A stretch of DNA of 64,000 nucleotides from Candidatus Latescibacterota bacterium (GCA_965116885.1 OZ220741.1:1760001-1824000); one strand, 5' to 3'; shown: positions 1 through 64,000, counted from the stretch's first letter. Notes: generated by a model from the letters alone, not told the origin. Translations and numbers: made by a program.

Positions 1-9176: not shown

Positions 9177-10067
9177 TCACATCAATTTTTTGCGTTTGGC
9201 GAGGTAGTTGAAGAGGGCGGTGTCAAAGGGTTCTGAGGTTTCGAGGAGGACGTAGTCGATCATGGCTTCGCGGCATTCGCGGCGAAAGCGGTTGATGAGG
9301 GTTTCCATGTGGTCGCGGTATTCAGGTGCGAGGTGCCAGGGTTCTGTAGAGATTTGCGTGCCGGATTCGAGATCGACGAAGCGCATTTCCCGGTTGAAGT
9401 CGAGGTCGCGCTCTCGGGGATCCAGGATGTGGAAGACGATGACTTCGTGGTTGCGATGGCGAAAGTGTTTGAGGCCGTTGAGCAGGCGATCTGGATCGTC
9501 AAAGAGGTCGGAGATGACGATGACGAGGCCGCGGCGTACAATGCGTTCGGCCAGTTCGTGAAAGGCGGCGGCGAGGTCGGTGTCGCCGCCTTCGGGGCTG
9601 GTGTTTTGAAGTGTGGTGAGCAGGGTGTGCAAATGACTGGTGACGGAGCGGGGCGGCAGATATGTGCGTATGCGGTCGTCAAAGGCGATTAATCCGACGG
9701 CGTCTCGCTGGCGCAACATGAGGTGGGATAGAGCGGCGGCGGTATAAGATGCGTATTGGAATTTGGTGATGGCGTCCGAGGCATAGGCCATTGAGGCACT
9801 GGCGTCTATGAGGAGATGGGCTTTGAGGTTGGTTTCTTCTTCGTATTGTTTGACGTAGAGGCGGTCGGTTTTGCCGAATACTTTCCAGTCCAGGTCGCGC
9901 AGTGAGTCCCCCGGCATGTATTGACGGTATTCGGAGAATTCGACGGAGAAGCCGTGATAGGGGCTTTGATGCAGGCCGGTGATAAATCCCTCAACGACCA
10001 TGCGGGCGATCAGGTCCAGGCGCGCGAGCCGGGAGACGACTTCGGGTTTGAGATATTCCTGGTTCAT
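9177..10067 (-). CDS. DUF58 domain protein (MoxR-associated, vWA-like)
   Basis: GLHQSPYHGFSVEFSEYRQYMPGDSLRDLDWK, DASASM, VISDL motifs; start reassigned to MNQEYL. Confidence 0.92.
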   Translation of the reverse strand: MNQEYLKPEVVSRLARLDLIARMVVEGFITGLHQSPYHGFSVEFSEYRQYMPGDSLRDLDWKVFGKTDRLYVKQYEEETNLKAHLLIDASASMAYASDAITKFQYASYTAAALSHLMLRQRDAVGLIAFDDRIRTYLPPRSVTSHLHTLLTTLQNTSPEGGDTDLAAAFHELAERIVRRGLVIVISDLFDDPDRLLNGLKHFRHRNHEVIVFHILDPRERDLDFNREMRFVDLESGTQISTEPWHLAPEYRDHMETLINRFRRECREAMIDYVLLETSEPFDTALFNYLAKRKKLM

Positions 10068-10069
10068 CC

Positions 10070-11236
10070 CTAAAAGCCCGCGGCGAGGATGATCCAACCC
10101 GCAACGGCTCCACCGACGACCAGCCATACTGCGCCGACTCCGCGCCACAATATCAGAATGGATGCGATGCCTGCGATTGCCATTTTGGGTATTGAATCAA
10201 GGGTTAGGTAGCCCAGTTCTATTGTTACAGCGGCCATCAATCCCACAGCACAGACATTTACGGCGTCGAGGAATGACGCCACCCATTCAGATTCTCGCAG
10301 CCGGGGCAAGAGGGGGTTCAGGGCAGCGACAAATACAAAGGAGGGTAGGAAGATCGCGCCAGCAGCGACGAGGGCGCCCGACAATTTGCCGCCGGTGACG
10401 AGATAACCGATAAAGGCTGCGGTCGATAATACGGGTCCGGGTGTGAACTGACCGATGGCAATGGCTTCCAGCAATTGTTCCTGGGTCAGCCAGGCATATC
10501 CGAGCACGAGTTCTTCTTCGAGAAATGCAATGAGTAAGTATCCGCTGCCGTAGAGGATTGCGCCAATTTTTAGGAAGAATAGGCCCAGTGCCCACAGAGT
10601 TGGTCCTGCGGATACTGCGCCTTGACTTGCCAGTATTGTAAATCCTGTGCCTGCTATAGGCGCAATTACAGCTGCGTGTTCGCGATCTCTGGAGCGGGTC
10701 ATTCTCAGCCAGAACATTCCGATGATTCCGCCGCCGATCAGTGCGAGTACGCCGCTAAATTGTGTGAGGGCTACGAGCATGACAGCCAGGCCCAGAAAGC
10801 TCAATCGCCAGCCTTTTACGGCTTTTTGACCCAGTCGCCACAGCGCGCCCAGGATGACGGCGAGTACCGCTGGTTTGATGCCGTAGAGCAGGTCGGCAAC
10901 CTCTGGGATAGCGCCATACGTCATGTAGGCCCAGGCGAGGATTGTGGTCAATGTGACGGCGGGAAATATAAAACACAGGCCAGCGAGCAATAGACCGGGC
11001 CAACCGCCGCGCAAGAATCCCAGGTGTATCGCCATTTCCGTCGAGTTTGGTCCGGGGATAATGCTGGTTACGCCGACGAGGTCTAAGAATCGCTCGCGCG
11101 ATAGCCACGCGCGCTTTTCAACGACTTCGTCTTCCATCAGGGCGATGTGTGCTGCGGGTCCACCAAAACCTATTACACCGAGTTTAAAAAATAATGCCGC
11201 TACTTCGCGCAGTCGTCCGCGTTTTTTGTTTTCCAT
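10070..11236 (-). CDS. chrA: Chromate efflux transporter (CHR family)
   Basis: GFGGPAAHIA, PGPNSTE and second-half TPGP motifs. Confidence 0.92.
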   Translation of the reverse strand: MENKKRGRLREVAALFFKLGVIGFGGPAAHIALMEDEVVEKRAWLSRERFLDLVGVTSIIPGPNSTEMAIHLGFLRGGWPGLLLAGLCFIFPAVTLTTILAWAYMTYGAIPEVADLLYGIKPAVLAVILGALWRLGQKAVKGWRLSFLGLAVMLVALTQFSGVLALIGGGIIGMFWLRMTRSRDREHAAVIAPIAGTGFTILASQGAVSAGPTLWALGLFFLKIGAILYGSGYLLIAFLEEELVLGYAWLTQEQLLEAIAIGQFTPGPVLSTAAFIGYLVTGGKLSGALVAAGAIFLPSFVFVAALNPLLPRLRESEWVASFLDAVNVCAVGLMAAVTIELGYLTLDSIPKMAIAGIASILILWRGVGAVWLVVGGAVAGWIILAAGF

Positions 11237-11241
11237 ATAAT

Positions 11242-12609
11242 TTACCTCTGTATATCATTCACAACTTCACCAAGTATCTGTAAGCCATCTTCAAGCGCGT
11301 CTTGTTCAATGGTCAATGGCGGAGAGATTTTTACGGTTTGTCCCCACGCGCCCACAGGGGCAAAGAATAGCAGTCCTTTGTGAAAACATCGCAGTACAAT
11401 TTCATACGCCAGGTCCGGATCGGGTTCTTTTTGTCCGGCTTTTACCATTTGTACACCGCCTACGAGTCCTTTGCAGGTTACGTGCCCGACCACGTCGGGA
11501 TGTGCGGCCTGGATTTTTTTGATTCCGTTCGCTAATACGGGTTCGAGTCGCGCTGCATTGCCGGTTAGGTCATCGTTTACGATTTTTTTCAGGCTGGCGA
11601 GTGCCGCTGCACAACAGACGGGGTTGCCCGTGTGGGTGCTGGTCATTGATCCGGGAGGGTATGAGTCCATGACTTCGGTTCTGCCGATTACGCCCGATAG
11701 TGGCAAGGAACTGCTTACGCCTTTGCCAAAGCATATCAGGTCGGGGGTTACGCCGTAGTGCTCAAATCCCCACATTTTACCTGTGCGACCAAATCCCGCC
11801 TGTACTTCGTCAAAGATTAAGAGGGCACCGTGTGCTTTGCACCATTCAGATAGTGCCTGTACGTACGCTACGGGCGCGAAATCGGGTCCCACACCCTGAT
11901 ATGTTTCGAGCATGACGCCGCATACGTCGTCTGCATTTAGTCCTTTGTCTTTGATTGTAGAGCAGAAAAAATCGAAATCCACGTTTTCTGTCCAATATCC
12001 GTCGGGAAAGGGCACCTGTACGATGGCGGGGTCTTCGTTGCCGATCCAATCTTTTTGCCCGGGCATTCCGCCGACTTGCTGGGCGCCCATTGTGCGTCCG
12101 TGAAATCCGCGTTCAAATCCCACAAAGCCGATTTTCTTTTTTCCTCCGGTTGTAATGCCATGCGTTCGCGCGAGTTTTAAGGCGTTTTCTGTGCTTTCAG
12201 ATCCGGTTGTTAAAAGAAAAACTTTGTCTAACCCTTCTGGTGCCAGGTCCGCCAAAAATTCGACGAGTTGCGCCCGTTCCTCGCTCGGGAATACGTAGTT
12301 GTGTAGTAGTCCGGTGCCTACCTGATCCACGATTGCACGCCGGACTTCGGGCATGCCGTGTCCGGCATTGGTGACGAGTACGCCCGAGCTCCAGTCGAGC
12401 CACATGTTGCCGTATTTGTCATAGACCTGACAATCTTCTGCGCGATCCCATACTATGGGCGGTTGTCCGCGCATGGAGATGGGTTCTACCCGGTGTAGCG
12501 TTTCCAAAGTTGCTACCGAGTCTGGGTGGGGTACAGGGGTCACGATGCGGCGATATTTTGTATCGACTTTTGGTACGTTAACAGGGGTGATGTCAAATTC
12601 TTTTCCCAT
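11242..12609 (-). CDS. Class III PLP-dependent aminotransferase
   Basis: TGSESTENALK, FHGRT, DEVQAGFGRTG, FGKG motifs. Confidence 0.92.
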   Translation of the reverse strand: MGKEFDITPVNVPKVDTKYRRIVTPVPHPDSVATLETLHRVEPISMRGQPPIVWDRAEDCQVYDKYGNMWLDWSSGVLVTNAGHGMPEVRRAIVDQVGTGLLHNYVFPSEERAQLVEFLADLAPEGLDKVFLLTTGSESTENALKLARTHGITTGGKKKIGFVGFERGFHGRTMGAQQVGGMPGQKDWIGNEDPAIVQVPFPDGYWTENVDFDFFCSTIKDKGLNADDVCGVMLETYQGVGPDFAPVAYVQALSEWCKAHGALLIFDEVQAGFGRTGKMWGFEHYGVTPDLICFGKGVSSSLPLSGVIGRTEVMDSYPPGSMTSTHTGNPVCCAAALASLKKIVNDDLTGNAARLEPVLANGIKKIQAAHPDVVGHVTCKGLVGGVQMVKAGQKEPDPDLAYEIVLRCFHKGLLFFAPVGAWGQTVKISPPLTIEQDALEDGLQILGEVVNDIQR

Positions 12610-13904
12610 TACACTGGCCTATCGTATATTTTTTCAAATACTGCGTCGGGTCCGTCAGATGCGCGGTTGGGATCGACGATGGTGATGCCGTCTGCGCCGA
12701 ATTGCGCTGTGACTGTGGCGCCTTTGCCTTCGCGCATGTATTCAAAATTGCGGTCGCGGACGATGCGCGCGGCATCTACGATTGCCGTGGTGATTCGGCC
12801 GTCTTCAGCGGTGGGATAGATTTCTTTTACGTCTGATAGGGTTTCGCCCAGGAATTCGATGCGGCATATTGCGACGAGTGCCACGATGATGCTGTCTGTG
12901 CCATATCCCACATAGACTTCTGAGCCGTCGGGGCGTTTGACGTTGCGCGTGAAGTGGTTGTTTGAACTCTGGCTGCCGCCGTCTGCGTACCAGAATCGAA
13001 ATCCGCGATATTGCTGGTCGGATTCCACTTTGCCGTCGGTGCCGACGATTTCGTGTCCCTGATTGACGGGTCCTTCAAAGTCATCGGGTGTGATCCAGTT
13101 GTTGTGGAAGTAAATGCTCATGCCGTTGTCGAAATCCACGCGTACCTGGACGGCGTCATAGGCGTCGATCCCATCGCGTATGAGGCGTTTTTTTTGTCCC
13201 ACGGCTGTGAGGGATACGGGTTTGCTGCGGTAGTAGTTGTAAAATAGATCGACCCAGTGGGGTCCCACATAGGAGAAGGGGTCGCTTTCTTCTGCCCATT
13301 TAAATGTGCTGGTGGATACTTCGAGCGGCTCTTCCAGCATGGCGAGCCCGTAAATGGGGTCGCCGATGCGATTGGCGATGTCGTGCTCGATGCGCATGTG
13401 ATCCGGGTCGTAGCGTTTGTGCATATCTACCGCACATACCAGTCCTTTTTCATTGGCGAGTTCGATCATTTCGTCGGCTTCGTGGACCGATAAACACATC
13501 GGTTTTTCGGTGATGACATGGGTACCGTTGTTCAGTGCTGCCAGTACCACGGGCGTGTGCAGGTTGTCGGGTGTGGCGACGGCCATGACGTCGAGGTCCG
13601 GAAAGTCGCGCAAGACATCTTCCCAGGGTGTTTCGCCCCAGTAGGGTGCGGGCGCGTGTCCGGTCCATTGTTCAAAGTTGGTTTTTGCGCGTTGTGCGGA
13701 TGCTTCGCTGCGGGTGGCTACTGCAACGAGATCAAATTCGATGTCTGCAAGGTCGCGCGCCCAGGCGTCGAGTCCGACTCGTCCCATCAGGCCACTGATG
13801 CCGTTGCGCTGCAGATCCGCAAAGGCCCGGGCGTGAACATCGCCGCCAAACATCCCGGCGCCAATTAATGCTATTGTTACTTTTCTTGCCATTAAATACT
13901 CCAT
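12609..13904 (-). CDS. Gfo/Idh/MocA family oxidoreductase
   Basis: IGAGMFG Rossmann motif, ATPDNLH, EKP; start may be 13892. Confidence 0.9.
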   Translation of the reverse strand: MEYLMARKVTIALIGAGMFGGDVHARAFADLQRNGISGLMGRVGLDAWARDLADIEFDLVAVATRSEASAQRAKTNFEQWTGHAPAPYWGETPWEDVLRDFPDLDVMAVATPDNLHTPVVLAALNNGTHVITEKPMCLSVHEADEMIELANEKGLVCAVDMHKRYDPDHMRIEHDIANRIGDPIYGLAMLEEPLEVSTSTFKWAEESDPFSYVGPHWVDLFYNYYRSKPVSLTAVGQKKRLIRDGIDAYDAVQVRVDFDNGMSIYFHNNWITPDDFEGPVNQGHEIVGTDGKVESDQQYRGFRFWYADGGSQSSNNHFTRNVKRPDGSEVYVGYGTDSIIVALVAICRIEFLGETLSDVKEIYPTAEDGRITTAIVDAARIVRDRNFEYMREGKGATVTAQFGADGITIVDPNRASDGPDAVFEKIYDRPV

Positions 13905-14110
13905 TCTGGATCAGGTGTACACCATTCTACAGGATTTACGGGTCGCTAATTTACAAAGAGATTGATAAAATTCAATAGGAAAGATGTACAACGGCAATAG
14001 CAGTTTACAAAAATGCAAGGTTGTGATACAGGTTTGAAATCCGTGTAATATTGGGTATCTTTGAAAAGGTAAAAAAATTCTGGCTCACATTGAAACCAAA
14101 GGAATAAAAA

Positions 14111-14362
14111 ATGCAGATGATTCAGATTGAAGTGCCAGAAGAGATCTTTCTGTCCTTAAAAGAGACACCTGAAGAATTTACCCAAGAGGTCCGCATGGCC
14201 GCCGCGGCCAAGCTCTATGAAATGGGTAAGATGTCTTCCGGGCATGCGGCTGAATTCGCTGGCATGTCGCGCATTCAGTTTCTCCAAAATATGGGTCACT
14301 ACGGCGTGTCTGTATTTGATATGACCTCTGAAGAATTAGAACAGGATCTCCAAAATGCCTGA
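14111..14362 (+). CDS. UPF0175 family protein (putative antitoxin)
   Basis: AAKLYEMGKMSSGHAAEFAGMSRIQF; overlaps downstream PIN gene. Confidence 0.88.
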   Translation: MQMIQIEVPEEIFLSLKETPEEFTQEVRMAAAAKLYEMGKMSSGHAAEFAGMSRIQFLQNMGHYGVSVFDMTSEELEQDLQNA

Positions 14363-14840
14363 GGTCGTGATCAGCAATACATCGCCGATCTTTTACCTCC
14401 ATCGACTTCGTCTTCTCGATCTGCTTCAAGAACTCTATCAGAAGATTATTGTTCCAAAAGCAGTGGTAACAGAATTGGAGACAGGACGCAGACAAGGCGA
14501 AGATGTGCCAGAGATAGATAATTATGAATGGATTGAAACCCGAGCCATTCGATCACCTCAAATTCTGGGGTTGAGTACAGACTTTGGCTCAGGTGAAGCG
14601 GAGGTGTTGGCTTTAGCATTAGAAGAATCGGATAGTCTGGTTATTATTGATGAAAAACTCGCAAGAAAAATAGCTCGCCTGCGAGGTTTGCGTGTAACAG
14701 GTACAGCAGGTGTATTACTCAAAGCCAAACAAGAAGGTTATATCTCGGCGGTAAAACCCTTTCTCGATCAATTGCAAGAGATGCAATTTCATCTCAGCGA
14801 TAATGTGAGGACTCTAATTTTGAGTAAAGCCGAAGAATAA
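14355..14840 (+). CDS. DUF3368 PIN-domain protein (putative toxin)
   Basis: VISNTSP, GEAEVLAL, IIDE...AR, GTAGVL motifs. Confidence 0.88.
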   Translation: MPEVVISNTSPIFYLHRLRLLDLLQELYQKIIVPKAVVTELETGRRQGEDVPEIDNYEWIETRAIRSPQILGLSTDFGSGEAEVLALALEESDSLVIIDEKLARKIARLRGLRVTGTAGVLLKAKQEGYISAVKPFLDQLQEMQFHLSDNVRTLILSKAEE

Positions 14841-14875
14841 CGAGTTCTCAAGAGTTATGACATATTGTTTCTTTG

Positions 14876-14910
14876 AAGGCTACGAGTTTAATAGTAGCCT
14901 TTTTTGTTTT
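14876..14910 (+). terminator. Intrinsic terminator between convergent genes
   Basis: AAGGCTAC / GTAGCCTT stem followed by T-run. Confidence 0.7.
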
Positions 14911-15690
14911 TTAGATATGGGTACGTAAAAACGACAGATCAGCCTTTGCCGCTGTCCAGAGGTCGTCCATATTTTCTCCGGGTTCGCGGGTTCCTTTGGA
15001 GAATTCGACGGTGATCGAGCCAGAGAATTTGTATTCTGCCATCATATCCAGTGCTGTCTGGGCGCGTTCGGGATGGTCGTGAAGCAACTGGACATTGCTG
15101 TTTTCGTCGCGCAATTGGGTGTGTGCGTGGGTGACTTTGGGTCCGAAGAGGTCAAACCATCGCTTTAAGATATCCATTTCGGGGATGAAGCAGTGTACGA
15201 TGATTTCCCAGCCTTCGATGCTCAGGTCGTCGAAGAATGCTCTGGCTGCATCGGGGTCTTCTACTATTGTGCCCGGGTGGCATTCGCAGAGCAGTGTACA
15301 GGTTTGTGGGACTTGTTCGCGCCAGGCGCGCAGGTTGTTCAAATAGGTTTCGCGCAGGGCAGGGTCTTTGCCTACGTTGAATTTTACACCGGCTGAGCCG
15401 AATAGGCCGATCATTTCTGCTGCGTTTTGCCGCGCATCGGCATCGTTGTCGTCAAAGTCGCAATACGTGTTGTAGATGGTTGCGGGGAAATTGGAGGATA
15501 GCAATTTTTCGCGTTCGGCGTCTGAACACAGTGTGGCGTGATATTCCCAGAGTTCCATTCCATCAAATCCGGCTTTCCGAAAGCGGTCAGTCCAGTCGCT
15601 TACTTCGTAGGTCGGTGTTTTGGGATCGCCCCAGCGGTTGAGGTCCAGGAGTATGGAGCCGATTAAAATTTCTCCATTGCGATTTGACAT
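14911..15690 (-). CDS. Sugar phosphate isomerase/epimerase (xylose-isomerase-like TIM barrel)
   Basis: GFDGMELW, ECHPGT, terminal TVEF motifs. Confidence 0.8.
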   Translation of the reverse strand: MSNRNGEILIGSILLDLNRWGDPKTPTYEVSDWTDRFRKAGFDGMELWEYHATLCSDAEREKLLSSNFPATIYNTYCDFDDNDADARQNAAEMIGLFGSAGVKFNVGKDPALRETYLNNLRAWREQVPQTCTLLCECHPGTIVEDPDAARAFFDDLSIEGWEIIVHCFIPEMDILKRWFDLFGPKVTHAHTQLRDENSNVQLLHDHPERAQTALDMMAEYKFSGSITVEFSKGTREPGENMDDLWTAAKADLSFLRTHI

Positions 15691-15703
15691 GTTATATCTC
15701 CAG

Positions 15704-16570
15704 TTATTTGTTCCAATTTCTCATCAACTTGCGCCAGACTTTTATGATCTCGTTCTTTTCCCGGATGGCATCCTCCCAGATGTCGGGAAAACAGGCGAGC
15801 GCGTATCCAGAGCCTTGTGGTCCCAGTTCGGGGACGATATGGAGTATTTTGCCCGGTTTTGCGCCCTGTAACCACGCTTCGAGGGCGGGTTCGAGGTAAT
15901 TCGTCAACCAGATTTTGAAATCGCGATCCAATCGCCCTTTGCCATTTGTCACCGGGGTCTGGCAATGGCTGCCCGTAAAGGGGCGAAAATGGATGAGTTC
16001 GTGCATTTGCAAGAGGTCGGTGCGTTCAGACAAGCGCTCCCAGTATTCGTGCGGGCGGAGTTGTTTGATGATTGCCGGATGCGAGTGGTCGAAGTTCATT
16101 CGCAATTTCTTTTTGTGTTTTTTTCGGTATGCATCGGCGAGTGCAAAGGCCTTTTCCGGTGTTTCTGTGCATGTGTCGCGATGGATCTCGATTGCGGGTT
16201 TGACTTTGTGCTTTTTTCCGGCTTTGACGACTGCTCGCGCGACTTTTACCGCAGCTTTTGTTTTTGTGTCGTGATCGCACAATTGTACGTTGATGTGAAC
16301 CACGCCTATGTCGGCAAATGCTTTCATTTTTGCATCGGCTTCTTTTTTGCTGCCCACATCTACTCCGCCTACCATTTCCAATCCCTGTTTGTGCAGTTCC
16401 GAGGCTAACTCGGCATCGGCTCCAGCCGACATGCCGTGAAATCCCGCTTCTTTCACTTTTCGCACTTTGGTCTGAATTGTCCAGGGATTTCTTGCAGATG
16501 GATAATCTCTCAATGACCAGTCTGCTGCCATGATTTTAATTTTTGGTTTTTGAACGGGTTTTTTTGCCAT
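15704..16570 (-). CDS. Xylose-isomerase-like TIM barrel protein
   Basis: EIHRDT, DHSH, PELGP motifs; start reassigned to MAKKP. Confidence 0.78.
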   Translation of the reverse strand: MAKKPVQKPKIKIMAADWSLRDYPSARNPWTIQTKVRKVKEAGFHGMSAGADAELASELHKQGLEMVGGVDVGSKKEADAKMKAFADIGVVHINVQLCDHDTKTKAAVKVARAVVKAGKKHKVKPAIEIHRDTCTETPEKAFALADAYRKKHKKKLRMNFDHSHPAIIKQLRPHEYWERLSERTDLLQMHELIHFRPFTGSHCQTPVTNGKGRLDRDFKIWLTNYLEPALEAWLQGAKPGKILHIVPELGPQGSGYALACFPDIWEDAIREKNEIIKVWRKLMRNWNK

Positions 16571-16598
16571 GTCATACCTCCGCGACGATGATTTGTTT

Positions 16599-18056
16599 TT
16601 ACATGGGTCCAATGCGTTCAGGACCTCTGTCCATTGCGAGCATTGACGCATCAAAGCTGCGTTGCATTAAGTCGAGTTTTACATCCGCATGATCGGGACT
16701 GTCCCAAAGATTGTCAAATTCGTCTGGATCCTCTCGTAAGTCGTAGAGTTCGCCCAGGCCGTGTCCGTGATAGACCACGAGTTTGTACCGTCGGTTGCGA
16801 TACATTGTGGCAAATGTTCCGTCGGCTTGATCGAGTGCATCGTAATATTCACAGCGCACAAAATCGCGGTGTTCGTCGGGGGGTTGATCCCCGCTGAGCA
16901 GGGGCAATAGAGGATGCGGTTGCATGCGCTCGGGCACTTCTATACCAGCGAGTTCCAACAAGAGGGGGGCTATGTCGCGCAATTCGACGAGGGCATCGCT
17001 TTTTTGTTCCGATTTTACGTGACCAGGCCATGAGAAAATGAGTGGTACGCGCACCAGTCCTTCGTAAAAACGACATCCCTTTTGGATCAGTCCGTGGTCT
17101 CCCAGGGTTTCGCCGTGGTCGCTGGTAAAGATAATCAATGTGTTGTCGCGCTGTCCAGTTTCTTCCAATGCGGCTATTATGCGCCCGAGTTGGTCGTCGA
17201 TCAGTTTGATCATGGCGTAATAGGCGGCGATCAGGGTTTTTGCATCGCGTTTTCCGGCTGACTCAGATTCGTGCAATCCGCGCGTCGGTGTTCTGGGGAT
17301 CACGGGGCTTCTGATATCTAATTCATCGGGATGCTGGCCCTTGGACTGGAAGTCGATGGCTTCCAATTTTTCTTGCTGCGCGAGGTCGCTTTCTCGAAAT
17401 AGCGGGCCGTTTACCTGTTCGGGATGGAACATTTCGCGGTACGTTTTGGGTGGGTTAAATGGCGGATGTGGGTCGTAGATGTTCACAGAGGCCAACCAGG
17501 GTCCATCGCGCTGTTCGCTCAAAAATTCGATGGTTTTTTCTGCACACCAGGTGGTCTGGTGCAGTTCTGCGGGTACGCCGTCGGGACTTTTGATGAGTTC
17601 GCCCAATATCTCGCCTTTTGATCGTACCCAGTCGGCATAATCGTGTCCGGTTTTCCAGTCGTCCCGGGGCGCGTGGCTGTATTGCCAGTAGCGGTATCCG
17701 TCATCTGTTCTTTTTTCTATGCGTCCATGCGCGCTCGATAAGTGCAATTTGCCGATTAGTCCGCAGTCGTATCCGTTGTCTGCGAGTATTTTGGTGACCA
17801 GGGGTGGCGCGTCTGGGAAATGCGAGTTGCCATTGCCGTTTACGTGTACGGCGCTGGCGTATTGTCCGGTCAAAAAACTCGTCCGGCTCGGTGTGCAGAT
17901 CGGACTCTGGCAATACGCATGGGTAAATGCAAATCCTTCGGCGATCAGGCGGTCGATATTGGGGGTATCTACATGGGGATTGCCCAATGCGCCGATGGTG
18001 TCATATCGCTGCTGGTCTGTGCAGATCCACAAGATGTTTGGTTTTGTTCCTTTCAT
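16599..18056 (-). CDS. Sulfatase (Cys-type formylglycine)
   Basis: PNILWICTDQQR, CTPSR signature, GKLH, SDHG. Confidence 0.93.
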   Translation of the reverse strand: MKGTKPNILWICTDQQRYDTIGALGNPHVDTPNIDRLIAEGFAFTHAYCQSPICTPSRTSFLTGQYASAVHVNGNGNSHFPDAPPLVTKILADNGYDCGLIGKLHLSSAHGRIEKRTDDGYRYWQYSHAPRDDWKTGHDYADWVRSKGEILGELIKSPDGVPAELHQTTWCAEKTIEFLSEQRDGPWLASVNIYDPHPPFNPPKTYREMFHPEQVNGPLFRESDLAQQEKLEAIDFQSKGQHPDELDIRSPVIPRTPTRGLHESESAGKRDAKTLIAAYYAMIKLIDDQLGRIIAALEETGQRDNTLIIFTSDHGETLGDHGLIQKGCRFYEGLVRVPLIFSWPGHVKSEQKSDALVELRDIAPLLLELAGIEVPERMQPHPLLPLLSGDQPPDEHRDFVRCEYYDALDQADGTFATMYRNRRYKLVVYHGHGLGELYDLREDPDEFDNLWDSPDHADVKLDLMQRSFDASMLAMDRGPERIGPM

Positions 18057-18075
18057 GAATGCTCCTTGATCTAAC

Positions 18076-18102
18076 GGGCGGGCACAGGGGCACCGCCCCT
18101 AC
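18076..18102 (-). repeat. GTAG-type REP palindrome
   Basis: Reverse complement of GTAGGGGCGGTGCCCCTGTGCCCGCCC, identical to copies at 42692 and 45254. Confidence 0.8.
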
Positions 18103-18950
18103 TCCTGATGAGACGCACAATCTACTAACTTCACACCGTCTTTCATCCATTCGCGCAGGCGCGTTGTGTCATTCACGGCTCGCAATGCGATGTTTCGCGA
18201 TGCCTGATGGAGATCTAATTTGCGGATTATGATCTCGTCGGTGAATATGCCGGCTTCGACCATGACGTTGCCATTTGGATGGATGATTTTTGATTCGCCG
18301 TGGGAAGATCCCGCGCGGTTGATATCCGTGGGGTCGGCGGGAGCGTTTGCCATGACGACGTAAATGTCATTTTCGGTTGCGCGACTGATGGGCATGGCGC
18401 GATAGGCCGACAATTTGTGCTCTGATGTGACAGAGCTTTCACAACTGGCGAAGAAGCAGATTTTTGCACCGGCCGCAGCGGGCAATCTCACGAGTTCGGG
18501 ATATCGGATGTCGTGGCAGATTAAAAAACAACAGGGTACGCCGCACAGGTGATAAATGGGCAGGTGTTGCGCGGGTTCACACCATTTTTCTCCCGCCAGA
18601 TGTATTTTGCCATAGCGTCCCTTTACGGTGCCATCGCGGTCTATGACGAGCAGGCTGTTGTAGCGGTGTCCGTTTTCGAGATGTGTTGAGCCGACGATTG
18701 CGGCAATGCCTTTTTCACGGCATACCTGTATGATTTGTCGTTCGGCTTTTTCAATGCGCGTTTGATCGAGGTTTGACCAGAAGTCGGGGCAGCTGGTATA
18801 GCCGTATAAAACCCCTTCGTGAAATGCAGCTATATCCACTTTTTCACGCGCACAGGTGTTCAGACGGTCGATAATCTCACATGTGTTTTTTTCGATATTC
18901 TCATCGGCATGCATTTGACATGCGGCAACGCGCAACGATTTTTTGGACAT
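18099..18950 (-). CDS. Carbon-nitrogen hydrolase (nitrilase superfamily)
   Basis: FHE, YGKIHL, ICHDIRYPE (Glu-Lys-Cys triad). Confidence 0.9.
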   Translation of the reverse strand: MSKKSLRVAACQMHADENIEKNTCEIIDRLNTCAREKVDIAAFHEGVLYGYTSCPDFWSNLDQTRIEKAERQIIQVCREKGIAAIVGSTHLENGHRYNSLLVIDRDGTVKGRYGKIHLAGEKWCEPAQHLPIYHLCGVPCCFLICHDIRYPELVRLPAAAGAKICFFASCESSVTSEHKLSAYRAMPISRATENDIYVVMANAPADPTDINRAGSSHGESKIIHPNGNVMVEAGIFTDEIIIRKLDLHQASRNIALRAVNDTTRLREWMKDGVKLVDCASHQE

Positions 18951-19095
18951 GTTTTCCTCCGATCGATGGTCAGGCGCGAAATATAATGACTATTTTTTAA
19001 AAATGAAGGAATTTTTGGGCACGGAGTAATATTTGGTTTGGCGTGTTTTGTGTGATATATTGTGGCGTGTGGGAAGGGTTAGGGGCTGGGGTATC

Positions 19096-19133
19096 ATCCT
19101 GCTCATCCTTCCATCCTGCTCATCCTGATCCAG
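19096..19133. repeat. ATCCTG-based short intergenic repeat
   Basis: ATCCTGCTC-ATCCTTCC-ATCCTGCTC-ATCCTGATCC; related sequence at about 34736-34768. Confidence 0.5.
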
Positions 19134-19146
19134 AAAGGATTTGTTT

Positions 19147-20727
19147 ATGACCGGAATAAATCTGGAGCGATACAATATTACCAGGCCGTTTATTTTGCGC
19201 AATGCTTCGCCAGCGGTGCTTTACGAGGAGGCACTGACCCATGAGACCGGATCGACGATTACGAGTACTGGGGCGCTTATTGTGCGTTCGGGAGAAAAGA
19301 CCGGGCGCAGTCCAGAGGATAAACGCATTGTGAATCATCCCGATAGTGCGGACGATATCTGGTGGGGTGAGGTCAATATCAAGCTCGATGAGCGCACGTT
19401 TCTGATCAATAGAGAGCGGGCTATCGATTATCTCAATGTTTGCGATCGCATTTATGTGGTTGATGGGTACGCGGGCTGGGATCCCAAGTATCGCATTAAG
19501 GTGCGGGTTGTTTGCGCCCGCGCGTACCATGCTCTGTTTATGCACAATATGCTTATGCGTCCCTCGCGCACGGAACTCGAAAATTTTGGCGAGCCGGATT
19601 ATGTCATTTTTAATGCTGGCAGATTTCCCGCGAACCGATATACGGCTGAGATGACTTCGACTACGAGTGTGGATGTGAGTTTTGAAATGCAAGAGATGGT
19701 TATTTTGGGAACGGAATATGCGGGTGAGATGAAAAAAGGTGTTTTCACGGTTCTCAATTATATTTTGCCCAGGCAGGATATTTTGTCGATGCACTGTTCG
19801 GCCAATGTGGGTGCTGCGGGTGATACGGCGCTCTTTTTTGGTCTGTCTGGTACGGGAAAGACCACGCTTTCAGCCGAGCCTCAGCGCCGTTTGATCGGCG
19901 ATGATGAACACGGGTGGAGCGATCGCGGCATTTTCAATTTTGAGGGTGGTTGTTACGCCAAGTGCATTGGTCTTTCACAAGCGCGCGAGCCGGAGATTTA
20001 CAATGCGATCCGTTTTGGGACGGTGCTCGAAAATGTCGTTTTTGACGAGCATACGCGCGTGATTAGTTACGATGATGATTCTATTACGGAAAATACGCGT
20101 GCGGCTTATCCCATTGAGTATATTCCCAATGCACAAATTCCATGTGTGGGCGGTCATCCCAGGAATGTGATTTTTTTGACTTGCGATGCTTTTGGTGTTT
20201 TGCCTCCGGTGAGCAAGCTTACGCCTGCACAGGCGATGTATCATTTTATCAGCGGTTATACGGCCAAGGTCGCGGGTACAGAGATGGGTATTACCGAACC
20301 GCAGGCTTCTTTTTCGGCCTGTTTTGGCGCGCCTTTTCTCGTGTGGCATCCGGGGAAGTACGCCGAGCAACTGGCAGAAAAAATCCAGCAACACAATTCG
20401 GATGTGTGGCTGGTCAATACGGGCTGGTCGGGCGGTGGCTACGGCGTTGGTAAGCGCATTACGTTGACGAATACCCGATCAATTATTCGGGCGATACACA
20501 ATGGTGCTTTGACAGATGTGGCGTGCGAGACAGATCCGCGCTTTGGTTTCGAGGTTCCAAAGACCTGTCCAGATGTTACGGGTAGTATTTTGTCGCCGCG
20601 TGCGACGTGGTCCAATCCGTCTGAATACGATGCGAGGGCTACGCATCTGGCGCGGTTGTTTAAGGAGAATTTCAAGCAGTTTGAAGATGGGGTTAGCGAT
20701 GAGATTATAGAGGCGGGGCCTGTTTGA
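19147..20727 (+). CDS. pckA: Phosphoenolpyruvate carboxykinase (ATP)
   Basis: [38 protein letters not shown]. Confidence 0.97.
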
Positions 20728-20734
20728 GGAGAGA

Positions 20735-21991
20735 TTACAGGTAGGGAATGACCAGTGGGCCGTCGGGCAATACGGCTACGCGGGCATCCCGGGTTTTCAG
20801 GTGGTCGTGTAGCGCTTTGTTGAGGTCGGGTATGACCTGTAGTTTGCAGGCGCGGACCTCGTCGCTGTCCATGTCGGTATAGACTTTTACATTTACGCGG
20901 TCTAAGATGCCCGATAGAATTTGCGCCTGCCACTGGTCGAGGATCGGTTCACGCGCATAGACCGATTCTATCACGTCTGCAGGTGTATGGCCTTCGCGCA
21001 TCAATGCCGCAAAATTGCCGTGATTGGGTACGCCATCGCTACACGCACTGGCTACGAGGATTGTTCCGCCGTCGGTTACGATACGCGCTGCGGCTGAGAT
21101 GCCTTTTACGGTTTGATACAGGTTTTGATCCAGGGGAAAGCCGCTGTTGGATGTGACGACCAGCGGGAAGGGGGTTTCGACAGGGACCATTGCCGAGGCT
21201 TTTACATCGGCGCACCCCTTTGCATGGGCTTGGGAGAGATCGCCCGCGTAATATCCCGAGATTTTCTTTTCTGCGTTGAGTGTCACGTTGAGCAAAAAAT
21301 CCGGGGGACATAGCGCGACGCATTCGCGAATTTCCCGGTGTAGTGGGTTTTCGTGGAGTACGCCCCATGTGCTGTTTGGGTCGGCGATTAGTTCGGCGCG
21401 ATGGAGTCGGAAAATGGTTTCAATGCTCGCCACGCCGGGCGCGACTGCTTTTGGCCCGCCTGAGAATCCCGCAAAGAAGTGTGGTTCGATAAATCCGAGG
21501 GCAATGCGCACATCTGCATTGATGTATTCCCGGTTCAAAAATACGGTTGTTCCATCCGCAGTTTTGCCCACCTGCTCGTTTTGCGTTTCGCTAAATGCAT
21601 CGTGGTTAACAATGCGTACGCGGCGAACCAGATCTTCGCCAAACATTTCGACGATTTCGCGCTTTGTATTTGGTCTGTGCGTGCCCGTGCCGATCAATAC
21701 GGTTACACGGTCGGGGGATACGGGCAGTTCTTCGAGTAGATAGGGGATTAGTTGTTTGTTCGGGACGGGACGGGTGCCGTCGGATGTTGCGATTACGACG
21801 CGGTCTGAAGGTTTGACTATTTCTTTGAGTGGTTTTGTGCCGAGAGGATGGCGCACGGCTTCGAGAAAGAGCTGTTTGGGGTCTTTGAGTGCAGGTTCAA
21901 ATGAGGGGCGGATTATGTCCCAGTGCGCCAGTTTGGGGTCTGCACAAACAGATACGGCTCCTCGGCCATAAGGTATGTCGATTTGTTTCAT
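20735..21991 (-). CDS. larA: Nickel-pincer-dependent lactate racemase (LarA) family protein
   Basis: SDGTRP, GTGTHR, EPHFFAGFSGGPK, PLDQNLYQTVKG; start reassigned to MKQIDIPYG; substrate not established. Confidence 0.88.
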   Translation of the reverse strand: MKQIDIPYGRGAVSVCADPKLAHWDIIRPSFEPALKDPKQLFLEAVRHPLGTKPLKEIVKPSDRVVIATSDGTRPVPNKQLIPYLLEELPVSPDRVTVLIGTGTHRPNTKREIVEMFGEDLVRRVRIVNHDAFSETQNEQVGKTADGTTVFLNREYINADVRIALGFIEPHFFAGFSGGPKAVAPGVASIETIFRLHRAELIADPNSTWGVLHENPLHREIRECVALCPPDFLLNVTLNAEKKISGYYAGDLSQAHAKGCADVKASAMVPVETPFPLVVTSNSGFPLDQNLYQTVKGISAAARIVTDGGTILVASACSDGVPNHGNFAALMREGHTPADVIESVYAREPILDQWQAQILSGILDRVNVKVYTDMDSDEVRACKLQVIPDLNKALHDHLKTRDARVAVLPDGPLVIPYL

Positions 21992-21993
21992 GT

Positions 21994-23259
21994 TTAACCC
22001 CGTGCTAAAGCGTCCGCTGTTTGCAGGATGATTTCTTCTTCGCCCTGATATGGCGCGGGTTCCCCGTAATACGGATAGGCATTGGGTTCGTAACCACCTT
22101 CTTCGTATTGCCGCTCTGTACACAAATATCCCACTTCGTCATTGGCATAGCCCACGGGCCACAGGTCCGCGCTGATGTCCCGTAGCCTTTTTTCCATTGC
22201 ATGTCCAATTTCCTGTACGGGTTCGCCCGGTATGGTGATCAGTGCTATTGGTCCCACCTGCATCAGTTGCATTTCGGTGGGTTTTTCAGATGGGACGGTG
22301 CCTGATGCCATCATTCCCAGTACATTTCTTGCCCAAGATCCTGTCAATAATTGTCCGCGTTCGCTTTGGTCTGTTGCCATTTTCTTTAGTTCGTCTTCGG
22401 GCATCAGGTCGCCGAATGGTATTGCGATGTCGGTGCGGCGGGCAGATATGCGTTGTGTACTTCTGGTGTTTAGTCCTGTAGCTATGCGGCATACTTCGTC
22501 GCCGAGTTCGTGACCACAAGCGTCTAATTGTTCTCTGGTGGCGGATGCAAATCCTCCGGTTTCGCTCAGGATGGCGGGGCGGATGTTGCCAAAGCACCCG
22601 GGTAAGAAGAGTGCTTTGCTTCCGAGGGCTTGTTCAATTCGGTTGCGGGCTATGCCGGGATAATCGGGCGAGATGATGCCGTTGGCGCCGCTCAATGTGG
22701 TCGGGTGACAGGCGTAGTGGAATAATGTGGCGAGGGGGGTGCCGTTTTCTCCTGTTACGTGTAAGACTCTTACGCGGCGATCGACGATTCCGCCGTAGTT
22801 CAAGGTCATGCTTGAAGCTCCAGGGAGCGGGCGGCGGTTGATGTTGAAATGCGCGGATCCGCATCCGAGACCGAGGGTTACGGGCTGGAGATTTGCGGCT
22901 GCTTCGGCTATGCACGCGGCGGTGGTTTCGACTATGCGATCCATATATTCGGGGTCGGGGGTCATGCCCAAACACGGCAATGTAGGGAGGGCGCAATGCG
23001 TGTGGCTACACGCTACCATTACGCTGTCTCCCGGAATAATATTTGCCACTTTCGCCCGGATTCGGTCAGTGGTGGCTCTGGTTATGCCGATGACGTCGAG
23101 TGTGGCGATGGCTATTTGCGCGTCTCCGTCGGCAAATACAACTGCCCGTACTTCCAGAGGATAGAGTACAGAATGCGATGGGTTGGTGTTCCAATGTCCC
23201 TGAAGTACTGGGCCGGGTTCTGGCGTGATGTCTCCGCTTGCAACGCCGCTTCGGATCAT
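21994..23259 (-). CDS. Neutral/alkaline ceramidase-like amidohydrolase
   Basis: SHTH, YACHPT, DYPG, PGE, GGYE motifs. Confidence 0.75.
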   Translation of the reverse strand: MIRSGVASGDITPEPGPVLQGHWNTNPSHSVLYPLEVRAVVFADGDAQIAIATLDVIGITRATTDRIRAKVANIIPGDSVMVACSHTHCALPTLPCLGMTPDPEYMDRIVETTAACIAEAAANLQPVTLGLGCGSAHFNINRRPLPGASSMTLNYGGIVDRRVRVLHVTGENGTPLATLFHYACHPTTLSGANGIISPDYPGIARNRIEQALGSKALFLPGCFGNIRPAILSETGGFASATREQLDACGHELGDEVCRIATGLNTRSTQRISARRTDIAIPFGDLMPEDELKKMATDQSERGQLLTGSWARNVLGMMASGTVPSEKPTEMQLMQVGPIALITIPGEPVQEIGHAMEKRLRDISADLWPVGYANDEVGYLCTERQYEEGGYEPNAYPYYGEPAPYQGEEEIILQTADALARG

Positions 23260-23613
23260 GGTATGTCTCCTGAATTTATGCGTTCGGAATTTAATTTTTC
23301 AAATGTATCTCAGAATTGCCTTTCGCGCAATCTTCTTTGTAGGGGACAATAATTTCAACTCTTAAATTGGTAATGGATCAATATGTTCACTATTGCGTGC
23401 GCGGCGCATTCGGATTTGTATTTGTTTTTTGAGGTGGTACTTAAATTCGAGTTGTGGATGCGAGCGTAATACAGCATATTTTAAGCAAAAGGTGGTGCTT
23501 GAACTGCTTTTTCTGGAATATGTGGATCAATTTTTGGATAATGGCGTTTTCTGGCTCGCTATTTGCTAAAGGTCGGAGTGTTATGTGTAGTCTAAAACAC
23601 ACCCTCAGATCCA

Positions 23614-23713
23614 ACGAATCAATCAACTCTATCAACTAAGCCGTCATTGCGGCATGCTTCTGAGCCGCCACGCGCAAGCACAACGCCAGTAATCCAGTGG
23701 TTTTGGTTGTCAT
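23614..23713 (+). repeat. 100-bp direct repeat, copy 1
   Basis: 97/100 identical to 24545-24644 by manual comparison. Confidence 0.9.
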
Positions 23714-23715
23714 GT

Positions 23716-23744
23716 TGACAGTGTATAATGGTTTCGTTACCTTA
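23716..23744 (+). promoter_or_regulatory. Putative sigma70 promoter for the two-gene cassette
   Basis: TTGACA-N17-TACCTT. Confidence 0.45.
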
Positions 23745-23783
23745 TATAAATCAACACCTTTTTCCCACTAAAGGGAGTAACAA

Positions 23784-24002
23784 ATGAATGATCAAGAGGT
23801 AGAACACCGATTAACTAAATTGGAAAGAGATGTAGAGATCAATGTTGAGATCATCAAGGAGCAAGTTTCAGGTATTCGGGAAGATATAAAAGAGATGCGA
23901 AGTGAGCTGACAGGTCGTATGGATATTTCCGCTAAATGGATGCTCACAGTGATATTTGGAGGTCTTGCTGTTATTGTTGCACTTATTAAGTGGCTTCCTT
24001 AG
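23784..24002 (+). CDS. Small coiled-coil protein with C-terminal TM helix (XhlA/DUF1640-like)
   Basis: RBS AAGGGAG; EHRLTKLE coiled coil then KWMLTVIFGGLAVIVALIK. Confidence 0.6.
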   Translation: MNDQEVEHRLTKLERDVEINVEIIKEQVSGIREDIKEMRSELTGRMDISAKWMLTVIFGGLAVIVALIKWLP

Positions 24003-24017
24003 ATAAGGAGGTTAGAG

Positions 24018-24251
24018 ATGCTGGAATTCATAGCGATATACTTCTATGATTACATGGATAAGTGGTATTGGATTTTACATAGAACTGGAGGACCTCTAAA
24101 GATTTCTCCATACGACAATACTTCTAAAGAACTCTGTTTAGAGAGGATTAGAATACTTCAAGATGATGGGTCTCTCCCGATTTGTAAGGTTGCTATGGGC
24201 GGTTTTCGAGAGCCACCTAATTACAAAGAACGTCCTATTTGCGATCCGTGA
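24018..24251 (+). CDS. Hypothetical protein, DUF1508/YegP-like
   Basis: RBS AAGGAGG; W-Y-W-x-L...G...IS-x-Y...SKE-x-C pattern. Confidence 0.5.
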   Translation: MLEFIAIYFYDYMDKWYWILHRTGGPLKISPYDNTSKELCLERIRILQDDGSLPICKVAMGGFREPPNYKERPICDP

Positions 24252-24369
24252 GGTTGAAGGTTTATATTTAAATAAATTATTGATTTTATTTAATTTATTC
24301 GCATAATTTTAGTATATTACCCCTTGTTGAATAATAACAATAGGGGGTATTTTTATGGCGTATAAAGAG

Positions 24370-24500
24370 CGGAACTGAGTGAGACGCACCCTCTATCTGG
24401 CCGCATTGCCGATATTGGCGATTTACACCGCCTCAAGTAGTTGCTTGGCAATTCAGGCCACCAGTCCCGAAGCATTTGAACGTATGTTAGATGATGTGTG
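24370..24500 (+). pseudogene. Possible decayed 3' fragment of an IS110-family transposase
   Basis: Frame-broken VRRTLYLAAL...AIY/RLK...LN.MLDD resembles IS110 C-termini. Confidence 0.3.
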
Positions 24501-24544
24501 ACGTAGTTTCTGAGATCATGAGGCGGAATCAAGAAATCAATCTT

Positions 24545-24644
24545 ACGAATCAATCAACTCTATCAACCAGGCCGTCATTGCGGCATGCTTCTGAGCCGCC
24601 ACGCGCAAGCACCACGCCAGTAATCCAGTGGTTTTGGTTGTCAT
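24545..24644 (+). repeat. 100-bp direct repeat, copy 2 (partial third sub-copy at 24666-24690)
   Basis: Direct match to 23614-23713. Confidence 0.9.
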
Positions 24645-24715
24645 ATGGGCCTGGTTTTGATCCCTACGCGCAGCACCACGCCAGTAATCCGCATCTGTCC
24701 ACTTATAGGGCAGAA

Positions 24716-26293
24716 TCAGGAGGCAGCGGTCAGCAGACCAGCATTTTGCCGGAAGGACAGGGCCACGCTGTCAATATGCGGCTTGTTCTTGTAGTAGAAC
24801 AAATCATCGTGGGTGAGTCCTGTGATGTTCAGAGCCAAATTCAACATATGGGGTTGGAGGTGTTTGTTTAGATATATTCCAATTCCGGCTCCAGCTATCG
24901 TACCGGCTATGCCACCGATCAGGTTGCCAACTCCCGGTACGGCTGTGCCTGCGGCAGCCCCACCAAAACCACCGGCAGTTGACAGGACAGTTGAGACGCC
25001 AAAACGAGACATTAAAGTTAGGGTTTGCACGACCTGCATCTTGTTTTTGGTGGTACGATCAGCAGTACTGAATTCCTTCTCAGTTTTGAGGACGTTGTAT
25101 ATCAACTTAGCACCCACAAAAATTGCGCCCGCGTAAGGGACTATCTCTCCGACACTGTCGGGCAGGTCAAAGCCTTGATTGGCACTGAGGATTTCAAGAC
25201 CATCCATTGTTCCTTCTACCAGTTCGTATTCAGTGCCCCTATCGGTTATTTGATTTATCGTATTCTGCGCGCTACCGTAAATTTTATCGTAAATTTCGGT
25301 GCTGATGGCGTAATGTATGTTGGGATATTCAGCCATTAGCTGTTGGACTTCACCAGCACGGCCTGCTAAACCAGTTTTGACTTGAAACAGTATCTCTTGT
25401 CCTTCAGGAGAAGTTGCAGGGATGTCCCAGATAGGCTGGGTGGGATCTTGGGGCATTCTTATGTTGGTGTACCCTCGTGCTTCGAGCTTTTCTGCGAAGT
25501 CGAGTTCGGCATATTTGCCTTTGAGATTGTTTAAGAATCCACTGGGGGCATTTCCGCCGCGCTGTAGCATCTCTTGCCAGTGTTCGTGAAGTGAACCTTC
25601 GTAAGTCCCGAAGGCCATTTCGTGGGCTTGAGCCAGTTTGTCATCTATGCTGGAGGTTTTCAACCCATCTTCGATTTTTTGCACCAGCGCATCATTAGAT
25701 CCAATGTTGGTTATTCGGTTTATCGTATCCTGTGCGCTATCGCGAATTCTATTATAAATTTCGGTACTAACGACGTAGTGTATGTTAGGATTTTCGGCTA
25801 TTAGCTGTTGAACTTCTCCAGCGCGGTCTGCCAATCCGGTTTCGACTTGGAACAGTGTCTCCGCTCCTTCCGAAGAGATAGCACTAATGCCCCATGGCTG
25901 GGTGGAATCTGTGGCGATTTCTACGTTGGTGAACCCTCGTGCTTCGAGATCTTCCGCAAAGTTGAGTTCGGCATATTTGTCTTTCAGTGCGCTGATGAAT
26001 CCGGTCATGGATTCGCTGCCGCCTTCTGCCATCTCCTGCCAGTGTTCGTAAAGTGAGCCCTCGTAGTTCCCGAAGGCCATTTCGTGAGCTTGGGCCAGTT
26101 TATCATCTACATTGATGGTATCAAAAATGCCCCACATTGCGAACGAGACCCCTGCTGCCGCTTCTGCCGCATAAAGCTCTCGATCCATACTCCTCAGATC
26201 GGTGATCGTATCCTGAAAGGATTTACTCTGGTCAGATTCCGAACTGGGGAGTTTCTGTAGTTCTGGTAATAGGTTCAGAGACTTCATGGCCAT
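24716..26293 (-). CDS. Protein with tandem-duplicated PD-(D/E)xK-like domain and C-terminal glycine zipper
   Basis: Approx. 154-aa internal repeat (DDKLAQAHEMAFG...); GKYAE...WDI...FQVKTG; GGxxGAAAG...GGIAG zipper; RBS AGGAGA. Confidence 0.55.
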   Translation of the reverse strand: MAMKSLNLLPELQKLPSSESDQSKSFQDTITDLRSMDRELYAAEAAAGVSFAMWGIFDTINVDDKLAQAHEMAFGNYEGSLYEHWQEMAEGGSESMTGFISALKDKYAELNFAEDLEARGFTNVEIATDSTQPWGISAISSEGAETLFQVETGLADRAGEVQQLIAENPNIHYVVSTEIYNRIRDSAQDTINRITNIGSNDALVQKIEDGLKTSSIDDKLAQAHEMAFGTYEGSLHEHWQEMLQRGGNAPSGFLNNLKGKYAELDFAEKLEARGYTNIRMPQDPTQPIWDIPATSPEGQEILFQVKTGLAGRAGEVQQLMAEYPNIHYAISTEIYDKIYGSAQNTINQITDRGTEYELVEGTMDGLEILSANQGFDLPDSVGEIVPYAGAIFVGAKLIYNVLKTEKEFSTADRTTKNKMQVVQTLTLMSRFGVSTVLSTAGGFGGAAAGTAVPGVGNLIGGIAGTIAGAGIGIYLNKHLQPHMLNLALNITGLTHDDLFYYKNKPHIDSVALSFRQNAGLLTAAS

Positions 26294-26305
26294 GTTGTCT
26301 ATCTC

Positions 26306-27529
26306 CTAAGCGAGCACCGCGACGATTAGCGCGGTTATTGCGATGATAGCACTGCCAGCAGCTATGGCGGTAAGTCTGTTTCGGGTCTGACGTGCCTCTT
26401 GGCGTAGATTCTCCCCTTGCTCAGACAGGGCCTTTTGAGTGATTTGTTCATGGGTTTCGTTTAGCTGTTTTTGGGCAGTATTCAGGGCTGATTCATACTG
26501 TTGGGCCTGTTCAGATAGAGCCTTTTGGATAGTGTCGCTGAGTATTTGTTGCAAGTTGTCGTGCTCGGCGATGTGCTGGGTTAGCAGTTCGTTCTGACGA
26601 ATGACCCGTGGAATTAGCTCCTGGTTGATTCGGTCCTGTTCTTCCCAAAAGCGGACTTTTTCTCCGATACTCGGTATTTCCGTATTTTCATCTGAGCTGG
26701 GCATTGATTTTTCTGTATTCTCGGCTAACGACGATAATAGTATCTGCACCTCCTCGTCGGGGTCATATAATGAAGCCAATGTCTCACCAGTCTCCTCGTC
26801 TTGAGAAAACTCGACATCCACATCCGCGTCCTTGAGTTTCTGGGCAGTGTTGTTCAGGTTGTTCACAGTGAAGTCTATGTGATCAAAGCCCTTAGACTCA
26901 AACCATCCGGTCGATAAGAGTTCTATGACTATATTTCCCGCTTGTAAACCAACATAATCCTCATCGTCCTCGTAGGATAAGCCCTCTATTTCTTTTAATC
27001 CCAAGATCTGGGTATAGAATTGCACCGAGTCTTCTACATCGTCCGTTTTCAGGGCGAGTCCGTCAAGACGAATTTCTGTTTCCTCGCCGCTTGACATATC
27101 AGGTGAGGCGGCTGTTGTCAACACTATCTCTACATCATTAGGGTCCAAAAAACTTACCCTCTGCGTCCCGTCATCATAGTTTTTGAGTTTGACATCTACA
27201 TCCTCATCCTTGAGTTTCTGGACGGTATTGTCTAAGTTATCTACTGTGAAGGATATGCAAGCGAACCCCTCATCCATCTCCCCCTTCGTGGCCGTTTGCG
27301 AGCCGAGTATCAAACAACCACTTATATCTTTTCCTTGCAAAGCGATCGTGTTGGATTTTTTTTGTTTTTTTCTTTTTATAAATTCTCTCTCCTGCAAAGA
27401 TACTATGTCAGGTGTACGCTCTATTTCCTTCAGCCCCAGAGTCTGGGTATAGAAGTTGACCGAGTCTTCTAAATCTTCTGCCACCAAATAGATTCCATTC
27501 AGGTTCATTTTCGTTTCCTCATCTGACAA
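26306..27529 (-). CDS. Double VOC (glyoxalase-like) domain protein fused to coiled coil and C-terminal TM
   Basis: Two DxEDSVxFYTQxLGL...FTVxNL...DP units; VRFWEEQDRIN coiled coil; terminal hydrophobic helix; start TTG 27529 or ATG 27508. Confidence 0.75.
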   Translation of the reverse strand: MSDEETKMNLNGIYLVAEDLEDSVNFYTQTLGLKEIERTPDIVSLQEREFIKRKKQKKSNTIALQGKDISGCLILGSQTATKGEMDEGFACISFTVDNLDNTVQKLKDEDVDVKLKNYDDGTQRVSFLDPNDVEIVLTTAASPDMSSGEETEIRLDGLALKTDDVEDSVQFYTQILGLKEIEGLSYEDDEDYVGLQAGNIVIELLSTGWFESKGFDHIDFTVNNLNNTAQKLKDADVDVEFSQDEETGETLASLYDPDEEVQILLSSLAENTEKSMPSSDENTEIPSIGEKVRFWEEQDRINQELIPRVIRQNELLTQHIAEHDNLQQILSDTIQKALSEQAQQYESALNTAQKQLNETHEQITQKALSEQGENLRQEARQTRNRLTAIAAGSAIIAITALIVAVLA

Positions 27530-27693
27530 ATGAAATACTTGACTCTTTCCAGCCGCGTCTCATAATAGCTACTGAATTGTGTGAACACAATTAAAAATCA
27601 GGTTGAGAATGACCCTCTTCAACTGGAGTTCTGCGATATTGACTTTTGTAGTATAACACAGTAATTTTGAAATACGTACCAGTGGAGAGGACA

Positions 27694-27900
27694 ATGGAAA
27701 CGACGCTTGATTTGGCAGGATTGTCTGAAGATCGAATACAATATCTCAAAAACCTCGTTGCGATTTGGAAAGCACGAGGTGAGAATAGTGGTGGACTACA
27801 GCCCATTATCAAGCGGAAAGTAGCTCCGTCGGAATTTATCGTGAAGGATTCTGATGTTGTTGGCGGTGAAGTGACCCGAGCAATGGCGTATGATGAATAA
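27694..27900 (+). CDS. Small hypothetical protein, antitoxin-like
   Basis: RBS GGAGAGG; ends TRAMAYDE as in many small antitoxins; no intact partner follows. Confidence 0.45.
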   Translation: METTLDLAGLSEDRIQYLKNLVAIWKARGENSGGLQPIIKRKVAPSEFIVKDSDVVGGEVTRAMAYDE

Positions 27901-28039
27901 TTTTGGTGATCTTTCATACCTTCTCTTGCAACCGAAATCCACCAAATGATACCCCTGAAGAGATTATCTCTCCAGGGGATTTTAAATTTTTCAATATGGA
28001 ACGCATGAACGCTGATCGAGAGCGAAAAGAGGGATAAAG

Positions 28040-28351
28040 ATGACCAGTGAAAAGACAAGTGTGCGGATATTTCTCGAAGAACAGTTGAAAGATCGAGAAG
28101 TCGCGGAATCATTCTACCAGGGCCTTGATGAACTGCGGCTTGCAGTTAAAATTGCCCAACTGCGCAAGCAACGCGGATTGACGCAGGCGCAATTGGCAGC
28201 GAAATTGGATACCAGTACACCGGTCATTAGCCGATTGGAAAACCGGGGAAACTGTACCATCAGCACCTTAAAAAAAGTCGCCGCAGCCCTGGATGCAGTT
28301 GTGCAAATTGACATCGTGTCTAAAGAAGAGAGCGCAATTCAAAAAACGTGA
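28040..28351 (+). CDS. XRE-family HTH protein (HigA-like antitoxin)
   Basis: IAQLRKQRGLTQAQLAAKLDTSTPVISRLEN...TISTLKKVAAAL. Confidence 0.88.
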   Translation: MTSEKTSVRIFLEEQLKDREVAESFYQGLDELRLAVKIAQLRKQRGLTQAQLAAKLDTSTPVISRLENRGNCTISTLKKVAAALDAVVQIDIVSKEESAIQKT

Positions 28352-28398
28352 ATCTTTTCCTCCCAAATTCCAATTTAAGTGCAACAGCAGAAAAGAAG

Positions 28399-28431
28399 AA
28401 CGCCCCAGCATCGTTGTGCCGGGGCGTTTTT
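28399..28431 (+). terminator. Intrinsic terminator
   Basis: AACGCCCC / GGGGCGTT stem with T-run. Confidence 0.7.
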
Positions 28432-28633
28432 GCGTATCAAGTAAACCAATCCCCAAAGGATTTTTCTGTTTATTGGCTCAATTTTATGTGATGTTGTGCT
28501 GCGGATCGCGGATGGGGCATTGCCTATGTCATTTGTTAAATCTTTATTTGCTTCAGATCACTCAGTATATCAAAAAGGGGATTATATAGGATAGTGCCGA
28601 AACAGGTATTGCTCATATATACCTCTTTAATAG

Positions 28634-28692
28634 AAAAAATGCCCACCTTTTATCAGGCGGGCATTCAGTTTGAAATTCTTTAACAACTACGT
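28634..28692 (-). ncRNA. Putative short antisense RNA (cassette unit 1)
   Basis: Minus-strand TTGCTG-N16-CATACT, then hairpin AATGCCCGCC/GGTGGGCATT plus T6. Confidence 0.35.
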
Positions 28693-28701
28693 AGTAACAG
28701 T

Positions 28702-29025
28702 ATGCATAGCACGACTACGACAGCAATCCCTATCGCACAATACCGCTCCCACTTATCTTCCGAAAAAAACATTTCGAGAAAACCTAAAGACTCCCTCAAC
28801 GCCCAGACAAGAAAAAGAACCGCAACAATGATGAGAAAAACCCACTACGATATAATGACAAAACCAAACAGTTTCATTTATTGTGTATTTATCTCGGCAG
28901 GAGGGCTCTGGCAGTGGTGCTTGCAGGACATGGATGACAATGGGAAGATTTGCTTGATCTCTGAGGTCTTCCCTTCTCTCGATGCCTGCCAGTGCGACTT
29001 CACGGTAAAGAGGGGACTGGCGTAG
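28702..29025 (+). CDS. Hypothetical protein, C-terminal part DUF1508/YegP-like (true start may be 28828 or 28855)
   Basis: VFISAGGLWQWCL...NGKI...SEVFPSLDAC pattern. Confidence 0.45.
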   Translation: MHSTTTTAIPIAQYRSHLSSEKNISRKPKDSLNAQTRKRTATMMRKTHYDIMTKPNSFIYCVFISAGGLWQWCLQDMDDNGKICLISEVFPSLDACQCDFTVKRGLA

Positions 29026-29042
29026 AATTGAAAGATTGGCAG

Positions 29043-29447
29043 CTACTTAGGCATTTTTTGCTCCAAATTTGCAGATATTTTTGGCACTCCTGTTTGGATA
29101 CTTAGCACAGTAGTCCATTTATCCCATTTTGTGCCCGGGACTACAGTGATTTTTTGACGTTTTAAGTCTGGAGTCGCTATCAATTTGTCGGGGCATTTAA
29201 GACACCAAATACCAATATGGTCAGGATCTTCCCCCTTTGGCACTCGCCATTCTATATAGTTGTAGAAAACTATTTCTTTGCCTATATAATGAAAGATTTT
29301 GAAGGCATCCCTTCTGATCTCATAATATGAGTACCCCGGCCCGGATATTTCATTTGTGGTATCTGGCTTGCCTTTATGTAACCGAACAGAAACGCCAGAT
29401 CTAAACATGTTTTTTCGCATGTGCCTGACAGCTACTTGTGAAAGCAT
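29043..29447 (-). CDS. Hypothetical protein resembling small phage tail-associated proteins
   Basis: VRLHKGKPDTTNEISGPGY resembles the LHT-x-DP...NEVSG-x-GY motif; RBS AAAGGG. Confidence 0.4.
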   Translation of the reverse strand: MLSQVAVRHMRKNMFRSGVSVRLHKGKPDTTNEISGPGYSYYEIRRDAFKIFHYIGKEIVFYNYIEWRVPKGEDPDHIGIWCLKCPDKLIATPDLKRQKITVVPGTKWDKWTTVLSIQTGVPKISANLEQKMPK

Positions 29448-29490
29448 ATTATCCCTTTCTTTTGCTAATCCCCCTCTACAAGCTAATAAT

Positions 29491-29859
29491 TTATACTTCC
29501 AACTTCAATTCTGGGTATGCAAGTATCATTGCTGATATTATCCAAAGAACGGGAATGATGCTCAGTAGTGCTATCCTCATTTTTGTTCTTGACTTCCTCC
29601 AAATGAATATCGCTGTTAATCCGAGCCATAAACTTTGTATCGCTGTAACACCGACTGCTTCTGCAAGTATCCTGATGTCTCCTTCGACAAAGAGTATTAG
29701 CCATCCTTGCCCTTCAAAGAATGCTCTCAGCGCATATTCTGGCACTTGTTCATAGGTAGCATTGCTGATTAGTCCACCCCCGACTATAAAGGTTGCATAT
29801 CCTAAGAGGGAAAGTATCGGCAGTCCAAAATCGTTCCTCATATTGAATTTATTCTGCAT
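29491..29859 (-). CDS. Small integral membrane protein
   Basis: About three hydrophobic segments. Confidence 0.55.
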   Translation of the reverse strand: MQNKFNMRNDFGLPILSLLGYATFIVGGGLISNATYEQVPEYALRAFFEGQGWLILFVEGDIRILAEAVGVTAIQSLWLGLTAIFIWRKSRTKMRIALLSIIPVLWIISAMILAYPELKLEV

Positions 29860-29872
29860 CGCTCATCTTTAT

Positions 29873-30112
29873 TTATGTATGATGTCCAACAAGCAATCTA
29901 TTTCCTTTCCTGCGATTACAGGACTTGTGGGCGAGTTGGAGGTTGGCGTACGTATTCGGACCGCCCAAACTCCGCGGCCAAATATGATCCCTTTCTGTGA
30001 GCCCGAGGCTTATCAAGATGGGATGGATGTATCCACCACAGATCCCACATTGTCCATCCTGCCGCTCATATAACAGGCAATTCAGCAGGTGTTTCAGGTC
30101 ATCCCTGTTCAT
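29873..30112 (-). CDS. HNH endonuclease (minimal, 79 aa)
   Basis: CGICG...DHIWPRSLGG...NLQLAHKSCNRRKG; RBS AAGGAAGG. Confidence 0.88.
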   Translation of the reverse strand: MNRDDLKHLLNCLLYERQDGQCGICGGYIHPILISLGLTERDHIWPRSLGGPNTYANLQLAHKSCNRRKGNRLLVGHHT

Positions 30113-30171
30113 GTCGCACCGCCTTCCTTATTTGTGCTTGCAACACGAACGGACATTCAGTATATTTACAC

Positions 30172-30247
30172 CTGACTGGCATGCGCGTGTTGAAAGTTTT
30201 GGGTGAGGCCCCTCCTGTTCCAACCAGGAGCGGGCCTCTGTCGTTCT
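30172..30247 (+). ncRNA. Putative antisense RNA to the HNH leader (cassette unit 2)
   Basis: TTGCAA(30138)-N17-TATATT(30161), then hairpin 30205-30238. Confidence 0.4.
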
Positions 30248-30345
30248 GTGCTCTTTGCGCTGCCATGAACCATGCAGGATTTACGCATTCCCGTCAAGCG
30301 GTTTCCTTCTTCGCCCCCAATTCTTTTTATTGTCTCCTACGTGGT

Positions 30346-30810
30346 TTATGGACACCAATTATATTTTCTTATTTCCACGATCCAAACAGCGTGATCAAAA
30401 GAATAGGGCCCCCAACAAAGATCAATAACTGTTTGACCATGATGAGTTATCCATCTTAGCTGTTGTCCTTTGTGGGGCGGTTGTTCATCATCGTCTGTGA
30501 CAGGACTACCATATTTCTCCATTAAACATTCTTCGAGCTTTGAACACAATGCTTGAATTTTTGAAGGTTCTTGGCGCTTAAAATTATACACCATCTCCTG
30601 CAATTCATGGGTCTCTGTATTGTTTTTTGAAAAGTTATAGCTTAAACGGCAAGATTGATCATCAAAGAGGGTGCCTTCATATTCAATATGCCCTCCCAGC
30701 GGATATGTGCCAGCAACAAATGGTTGTCTTAGGGCCCATTTTTCAGTATTTCTAACTTTTTCGATTGAATCGCCCCAAAAAACGCCTCTAATACTAAATT
30801 CTTGGTTCAT
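30346..30810 (-). CDS. Hypothetical protein
   Basis: RBS GAGGAG before MNQEF; RGVFWGDS...EKYG-x-P pattern seen in small alpha/beta domains. Confidence 0.55.
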   Translation of the reverse strand: MNQEFSIRGVFWGDSIEKVRNTEKWALRQPFVAGTYPLGGHIEYEGTLFDDQSCRLSYNFSKNNTETHELQEMVYNFKRQEPSKIQALCSKLEECLMEKYGSPVTDDDEQPPHKGQQLRWITHHGQTVIDLCWGPYSFDHAVWIVEIRKYNWCP

Positions 30811-30950
30811 ATTCTCCTCATTTCTCCTGATGTTTTTATTCAATGCATCCTACCAAAATATACAGCATGCATGGCAGTTTGTTGAGCATATTTTACCTTA
30901 TTACCTACCACACAACAATTTATACCTCCGGTACTATTGCATATAGTAGT

Positions 30951-31163
30951 TTACGAGAAGGCCGCCCAAAACTGCTGTCTAGCATGTTCTCCTGCCATAG
31001 CTTGGGTATCGGGATAGTTGTCGATCTTGCTCCAGTATCCACCATCGCTTGGAAAGTGCCTGCCTTCCTCGATGATAAGCCTGCTGTTCTCTCCATACTC
31101 ACTACGATAGATGCCAGCACTCTGGCACACCTCGCCTGCATGACCTCCAAATGGGGTGGCCAT
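30951..31163 (-). CDS. Small YjzC-like protein
   Basis: RBS GAAAGGA; GEVCQSAGIY...EGRHFP...W pattern. Confidence 0.45.
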   Translation of the reverse strand: MATPFGGHAGEVCQSAGIYRSEYGENSRLIIEEGRHFPSDGGYWSKIDNYPDTQAMAGEHARQQFWAAFS

Positions 31164-31214
31164 GTTAGATCCTTTCTGCCTTGACAAGCGACTCGCTATG
31201 CGATAAATTGTGAG

Positions 31215-31285
31215 CAACCTTCAAGGCTTGTATGGTTATTGTCGTGGGATGGCTCACTTTATGCGGAGTGAGCCATTTCCTTTTG
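31215..31285 (+). ncRNA. Putative antisense RNA to the YjzC-like leader (cassette unit 3)
   Basis: TTGACA(31181)-N17-TAAATT(31204), then perfect 10-bp stem ATGGCTCACT/AGTGAGCCAT plus TTCCTTTT. Confidence 0.5.
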
Positions 31286-31366
31286 TGCGCTTTGCACTGA
31301 CATGAACATGACTGAAAAGGCAATCCCCGTCAAGCGTTTTACATCTCTCGGAAGAAAGTAGAAAAG

Positions 31367-32083
31367 ATGAGCAACAGAGAGGTATTGGCCTGCGCAGCAT
31401 ACTATCATGCGCTCAGCCATTGGTGTGCAGCAGCGTATATGGAAGAGCAGATCCTCAAATTTTTTGAAGAAAATCCAGAGGATTACTTTAGCTCGGCGTT
31501 TACGGAAAAACTATACCCGTTTTTCTTTAGGTGCAATGTTGTCCATTCTATAACTAATGCATACGAACACCTTTTAAGATCAATTATTTATTCTGAAGGT
31601 AAGGGACTTACAAAAAAAGCTAGAGAGGATATGGGTATGTATGGGCATAACCTCGAAAAAAAGGTGCGCCATATATCCTCGGAGACAATAGAAAAATTTG
31701 ATAACAACATCAAAATTTGGTTACAAGATTTGCAACATATACAGAATGCCATGGAGATAAGTGATCAAAGTCAGACCTTGGAACATATCTCAGAAGATAT
31801 CAACTCTCTTGAAAAACTGGCAAAATATATTTGGCAAAACCAAAAATTGACAGATGTACGATATATGTATGAGTATAAAAAAGTGTCTATTATGCCATCC
31901 TTTGGTGCAATGGCGGTCTCTATAGTTTTAAGCTCCATTTTATCAGCCCAACATGTCATCCTGTTAGAGTACCCAATCTATCGTCGTGAAAATGTATATA
32001 AAAAAATATTACTCCCTTTCTTTAACTTTAAGGAGAAAGTCGGGAGTGGTAGCAGAGGGGAACTATCTTTTACTTTTTTGTAA
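31367..32083 (+). CDS. HEPN-like domain protein
   Basis: NAYEHLLRSII...GHNL...VRY pattern; AT-rich. Confidence 0.5.
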   Translation: MSNREVLACAAYYHALSHWCAAAYMEEQILKFFEENPEDYFSSAFTEKLYPFFFRCNVVHSITNAYEHLLRSIIYSEGKGLTKKAREDMGMYGHNLEKKVRHISSETIEKFDNNIKIWLQDLQHIQNAMEISDQSQTLEHISEDINSLEKLAKYIWQNQKLTDVRYMYEYKKVSIMPSFGAMAVSIVLSSILSAQHVILLEYPIYRRENVYKKILLPFFNFKEKVGSGSRGELSFTFL

Positions 32084-32174
32084 AACTTTGTAGCATAGTA
32101 CCACTACGGCACTATGCTACATAATCGCCTCCCTTTGTTTTTTACACTTCCGGCACTATTCTATATAATCCCCA

Positions 32175-32891
32175 TCAAAAAGCCTCTTGATGCGCCTTTA
32201 CGAGTTCTGCCATGCTATTAAATCGAAAATTGTAGTTTGGCATTTCGCCCGGGTCTATGGTCGCGCCGAAGCCTTCTTCATTGGAGCGCCTGTAGATCCA
32301 GCAGGAGGCGAGTCCGTTTTTGTTCGCGGGTATGTGATCGTGGAATAAGCTTTCTGCGGTGTGTAGTATTTCCGATTTTTCAATGCCGAGCGATTTCAGG
32401 TGTTCCAGCATGTATTTGAAGTTTCGATCCGCGGGTTTGTACGATCCTATGTCTTCAGCCGTGTATATGGCGTCAAATTCGACACCGAGACGGTCGTTGC
32501 TGTATTTGAAGCTGTGGTTATCGACGTTGGACAGGATCGCGAGCTTGTAGTGCTTTTTGAGATATTGCAGGGCGTCGGGAGAATCGGAGAACGCCAGCCA
32601 TTGTTTTATCGATTGACCATAAGCGGCGCACTCATCGGGCGTGACGGCGACGTCCCATTCTTCGGCGAGGCGTTTATATACGATGGCGAGGAGTTCGGAA
32701 TAGCGCATGCCCGGCGTCCAGGCTTGTTGCGTTGATTCGTGTCGCGCGTGCGCTTGAAGAATTTCATTGCGCGATAATTTTCGTTCGACCTTTGAGAGAA
32801 GCGGCTCCAGTCCTTTGATCATTCCGGTTTCCCAATCGATGAGTGTGCCATAGCAGTCGAATGTGAGGACTTTGAAATCGGTGAGTTTCAT
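32175..32891 (-). CDS. Haloacid dehalogenase type II
   Basis: TFDCYGTLIDW, LSN, YKP; alternative start 32903; stop codon lies in the element's target duplication. Confidence 0.92.
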   Translation of the reverse strand: MKLTDFKVLTFDCYGTLIDWETGMIKGLEPLLSKVERKLSRNEILQAHARHESTQQAWTPGMRYSELLAIVYKRLAEEWDVAVTPDECAAYGQSIKQWLAFSDSPDALQYLKKHYKLAILSNVDNHSFKYSNDRLGVEFDAIYTAEDIGSYKPADRNFKYMLEHLKSLGIEKSEILHTAESLFHDHIPANKNGLASCWIYRRSNEEGFGATIDPGEMPNYNFRFNSMAELVKAHQEAF

Positions 32892-32893
32892 TT

Positions 32894-33601
32894 TTAATGA
32901 CATCCCAGTTGATCGGCGAGGTCGTGAAAGTCATGGGCTATGATGTCGAAGTCGAGATCGGGGGGTAAGTCTTTTTTTGCGTCGGGTCCCCGCTCGAAGG
33001 GGCGGAATACATAAGCCGTTTTCATGCCGACGCGCGCTGCGTGGTGCAGGTCGCCCTGATGAGCGGCGACCATCATGACTTCATGGGGTTTACAACTGAG
33101 CAGTTCGATGGCTTTCAAATAGGTCTCGGCGTCGGGTTTGTAATGCCCCGCCAATTCGGCTGATAAGATGCAATCCCAGGGTAATCCGCCGTATTTCGCC
33201 ATGTTGGCGAGGAGCGATACGTTGCCGTTGGATAATGTGGCGATGAGGTACCGCGATTTTAACCGCCATAAGCCGCCTGCGGCGTCGGGCCAGGGGTCCA
33301 GGCGATGCCAGACGCGATTGAAGTCCGCGATTTCTTTTTCGGATAATCCCGAGATGCCGAATTTTTTCAGGAGTTTGTCCAGGATCATGCGGTGCAGGTC
33401 GTCGATTTTTGTCCAGGGCAATTCGCCCGTGCGGACGCGATTCATGGATGGGCCATAGCCCCCGCGCCACGCATCGGCAAATGCAGCCCAATCTACGTCC
33501 AATGCCAATCGTTCGCCCAATCGCTCGCCGTCGCGGATGACTGAACTGCGCCAATCGACCACCGTGCCGAATACGTCAAATGTCAATGCTTTGAGTGTCA
33601 T
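32894..33601 (-). CDS. Haloacid dehalogenase type II
   Basis: TFDVFGTVVDW, LSNGN, YKP, VAAH. Confidence 0.92.
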   Translation of the reverse strand: MTLKALTFDVFGTVVDWRSSVIRDGERLGERLALDVDWAAFADAWRGGYGPSMNRVRTGELPWTKIDDLHRMILDKLLKKFGISGLSEKEIADFNRVWHRLDPWPDAAGGLWRLKSRYLIATLSNGNVSLLANMAKYGGLPWDCILSAELAGHYKPDAETYLKAIELLSCKPHEVMMVAAHQGDLHHAARVGMKTAYVFRPFERGPDAKKDLPPDLDFDIIAHDFHDLADQLGCH

Positions 33602-33611
33602 TTTTTGTTCT

Positions 33612-34709
33612 CTACGGTACTGCGCCCACTGCTTTGTTCAAAGCTGGCATTAGTTCACGGGCGAATAATTCCATGCTGTATATCCAACTGTCTTTGTCGT
33701 CCCAGTCGTAGCCCATTAGCACGAGCGTGCCATAGGGACCGGTTTCCTCGAACAGGTCCAGCAAGCGACGCAGTGCTTCATCGACGTCGCCAGCGATGAT
33801 CTGTTCGGTCATCAGATAGTCCAGATTGCACTCTGAGTCGGGCATGTCCAGGTCGCGCTTGTACACCTGGCGCCCCAGGCCTCTGTCGAATAGACGCCCG
33901 ATGTACTCGTAATTTTTTGCCAGGGAATTGTGCCGCGCCTTTTTCACGGCTTCGGCCGTGGTGTCGGCCAGAAAGATTGAACGGGCGATTTTCCAGTCGG
34001 TTCGCTGCGGTTGCCGTCCCGCCTGCAGGGTGCTCTGCTCATAGATCTGCCAGTTGTCGGCTACCACATTGCCCGATATCAGGCAGGCGGAAAAGGGCTG
34101 GAAGCCGCGCTCGCCAGCTGTTTGCATGCTGTGTGAGTTGCGGCTCATTCCCGGCATGGCGATGGGCGGGTAGGGCTGTTGAAAGGGTTTGTGGATGAAG
34201 CCGATCTGGGTTTCTTCGTCAATATTGTCTTTGAGCTGGAATTGCCAGTATTTTCCCCGGTGCTCATAGGGTGGATCCGATGTCCATAAATTTAGGATGG
34301 CGTCAATGGCTTCCCCGGTCATTGCGCCGCCCGCTTTGGGATCCAGGCCGTACAGCTCCTGATCTGAGGTGACACTGCCCGGGCCAAAGCACAGATTGAG
34401 TCGGCCTTTGGATAGGTGATCCAGGAAAGATAGACGACTGGCGACATAGGCGGGGTGGTGCAGGTTCAAACAGACCGGTGCCGGTCCCAGGCGGATGCTC
34501 TGGGTCTCACCCAGGGCGCGTCCGATGAAAATTTCGGGCGTGACAATGGTCTCGTATTTCATGGTGTGGTGTTCGCCGATCCAAAATTCATCAAAGCCCA
34601 GTTCCTCGGCTTTGACAACGAGTTCCAAATCCTCGTCAAATCCCTGACTCAAAGGCTTGTCCGGGGCGTGGAAGGGCATGATGAACATACCGTATTTGAT
34701 GGGTTCCAT
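33612..34709 (-). CDS. LLM-class flavin-dependent monooxygenase
   Basis: AEELGFDEFWIGEHH, LDHLSKGR, ELFARELMP. Confidence 0.92.
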   Translation of the reverse strand: MEPIKYGMFIMPFHAPDKPLSQGFDEDLELVVKAEELGFDEFWIGEHHTMKYETIVTPEIFIGRALGETQSIRLGPAPVCLNLHHPAYVASRLSFLDHLSKGRLNLCFGPGSVTSDQELYGLDPKAGGAMTGEAIDAILNLWTSDPPYEHRGKYWQFQLKDNIDEETQIGFIHKPFQQPYPPIAMPGMSRNSHSMQTAGERGFQPFSACLISGNVVADNWQIYEQSTLQAGRQPQRTDWKIARSIFLADTTAEAVKKARHNSLAKNYEYIGRLFDRGLGRQVYKRDLDMPDSECNLDYLMTEQIIAGDVDEALRRLLDLFEETGPYGTLVLMGYDWDDKDSWIYSMELFARELMPALNKAVGAVP

Positions 34710-34761
34710 AGAGGTGCTCCTTCCTGCGGGTTTTTATCCTGAAAATCCTTTCATCCTGCTT

Positions 34762-35469
34762 TTATCCCGATCCGTATTTGTTCACGATTACCAGATCAGA
34801 AGTTTCGGGGTGGATGAATTTTACGAGTAGTGAAACGCGGTTGTCTTCGTCCAACAGGTTCCAGAATATATCGGCGGTTTGCTGTATGTCGTCGAATAAT
34901 TCGACGGCATAAGGCTCTCCCTGGAATGAGGGCAGGGGATTGCCGTCGTCTATGTATGTTGTGATGCAGTGGCCCGTGCCGGGGATCGCGGTTTCATAAT
35001 TGAAGAATTGACGCGAACAGTAGCGCGCATCACCACCAACGGTTTTTAAGACTGATAGTCGATAGGCTTGCGCGTCGCCCATGTCGGTAAGGCCAGAGAT
35101 GCGCGGTGTAAAATTGGGGGCGTCGGGTTCATAAGTGCGCGTTTTCAGGGCGGATTCAAACGAGCCGCCGTTTTGCAGGGTATGGACAATGGTGTCGGTC
35201 TGGTCGCCATTTGTGACGATGTGCGCGTTGCCCAGTACGCGGATGGGGTAATACATGGTTAGCGGATCAATGTCATGGGATTTATCCACGGTGTCGGTTT
35301 TTACCGCGTCACCTTCGCGCACAAATACGCGATTGCGACTGCTGGGACTGCGTCCCATGATCCAGTAGATCTGAACCATGCATGAAGTATCTGGGGTTTG
35401 CCCTATTACGATTCCACGGCCGGGGTAGGTGGCGTTTTTTAAGCGATCCATGCGGGCATCTATGGTCAT
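34762..35469 (-). CDS. IMP cyclohydrolase-like protein (PurO/Ntn-hydrolase type)
   Basis: YPGRGI, YWIMGRS.SSRNR, TNGDQTD, EPDAPNFTPRISG; start reassigned. Confidence 0.85.
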   Translation of the reverse strand: MTIDARMDRLKNATYPGRGIVIGQTPDTSCMVQIYWIMGRSPSSRNRVFVREGDAVKTDTVDKSHDIDPLTMYYPIRVLGNAHIVTNGDQTDTIVHTLQNGGSFESALKTRTYEPDAPNFTPRISGLTDMGDAQAYRLSVLKTVGGDARYCSRQFFNYETAIPGTGHCITTYIDDGNPLPSFQGEPYAVELFDDIQQTADIFWNLLDEDNRVSLLVKFIHPETSDLVIVNKYGSG

Positions 35470-38318
35470 TTTTCCGCCATCCCTTCTTCTGGCAATAGGA
35501 CGAATCGCGCGTAGTTTTCCATGTTGAAGTATTGCTGCGTCGCTTTTTGTACGTGTTCTGCTGTGAGTTTTTTGATGACTTCGTCTTCGTATGTCAGCCA
35601 CGCCATCAAGTCGATCTCATTCTGGTAATACGTACTCAGCGTATTGCGCCAGTATCCGTTTTCTTTTTTGTTGGTTTCTCGACCCCGCAGATCCATTTCG
35701 GTCACTTTGTCGATGTAGGATTGTTCGACGGGTTTTTGCTTCATGCTGTCGATTTGGGCAAAGACGAGTTGCGTCAATTCTTCCAACCGTTCGGGATCGC
35801 ATCCAAAGCTGATTGAGATGCTGTATCGGCCTTCGGGCCAACGCGAGCGAGATGTGCGCACGCCAACGCCGTACGTGCCGCCCTCATCTTCTCGGAGTAC
35901 TTCCCGAAGTTTTATCTGCAAGACATCGCCCATTGAACCATAGACATATCGCTTAAATCGGTCGTTGTAATCAAAAGGTCCCGTGAAGATCAGCCGTGTG
36001 CTACTTTTGGGTTCTTGTCCCCGTCGCACGGTTTTTTCAATGACGCCTTTTGGCGCTCTGACGCCTGTGTCGCGCCAGGTTTCTTCTCGGTTGAGTGCGG
36101 GTAATCCGCCGAGATAGGTTTCTATGAGGGGTTTTATTTTTTCTGGGTCAAAGTTGCCGACAAATACGAATGTGAAGTCACTGGCATCGGCAAATCGGTC
36201 TTTGTAAAATGCCAGCGATTTTTGCAGGTCCATTTCCCCCAGTATTTCGTTTGATAGCGGGCGCGATCTGACGTGGTATTGAGACATGGTAACTTGAATT
36301 GTATCGGAATAAGCTGTCGTTGGTCTCATATCCCGGTTTTGCAATATGCCTCGATAGCGGTCCAGGAGTGCTTGAAATGCCAGTGAGTCTGCACGCGGTT
36401 CCGTGAAGATGAGATAGATGAGTTGAAACATGGTTTCTATGTCTTCGGGAGACGCGCTGCCCGATACGCCTTCGCTGAGGCTGCTGATGCGAGGCGACAC
36501 GCGCACGACTTTGCCAGCGAGTTTTTTATTGAGTTCAATTTGATTGAATTTGCCCAGCCCGCTTTCCATTATGGCCGATGTCGCTGTGGATGCCGCCATG
36601 TAGTTTTCGTCACTTGATAGAGAATGACCGCCCGGGCTGAAGGATGTGAACAGGATTTCGTCGTTTTTGAAGTCCGTGGGTTTCATGACGACTTTTACCC
36701 CATTGCTCAATGTCCATTCTGTGACGCCAAAGGTGTCGATTGATGTTTCGCGTACGACCTTTCCCGGCGTTGGCATATTCGCGATGAGGGGGTCGTCGGA
36801 GACATCTTCTTGATATGGTTCCACGTCTTTTTGCTGGACTTCGTTGATTATGTTTAGCAGGTCAGTTTCAGAAGGTACAGGTAGGCCTTCTTTCTCGGGT
36901 GCGCTGACTACGATGACGCGGTTTTTGTCGGTGATCCATTCGCCGACGAGGCGGTTGATTTCTTCGACTTGAATGCCGGGGAGTAATTCTCGAAATAAGT
37001 CGCGTTCGATTTCAATGCCCGGAATGGGTTCGCCTGTCAATATGTGACGGATGTATTCCGATGCAAAACCGCGCGAACGGCGTCTGTCGCGTTCGCGATA
37101 AGATTGTTCGATGCCACGCAACATGTTGGTTTTTAAGCGATCTACTTCGGGTTGCGTAAATCCGTGGCGTTGGACGCGAGTGACTTCTGTTAAGACGGCT
37201 TCCAGACCTCGTTCAATTCCCCCTTCTTTGACGCCTGCGCCCAGGATGTACGCCGCTTTGGTTCTGACGAAGTTCCCGCGGCTGGAGCCTGCGCCCAGAA
37301 ATGGCGGATCGGGTTTTTTGGTTATTTCTCTAAATCGCTGATTGAGCATGCTGTTGAACATGTTGCGAACGAGCATGCTGCGATAATTTTCCACTGTACC
37401 TTCGGGTGCGATATCTTGCATGAAATAGATAGAGACGGAAGATCGGGAATTTTCCGGATCGGTTGCAATTGCAAACAGGGTTTCACCGTGGTCGGGAACC
37501 GTATAGGTGGTTCGGGCACGCGGGTTCTCTGCTTTTGGTATTGGGTCAAAGGTTTTTTTAATCAGGGTTTCAATCGCGTCCGTTTCAAAGTCTCCCACTG
37601 CAATGACTGCCATGAGGTCGGGACGATACCAGTCGCGATAAAAGCGCGTGAGGGATTCGTGCTTGAATGTGTCGAGCAATGCTTTTTGGCCGATGGGCAA
37701 ACGCTCGGCATAGCGCGAGTCTTTGAGCAAGACCGGCAATTGTTTGTCGCGCATGCGCGCTCCGGCTCCGCGTCCCGAACGCCATTCTTCAATGACCACG
37801 CCTCTTTCTTTTTCGATTTCTTCGGGATCAAATTTTACCCGATGCGCCCAGTCGCCCAGAATGCGAAATGCTTTTTCTATTACTTCGGTGCTGTCTGTGG
37901 GCACGCGAAGCATATAGACGGTCTCGTCAAAACTCGTGTAGGCATTTAAGTGCGCGCCAAAGCGCATGCCAATACTTTCGAGGAAATCGATTATTTCCTG
38001 TTTGGGAAAGTTGGCCGTGCCATTAAATGCCATGTGTTCGGCAAAGTGCGCCAGTCCCTGCTGGTCTTCGTCTTCCAGAATGGATCCCGCATTGACTACG
38101 AGGCGCAATTCAGCGCGGTTTTCCGGTCGTTTGTTTTCCCGGATTACGTAGCGAAGCCCATTTGCCAGTTTGCCCGTTCGCACAGCCGGATCAATGGGCA
38201 GGGTGGGTGATGGTGGTTGGGTAGCTGGTGGCTGAGGTGTTTCAACTTCTGTCTGTGTTGTTGCACACGAGGTTATGACACACGCGCAGCAAAGGAGGAT
38301 AAAGTAGTTCCTGATCAT
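35466..38318 (-). CDS. M16 family zinc protease (PqqL-like), probable lipoprotein
   Basis: Inverted zinc motif HFAEH, NAYTSFDETVY; lipobox-like VITSC. Confidence 0.92.
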   Translation of the reverse strand: MIRNYFILLCCACVITSCATTQTEVETPQPPATQPPSPTLPIDPAVRTGKLANGLRYVIRENKRPENRAELRLVVNAGSILEDEDQQGLAHFAEHMAFNGTANFPKQEIIDFLESIGMRFGAHLNAYTSFDETVYMLRVPTDSTEVIEKAFRILGDWAHRVKFDPEEIEKERGVVIEEWRSGRGAGARMRDKQLPVLLKDSRYAERLPIGQKALLDTFKHESLTRFYRDWYRPDLMAVIAVGDFETDAIETLIKKTFDPIPKAENPRARTTYTVPDHGETLFAIATDPENSRSSVSIYFMQDIAPEGTVENYRSMLVRNMFNSMLNQRFREITKKPDPPFLGAGSSRGNFVRTKAAYILGAGVKEGGIERGLEAVLTEVTRVQRHGFTQPEVDRLKTNMLRGIEQSYRERDRRRSRGFASEYIRHILTGEPIPGIEIERDLFRELLPGIQVEEINRLVGEWITDKNRVIVVSAPEKEGLPVPSETDLLNIINEVQQKDVEPYQEDVSDDPLIANMPTPGKVVRETSIDTFGVTEWTLSNGVKVVMKPTDFKNDEILFTSFSPGGHSLSSDENYMAASTATSAIMESGLGKFNQIELNKKLAGKVVRVSPRISSLSEGVSGSASPEDIETMFQLIYLIFTEPRADSLAFQALLDRYRGILQNRDMRPTTAYSDTIQVTMSQYHVRSRPLSNEILGEMDLQKSLAFYKDRFADASDFTFVFVGNFDPEKIKPLIETYLGGLPALNREETWRDTGVRAPKGVIEKTVRRGQEPKSSTRLIFTGPFDYNDRFKRYVYGSMGDVLQIKLREVLREDEGGTYGVGVRTSRSRWPEGRYSISISFGCDPERLEELTQLVFAQIDSMKQKPVEQSYIDKVTEMDLRGRETNKKENGYWRNTLSTYYQNEIDLMAWLTYEDEVIKKLTAEHVQKATQQYFNMENYARFVLLPEEGMAEK

Positions 38319-38341
38319 GAGATTCCCTTTTATTTCAGTTA

Positions 38342-39679
38342 TTATTCCGGACACCAGGTCGCGTCCAGTTTTCGATGTGTAAATGTTCTGGCATTTTCGC
38401 CGATGTAATCGTCCGCAATATGTCCGTCACCTGTTACTACGTATTTGTAGATGACGAGGCCTTCCAGACCTACGGGTCCGCGGCTGTGCAGGCGGTTGGT
38501 GCTGATGCCCACTTCGGCGCCGAGGCCATAGCGAAATCCGTCGGCAAATCGCGTGGAGGCATTGTGTATGACCGATGCCGAATCTACGGCTTGCAAAAAT
38601 CTCTTCGCGGCTTGCTGGTTTTCGGTTACGATCGAGTCGGTGTGGTGGCTGCTGTATTCGTTGATGTGGGCGATTGCTTCTTCAACCGAATCGACGACTT
38701 TGACGGATAGGACATAGTCGAGGTATTCGGTTGACCAATCGCTGTCACTGGCCGGGGTCAGGGCATCTGCGCTGGCGGCGAGGTCCAGGGTGCGGGCGTC
38801 GCCGCGGATTAGAACGCCCTGATCGGTGAGTTGTTGTATCGCCGTAGCGAAAAAGTTCCTGGCAATTTCGGCGTGTACCAGCAGGGTCTCGACAGCGTTG
38901 CAGACGGCTGCGTACTGTGTCTTGGAGTCGATGGCGATGCGCACGGCTTTTTTCAGGTCGGCGTCTTTATCTACGTACACATGGCAGATGCCGTCGGCGT
39001 GTCCCATGACGGGGATTTTGGTGTTGTTCATGATGTGTTGCACGAATTCATTGCCGCCGCGCGGGATGATCAGGTCGATGAGGTCGTGTAATTCGAGAAT
39101 ACCCGCGACTTCTTCTCGCGATTCCAGAAGGTGCATCCATCCTTCGGGGATGCCATCCAGGCCAGCCGTTGCAGCGATCATAATTTCGGCCAGTGCGCGG
39201 TTGGTGTGAAATGCTTCGCTGCCGCCTTTGAGCATGACGGCATTGCCCGATTTTAGACACAGGGTCGCGATTTGTACCAGCGCGTCAGGTCGCGATTCAA
39301 AGATCACGCCGATTACGCCGATTGGGACGGTTACGCGATAGAGGTTCAGGCCTTCGTCCAATTCGGTCGCGGCCTGTGTTTTGCCAATGGGGTCTTCCTG
39401 GGCCGCGACACTGTGAACACCAACTATTATTTCGCTGTCCAGTTTTTCAGCATCTACTTTCAGGCGCTTGATTAGCGGGAGGGTGATTTCCCCCTGTGCC
39501 AGCATTTTTTCTGCTGCTGCCTGATCGCGTTTGTTGGCGTCTAAAATGCGATCGCGATTTGCATGCAATGCCTGTGCTATGGCCTCAAGCGCGGCATTGC
39601 GCTGTTTTTCCGTTGCCTGACTCAATGCGAGTGCAGCTTGCCGTGCAGTTCTCGCCGCAGCTTTGATATCATCTGCCAT
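38342..39679 (-). CDS. proA: Gamma-glutamyl phosphate reductase
   Basis: IFESRP, CNAVETLL, NASTRFADGFRYGLGAEVGIST. Confidence 0.96.
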   Translation of the reverse strand: MADDIKAAARTARQAALALSQATEKQRNAALEAIAQALHANRDRILDANKRDQAAAEKMLAQGEITLPLIKRLKVDAEKLDSEIIVGVHSVAAQEDPIGKTQAATELDEGLNLYRVTVPIGVIGVIFESRPDALVQIATLCLKSGNAVMLKGGSEAFHTNRALAEIMIAATAGLDGIPEGWMHLLESREEVAGILELHDLIDLIIPRGGNEFVQHIMNNTKIPVMGHADGICHVYVDKDADLKKAVRIAIDSKTQYAAVCNAVETLLVHAEIARNFFATAIQQLTDQGVLIRGDARTLDLAASADALTPASDSDWSTEYLDYVLSVKVVDSVEEAIAHINEYSSHHTDSIVTENQQAAKRFLQAVDSASVIHNASTRFADGFRYGLGAEVGISTNRLHSRGPVGLEGLVIYKYVVTGDGHIADDYIGENARTFTHRKLDATWCPE

Positions 39680-39700
39680 GTTTCCTCCTAACACATCTAA

Positions 39701-41176
39701 CTAAAAGAATTGTCGTTTTGTGTCAATCCATCGGCTGATTGTTACTTTTTGTCGCGTGAAGAACGATATGCCTTCGGTGCCCTGTACATGTAAATCGCCG
39801 AAAAAGGAATTGTTCCACCCGGAGAAGGGGAAGAATGCCATGGGTGCGGGTACGCCGATGTTGATGCCGACCATGCCGGCATTTACCTCGTGGCGAAATT
39901 TGCGCGCGGCTCCGCCACTGGATGTGAACAATACGGCTGCGTTGCCGTATCCGCTGGCGTTGCATCGGGCAATGGCTCCGCTCAGGTCATCTGTGTGCAT
40001 GGTCGATAATACGGGTCCAAAAATTTCTTCCCGCGCAATGGACATCTGAGGTTTTACTTGATCGAAAATTGTCGCGCCCAGGTAGAAGCCATGCGGTGTT
40101 TCTTCGACGTGTACATCGCGTCCATCTACGATTAGTTCTGCGCCTTCTCGCAATCCGTTTTCAATATGTTTATGGATGCGGTCCAGGTGCGTTTTGGTCA
40201 CTACCGGTCCCATATCTACACTGGAGTCGCGGTCGGTTGGTCCCACCCGAAATTCGCGTGCGGTTTCACTGAGCGGTTCTAGGAAACGGTCGCCTGCACC
40301 TTCGGCACAGACGAGTACGCTGCCAGCCATGCACCGTTCGCCCGCGCAGCCATAAGCGGAGCCTATTACGGCTGCTACGGTTGAGTCCAGGTCGGCGTCG
40401 GGCAATACGATCAGGTAATTCTTTGCGCCACCGGCTGATTGTACGCGTTTGCCATTGCGGGTGGCTGTTTCATAGACATAGCGCGCCACGGGTGTTGATC
40501 CGACAAATGAAACGGTTTTGACTTCGGGATGGGCGAGCAGAGCATCTACCGCGTCTTTTCCACCGTGTGCGATGTTGAATACGCCGGGCGGTAATCCAGA
40601 TTCGGCCAATAATTCGCCAATTCGAATCGCACTTAAGGGTACGCGCTCCGATGGCTTTAATACGTAGGTGTTGCCACATACCAGGGCAATGGGCAATGTC
40701 CACATGGGTACCATAGATGGGAAGTTGAATGGCGTGATGCCTGCGGATACGCCTATGGGTTGTCGGATGGTGTCGCAATCAATTCCCTGTGCGATATTTT
40801 CCAGCGAGTCGCCCATCAAGAGCGCGGGCGCACCACAGGCAAATTCCGCGACTTCGATCCCGCGTCGAATTTCGCCTCGCGCATCTTCTATGGTTTTGCC
40901 GTTTTCGAGGGTTACAATTTGGGCCAGTTCTTCGAAGTGGGTTTCCATGAGCGCGACGAGTCGGAACATTACGCGCGCGCGGTCAACGGCTGGTGTATTT
41001 GCCCATTCGGGAAATGCATCTGCGGCTGATTGCACTACGCGATCTATTTCTGATGCGCCACATAAGGGTGTTGCGGCAATTTCTGTTCCATCCGATGGGT
41101 TGTAAACCGGTACTGTTTCCGTTGCTTCAGATGCCACCCATTCGCCATTGAGGAATAATTTGACTGTTTCGGCCAT
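39701..41176 (-). CDS. mmsA: CoA-acylating methylmalonate-semialdehyde dehydrogenase
   Basis: ITPFNFP, GGAKN, AGERCMA, GMVGINIGVPAP. Confidence 0.92.
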   Translation of the reverse strand: MAETVKLFLNGEWVASEATETVPVYNPSDGTEIAATPLCGASEIDRVVQSAADAFPEWANTPAVDRARVMFRLVALMETHFEELAQIVTLENGKTIEDARGEIRRGIEVAEFACGAPALLMGDSLENIAQGIDCDTIRQPIGVSAGITPFNFPSMVPMWTLPIALVCGNTYVLKPSERVPLSAIRIGELLAESGLPPGVFNIAHGGKDAVDALLAHPEVKTVSFVGSTPVARYVYETATRNGKRVQSAGGAKNYLIVLPDADLDSTVAAVIGSAYGCAGERCMAGSVLVCAEGAGDRFLEPLSETAREFRVGPTDRDSSVDMGPVVTKTHLDRIHKHIENGLREGAELIVDGRDVHVEETPHGFYLGATIFDQVKPQMSIAREEIFGPVLSTMHTDDLSGAIARCNASGYGNAAVLFTSSGGAARKFRHEVNAGMVGINIGVPAPMAFFPFSGWNNSFFGDLHVQGTEGISFFTRQKVTISRWIDTKRQFF

Positions 41177-41191
41177 GATTATCTCCTGTGC

Positions 41192-42649
41192 TCACTCCGC
41201 TCCGTGCTGTCGAAATTTTGGTGCTTCTCCGGGTACGGGCGAGTTGTCAAATGCGCCCCGATGGATTACGGCTTCTTCGCCACCCAGAGATTCAATCATT
41301 TCTCGTTGCGAGGTTTTGGCCAGGGTATCCACAGTTTCGGGATCGATGAGGTCGCGCAATTCGCGTTCGAAGTTTTCCACGACCTCCCGGTGATCGGGCG
41401 ATTGCGCGAGGTCGCTGCACTCTTCGGGGTCGTCTATGGTATCGAATAATTGCGGCGGGTTATTGACGTGATATATGTATTTGTATTGTCGATTGCGCAA
41501 CATATACGTCCCGTGCTGTGCGCCTATGGCGTGGTATTCGCTAAATACTGTGCGGTCGCGGTCTTCCTCTTGGGCAATAGGCCAGAGAGACTCGCCCGGC
41601 AATTCTGCGTCGTCTTCGGTTTGTTGCGCGCCCACGGCTTCCAAAATTGTTGGGAAGCTATCGACGAGCGATACGGGTGTTTCCACGACTTTACCCGCGG
41701 GAACGTCGGGACCTGCCATCAGAAAGGGTACGGCGGCCGATTCTTCATACATGGTAAATTTGCCGTATATGCCGCGTCCGCCCAGGTGTTCACCGTGGTC
41801 TGTTGTATAGATGATGCGGGTTGTGTCGGTTAGTTCCAGTTCGTCCAGGGTGTTTAGCACCCGACCAATTTGCCGATCCAGATATGTGCATACGCCGTAG
41901 TACGCGGCATTTAGCTGTCGCACGGTGGCTTCGGGAAACTGGGGATCAAATGTGAAGAATCGCCTGAAATAGTCCATTGCGGGATGGTCGGGCCAGTCCT
42001 CTGTTCGCCATTGTGGCGGCATGGGCAATTCGTCCGGGTCGTAGATGTCGTATGCGTCTGGCGGCGAGATATACGGTGGGTGTGGGCACACAAATGACAG
42101 GAACAGGCACCAGGGGGTCTGGTCTTCCCGGTGTTCTTGTAACCACTTTATGGCATTATCTGTATTGCGCTGGTCGTATTGTAAATACGTCGAGTCGCCC
42201 GGTCCCGCTTCTCGGATACCCGGCCGTTTGTTGCGAAAGGGCGGCTGTTCTCGGATAGAACCCAGTACATCGCCTATGCCATCTACGACGTTTAATGGTT
42301 CGATTTCTTCGGTGAATCCGTGATCCGTACCCTGGCCCTTAAAGTGCAATTTGCCTATTGATGTGGCGTTAAAACCCTGCTCGCGCAAGCGGTGGTGCCA
42401 GCTTGGCGTGTCTCCGATGTATGGGTGTCCATTATCCCAGTTGCCTATCTGATGTACGTAGCGTCCGGTGGCCAGAGATGCGCGCGCCGGTACGCAAATT
42501 GGACAGTTGGTGTAGGCATTGGTAAACCGCGTGCCCTGTTCGGATAGCCGATCCAGGCTGGGGGTTTGTACCATCGGGTGACCATAACATCCGAGTAGAT
42601 TGCGATTGTGTTGATCGGAGATGATGTAGAGCATGTTTGTCGGTTGCAT
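41192..42649 (-). CDS. Sulfatase (choline-sulfatase-like)
   Basis: SDQH, CVPAR signature, GKLH, DHGE. Confidence 0.92.
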   Translation of the reverse strand: MQPTNMLYIISDQHNRNLLGCYGHPMVQTPSLDRLSEQGTRFTNAYTNCPICVPARASLATGRYVHQIGNWDNGHPYIGDTPSWHHRLREQGFNATSIGKLHFKGQGTDHGFTEEIEPLNVVDGIGDVLGSIREQPPFRNKRPGIREAGPGDSTYLQYDQRNTDNAIKWLQEHREDQTPWCLFLSFVCPHPPYISPPDAYDIYDPDELPMPPQWRTEDWPDHPAMDYFRRFFTFDPQFPEATVRQLNAAYYGVCTYLDRQIGRVLNTLDELELTDTTRIIYTTDHGEHLGGRGIYGKFTMYEESAAVPFLMAGPDVPAGKVVETPVSLVDSFPTILEAVGAQQTEDDAELPGESLWPIAQEEDRDRTVFSEYHAIGAQHGTYMLRNRQYKYIYHVNNPPQLFDTIDDPEECSDLAQSPDHREVVENFERELRDLIDPETVDTLAKTSQREMIESLGGEEAVIHRGAFDNSPVPGEAPKFRQHGAE

Positions 42650-42691
42650 AAAGACCTCATAGAAGGGTGGAATATTAAATCAGCGATAGCA

Positions 42692-42718
42692 GTAGGGGCG
42701 GTGCCCCTGTGCCCGCCC
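42692..42718 (+). repeat. GTAG-type REP palindrome
   Basis: GTAGGGGCGGTGCCCCTGTGCCCGCCC. Confidence 0.8.
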
Positions 42719-42747
42719 GTTGAGTGGTAGAGTTACGCCGCCTATTA

Positions 42748-43269
42748 CTATTTCCATAAATTCATTACGGCACCATTTATTCCAAAGACGGGATCGGAAG
42801 CGGGCATTGGTACTTTGGGTATATTTTTCAGTGCGTGTTCGTGTTCACGGGCACTTTCTCGACACAGGTCCGAGTGCTGTCCATCGGGATACGCGCCTAC
42901 GACCAGTAAGTCTGAACTCGCGCCCAGGTTTTTGTGTCCCACGCCCGCGGGAATTACCATGACATCGCCAGGCCCGATTGTCAAGCGCACGCCCTGTTCT
43001 CCACCCATGCATACTCTGGCACTTCCCTGCGCTATGCCCAGTACTTCGTGCGCTGTGGCGTGGTAGTGGTGAAAGGGATAAATGCCATTGCGCCACGAAC
43101 GCGACCAGCGATTGGCGGCAAATACCTGCTCAAATGCCCGTGCAGGGTCGTTTTCGGGCAATGAAAGGGCGTCTTGATAGACGATGAGAGGGAACACGCT
43201 GTTTGGAACCACACCATCGTCTCGAAAATAGTGCGGTGTTATTTGCACATCTTCTTGAACGAATTCCAT
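42748..43269 (-). CDS. Cupin domain protein
   Basis: HHYHATAHEVL, GDVMVIPAGVGH, VGAYP. Confidence 0.88.
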   Translation of the reverse strand: MEFVQEDVQITPHYFRDDGVVPNSVFPLIVYQDALSLPENDPARAFEQVFAANRWSRSWRNGIYPFHHYHATAHEVLGIAQGSARVCMGGEQGVRLTIGPGDVMVIPAGVGHKNLGASSDLLVVGAYPDGQHSDLCRESAREHEHALKNIPKVPMPASDPVFGINGAVMNLWK

Positions 43270-43299
43270 AACTATCCTTTCGCATGGATTCAGGGGATT

Positions 43300-44082
43300 T
43301 TAAGTTATTGTCCTCATTACCTCAATGCACTCAGCTACCTGTTTCTCTGGAGATGGGGCGTTATTTTCTTCTTCCAGTACCAACCAGCCCGTGAATCCTT
43401 GTAGCGCGTTTTGCAGTGCTGATAGATCTAATATCCCTGTGCCCAATTGTGGTCGGGCTGCATTGCCTTTGGCGTCTTCTGAATGGTCTGCGAGGTGGAT
43501 GATGTGTAGTCTGTCTGAGAGTTCTCTGACCAATGCGATTGCGTCTTTGCCCGCCCGTATGTGGTGTCCGGTGTCAAAGGCGAATCCGACGTATGACGGA
43601 TCGGTATATGCCGCCAGTTTGACCAGTCCCTCTTGTTCAGATTCCCACCAGTGGTTGTGATAGGCGAGTTGAACGCCTTTGGGCGCGCAGTGTTCACCCA
43701 GGAGGTTCAGGCCTTCTGCGGTTTTTTCCCACATTTCGTCTGGCACGGATCCCTGTGTTGGTCGCCGTCCGCTGCAAACGATGTACTGTCCGCCAACAGC
43801 GGATACAAAGTCGGCGATTTGACTTCCCTCAGTTCTGATTTGTTTGCGCGAGGATTCATCCCAGTGTGCAGCACCGTAATGCGCGCCGATCAGTTCGAGA
43901 TTGGTTTCGGATAGGATGCGTTTGAATGCTTCGGGGTCTTGAAAATAGCGCTCCAGATTTTTCCAATTTGCTTCCAGGCCCCTGAAACACAGATTTCCGA
44001 TCTGGCGAACAACTGCGAGGAAGTCCGCTTCGTTGGGGTATATTCCTTTGCCAAATGATCTCGCCTGACATCCGAGTTTCAT
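43300..44082 (-). CDS. Sugar phosphate isomerase/epimerase (IolE-like TIM barrel)
   Basis: YHNHWWE, DTGH, HLAD, VLEE. Confidence 0.85.
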   Translation of the reverse strand: MKLGCQARSFGKGIYPNEADFLAVVRQIGNLCFRGLEANWKNLERYFQDPEAFKRILSETNLELIGAHYGAAHWDESSRKQIRTEGSQIADFVSAVGGQYIVCSGRRPTQGSVPDEMWEKTAEGLNLLGEHCAPKGVQLAYHNHWWESEQEGLVKLAAYTDPSYVGFAFDTGHHIRAGKDAIALVRELSDRLHIIHLADHSEDAKGNAARPQLGTGILDLSALQNALQGFTGWLVLEEENNAPSPEKQVAECIEVMRTIT

Positions 44083-44109
44083 TTTGTTTTCCTTCGGTAA
44101 AAAAAGCGC

Positions 44110-44180
44110 GAATAGACGAATAGACGAATGGCAACACTGATTCTGGGAGGATGGGCGGGGTTCGTAGATTCGCTGATTCG
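44110..44180. repeat. CGAAT-based 8-mer tandem repeats in inverted arrangement
   Basis: GAATAGAC repeats, then TTCGTAGA-TTCGCTGA-TTCG. Confidence 0.6.
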
Positions 44181-45182
44181 TTAAAGCTCGACTGTGATGG
44201 CTTTTCCTTCGCGGGAAGAGAAGTACGCGCCTTCACTTACCGCTACTTGTGCGAGTCCATCTCGCAGGCTCGCTCCGGGTGACACGTCTGTTCGCCCTTC
44301 TTTCACGCATTGCGCGAAGTGCGTCCACATGTCGGTCGGCGGCTGTCCCAAGCCCGTCCATTCTCCTTTTTTCAGGTCAATCGGTGTTTTGTCTTCTTCA
44401 AATCCGCGATGTGTCACGTATCGGATTCTATTGCGTTCTGTTGCCGAAATATTTCCCCTCAAGCCCGCCATCTGATAGATGTTCTGCATCTGGATGCCCG
44501 CCATGCTGCCGGTCATACACACGATTTGTCCGTTTTCGCACCGGGTTGTGATGTTGACAAATTCTACGGCGTCTTTGTCGGGTTTGAACAGGCCGCAACG
44601 CTCGTGTCCCATGACTTCCACGGGCAAAGAGCCTGTCCACCACAAAGCGAGGTCCATGGTGTGTGAGAGCGCGTCGAGGATGCCGCTGTAGTGTTCGGGG
44701 AAGAAATACTGCGGGTTAAAAAATCCGCGCTGAAGTGTTACATTGGTTTGTATCAGGTCAATCCTTGAGGCGAGTGCTTTCATTTCCTGGGCAAAAGCCG
44801 TGAAGCGAGATTGATAGCCCACCATTGCTACGACGTTATTTTTTTCTGCTATTTCACAAATTTCTACGCCCGATTCAATGCTGTCGCAGTATGGCTTTTC
44901 GACCAGGAATGGTTTGCCTGCCGCGGCGGCATCGCGCATGACGCCTGCGTGGTGTCGCGTGTGTGTCGCAATTGCCAGGGCGTCGATGTCGTCCCGCGCG
45001 ATGACTTCCCGATGGTCGAGTTCGTATTTTACGTTGAAATTTTCAGCCGCGTTTTTGGCGCGTTCTTCATCCAGGTCGCACACGAGTGCGAGTTCGGCTT
45101 CATCGCATCCCAATAGCTCGCGTGCATGCGACGGGCCGCGCTGTCCTGTGCCAATGACCGCTACGCGAATTTTGTTTGACAT
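44181..45182 (-). CDS. Gfo/Idh/MocA family oxidoreductase
   Basis: VIGTGQRG, EKP, GYQSRF. Confidence 0.9.
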   Translation of the reverse strand: MSNKIRVAVIGTGQRGPSHARELLGCDEAELALVCDLDEERAKNAAENFNVKYELDHREVIARDDIDALAIATHTRHHAGVMRDAAAAGKPFLVEKPYCDSIESGVEICEIAEKNNVVAMVGYQSRFTAFAQEMKALASRIDLIQTNVTLQRGFFNPQYFFPEHYSGILDALSHTMDLALWWTGSLPVEVMGHERCGLFKPDKDAVEFVNITTRCENGQIVCMTGSMAGIQMQNIYQMAGLRGNISATERNRIRYVTHRGFEEDKTPIDLKKGEWTGLGQPPTDMWTHFAQCVKEGRTDVSPGASLRDGLAQVAVSEGAYFSSREGKAITVEL

Positions 45183-45197
45183 AATACGCTCCTTTGA

Positions 45198-45236
45198 ACG
45201 AATAGACGAATAGACGAATAGACGAATAGACGATAG
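45198..45236. repeat. ACGAATAG tandem repeat (four full units and one partial)
   Basis: Direct reading. Confidence 0.75.
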
Positions 45237-45253
45237 CAGTTTATCTACACAAT

Positions 45254-45280
45254 GTAGGGGCGGTGCCCCTGTGCCCGCCC
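45254..45280 (+). repeat. GTAG-type REP palindrome
   Basis: Identical to 42692-42718. Confidence 0.8.
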
Positions 45281-45445
45281 ATTGGGTGGTTGGGCAGGGT
45301 TCTCAAAGTTAAAAAGAAAAATAACTACCAATTTCTCAATCCGTCAACAAAAATAGCCCGTTCTGTCTTGACAAGTGCTCAAAGGTGTCAGTACTTTTGG
45401 TTTAACAGGTATTGAGACACCCATGAAGTGGATACGGAGGATTCA

Positions 45446-46591
45446 ATGAGCGATATAGGTGGAAAAATAGGTGCTGCACCCATTACGGCTCCGGGCTGGA
45501 CCGGGAAGTCCAGAGAAGGCGTTGCGATTGTCGATTGCGATGTTCACCAAAATTTTCGCCGCCCGGAAGATTTGTTGCCGCATCTTTCCAAATTCTATCA
45601 GGAGCATCTCTACGATCAGGGTTTGCATTTGCCCGGCGGTGGATATCCCAATATGCCTTTCCGCGCCAACAGACCGGATTTGAAAGATCCGGATCTCAAG
45701 GAGCGGGATTTCAATTTTTCCGTTGAGTTTTTGCAGAAGGAGCATCTCGACCGCTGGCATATCGATTACGCGCTGTTGACGGGTCCACCGCCTTTTTACG
45801 GGTATTCGGGTTTGCCGGATCCGGATTGGGCGGCTGCGCTGTGTCGCGCGTTCAACGATTGGACGATTGAGCACTGGCTCAGTCGCGATGACCGTCTCGT
45901 CAATGCGATTCTCGTTTCGCCTACCGATCCGTCTCAGGCGGTCGATGAAATTAACAGGCTGGCGCATCGCAAAGATACGGTTGCGGTGATGGTGCCGATG
46001 GGTACGATGATGCCTTTTGGCAATCGCTTTTACCATCCGATATGGGAGGCGTGTGAGAATCACGGGTTGCCAGTGGTTTCTCATGTGGGTGGCGGTGGGG
46101 GAGCGACGCGGACTGTTCCGACTCCGGTGGGTTTTCCCACGTATTATATGGAGTCCAGGATGAGCCGTCCGTATATGGCGAGTTCCCATGCGGCGTCGTT
46201 GATTTGTGAAGGTATTTTTGAGAAGTTTCCAAATTTGAAGTTTGCGCTTATTGAAGCACAGCAGTTTTGGGCTGTTCCGCTGATGTGGCACATGGATTCG
46301 GACTGGAAGGCGTTGCGCGACCAGACGCCGTGGCTCAGGCGTTTGCCGAGCGAGTATTTCCGCGACCATATTCGGGTTGGCTCACAGCCCTTGCACGAGC
46401 CTGAGCGCCCCGAGCAAATACACCAGATGCTGGATATGTTACACGCCGATGAGACGCTTATTTATTGTTCGGATTTTCCCCATTTTGACTGGAATGATCC
46501 CGTGACGACATTTCCCAGGCTGGCAGAGGATTTGCATCAGCGTATTTTTGCCGATAATGCCCTGGAGATGCTGCGTATGGAGGTTGTGTAA
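45446..46591 (+). CDS. Amidohydrolase family protein (amidohydro_2)
   Basis: DCDVH, GIFEKFPNLKF..IE, SDFPHFD; pairing with a Rieske gene. Confidence 0.88.
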   Translation: MSDIGGKIGAAPITAPGWTGKSREGVAIVDCDVHQNFRRPEDLLPHLSKFYQEHLYDQGLHLPGGGYPNMPFRANRPDLKDPDLKERDFNFSVEFLQKEHLDRWHIDYALLTGPPPFYGYSGLPDPDWAAALCRAFNDWTIEHWLSRDDRLVNAILVSPTDPSQAVDEINRLAHRKDTVAVMVPMGTMMPFGNRFYHPIWEACENHGLPVVSHVGGGGGATRTVPTPVGFPTYYMESRMSRPYMASSHAASLICEGIFEKFPNLKFALIEAQQFWAVPLMWHMDSDWKALRDQTPWLRRLPSEYFRDHIRVGSQPLHEPERPEQIHQMLDMLHADETLIYCSDFPHFDWNDPVTTFPRLAEDLHQRIFADNALEMLRMEVV

Positions 46592-46969
46592 ATGGCGCGT
46601 ATTGTGGTTGCCAGGGTTTCGGAGATACCGCCTGGACAGCGCAAAATTGTGGTGCCATTTCGCGGGCGCGCCGGGATTGGCATTTTTAATGTGGGGGGGA
46701 CGTTTTACGCGGTTCGCAATATTTGTCCGCATAAGAATGGTCCGCTTTGCACAGGGACACTCGGCGGTCGGGTGACGACTCAGGCGCCGCCTTCGACGGG
46801 GGAGGGCGAGATTTCCATTGATGGCGATGGCGAGATTCTGCACTGCCCGTGGCATCAGTGGTCTTTTGAGATTTCAACGGGACGCTGTCTGGTGGATCCG
46901 GAGGTGTATGTCAAGACCTACGCGGTAGAAATTGACGGCGATGATGTTGTCGTCACTTATGATGACTAA
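46592..46969 (+). CDS. Rieske (2Fe-2S) ferredoxin
   Basis: CPH...CPWH. Confidence 0.92.
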   Translation: MARIVVARVSEIPPGQRKIVVPFRGRAGIGIFNVGGTFYAVRNICPHKNGPLCTGTLGGRVTTQAPPSTGEGEISIDGDGEILHCPWHQWSFEISTGRCLVDPEVYVKTYAVEIDGDDVVVTYDD

Positions 46970-46976
46970 GGTCGTT

Positions 46977-48971
46977 ATGGCACGCGCTCAACCTTCAGAG
47001 GATGTATCAGAACAAAAACGGCCGGTTATTACCGTGCGGGCAGTTGTATTGGGCGTGGCTACGGGGGTTTTGCTCAATACTTATACCAATTACACGGGGA
47101 TGGTGCTCGTCAATAGCGCGCTGGTCAAGTCACAACTTCCGATGTCTGTGTTGCTGCCTTTTGTGGGATGGATTGGCGTCAATCTCGTTCTCAGATTTTT
47201 TTGGCCCCGCATTGCGCTTTCCAGTTCTGAACTCGTCTTGATTTACAGTATGTCGTGGATCGTGGGGACGATTCCCGTTGCGGGATGGGCCACGTACTGG
47301 GGCGGTATTGTCAGTTCCCCGACTTATTATGCTTCGCCGGAAAACCGATGGGAGGAGTTTCTTTTTGATGTTATGCCCTGGTGGGTATTGCCCCAGGCGT
47401 CGCAGGGGTCTATAACGACCTTTTACGAGGGGCTGCCGCCGGGCGAGAGCATTCCGTGGGGCAATTGGATAGGTACACTTTGCTGGTGGTTCAGTTTGTC
47501 TATCGCGCTTGTGGTGGCCGCGCTTTGTGTTTCGGTTATTTTTCAGAGGCAGTGGGAAGATGCCGAAAAGCTGACGTTTCCTCTGGTGACGTTCCCGGTC
47601 GCGCTGACCGAGGGTTTTGACGGTAAAGAGCGCATTCCCGCGATGTTCAAAGACGGCATCTTCTGGGCGGGTGTGCTAATTGTGCTGCTGGTTTATGTCT
47701 ATAATATCATCACGTATTTTGCGCCCAATTTGCCCCATATGGGGATTTACGATTCGGTGCGTATCGCGAATAAGGATGTCATTATTGCAGAACATTTCCC
47801 GCCTTTGAGGCTGCGTATCATGCCGCCCGTTATTGGGCTGACCTATTTGTGCAATCTCGATATTCTTCTTTCTTTTTGGGCATTTCGGCTTTTTGCGATT
47901 TTGAAAGAGGGATTTATCAATCGCGTTGGATATACGGTGGGCTATACGGGTCAGCAGGCAGATGCGTATGAGATTTTGCTGCTGGAATCCCACGGGGCTT
48001 TTGTCTTTCTCGCGCTGTGGTCGGTGTGGATTGCTCGGGGGCATTTGCGCAGGGTGTTTCAGGCGGCAATAGAAGGTTGCCGATCTCCCAAAGACGATGG
48101 TCTTATTCCCTATCGGTTCGCGCTTGTGGGGTTGGTGATCTCTACGGTTTTTGTCGTGGGGTTTGTCACGTATATGGGGCTTTCGCTGCCTCTTGCGATT
48201 CTTCAGGTGGTGTTGCTCTATATTGCCTATTTTACTATTGCGAAATACACGGCGGCGAGTGGGTTCTCCTATTTGTTTCCGGTGGCGGTCCGGGGTGGAC
48301 GTATTATTGAGAGTCTGATTGGCTATTCGACGTTTACGCGCAGGGAGGTCGTCGGTCTGGGTCTCGTCAATTCCAATATGTTTTTTGGGAATTACCGCAT
48401 TCCGGTCTGGCCTTCGTTGCCCCACCATCTCAAGCTTTTTTCGTCCGAAGTGAGACGGAAGCGGGTTGTTTGGACGATTTTTTTGGCTTTTTCGACGTGT
48501 TTTTTCGCGTCTATGCTCTATACGATTTATCTGGGTTATGACAATGCGGCGCAGAATTTGGGGTTGGGTGGATTTCAAGGTGGCAATCGGAATCTCTATA
48601 ATCGCATGGTTTCAATTATTGTGCAGGCCGATAAGACGGTGTTCGATCCGGCCAAGGCGACTGTGTGGGTTCTGGGTGTGCTTTTTGCCGGGTTGCTTAC
48701 GCTTTTGAGAAATCGCGTGCCCTGGTGGCCACTGCATCCGATGGGGCTGGCTTTTCAGATTAGCCTGGGGTCGAGGACTTATGCTTTCAGTATGTTCCTG
48801 ACGTGGTCGGCCAAGCATATGATTCTGCGGTTTGGCGGTATTCCGCTTTACAATCGCGTGCGTCCGTTTTTCTTTGGTCTCGTTGTTGGATATGTGACGG
48901 GGTGCGCGCTTTCTTCGCTTGTGGATTATATTTGGTTTCCGTCAACGCCGCACTGGACGCATGGATGGTAG
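46977..48971 (+). CDS. Large polytopic membrane protein, DUF6785/DUF6784-like (putative peptide transporter)
   Basis: QWEDAEKLTFPL, WWPLHPMG, RFGG...Y...RPFFFGL motifs; many TMs. Confidence 0.72.
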   Translation: MARAQPSEDVSEQKRPVITVRAVVLGVATGVLLNTYTNYTGMVLVNSALVKSQLPMSVLLPFVGWIGVNLVLRFFWPRIALSSSELVLIYSMSWIVGTIPVAGWATYWGGIVSSPTYYASPENRWEEFLFDVMPWWVLPQASQGSITTFYEGLPPGESIPWGNWIGTLCWWFSLSIALVVAALCVSVIFQRQWEDAEKLTFPLVTFPVALTEGFDGKERIPAMFKDGIFWAGVLIVLLVYVYNIITYFAPNLPHMGIYDSVRIANKDVIIAEHFPPLRLRIMPPVIGLTYLCNLDILLSFWAFRLFAILKEGFINRVGYTVGYTGQQADAYEILLLESHGAFVFLALWSVWIARGHLRRVFQAAIEGCRSPKDDGLIPYRFALVGLVISTVFVVGFVTYMGLSLPLAILQVVLLYIAYFTIAKYTAASGFSYLFPVAVRGGRIIESLIGYSTFTRREVVGLGLVNSNMFFGNYRIPVWPSLPHHLKLFSSEVRRKRVVWTIFLAFSTCFFASMLYTIYLGYDNAAQNLGLGGFQGGNRNLYNRMVSIIVQADKTVFDPAKATVWVLGVLFAGLLTLLRNRVPWWPLHPMGLAFQISLGSRTYAFSMFLTWSAKHMILRFGGIPLYNRVRPFFFGLVVGYVTGCALSSLVDYIWFPSTPHWTHGW

Positions 48972-49000
48972 AAGTGTGAAATAAAAAAGATGATACAGAT

Positions 49001-49026
49001 GTAGGGGCGACCCCCTGTGGTCGCCC
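49001..49026 (+). repeat. GTAG-type REP palindrome (variant)
   Basis: GTAGGGGCGACCCCCTGTGGTCGCCC. Confidence 0.75.
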
Positions 49027-49057
49027 GCGCACAGGACTATTGGGAGAGGAGAATAAA

Positions 49058-50191
49058 ATGGAGACCTCGGTAGAAGATACTATGGATGCTTATGTCCGCG
49101 AGGGCGAGGAGATGGCGTTCGCGCTTGGGAATCGCGGTGCTATCAAATTTAATGCGGATGGTACGCTGGATGAGGATATTGTAGAGGCGTATTGGCGCGT
49201 GGGTTTTTATGTGTTTGAGGGTGCGCTGGGCGATGAGGAGCTTGAGGATTTGCAGGCGGATCTGGCGCATGCGTTTGAGCGGGCGCCGCATACTAAAGAC
49301 GCGCTGGTCGATTCAATGGGCCGCAGAGCACTCGGGGCGGATCTGGCGCGACAGCCTTTTCGCTTTGTCAAACCGCTGAGCGATCCCGTGGGGGGGACGT
49401 CGAGCAATAATGGGCGGCATCCGGCCAGGATGTCGGAGCCAGAGCCTCCGGCTGATGCGCCGGATTATGTGATTTCCAATATTGCTGCGCCACTGCAAAT
49501 TATGGATTCTTGTTTGCGGCTTTATGGTCATCCCGAACTGCTGTCTGTTGCAGAGCAGATCAATGGGCCGGATTTTACGCCGTTTACGGAGTCTATTATT
49601 GTCAAGCAGCCAGGGCTGGGTGCATCGGTGGCCTGGCACCAGGACGGTACCACGCAGTGGGATAGGCCCGATTGGGATGAGGGTACGCACGGGTTTAATT
49701 TTATGGCTCAGCTTTTCGGGAGTACGGCGGTCAACGGGGTATGGGTGATTCCAGGGTCGCACAAGCAGGGCAAGCTGGATATTAAAGCGATGATTGCGGA
49801 TAACGGTGGTTCTGACCGTTTGCCGGGGGCGGTTCCCATGGTGTGTGAGCCAGGCGATGTGGTTATGTCCAACCGTCAGGCTCTGCACGCTTCTTTTGCC
49901 AATACGTCGCCAGATAAGCGGATGACGATCAATTTTGGCTTTCACCGTCGGTCTTCTGTTCTGAATGCGCGGGTGAGGCGTGGGGATGAACAGGTGATTT
50001 ACGATGAGGCGCGTATCTATGAGCGTTCTCGTTTGATCGCTTTGGGGATTGATGCGCGGCAGCAGCGTTTTCCAGATGAATCCCGCTATGTTTATCAGCC
50101 TCTGGTTGGGGAAGAGGATGCCAACCAGTGGAATGAGGAGACGCGGGAGAGTGTTTTGAAAAATTACAATATCAATGATCTCGGCCTCTAA
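49058..50191 (+). CDS. Phytanoyl-CoA dioxygenase (PhyH) family Fe/2OG oxygenase
   Basis: WHQD, PGSH, LHAS..N..R. Confidence 0.88.
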   Translation: METSVEDTMDAYVREGEEMAFALGNRGAIKFNADGTLDEDIVEAYWRVGFYVFEGALGDEELEDLQADLAHAFERAPHTKDALVDSMGRRALGADLARQPFRFVKPLSDPVGGTSSNNGRHPARMSEPEPPADAPDYVISNIAAPLQIMDSCLRLYGHPELLSVAEQINGPDFTPFTESIIVKQPGLGASVAWHQDGTTQWDRPDWDEGTHGFNFMAQLFGSTAVNGVWVIPGSHKQGKLDIKAMIADNGGSDRLPGAVPMVCEPGDVVMSNRQALHASFANTSPDKRMTINFGFHRRSSVLNARVRRGDEQVIYDEARIYERSRLIALGIDARQQRFPDESRYVYQPLVGEEDANQWNEETRESVLKNYNINDLGL

Positions 50192-50236
50192 AGGCGGGGA
50201 TAAATAATGACACCAATAAAACGAGGAGAGCTATCT

Positions 50237-50506
50237 ATGAGAACTATTACGCTCTCGCTTCCCGACCAGCCGCTCGGAGATGTAGAATTGACGGATGATG
50301 AACTCACTGGAGAGATTCGGATGTTGGCGGCTGTTAAGCTTTATGAACTCGGGCGTATTTCCAGTGGTCGGGCTGCCGAATTTGCGGGAATTTCTCGGGT
50401 TGAATTTCTCAACGAGTTAGGACGGTACAATGTATCGCCTTTTCAAATTACCCCTGAAGAGTTAAAGGCTGAGGTTAAAGGACTACGTGCCGATCTGGAT
50501 CAGTGA
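50237..50506 (+). CDS. UPF0175 family protein (orphan antitoxin)
   Basis: AVKLYELGRISSGRAAEFAGISRVEF; paralog of 14111 gene; RBS GAGGAG. Confidence 0.85.
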   Translation: MRTITLSLPDQPLGDVELTDDELTGEIRMLAAVKLYELGRISSGRAAEFAGISRVEFLNELGRYNVSPFQITPEELKAEVKGLRADLDQ

Positions 50507-50519
50507 TAAAATTATAGAC

Positions 50520-51977
50520 ATGAAACAAAAAGAGAATACATCGAAAAATCTCCAGGCAGGCGTTGCAAAGGTAGTGATAACCGATCCGGAGGCGGGACCG
50601 GCTAATGACCCTCTTTATGTCAAGGCGCTGGTTCTGAGGTCTGGTGATGAGATAGCTGTTATTGTGACTGTAGATGCGGTGGCTATAGCTGAGATCGGTT
50701 CTATCAGAAATGATTTTCTCGCCAATGTGCGTTCGCAATTGAATAGGGAGTTAAATCTCGATCCTGCGCGTATTCTGATTAATGCCAGCCATTGTCATGG
50801 TAAGGTCTGTGCAGATGTGGAACAGCGCACGGTTCGGGCGGTCGTGGAGGCATGGCAAAATATGGTCCCCGTACGTGTCGGTGCTGGTACCGGCTGCGAG
50901 GACAGGATTATGGAAAATCGCAGGCTTGTGTTGAAGAATGGAGAGGAAGCCGATGTCCGCCACGCGTATTCGCTTCCGCCCGATGGGGAAGTCGCTTCGG
51001 TTGGGCCAGTTGATCCGGAGATTGGCATTCTTCGGCTGGATAGGGAGGATGGAGAGACGCTGGCGGTTGTTTTCAATTTCGCGTGTCATCCGATTTTGGA
51101 GGTGCCAAGTAGAGAAAATACGGCGGATATTTCCGGTTTTGCGTCAAAGGTGATTGAAGATAATTTGAGCGAGGATACGATTGCCCTGTTTTTGCAGGGA
51201 TGCGGGGGCGATGTCAATCCGATTTTGTACAAGGATGTCAATAATCCTCGGGATGCCGAGGTTCTGGGAAATATGCTGGGTCTTAGCACGTTGCAGGGGT
51301 TGAAGAAGATCTGTAGTAGTGAGAGCGGGGAGTTGAAGATTATCCGTGAGACCATTGAACTTCCGAGGGCTGATCTCGCAGAGCGTATCGAATCTTTGCA
51401 GGCCGAACAGATACAATTGCTTCAGGATCTGAAGGGGACGAGTATCAATTTGAAGACGTTTATTCCTCTGTATGTGAAATACAATCTTTCCCGCGATTTT
51501 CCATCTTATTATTCTCATCGTTATTTGCATGAGGAGATGATGGGGCGAGATGGTTTGAAGAAGCTGGATGCCGAGAATAGAGAGAATATGGACCGGTATA
51601 TTGAGAATATTTACGCGATGGAGCAATTGACGAGGATCCAGATCAATCTGAATTTGCTCAAAAAACATCAGGCGCGGAATGTGGCTGCTGGAGAGAATAC
51701 GATCGAAGTTGAGATGATGGGTTTGAGGGTTGGGAAATTTGTTCTGGTGACGTTTCCGGGAGAGTTGTCGGTGGAGATTGGTCTCAATATTAAAAAGAAG
51801 TCTCCGCATAAGTTCACTTTTGTCGCGGGTGTTACAAATGGATACATCTATTATACACCAACGGCAGAGCAACTCAAAAATCGAGGTGGTGCACAGGAAG
51901 ATAGCGATTGTATGCTGGCGCCTGAGTGGCAGATGATTTTTGAGGATAAGGTGAGGAAGATATTGGCGGTGTTGTGA
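50520..51977 (+). CDS. Neutral/alkaline ceramidase-like hydrolase
   Basis: NASHCH, NFACHP, QGCGGD, PGEL, GYIYYTP. Confidence 0.72.
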   Translation: MKQKENTSKNLQAGVAKVVITDPEAGPANDPLYVKALVLRSGDEIAVIVTVDAVAIAEIGSIRNDFLANVRSQLNRELNLDPARILINASHCHGKVCADVEQRTVRAVVEAWQNMVPVRVGAGTGCEDRIMENRRLVLKNGEEADVRHAYSLPPDGEVASVGPVDPEIGILRLDREDGETLAVVFNFACHPILEVPSRENTADISGFASKVIEDNLSEDTIALFLQGCGGDVNPILYKDVNNPRDAEVLGNMLGLSTLQGLKKICSSESGELKIIRETIELPRADLAERIESLQAEQIQLLQDLKGTSINLKTFIPLYVKYNLSRDFPSYYSHRYLHEEMMGRDGLKKLDAENRENMDRYIENIYAMEQLTRIQINLNLLKKHQARNVAAGENTIEVEMMGLRVGKFVLVTFPGELSVEIGLNIKKKSPHKFTFVAGVTNGYIYYTPTAEQLKNRGGAQEDSDCMLAPEWQMIFEDKVRKILAVL

Positions 51978-52010
51978 AGGGTGATTTTTCATTTGATTGG
52001 AGGGTTTCCC

Positions 52011-52886
52011 ATGGAATATGGACTGAGTGTGGAACAGGTGGCGCAGTTCCACGACGATGGTTTTTTGATTGTTCGCGATCAACTTCCAGAAGAAGCGTAC
52101 CAACCGTTTGTCGATGAAGTTGTGGCTAAAATTGATGAGGTGGTGGGCGCGGCGGTGGATGAGGGGTTGCTCGATCCGGGGGATACGTTTCCCGACGCGT
52201 CTTTTGAGACCCGATTGGCTCTGGTGTCGAATGCCTGTTCGGAGCCAGAGCGGATCTGGAAGAATTTTCAGGGGAAGAGGTTTAAGACGCCCGGGATGTT
52301 TGCGCTCAGGACGCATCCCGCTATACTGGATGCGACTGAATCTCTGATTGGTCCTGAAATTTTTGCCCATCCGCAGTCCAACCTGCGCGCAAAATTGCCA
52401 GATCTGGAGGCGACCGTGGTGCCGTGGCATCAGGATCTGGCGTATCTCATACCGGAGGATGCGGGAGAGACGCTGTTCGTCAATTTCTGGATCCCACTGG
52501 TTAAGGCGACGGCTGATAACGGGTGTTTGCAGGTGCTTCGCGGCTCCCATCAGGTTGGTCTTTTGCCGCATGATTATCGGACACCTCACTTTAAAGGGGT
52601 CTTCGAAAGCGATCTTCCGGATTTTGAGGTCGTGACCTGCGAGGTGGATGTGGGCGATGTATTGTTGACGATGGAGCGCGTTTTGCATCGTTCAACTCCA
52701 CATACGACAAAATCCGTCAGGTGGAGTCTGGATGTCCGCTATAGCCGCATTGGGCTTCCGACCGGTCGTGAGAATGTGCCGGGTTTTATCGCCCGTAGTC
52801 AGGTCAATCCGGAGGGTGTGGCGAGGTCCCATCACGACTGGATCAGGAATTACGAGATGGCGGGTATCGATCCGGTCGGCAATTGA
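52011..52886 (+). CDS. Phytanoyl-CoA dioxygenase (PhyH) family protein
   Basis: FHDDGFL, PWHQD, NGCL...GSH, HRS...RWSLD. Confidence 0.9.
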   Translation: MEYGLSVEQVAQFHDDGFLIVRDQLPEEAYQPFVDEVVAKIDEVVGAAVDEGLLDPGDTFPDASFETRLALVSNACSEPERIWKNFQGKRFKTPGMFALRTHPAILDATESLIGPEIFAHPQSNLRAKLPDLEATVVPWHQDLAYLIPEDAGETLFVNFWIPLVKATADNGCLQVLRGSHQVGLLPHDYRTPHFKGVFESDLPDFEVVTCEVDVGDVLLTMERVLHRSTPHTTKSVRWSLDVRYSRIGLPTGRENVPGFIARSQVNPEGVARSHHDWIRNYEMAGIDPVGN

Positions 52887-52899
52887 GGAGGAGTGTTTT

Positions 52900-54150
52900 A
52901 TGGAACTGACAGGAGAACAGCAGGCTGTTCTGGATGGGTCGCGGGGAGACTATCTGGCCAAGTGTATGCGCTGGCTGGTCGATTGGGGCAAGGTGATGGG
53001 GGCAAAACGGCTGGTTAAGGTGGATAATACACACGCTTTGCTGCCGGTGCCCAATTTGATGGCACAGGGGGCGTCCAAAGAGACGATGGACCGATATATG
53101 GCCGATCTCGTGGAGGCGTGTTCCCACGGGACACATCCCGGATGTACCTGTACGGTGCATGCGGCGTTTGTGACTCTGGACGATGTGGATGTGCCCGAGA
53201 ATGATCCCGAACAGGTGCAGATGCAGAAGGATCTGGCGGTTCTGGCTGCGGATGCGGGATTTATCCCCACTTTTACCTGTGCTCCGTATCTGGTGGGCAA
53301 TGTGCCGCTCAAGGACGAGGTTCTGGCGTGGACGGAGTCGTCTGCGGTGGTTTATGCCAATTCTATCCTGGGCGCGCGGACTACGCGGCACGGCACGGAG
53401 AGCGCGATTGCCGCCTCGCTTCTGGGTCTGGTTCCGGAGTTTGGCGTGTTGCTGGATGAGAACCGCAAGGGTACGCTTCGGATTGAGGTGACGGCGGAGT
53501 TGGAAGATCCACCGGATTGGGGTGCTCTGGGCTATTTTGCCGGGAAAGCAGCGGGTCTGGGTATTCCGGTGTTCAATGGCATACGACGGCCCTCTCAGGA
53601 TGAGGCCAAGCAACTGTGTGCGGCGCTGGCGACTTCGGGCGGAGTGACGATGTGTCATATCGCGGGTGTTACGCCAGAGGCGCCCACGATAGATGCGGCT
53701 TTTCAGGGGGATGTTCCAGAGGATTATCTGACGTTTGATGCAGCGACTTTGAAGGAAACGTATGAGTCTTTGCGGGTGCGCACGGGAGATGAAATCGATT
53801 CGGTAATTCTGGGCTGTCCGCATGCGTCTATTAATGAGTTGTCGAAAATTGCCGCTCTTTTGAAGGGGAAAAAGGTGGCGGAAGGCGTGCGCCTGTGGAT
53901 AGATACGGCGCGGGGTACCAAGGGGAATGCGGATAGGATGGGATATACGGAGATTATCGAGGCGGCTGGCGGGCGCATTCTCTGCGATACCTGTCCGACC
54001 AATATGCGGATTCCGGCGAAGCGCATTGTGACCCACGGTTTTAAGCAGGCGCACTATGCGCGGGGGATGGTGGGGGCGGAAGTGATTATTGCCAAGACGG
54101 AGGCCTGCATACGCGCGGCAGTTGCCGGGAGGTGGCTCGGAGATGGCTGA
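52900..54150 (+). CDS. Aconitase X catalytic subunit (DUF521)
   Basis: TCAPY, ESSAVVYANSILGART, GCPH, DTC; RBS GAGGAGG. Confidence 0.9.
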   Translation: MELTGEQQAVLDGSRGDYLAKCMRWLVDWGKVMGAKRLVKVDNTHALLPVPNLMAQGASKETMDRYMADLVEACSHGTHPGCTCTVHAAFVTLDDVDVPENDPEQVQMQKDLAVLAADAGFIPTFTCAPYLVGNVPLKDEVLAWTESSAVVYANSILGARTTRHGTESAIAASLLGLVPEFGVLLDENRKGTLRIEVTAELEDPPDWGALGYFAGKAAGLGIPVFNGIRRPSQDEAKQLCAALATSGGVTMCHIAGVTPEAPTIDAAFQGDVPEDYLTFDAATLKETYESLRVRTGDEIDSVILGCPHASINELSKIAALLKGKKVAEGVRLWIDTARGTKGNADRMGYTEIIEAAGGRILCDTCPTNMRIPAKRIVTHGFKQAHYARGMVGAEVIIAKTEACIRAAVAGRWLGDG

Positions 54151-54559
54151 GACTATTGATATCAGGGGACACGGTGTGGTTAAGGGATACGCGGCGGGCG
54201 AGGCGCTGGTGGCCGATACGACGCTGTCGTTCTGGGGCGAGGTGGATGCAATTACCGGAAAAGTGATCGGCGTGGGGCATCCTCTGGAGGGGATTTCTCT
54301 GGGGGGACGCGTGCTGGTTATCCGCTCGACCAAAGGTTCTTCGGGTACGCCTATGGTTTTAAATCTGGCACAGTTGGAGGGCAACGCGCCTGCGGCTTTT
54401 GTCAATGTGGAGGTGGATGGATTGGCCGCTCTTGGATGTATTGTCAATGAGATTCCGATGATGACAGAGTTGGAACGGGATCCGTTTGAGTTGATCGCTA
54501 CGGGCGACCATGTGGTGGTGGATGCCGATGAGGGCGTGCTGCGGGTGACGCGAAAGTGA
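54143..54559 (+). CDS. Aconitase X swivel subunit (DUF126)
   Basis: GEALV...LSFWGEVD..TG...HPL.G, KGSS. Confidence 0.9.
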   Translation: MAETIDIRGHGVVKGYAAGEALVADTTLSFWGEVDAITGKVIGVGHPLEGISLGGRVLVIRSTKGSSGTPMVLNLAQLEGNAPAAFVNVEVDGLAALGCIVNEIPMMTELERDPFELIATGDHVVVDADEGVLRVTRK

Positions 54560-54664
54560 GGAGATAAATGGTATCTGGACATCCATCATGGCGTTCCCTG
54601 GTCGGAGGTCGTTGCGCGGGGCGACGGGTGATTGTGTTTCCACATCTGAATTTGGTTATACGCA

Positions 54665-55411
54665 ATGTCTTTGTCTTTTAGATCTCGCGTTCCCGTATTT
54701 GACGCCAATGTCGGGATCGGCAATCGCCACGACCGGCGCTCTCCAGTAGATTCACCCGGTCAGTTGCTCGAAGAGATGGGACGCCACGGGATTGATCGCG
54801 CGCTTGTCTATTCCGTTCAAGGCGAATGGATTAGTCCGATTCATGGGAATGATTCGCTCGCTGGGGTGACGGGGCAAAATGACGCGCTGGTTCCCCAGTT
54901 CGTCGCCGGGTGCGATTCCGGTTCGCTGAGGCAGTTGTGCGATTTCCACCGGGATGGCGTCGTTTCGAGCGTTCGGTTGCACAATACCGAGGAATGCAGG
55001 CTGCCATTTGTTTCGTGGCTCTATGGTGATTTGCTCGCATGGCTGAGTGCTGAGGGTATTCCCCTCTGGGTCTCGCTGGCGGATACGCCTCCGGCTGAGA
55101 TCGTCGATACGCTGGGTGGGTATCCGGATCTGACTGTTGTGCTGGTCGGCGCGCACTATACGCATTCGATGATGATCCGTCCGATGGTGCGGGTGTTGCC
55201 CAATGCGTTTCTCGAGCTCAGCCGTTATGAGAATATCTGCGGGATTGAGAAGCTGGTGCGGGAGTTTGGTGCGAGTCGTCTGCTGTACGGGTCGTTTTTC
55301 CCGCGGTATGCGATGGGTCCGATGCTGTTCGCGCTCCATCATCTGGAGATATCAGACGATGATCTCCGGTTGATTTGTGCGGCGAATCTGGAGCGGGTTC
55401 TCTATGATTGA
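54665..55411 (+). CDS. Amidohydrolase-like TIM barrel protein
   Basis: DAN (degenerate HxH), RLLYGS. Confidence 0.7.
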   Translation: MSLSFRSRVPVFDANVGIGNRHDRRSPVDSPGQLLEEMGRHGIDRALVYSVQGEWISPIHGNDSLAGVTGQNDALVPQFVAGCDSGSLRQLCDFHRDGVVSSVRLHNTEECRLPFVSWLYGDLLAWLSAEGIPLWVSLADTPPAEIVDTLGGYPDLTVVLVGAHYTHSMMIRPMVRVLPNAFLELSRYENICGIEKLVREFGASRLLYGSFFPRYAMGPMLFALHHLEISDDDLRLICAANLERVLYD

Positions 55412-56153
55412 CGGTTGGGAAGTTATCGATTTTCACGGGCACGTCGGCCGATGGGATATTTTTGAGATGGGCGATGATGCCGACGAGATTCTCCACGCGA
55501 TGGATGCCGTGGGAATTGATCGCTGTTGTATGTTCAATATTTTTCATCCAGATGGCGCGACGGGTAATGATCAGACTGCGGCTTTTGTGGGTCGCTATCC
55601 GGAGAGGTTTATCGGTTTTGCCTATGTTTCTCCCCTGATGCCCGAGTTTATGGTGCCGGAGTTGGAACGGGCGATCGACGCGCTCGGATTTTTGGCGATT
55701 AAGATCTACCCGCCCTATTCCCGCTGGCTGTTGAACGATCCGGTGTGGGATCCGGTCTATCAGTTTGCGGATGACCGCGGTCTGGCGATTATTTCGCACA
55801 CGGGTGGGGAAGAGACGTGTTGGCCCGTTTATGTTGAGGATATTGCCGGGCGCTATCCGAATGCGAATTTTGTGATCGCGCATGCGGGCAATTCCGAGCC
55901 GTATAGAAGTCAGGCGATTCGGGCGGCGCAGCGGTTTTCAAATGTTTATGTCGAGACGTGTTCCACTTTCCGCGAGCCTGGTGTGATCGAAAGGCTGGTG
56001 GCAGAAGCGGGTGCCGATCGCGTACTTTTCGGTTCGGATGTTCCGCTTATGGATCCGCGAACGCAACTGGGGAAGATTATTACCGCGAGGATTGGCGATT
56101 GGGAAAAGCGCCTGGTGCTTGGTGAAAATGCGAGACGTTTGTTGAAATTGTGA
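55404..56153 (+). CDS. Amidohydrolase family protein
   Basis: DFHGH, HTG, AHAG, FGSD, ENARRL. Confidence 0.88.
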   Translation: MIDGWEVIDFHGHVGRWDIFEMGDDADEILHAMDAVGIDRCCMFNIFHPDGATGNDQTAAFVGRYPERFIGFAYVSPLMPEFMVPELERAIDALGFLAIKIYPPYSRWLLNDPVWDPVYQFADDRGLAIISHTGGEETCWPVYVEDIAGRYPNANFVIAHAGNSEPYRSQAIRAAQRFSNVYVETCSTFREPGVIERLVAEAGADRVLFGSDVPLMDPRTQLGKIITARIGDWEKRLVLGENARRLLKL

Positions 56154-56166
56154 TGGAGATTGTGCC

Positions 56167-57488
56167 ATGTCGCAAGAGACTATTGAAGTTAGATACCGCG
56201 AATTGACGCCGATGTCCCGTCAGATGTTTGAGGATGGTCGATCGGTAAATGCCGGCGCCGCCAAGGGCGCCTATTTTTTTGCGCCGTATCCGATCGCGCT
56301 GCGGCGGGGAAAGGGATGTGTGCTCGAAGATGTTGATGGCAGGTCCTATGTCGATTTCTCGAATCACCACACTGCGCAGGTTCTGGGGCATAACCATCCT
56401 GCGATAGTAGGAGCGGTGGAGAGGCAGTTGGTCGATGGTATCGCGCTTGGCGCTGCAACGGGGGTCGAGACCCGGTTGGCGCGGATGATGTGCGAGCGCA
56501 TATCTTCGGTTGAGCGCATCCGTTTTGCAGTTCCGGGACCGAGGCTACATTGCACGCTGTCCGGCTGGCGAGGTGTTTTAGCGGCAGGCCAAAGATCGCG
56601 AAGTTCGAGGGCGGTTACCACGGGAGTCACGATGCTGTGGAGATCAGCACTGCTCCGCCCCTGGAATCCGCGGGCGAAGCGTCTGCGCCCAATGCGGTTC
56701 CCAGTGCGGGGGGTATGGCGTTGCACGCGCTTGAGGATGTGATTGTTTTGCCTTATAACGACGAGGAGAGTGTCGAGCGGCTTTTGTCGCGCCACCGGGA
56801 TGAACTGGCGTGTGTAATTCTCGATCCAAAGGCGGGTATTATTCCGATCCGGCACGATTTTATCCAGCGGGTGCGCGCGATTACCGAGGAACTCGGCATT
56901 TTGCTGATTCTCGACGAGATTGTCGGTTTTCGTCAGGCGAAGGGTGGCTTGCAGAGTCATGTGGGGATCAAGCCCGATTTGACGTGTTTTGGCAAGATGA
57001 TCGGCGGTGGGTTTCCCGTCGGGGCTTTTGGCGGGCGAGCGGATGTTATGGATCTGGTGGATAATTCCAGCGGGTCTTCACCTGTTTTTCAGAGTGGTAC
57101 CCACAGCAGTCACGCGGTGGCGATGGCCGCGGGGATCGCTACGCTTGAATCTATGACGGACGAGGCTTACGCTCATCTGAATCGTCTGGGGAATCGGCTG
57201 AAGATCGGTCTGGAAGATTTGTTCGCCGAACGGGGTGTTATGGCACAGGTTGTTGTGACGGGGTCGGTGTTCGGTATTCACTTTGGTATTGACCGGTTGC
57301 GCGATTATCGCGATTTGACCCGGTCGGATAAGGCAATGGCACACGCTGTGTTTCTGTCTCTGCTCAATCAGGGCTATTTCTGCGGGCAGGGGCTGACGAT
57401 GTGTGCGATCAGTCTGCCGACGCAAGACGAGCACATCGATGGTTTGATTCTATCGGTTGGAAATGCCCTCAATGAGGTTGCTTCATAG
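56167..57488 (+). pseudogene. Glutamate-1-semialdehyde aminotransferase-like class III enzyme, frameshifted
   Basis: Adding one T to the T4 at 56523-56526 restores RFCSSGTEATLHAVRLAR and joins the two ORFs; downstream FEGGYHG, DEIVGFR, FGK motifs. Confidence 0.85.
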
Positions 57489-57529
57489 GGCGGATTATAC
57501 GAGGTCAGACTCTGTAGAAGGAATTGAAT

Positions 57530-59443
57530 ATGTTATTCCGCATGCGTTTAGTACAAATCATACTCATCGCGCTGTTGACCCAACCGCTGTCTGCGGCACC
57601 TTCACCGGATTTTGACGAGAGTGGTGTGGTCGATTTTACCGACTTTTTGCTATTTGTCAGCGCGTTTGCGTCTCGGGAAGGTCAGGAGAGGTACGATGCA
57701 AAATACGATTTGAACGGCGATGGCGAGATTGGGTTTGGCGATTTTTTGCTCTTTGCCAGCGACTTTGGCAGGACAGCGGAATTTCTGCGGAATGCGAGGA
57801 CCTATCAGCAGTTTGTGAAGGACAAAGAGAATGGGAGAGAACCCATTTTACCCGATTTTTCTTATTCGGGGTATCACTATTTCAATAAGCCCGTGCCCGA
57901 TGTAGCGCACCCCATATTCGACGTTACGACGTATGGTGCGATTCCCAATGATGATGTGTCTGACCAGCCTGCTATTGTACGTGCTATTGCCGCAGCAGAG
58001 GAAAATGGCAGGGGGGTCGTGTTCTTTCCACCGGGTGAATTTCTCGTCAATACCGATACGGATAAAAACGATGAGGGCTACAACGAGCCTATCTATATCT
58101 ACAGTAGCAATATTGTTTTGCGAGGCAGCGGCAGCCGAGAGGGTGGGACTATTATCCGAATGGTCAATTACATGGTCCCCCCTCCCGATAGACCCGGTTA
58201 TGTGCCCAGTATGTTCAATTTCCAGCCTGTTAGCTTCAGCCGTTCTACCTTAGCGCGTATTACTGAGAGTGCGGAGCGAGAAACTTTTTGGATTACAGTG
58301 AATAATGCTTCCAGGCTCTCAGTCGGTCAGTGGATTTGGGTCTCTATGACTGTCAGGGATGCAGAAGGAATTAATGCGTTTATTGCCCCTCGTTCGCCAT
58401 CCGGCTTGTCAGAACTTTTCGACGTGGGGCTTGATATACGGGAAGAACACAGCATTGCCGAGATTCAAGGCAATCGGGTTCGCCTCAATGAACCTCTGCA
58501 TACCCGTGTGAATCAAGGGTCGGCGGTGCAGTCCTTGCCTCACCTTGCAGAAGTCGGTGTTGAGGACATCAGTTTTCACGGCTCGTTTTTTGAGTCATTT
58601 GTCCATCACCTGAATCTCATCCACAATGCGGGCTGGAAGCCGCTCTCATTCAATCGGTGTGTCAATTCCTGGGTTCGGCGCGTCTCTTTCATGCATGTCA
58701 GTGGCGCAATTGGTTTTACTGTCAGTGCTGCCTCATCGGTTTACCAGGTTACAATCGCGGGAAATAAGGGGCATACTGCTTTTAATAGTCAAGGTAGTTA
58801 CGGGATATGGTTTGGTCTGTCAGAAGATATTGCGGGTCAGGCGCCTTATAGCACAGCCCCTCTCATCGATGCTCAGAGGAACACCCGTGCGATTCCAGGA
58901 CAGCATCATGGCACGGGTATGAGTCATGTCTCAACGGGCAATGTAATTTACCGCTATGATATGTCTCCAGACCAGCCACTCGATATCCATAAGACGGATC
59001 CCAGCTACGCAAATTTGTACGATTGTGTGAATAATGGCAGGCTTTCTGGTAGCAGTGGTGGCGGGGTCGAGCCACATCATCTCAGGCGTCTCGTGTTCTG
59101 GAATTACAACCACGGGGGCGATGTTACTCACTATGATTTTTGGGCGGGGTATCTCAAATTTTTGTTTCCGATTATTGTGGGCTTTCACGGCAATCCCGCG
59201 ACCTTTAATGAGAGTGATCTCGAGGTTTTGGAATCCAATGGCGAGGCGGTTGCTCCGGAATCGCTTTTTGACGCCCAACTCGAATTGCGTTTGGGCGCTT
59301 TGCCGGTCTGGGTAAAAGATCTACGCACGGAGTGGGAAACGATTCGCAGTATTCCACTTGCAATCTCAAGAGGTAAGCCTTCTGGAATAGGACTTACTGT
59401 GAATTCAAAAGCGTACAACCCAAATTTTTATAGCTGTTATTAG
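57530..59443 (+). CDS. Secreted dockerin/EF-hand-tagged beta-helix protein (pectate-lyase-like, DUF4955-like)
   Basis: Signal peptide; DFDESGVVDFTDF / DLNGDGEIGFGDF; LPDFSYSGY, DVTTYGAIPND, VVFFPPG, PESLFDAQL. Confidence 0.75.
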   Translation: MLFRMRLVQIILIALLTQPLSAAPSPDFDESGVVDFTDFLLFVSAFASREGQERYDAKYDLNGDGEIGFGDFLLFASDFGRTAEFLRNARTYQQFVKDKENGREPILPDFSYSGYHYFNKPVPDVAHPIFDVTTYGAIPNDDVSDQPAIVRAIAAAEENGRGVVFFPPGEFLVNTDTDKNDEGYNEPIYIYSSNIVLRGSGSREGGTIIRMVNYMVPPPDRPGYVPSMFNFQPVSFSRSTLARITESAERETFWITVNNASRLSVGQWIWVSMTVRDAEGINAFIAPRSPSGLSELFDVGLDIREEHSIAEIQGNRVRLNEPLHTRVNQGSAVQSLPHLAEVGVEDISFHGSFFESFVHHLNLIHNAGWKPLSFNRCVNSWVRRVSFMHVSGAIGFTVSAASSVYQVTIAGNKGHTAFNSQGSYGIWFGLSEDIAGQAPYSTAPLIDAQRNTRAIPGQHHGTGMSHVSTGNVIYRYDMSPDQPLDIHKTDPSYANLYDCVNNGRLSGSSGGGVEPHHLRRLVFWNYNHGGDVTHYDFWAGYLKFLFPIIVGFHGNPATFNESDLEVLESNGEAVAPESLFDAQLELRLGALPVWVKDLRTEWETIRSIPLAISRGKPSGIGLTVNSKAYNPNFYSCY

Positions 59444-59455
59444 GATGAGTTTAAT

Positions 59456-64000: not shown

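Follow-up and report, generated by a model that had tools for sequence, protein, structure and literature searches.

A probable IS1595-type mobile insertion cassette without a transposase in a Latescibacterota genome

Related elements and the ends of the cassette

MIC231, derived from IS231 of Bacillus cereus, is the mobile insertion cassette (MIC) reportedly described by De Palmenaer et al. in 2004. Transporter IS (tIS), reportedly treated by Siguier, Gagnevin and Chandler in 2009, are those IS1595-family elements that carry passenger genes (the ISNwi1 'plus passenger' group). MICs have IS-type ends that enclose passenger genes without a transposase (PMC3129680). Like the element described here, they depend for movement on the cognate transposase of a related IS and are usually missing from genome annotation. 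Within the IS1595 family, ISApl4 and the IS1016 group have 8-bp direct repeats, preferably A/T-rich, together with a transposase catalytic motif of the DDE-K type, quoted as NGIENFW...K; IS1016-type elements are approximately 0.7 kb long, carry no passengers, and have ends of 14 bp (GGGGCTG...) (PMC12561309).

The element under study covers 3,597 bp (28577-32173) of the window, the whole stretch of 64,000 nucleotides that was analyzed. An earlier note had claimed an element at 28569..32181 with 23-bp terminal inverted repeats (22/23 matching), an exact 8-bp duplication including the stop codon of a HAD gene, and seven short ORFs with no transposase. Direct reading, profile searches, and tblastn bore out all of these claims. 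The features of the boundaries are as follows (window positions):

28569..28576, no strand: left copy of the 8-bp target-site duplication ATCAAAAA, by direct read; single at the empty sites of genomes G017 and G008
28577..28599, plus strand: left terminal inverted repeat (IRL), 23 nt; similarity reaches 28602; the motif also bounds IS1595 transposase-bearing elements
28637..28666, minus strand: terminator-like hairpin of 12 pairs (6 GC), then the T run TTTCTATTAA; consensus scan only
32089..32129, no strand: hairpin of a partial inverted end copy (32089-32102) and an inner right-end copy (32107-32129, 3 mismatches); motif and repeat searches
32141..32169, plus strand: outward-facing promoter-like site, TTTACA-17 nt-TATAAT, 11/12 matches; consensus scan only
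32151..32173, minus strand: right terminal inverted repeat (IRR), 23 nt; direct read and repeat search
32174..32181, no strand: right copy of the duplication ATCAAAAA; contains the HAD stop codon (32175-32177)

Both ends open with GGGGATTAT. IRL and IRR are identical at 22 of 23 positions by direct read, and as an inverted pair in the repeat search the arms grow to 26 nt at 92%. The ATCAAAAA duplication is exact (8/8) and A/T-rich; its right copy holds the stop codon of the HAD ORF (32175-32903, minus strand; Pfam Hydrolase and HAD_2). With up to three mismatches, the end motif occurs three times in the window versus 0.00 times expected from 100 shuffles, the third occurrence being the extra inner right-end copy at 32107-32129. 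Paired with the left end, this inner copy gives a duplication match of only 1/8 and is therefore not the end that moved last. The −10 hexamer of the promoter-like site lies within the right inverted repeat, and the site reads antisense into the HAD gene. The terminator-like hairpin is located at the downstream limit of the block of minus-strand genes.

By its ends, the element belongs to the IS1595 family: the inverted repeats are common to transposase-bearing elements, and the duplication is 8 bp long and A/T-rich. The ends GGGGATTAT fit GGnnATTAT, the ISfinder consensus of the ISNwi1 subgroup, and the ISNwi1-like assignment of the ends rests on this consensus. The PF12762 plus PF12760 transposase of an autonomous IS or tIS is absent. 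Because the seven ORFs contain no transposase family (Pfam, NCBIfam, and PHROGs) and tblastn with the cognate transposase yields only noise of 7-10 residues inside the element (E ≤ 100), the element is a derivative and not an IS or a tIS.

With the tIS it has in common the start of the ends, the 8-bp A/T-rich duplication, and the passenger genes between the ends, whereas it lacks the transposase, the defining gene of a tIS. The sister elements with the same ends are tIS of 2.0-4.9 kb with a zinc-ribbon and DDE transposase. Like MICs such as MIC231, it has IS-type inverted repeats and a duplication around passenger genes only, none of which encodes a transposase. In contrast to MIC231, its parent family is IS1595 and not IS4/IS231, its cargo is large (seven ORFs, 3.6 kb), and the host genome has no intact helper. 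It is non-autonomous as MITEs are, and miniatures with its ends and a duplication exist (116 bp in its own genome, 410 bp at locus L093); however, MITEs are short and non-coding, whereas this element carries seven ORFs. Its ends share the initial GGGG with the IS1016-type ends (PMC12561309), but they are longer (23 nt against 14 bp) and begin with GGGGATTAT.

Cognate transposases, empty sites, and other copies

Two sister species carry transposase-bearing elements with these ends. The element of G015 (4,940 bp) has identical ends and an exact 8/8 duplication, and it encodes a transposase of 313 amino acids that matches NF033547 with 198 bits (cut-off 75). The stretch NGIESFW...K of this protein resembles the NGIENFW...K quoted for ISApl4/IS1016 in PMC12561309. 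The G020 element (4,717 bp) also has an exact 8/8 duplication, and its transposase reaches 185 bits (NF033547). Of the 21 genomes of the genus, 11 encode an intact transposase (PF12762 over the cut-off).

Scanning genome contigs for the end pattern returned at least 134 loci in MAGs of many phyla. The matches listed include 33 end pairs, 22 of them with an exact 8-bp duplication, mostly A/T-rich by inspection. Eighteen of these 33, all with an exact duplication, enclose a match of at least 299 amino acids to the G015 transposase (51-59% identity); the transposases in the listed pairs belong to DDE_Tnp_IS1595 (PF12762) and Zn_ribbon_IS1595 (PF12760) according to Pfam, and the autonomous elements among these matches span 2.0-4.9 kb. 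One sister with an exact duplication (L081, 1,414 bp) has no transposase. Among the fetched elements, the best cross-group transposase identities are at most 77%, within Alphaproteobacteria; the broad distribution of the ends must therefore be old and gives no evidence of recent transfer between phyla. Plasmid records label the relatives only 'IS1595 family transposase'. DNA methylases, restriction endonucleases, or HNH-type nucleases are carried in 10 of the 25 element intervals scanned, and the cargo of sister elements also includes an antitoxin and a TnpB. The HNH genes of the sisters adjoin a full IS1595 transposase and are mostly fused or adjacent to a DNA methylase, resembling restriction-modification genes.

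The autonomous IS1595 transposase anticipated by the earlier note was thus found in G015, G020, and 18 of the 33 listed pairs, but not as an intact copy in the element's own genome. There, a single contig of 5.56 Mb that is 98.4% complete, no match to PF12762 was obtained. Of a helper in the same cell, as a MIC would use, only two decayed IS1595 fragments are present, near 4.63-4.64 Mb: a zinc-ribbon stub with 88% identity to the G015 transposase over 83 amino acids and an internally deleted remnant (4632182-4632391). Further copies of the ends, also anticipated, are frequent: the genome has 11 end matches at up to three mismatches (0 for the reversed control), and 19 of 21 genomes of the genus have matches at up to two mismatches. 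The own-genome matches comprise solo ends, the 116-bp miniature element, whose duplication is 8/8, and a 4.4-kb transposase-less end pair with a 7/8 duplication.

The cassette itself is present in a single copy in its own genome. It is absent as a whole from the 20 other genomes of the genus, in which only the ORF6 region was matched (G019 and G013). A contig from a sponge metagenome (run X3) matches 31075-32143 with 13 differences in 1,069 nt (98.8% identical). Beyond the match this contig has an element end and then a flank unlike that of the cassette; in X3, the HAD locus has another neighbor. This sister copy is known for the right-hand 1.1 kb alone, and the contig begins 46 nt before the match. 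The GC content of the element is 42.1% versus 51.1% in the genome, corresponding to the 1.2nd percentile of 3.6-kb windows, and by this composition the cargo appears to be low-GC foreign DNA.

Empty sites were found in three sister species, which hold both flanks joined without the element. In G017, the flanks abut on one exact ATCAAAAA and the left flank is identical; G008 also has one exact ATCAAAAA, with a 2-nt difference upstream, and in G015 the flanks are joined at a diverged octamer. Seven of the nine loci probed match the right-flank probe, of which three keep the left flank; in the other four, the left-hand DNA is unrelated. A contig from a sponge metatranscriptome (X16, an RNA library) joins 28568 to 32174, with nine letters that fit both sides, and omits 3,605 nt, i.e., the element and one copy of the duplication. 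Insertion as a unit, as is typical of a MIC, is evident from the G017 and G008 sites and this joint. The occupied form is represented by runs X1 and X2 from two studies, which bridge both junctions. The clean empty sites, the other end copies, and the cognate transposases in sister elements together uphold the earlier interpretation as a mobilized cassette.

Gene content of the cassette

The seven ORFs encode 79-238 amino acids and are accompanied by two related intergenic modules:

28702..29025, plus strand: ORF1, 107 aa, doubtful gene ('DUF1508-like' in the earlier note); ORF call
29043..29447, minus strand: ORF2, 134 aa, orphan (formerly 'phage-tail-like'); ORF call
29491..29859, minus strand: ORF3, 122 aa, hydrophobic; translation
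29873..30112, minus strand: ORF4, 79 aa, stand-alone HNH nuclease; PF01844
30195..30320, minus strand: intergenic module 1, a hairpin and a conserved stretch located upstream of the HNH gene; repeat search and alignment
30346..30843, minus strand: ORF5, 165 aa, recurring passenger family; homologues in sister elements
30951..31217, minus strand: ORF6, 88 aa, conserved small protein (formerly 'YjzC-like'); likely start ATG at 31163
31240..31350, minus strand: intergenic module 2, between ORF6 and ORF7; repeat search and alignment
31367..32083, plus strand: ORF7, 238 aa, helical and HEPN-like, C-terminal part hydrophobic; motif and structural matches

Apart from two orphans, the cargo thus comprises the HNH nuclease, the HEPN-like protein, a probable small membrane protein, and two small proteins that recur as passengers. 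Among the labels first given to these ORFs, HNH was confirmed (PF01844), HEPN-like gained support, and membrane is plausible by inspection. The labels DUF1508, phage-tail, and YjzC were not sustained: these ORFs gave no Pfam match at E ≤ 0.1, no PHROGs or NCBIfam match at E ≤ 0.01, and no relative among PDB sequences where searched. ORF1 has no family by profile searches and no homologue among the fetched sister loci. ORF2 retrieved only itself among 5.8 billion clustered proteins, without a family or a PDB relative. ORF3 probably encodes a small membrane protein; its Bax1-I match in Pfam is below the threshold (17.3 bits, cut-off 34.1).

The HNH domain of ORF4 scores 44.8 bits (PF01844, cut-off 21.4) and also matches HNH families of PHROGs. 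Over 59 amino acids, ORF4 shares 41-46% identity with HNH proteins carried by sister elements; its identity with a methylase-HNH fusion of its own genome is 42%. ORF5 resembles the passenger nearest the end of the autonomous G015 element (28% identity, E 1e-7) and a G020 locus (34%), and three metagenome homologues have 34-63%. ORF6 is 61-66% identical at the amino acid level to a passenger of a G019 element and 53% to the G013 locus, where the homologue is adjoined by a partial copy of module 2. Module 1 is itself a copy of module 2 (self-match of 75% over 69 nt).

The ORF7 family has four real members among 1.84 billion representatives, including the cluster of the query. R55, N57, and H60 of its motif R55-C-N-V-x-H60 are invariant in all four, and R55...H60 agrees with the R-x4-6-H pattern expected of HEPN proteins, which marks ORF7 as a candidate member. 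The AF2 model from the four-row alignment (pLDDT 69.6, pTM 0.75) was the only confident one of five. Its top VIA-align matches are the HEPN proteins 1ufb (Z 12.0, rmsd 2.8, 126 aligned), 3o10, and 2hsb (both Z 10.8), within the range below about Z 13 in which helical bundles often score; 1wol, 8xdj, 5yep, 9bj5, 7ae2, and Csm6 follow. Foldseek returned no match to the model at E ≤ 0.001.

By analogy with the sister elements, in which restriction-modification, nuclease, or toxin-antitoxin genes are frequent, the cargo would most likely be a conflict or addiction module. The defence-like role proposed earlier is plausible in view of the sister-element cargo and the HNH and HEPN-like matches, whereas the PADLOC models recognized no defence system among the cargo proteins and gave only generic HNH matches (Cas9/PtuB models) and a weak 2TM-effector match for ORF7 (E 0.0015).

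Origin and significance of the cassette

The element is best explained as a non-autonomous mobile insertion cassette derived from passenger-carrying (tIS) IS1595 elements with ISNwi1-like ends, to which we assign a probability of roughly 0.88. A transposase supplied from elsewhere would have bound both inverted ends, the A/T-rich target ATCAAAAA just past the HAD gene would have been cut with an 8-bp stagger and joined to the element, and repair of the stagger would have produced the 8-bp duplication. The transposase copies of the lineage have since decayed, which leaves the cassette stranded as a single copy. Mobilization in trans within this lineage is inferred because its own genome has no intact cognate transposase.

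Alternatively, an autonomous passenger-carrying IS1595 element may have inserted here and lost its transposase by an internal deletion in place, without ever moving in trans. Autonomous sister elements that share these ends and are comparable in size occur commonly, the lineage has internally deleted transposase remnants elsewhere, and the inner right-end copy with the hairpin at 32089-32129 hints at an earlier rearrangement near the right end. However, no coding trace of a transposase is left in the element even at E ≤ 100, while none of the seven ORFs is disrupted and neither the ends nor the duplication show wear, and a sister of the right-hand part is located at another site (run X3). Since other elements that lack a transposase are flanked by exact duplications (116 bp in the same genome, 1,414 bp in L081), mobilization in trans does occur in the family, and we consider a loss in place improbable. 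Movement by a mechanism of its own, e.g., HNH-driven homing with an incidental likeness to IS1595 ends, would agree with the recurrence of HNH genes in elements with these ends; it is very improbable given that the sister HNH genes lie beside a full IS1595 transposase and mostly beside or fused to a methylase, that the same 23-nt motif ends transposase-bearing elements, and that terminal inverted repeats with an 8-bp duplication are the signature of DDE transposition and not of homing. A non-mobile, strain-specific islet gained by recombination and bordered by chance inverted and direct repeats was rejected as having a negligible probability: although short repeats are likelier in an A/T-rich, low-complexity target than in random sequence, the end motif is not expected in shuffles or found in the reversed control (0 versus 11), the empty sites are exact to the base, the X16 joint agrees with them, and, among the matches listed, 18 independent elements with the same ends have a transposase and an 8-bp duplication.

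The mobile insertion cassette belongs to a kind of element that is already known, and this case contributes a further example without a new principle. The empty site, exact to the base, can be traced here, as can the cognate helper and its decay in the host lineage. The mobility of such a cassette is invisible to gene-based annotation because it contains no transposase or integrase. Since methylases, restriction enzymes, HNH nucleases, an antitoxin, and a TnpB travel with this family across phyla, scanning for its ends would expose mobile cargo overlooked by transposase-based searches. ORF7 represents an almost orphan HEPN-like family of four members and is a candidate for toxicity or phage defence. 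A more far-reaching but rather improbable reading is that the stand-alone HNH nuclease, the HEPN-like protein with its hydrophobic tail, the small membrane protein, and the conserved small partners form a conflict or addiction module not yet described, with IS1595/ISNwi1-type ends acting as a general shuttle, with or without a transposase on it, in apparently sponge-associated uncultured bacteria; if true, the same shuttle would carry restriction-modification, nuclease, toxin-antitoxin, and even TnpB genes.

Ends and target site of the element

The earlier note had claimed 23-bp terminal inverted repeats matching at 22/23 positions, an exact 8-bp flanking duplication and a HAD-family stop codon inside this duplication; all three were read in the sequence, the stop codon lying within the right copy. 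The features concerned are:

28569-28576 and 32174-32181: target duplication ATCAAAAA, abutting both ends of the element
28577-32173: element (cassette), 3,597 bp, with seven cargo ORFs (ORF1 to ORF7)
28577-28599 and 32151-32173: left and right terminal inverted repeats, 23 nt each
32107-32129: inner right end, third copy of the end motif, 3 mismatches, 44 nt inside the true end
32089-32102: partial inverted copy of the end
32175-32903, minus strand: HAD-family ORF (Pfam Hydrolase and HAD_2)

The inverted arms lengthened to 26 nt at 92% in a repeat search. Allowing up to three mismatches, the window holds three copies of the end motif, versus 0.00 expected from 100 shuffles. The inner copy pairs with the partial inverted copy to form a 14-bp hairpin directly after the stop codon of ORF7. 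Doubled or nested ends are also present in sister elements, which share the 23-nt ends: in G020, another genome of the genus, the element has a second, inner right end 944 bp inward, and two inner left ends are present in that of G019. A near-consensus, outward promoter-like site is located at 32141-32169, with its −10 hexamer in the right inverted repeat, and is oriented antisense into the HAD gene. To the left of the element, four short sequences of 35-85 nt (28374-28457, a GC-rich terminator-like hairpin; 27926-27997; 27529-27591; 27639-27675) have many genus-wide copies with 80-100% identity and appear to be members of one family of small dispersed repeats.

When window positions 27000-34000 were searched against the DNA of 40 relatives, the left- and right-flank matches overlapped by nine bases in some of the genomes. 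A right-flank probe matched seven of nine fetched loci. The empty site, which the earlier note had proposed to look for in related strains, was found among them: in G017, the flanks meet on a single ATCAAAAA, preceded by 32 nt identical to the window; the G008 site is alike except for a 2-nt difference upstream; and the flanks are joined in G015 around a diverged octamer. The left side of the remaining four matching loci was unrelated DNA. In addition, a contig from the sequencing run X16, an RNA library labelled as sponge metagenome, joins 28568 to 32174 and omits 3,605 nt; nine letters at the joint fit either side. The occupied form is represented by contigs from X1 and X2, two runs from two studies, which span both of its junctions. 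Neither X3 nor X16 covered most of the element; a joining contig was present in X16 and none in X3, where the gap carries no claim. The element occurs once in its 5.56-Mb genome, and its GC content is 42.1% versus 51.1% for the genome (1.2nd percentile among 3.6-kb windows).

The cognate transposase and the distribution of the ends

The end motif was found at up to two mismatches in 19 of the 21 genomes of the genus (reversed control, 0). The IS1595 DDE domain (PF12762) matched in 13 of these 21 genomes, 11 of them over the cut-off, with no match in the element's own genome. Both things that the earlier note had suggested searching for, namely further copies of the terminal repeats and a cognate IS1595 transposase, were recovered within the genus, the transposase being intact in two sister elements. 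The G015 element spans 4,940 bp between identical ends, is flanked by an exact 8-bp duplication, and encodes a 313-aa protein scoring 198 bits on the NCBIfam IS1595 transposase model (cut-off 75). A similar protein (185 bits) is encoded in the G020 element, which is 4,717 bp long and likewise has an exact 8-bp duplication. The transposase of the G019 element is broken, and its passenger is an ORF6 homologue. A further genome, G016, contains 36 IS1595 DDE-domain matches, of which 22 have at least one internal stop, most a single in-frame TGA; these would be either one defective copy multiplied or a case of a recoded stop.

An exact end-pattern scan of species representatives detected at least 134 loci, all from MAGs. 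The locus titles among the matches listed include Latescibacterota, Poribacteria, Binatia, Thermodesulfobacteriota, Nitrosomonadaceae, Paracoccaceae and other Alphaproteobacteria, Gammaproteobacteria, Chloroflexi/Dehalococcoidia/Caldilineaceae, Gemmatimonadetes, Spirochaetia, Rhodothermales, and Terriglobia. Full flanks were fetched for 80 of the loci. Among the matches listed, at least 33 end pairs were recognized. An exact 8-bp duplication flanks 22 of the 33, and a match of at least 299 aa to the G015 transposase (51-59% identity) is enclosed in 18 of these 22. By Pfam, the enclosed proteins carry DDE_Tnp_IS1595 and Zn_ribbon_IS1595. Because the same ends enclose IS1595 transposases with exact 8-bp duplications, we assign them, on sequence comparison, to IS1595-family elements, which are often passenger-carrying. 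The end consensus GGnnATTAT is presumably the mark of the ISNwi1 group (ISfinder). The A/T-richness of the sister 8-bp duplications was judged by inspection; A/T-rich 8-bp repeats, together with ends starting GGGG, are described for another group of the IS1595 family in PMC12561309.

The smallest of the sister elements among the matches listed, 1,386 bp, contains the transposase only; the largest measures 4,940 bp. Four exact-duplication pairs among these matches lack a full-length transposase match. The element L081:6001-7414 of a Rhodothermales MAG (1,414 bp, IS1595-type ends, exact 8-bp duplication) has a TnpB-like gene as its sole gene. Its product is a Cas12f1-like TNB and OrfB_IS605 protein, that is, a TnpB as passenger between the ends of another transposon family. 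L093, 1,730 bp long and with an exact duplication, is composed of 410-bp miniature elements; in L082 and L112, also with exact duplications, the transposase match is partial (156 aa). Transposase identity between groups was at most 77% among the fetched elements, with the best pair within the Alphaproteobacteria; therefore, the wide spread of the ends reflects an old family. A very recent inter-phylum transfer was considered and dropped, as near-identical cross-phylum transposases were absent among the fetched elements.

Passenger genes

The HNH label that the first reading had given to one cargo gene was borne out: ORF4 matched HNH nuclease families in Pfam, PHROGs, and NCBIfam and resembles HNH passengers of sister elements. 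When the region upstream was searched for a methylase remnant with three methylase or methylase-HNH queries, the HNH domain alone was matched. ORF5 and ORF6 have counterparts in sister genomes, where these are passengers or neighbours. ORF1 and ORF2 are orphans, the latter retrieving itself alone from a set of 5.8 billion proteins. PDB sequence searches with ORF2, ORF5, and ORF6 returned chance-level rows only. The following intergenic module precedes two of the genes:

30195-30320 and 31240-31350, strand -: intergenic module, two copies, preceding the HNH gene and ORF6

Each copy consists of a hairpin, which differs in sequence, and a conserved stretch of approximately 70 nt with a TTGACG −35-like hexamer. 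A genus-wide search with the module recovered two things only: the second copy in the element itself and, in G013, a 29-nt piece next to the ORF6 homologue.

A search of 1.84 billion representatives yielded only four real relatives of ORF7, its own cluster included, and R-C-N-V-x-H is invariant across the four family members. A word-index search found only ORF7 itself, the ESM Atlas gave no usable match, and tblastn confirmed no relative among 176 pattern matches in metagenome contigs. The one confident model (AF2) reached a pLDDT of 69.6 and a pTM of 0.75 (single-sequence AF2, pLDDT 38). The top structural alignments of this model were to HEPN proteins, with Z 12.0, 10.8, and 10.8 followed by several others, a range that is not decisive for helical bundles. 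Foldseek of the model against the PDB yielded nothing at E<=0.001, and the profile search of PDB sequences nothing at E<=1. ORF7 is predicted to be a HEPN-like protein. For the cargo as a whole, PHROGs reported HNH families and one weak family of unknown function (ORF7) but no others, PADLOC gave no system-level match, and Rfam (27500-33000, E<=1) gave no match.

DNA methylases, restriction endonucleases (BglII-type, Eco47II-type, GmrSD-HNH), or HNH-type nucleases were carried by 10 of 25 scanned sister-element intervals, a scan that leaves out the two second copies L088 and L096. The passengers of other sister elements comprise SocA/Panacea antitoxin, ImmA/IrrE peptidase, other proteases, nested IS elements, and unknowns. 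Complete restriction-modification pairs were observed in multi-copy IS1595-type elements of a Roseovarius MAG (L052/L088) and a Nitrosomonadaceae MAG (L116/L072/L098), one of the two elements encoding an MT-A70 methylase and a BglII-type endonuclease, the other an N6/N4 methylase, an Eco47II-type endonuclease, and a SocA/Panacea antitoxin. Both Roseovarius copies are flanked by exact 8-bp duplications, at two different sites; for the Nitrosomonadaceae copies, an 8/8 duplication was shown for L116, and L072 pairs at 2/8. Because of the HNH and HEPN-like proteins and the cargo of the sister elements, a defence or addiction role may be inferred for the cassette's genes.

Origin of the cassette

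Queried with the G015 transposase, the element's own genome returned two remnants only: an 83-aa N-terminal stub with the zinc ribbon (4641680-4641928, 88% identical) and two short pieces (4632182-4632391). A position-weight scan identified 39 end-like sites of at least 16 bits, versus 7 in the reversed control. The strong sites are for the most part solo ends. Two of the solo right ends have a gene immediately inward of them, a methylase-HNH fusion in one case and a SocA/Panacea antitoxin gene in the other. One end pair delimits a miniature element of 116 bp (8/8 duplication). In another pair, the ends are separated by 4,435 bp, the duplication matches at 7/8, and the interval holds five ORFs, one of them with an FRG domain, and no transposase. 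An island at 4630000-4665000 (loci L186 and L019) harbours four solo right ends in one orientation, together with the miniature element, both transposase remnants, the methylase-HNH fusion, and a weak HicA-like ORF. A search for degenerate left ends behind the solo right ends that follow one another at 4.63-4.64 Mb found none. Judged by these remnants, the helper transposase appears to have been lost from the host genome by decay.

The X3 run, a sponge metagenome, provided a 2,162-nt contig with positions 31075-32143 at 13 differences, followed by an end and unrelated DNA. The contig begins 46 nt before the match, and the copy is known for the right-hand part alone; the HAD locus in X3 has a different neighbour.

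The element is best explained as a mobile insertion cassette, a non-autonomous derivative, with passengers only, of a transporter IS from the IS1595 family. The main rival, in which an autonomous element inserted and its transposase gene was then lost in place, is rated unlikely: the element retains no coding trace of a transposase, transposase-less members with exact duplications are present in the same genome and elsewhere, and the right-hand part has a sister at another site in X3. As a mobile insertion cassette, the element would have inserted at an A/T-rich site, immediately past the HAD stop codon, through DDE transposition. Mobile insertion cassettes (MICs), MITEs, solo ends, and passenger-carrying IS1595 elements are kinds described in PMC3129680, and the assignment of the element as a new example of an already described kind is well supported. 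With the decay of its helper, the cassette would now be stranded.
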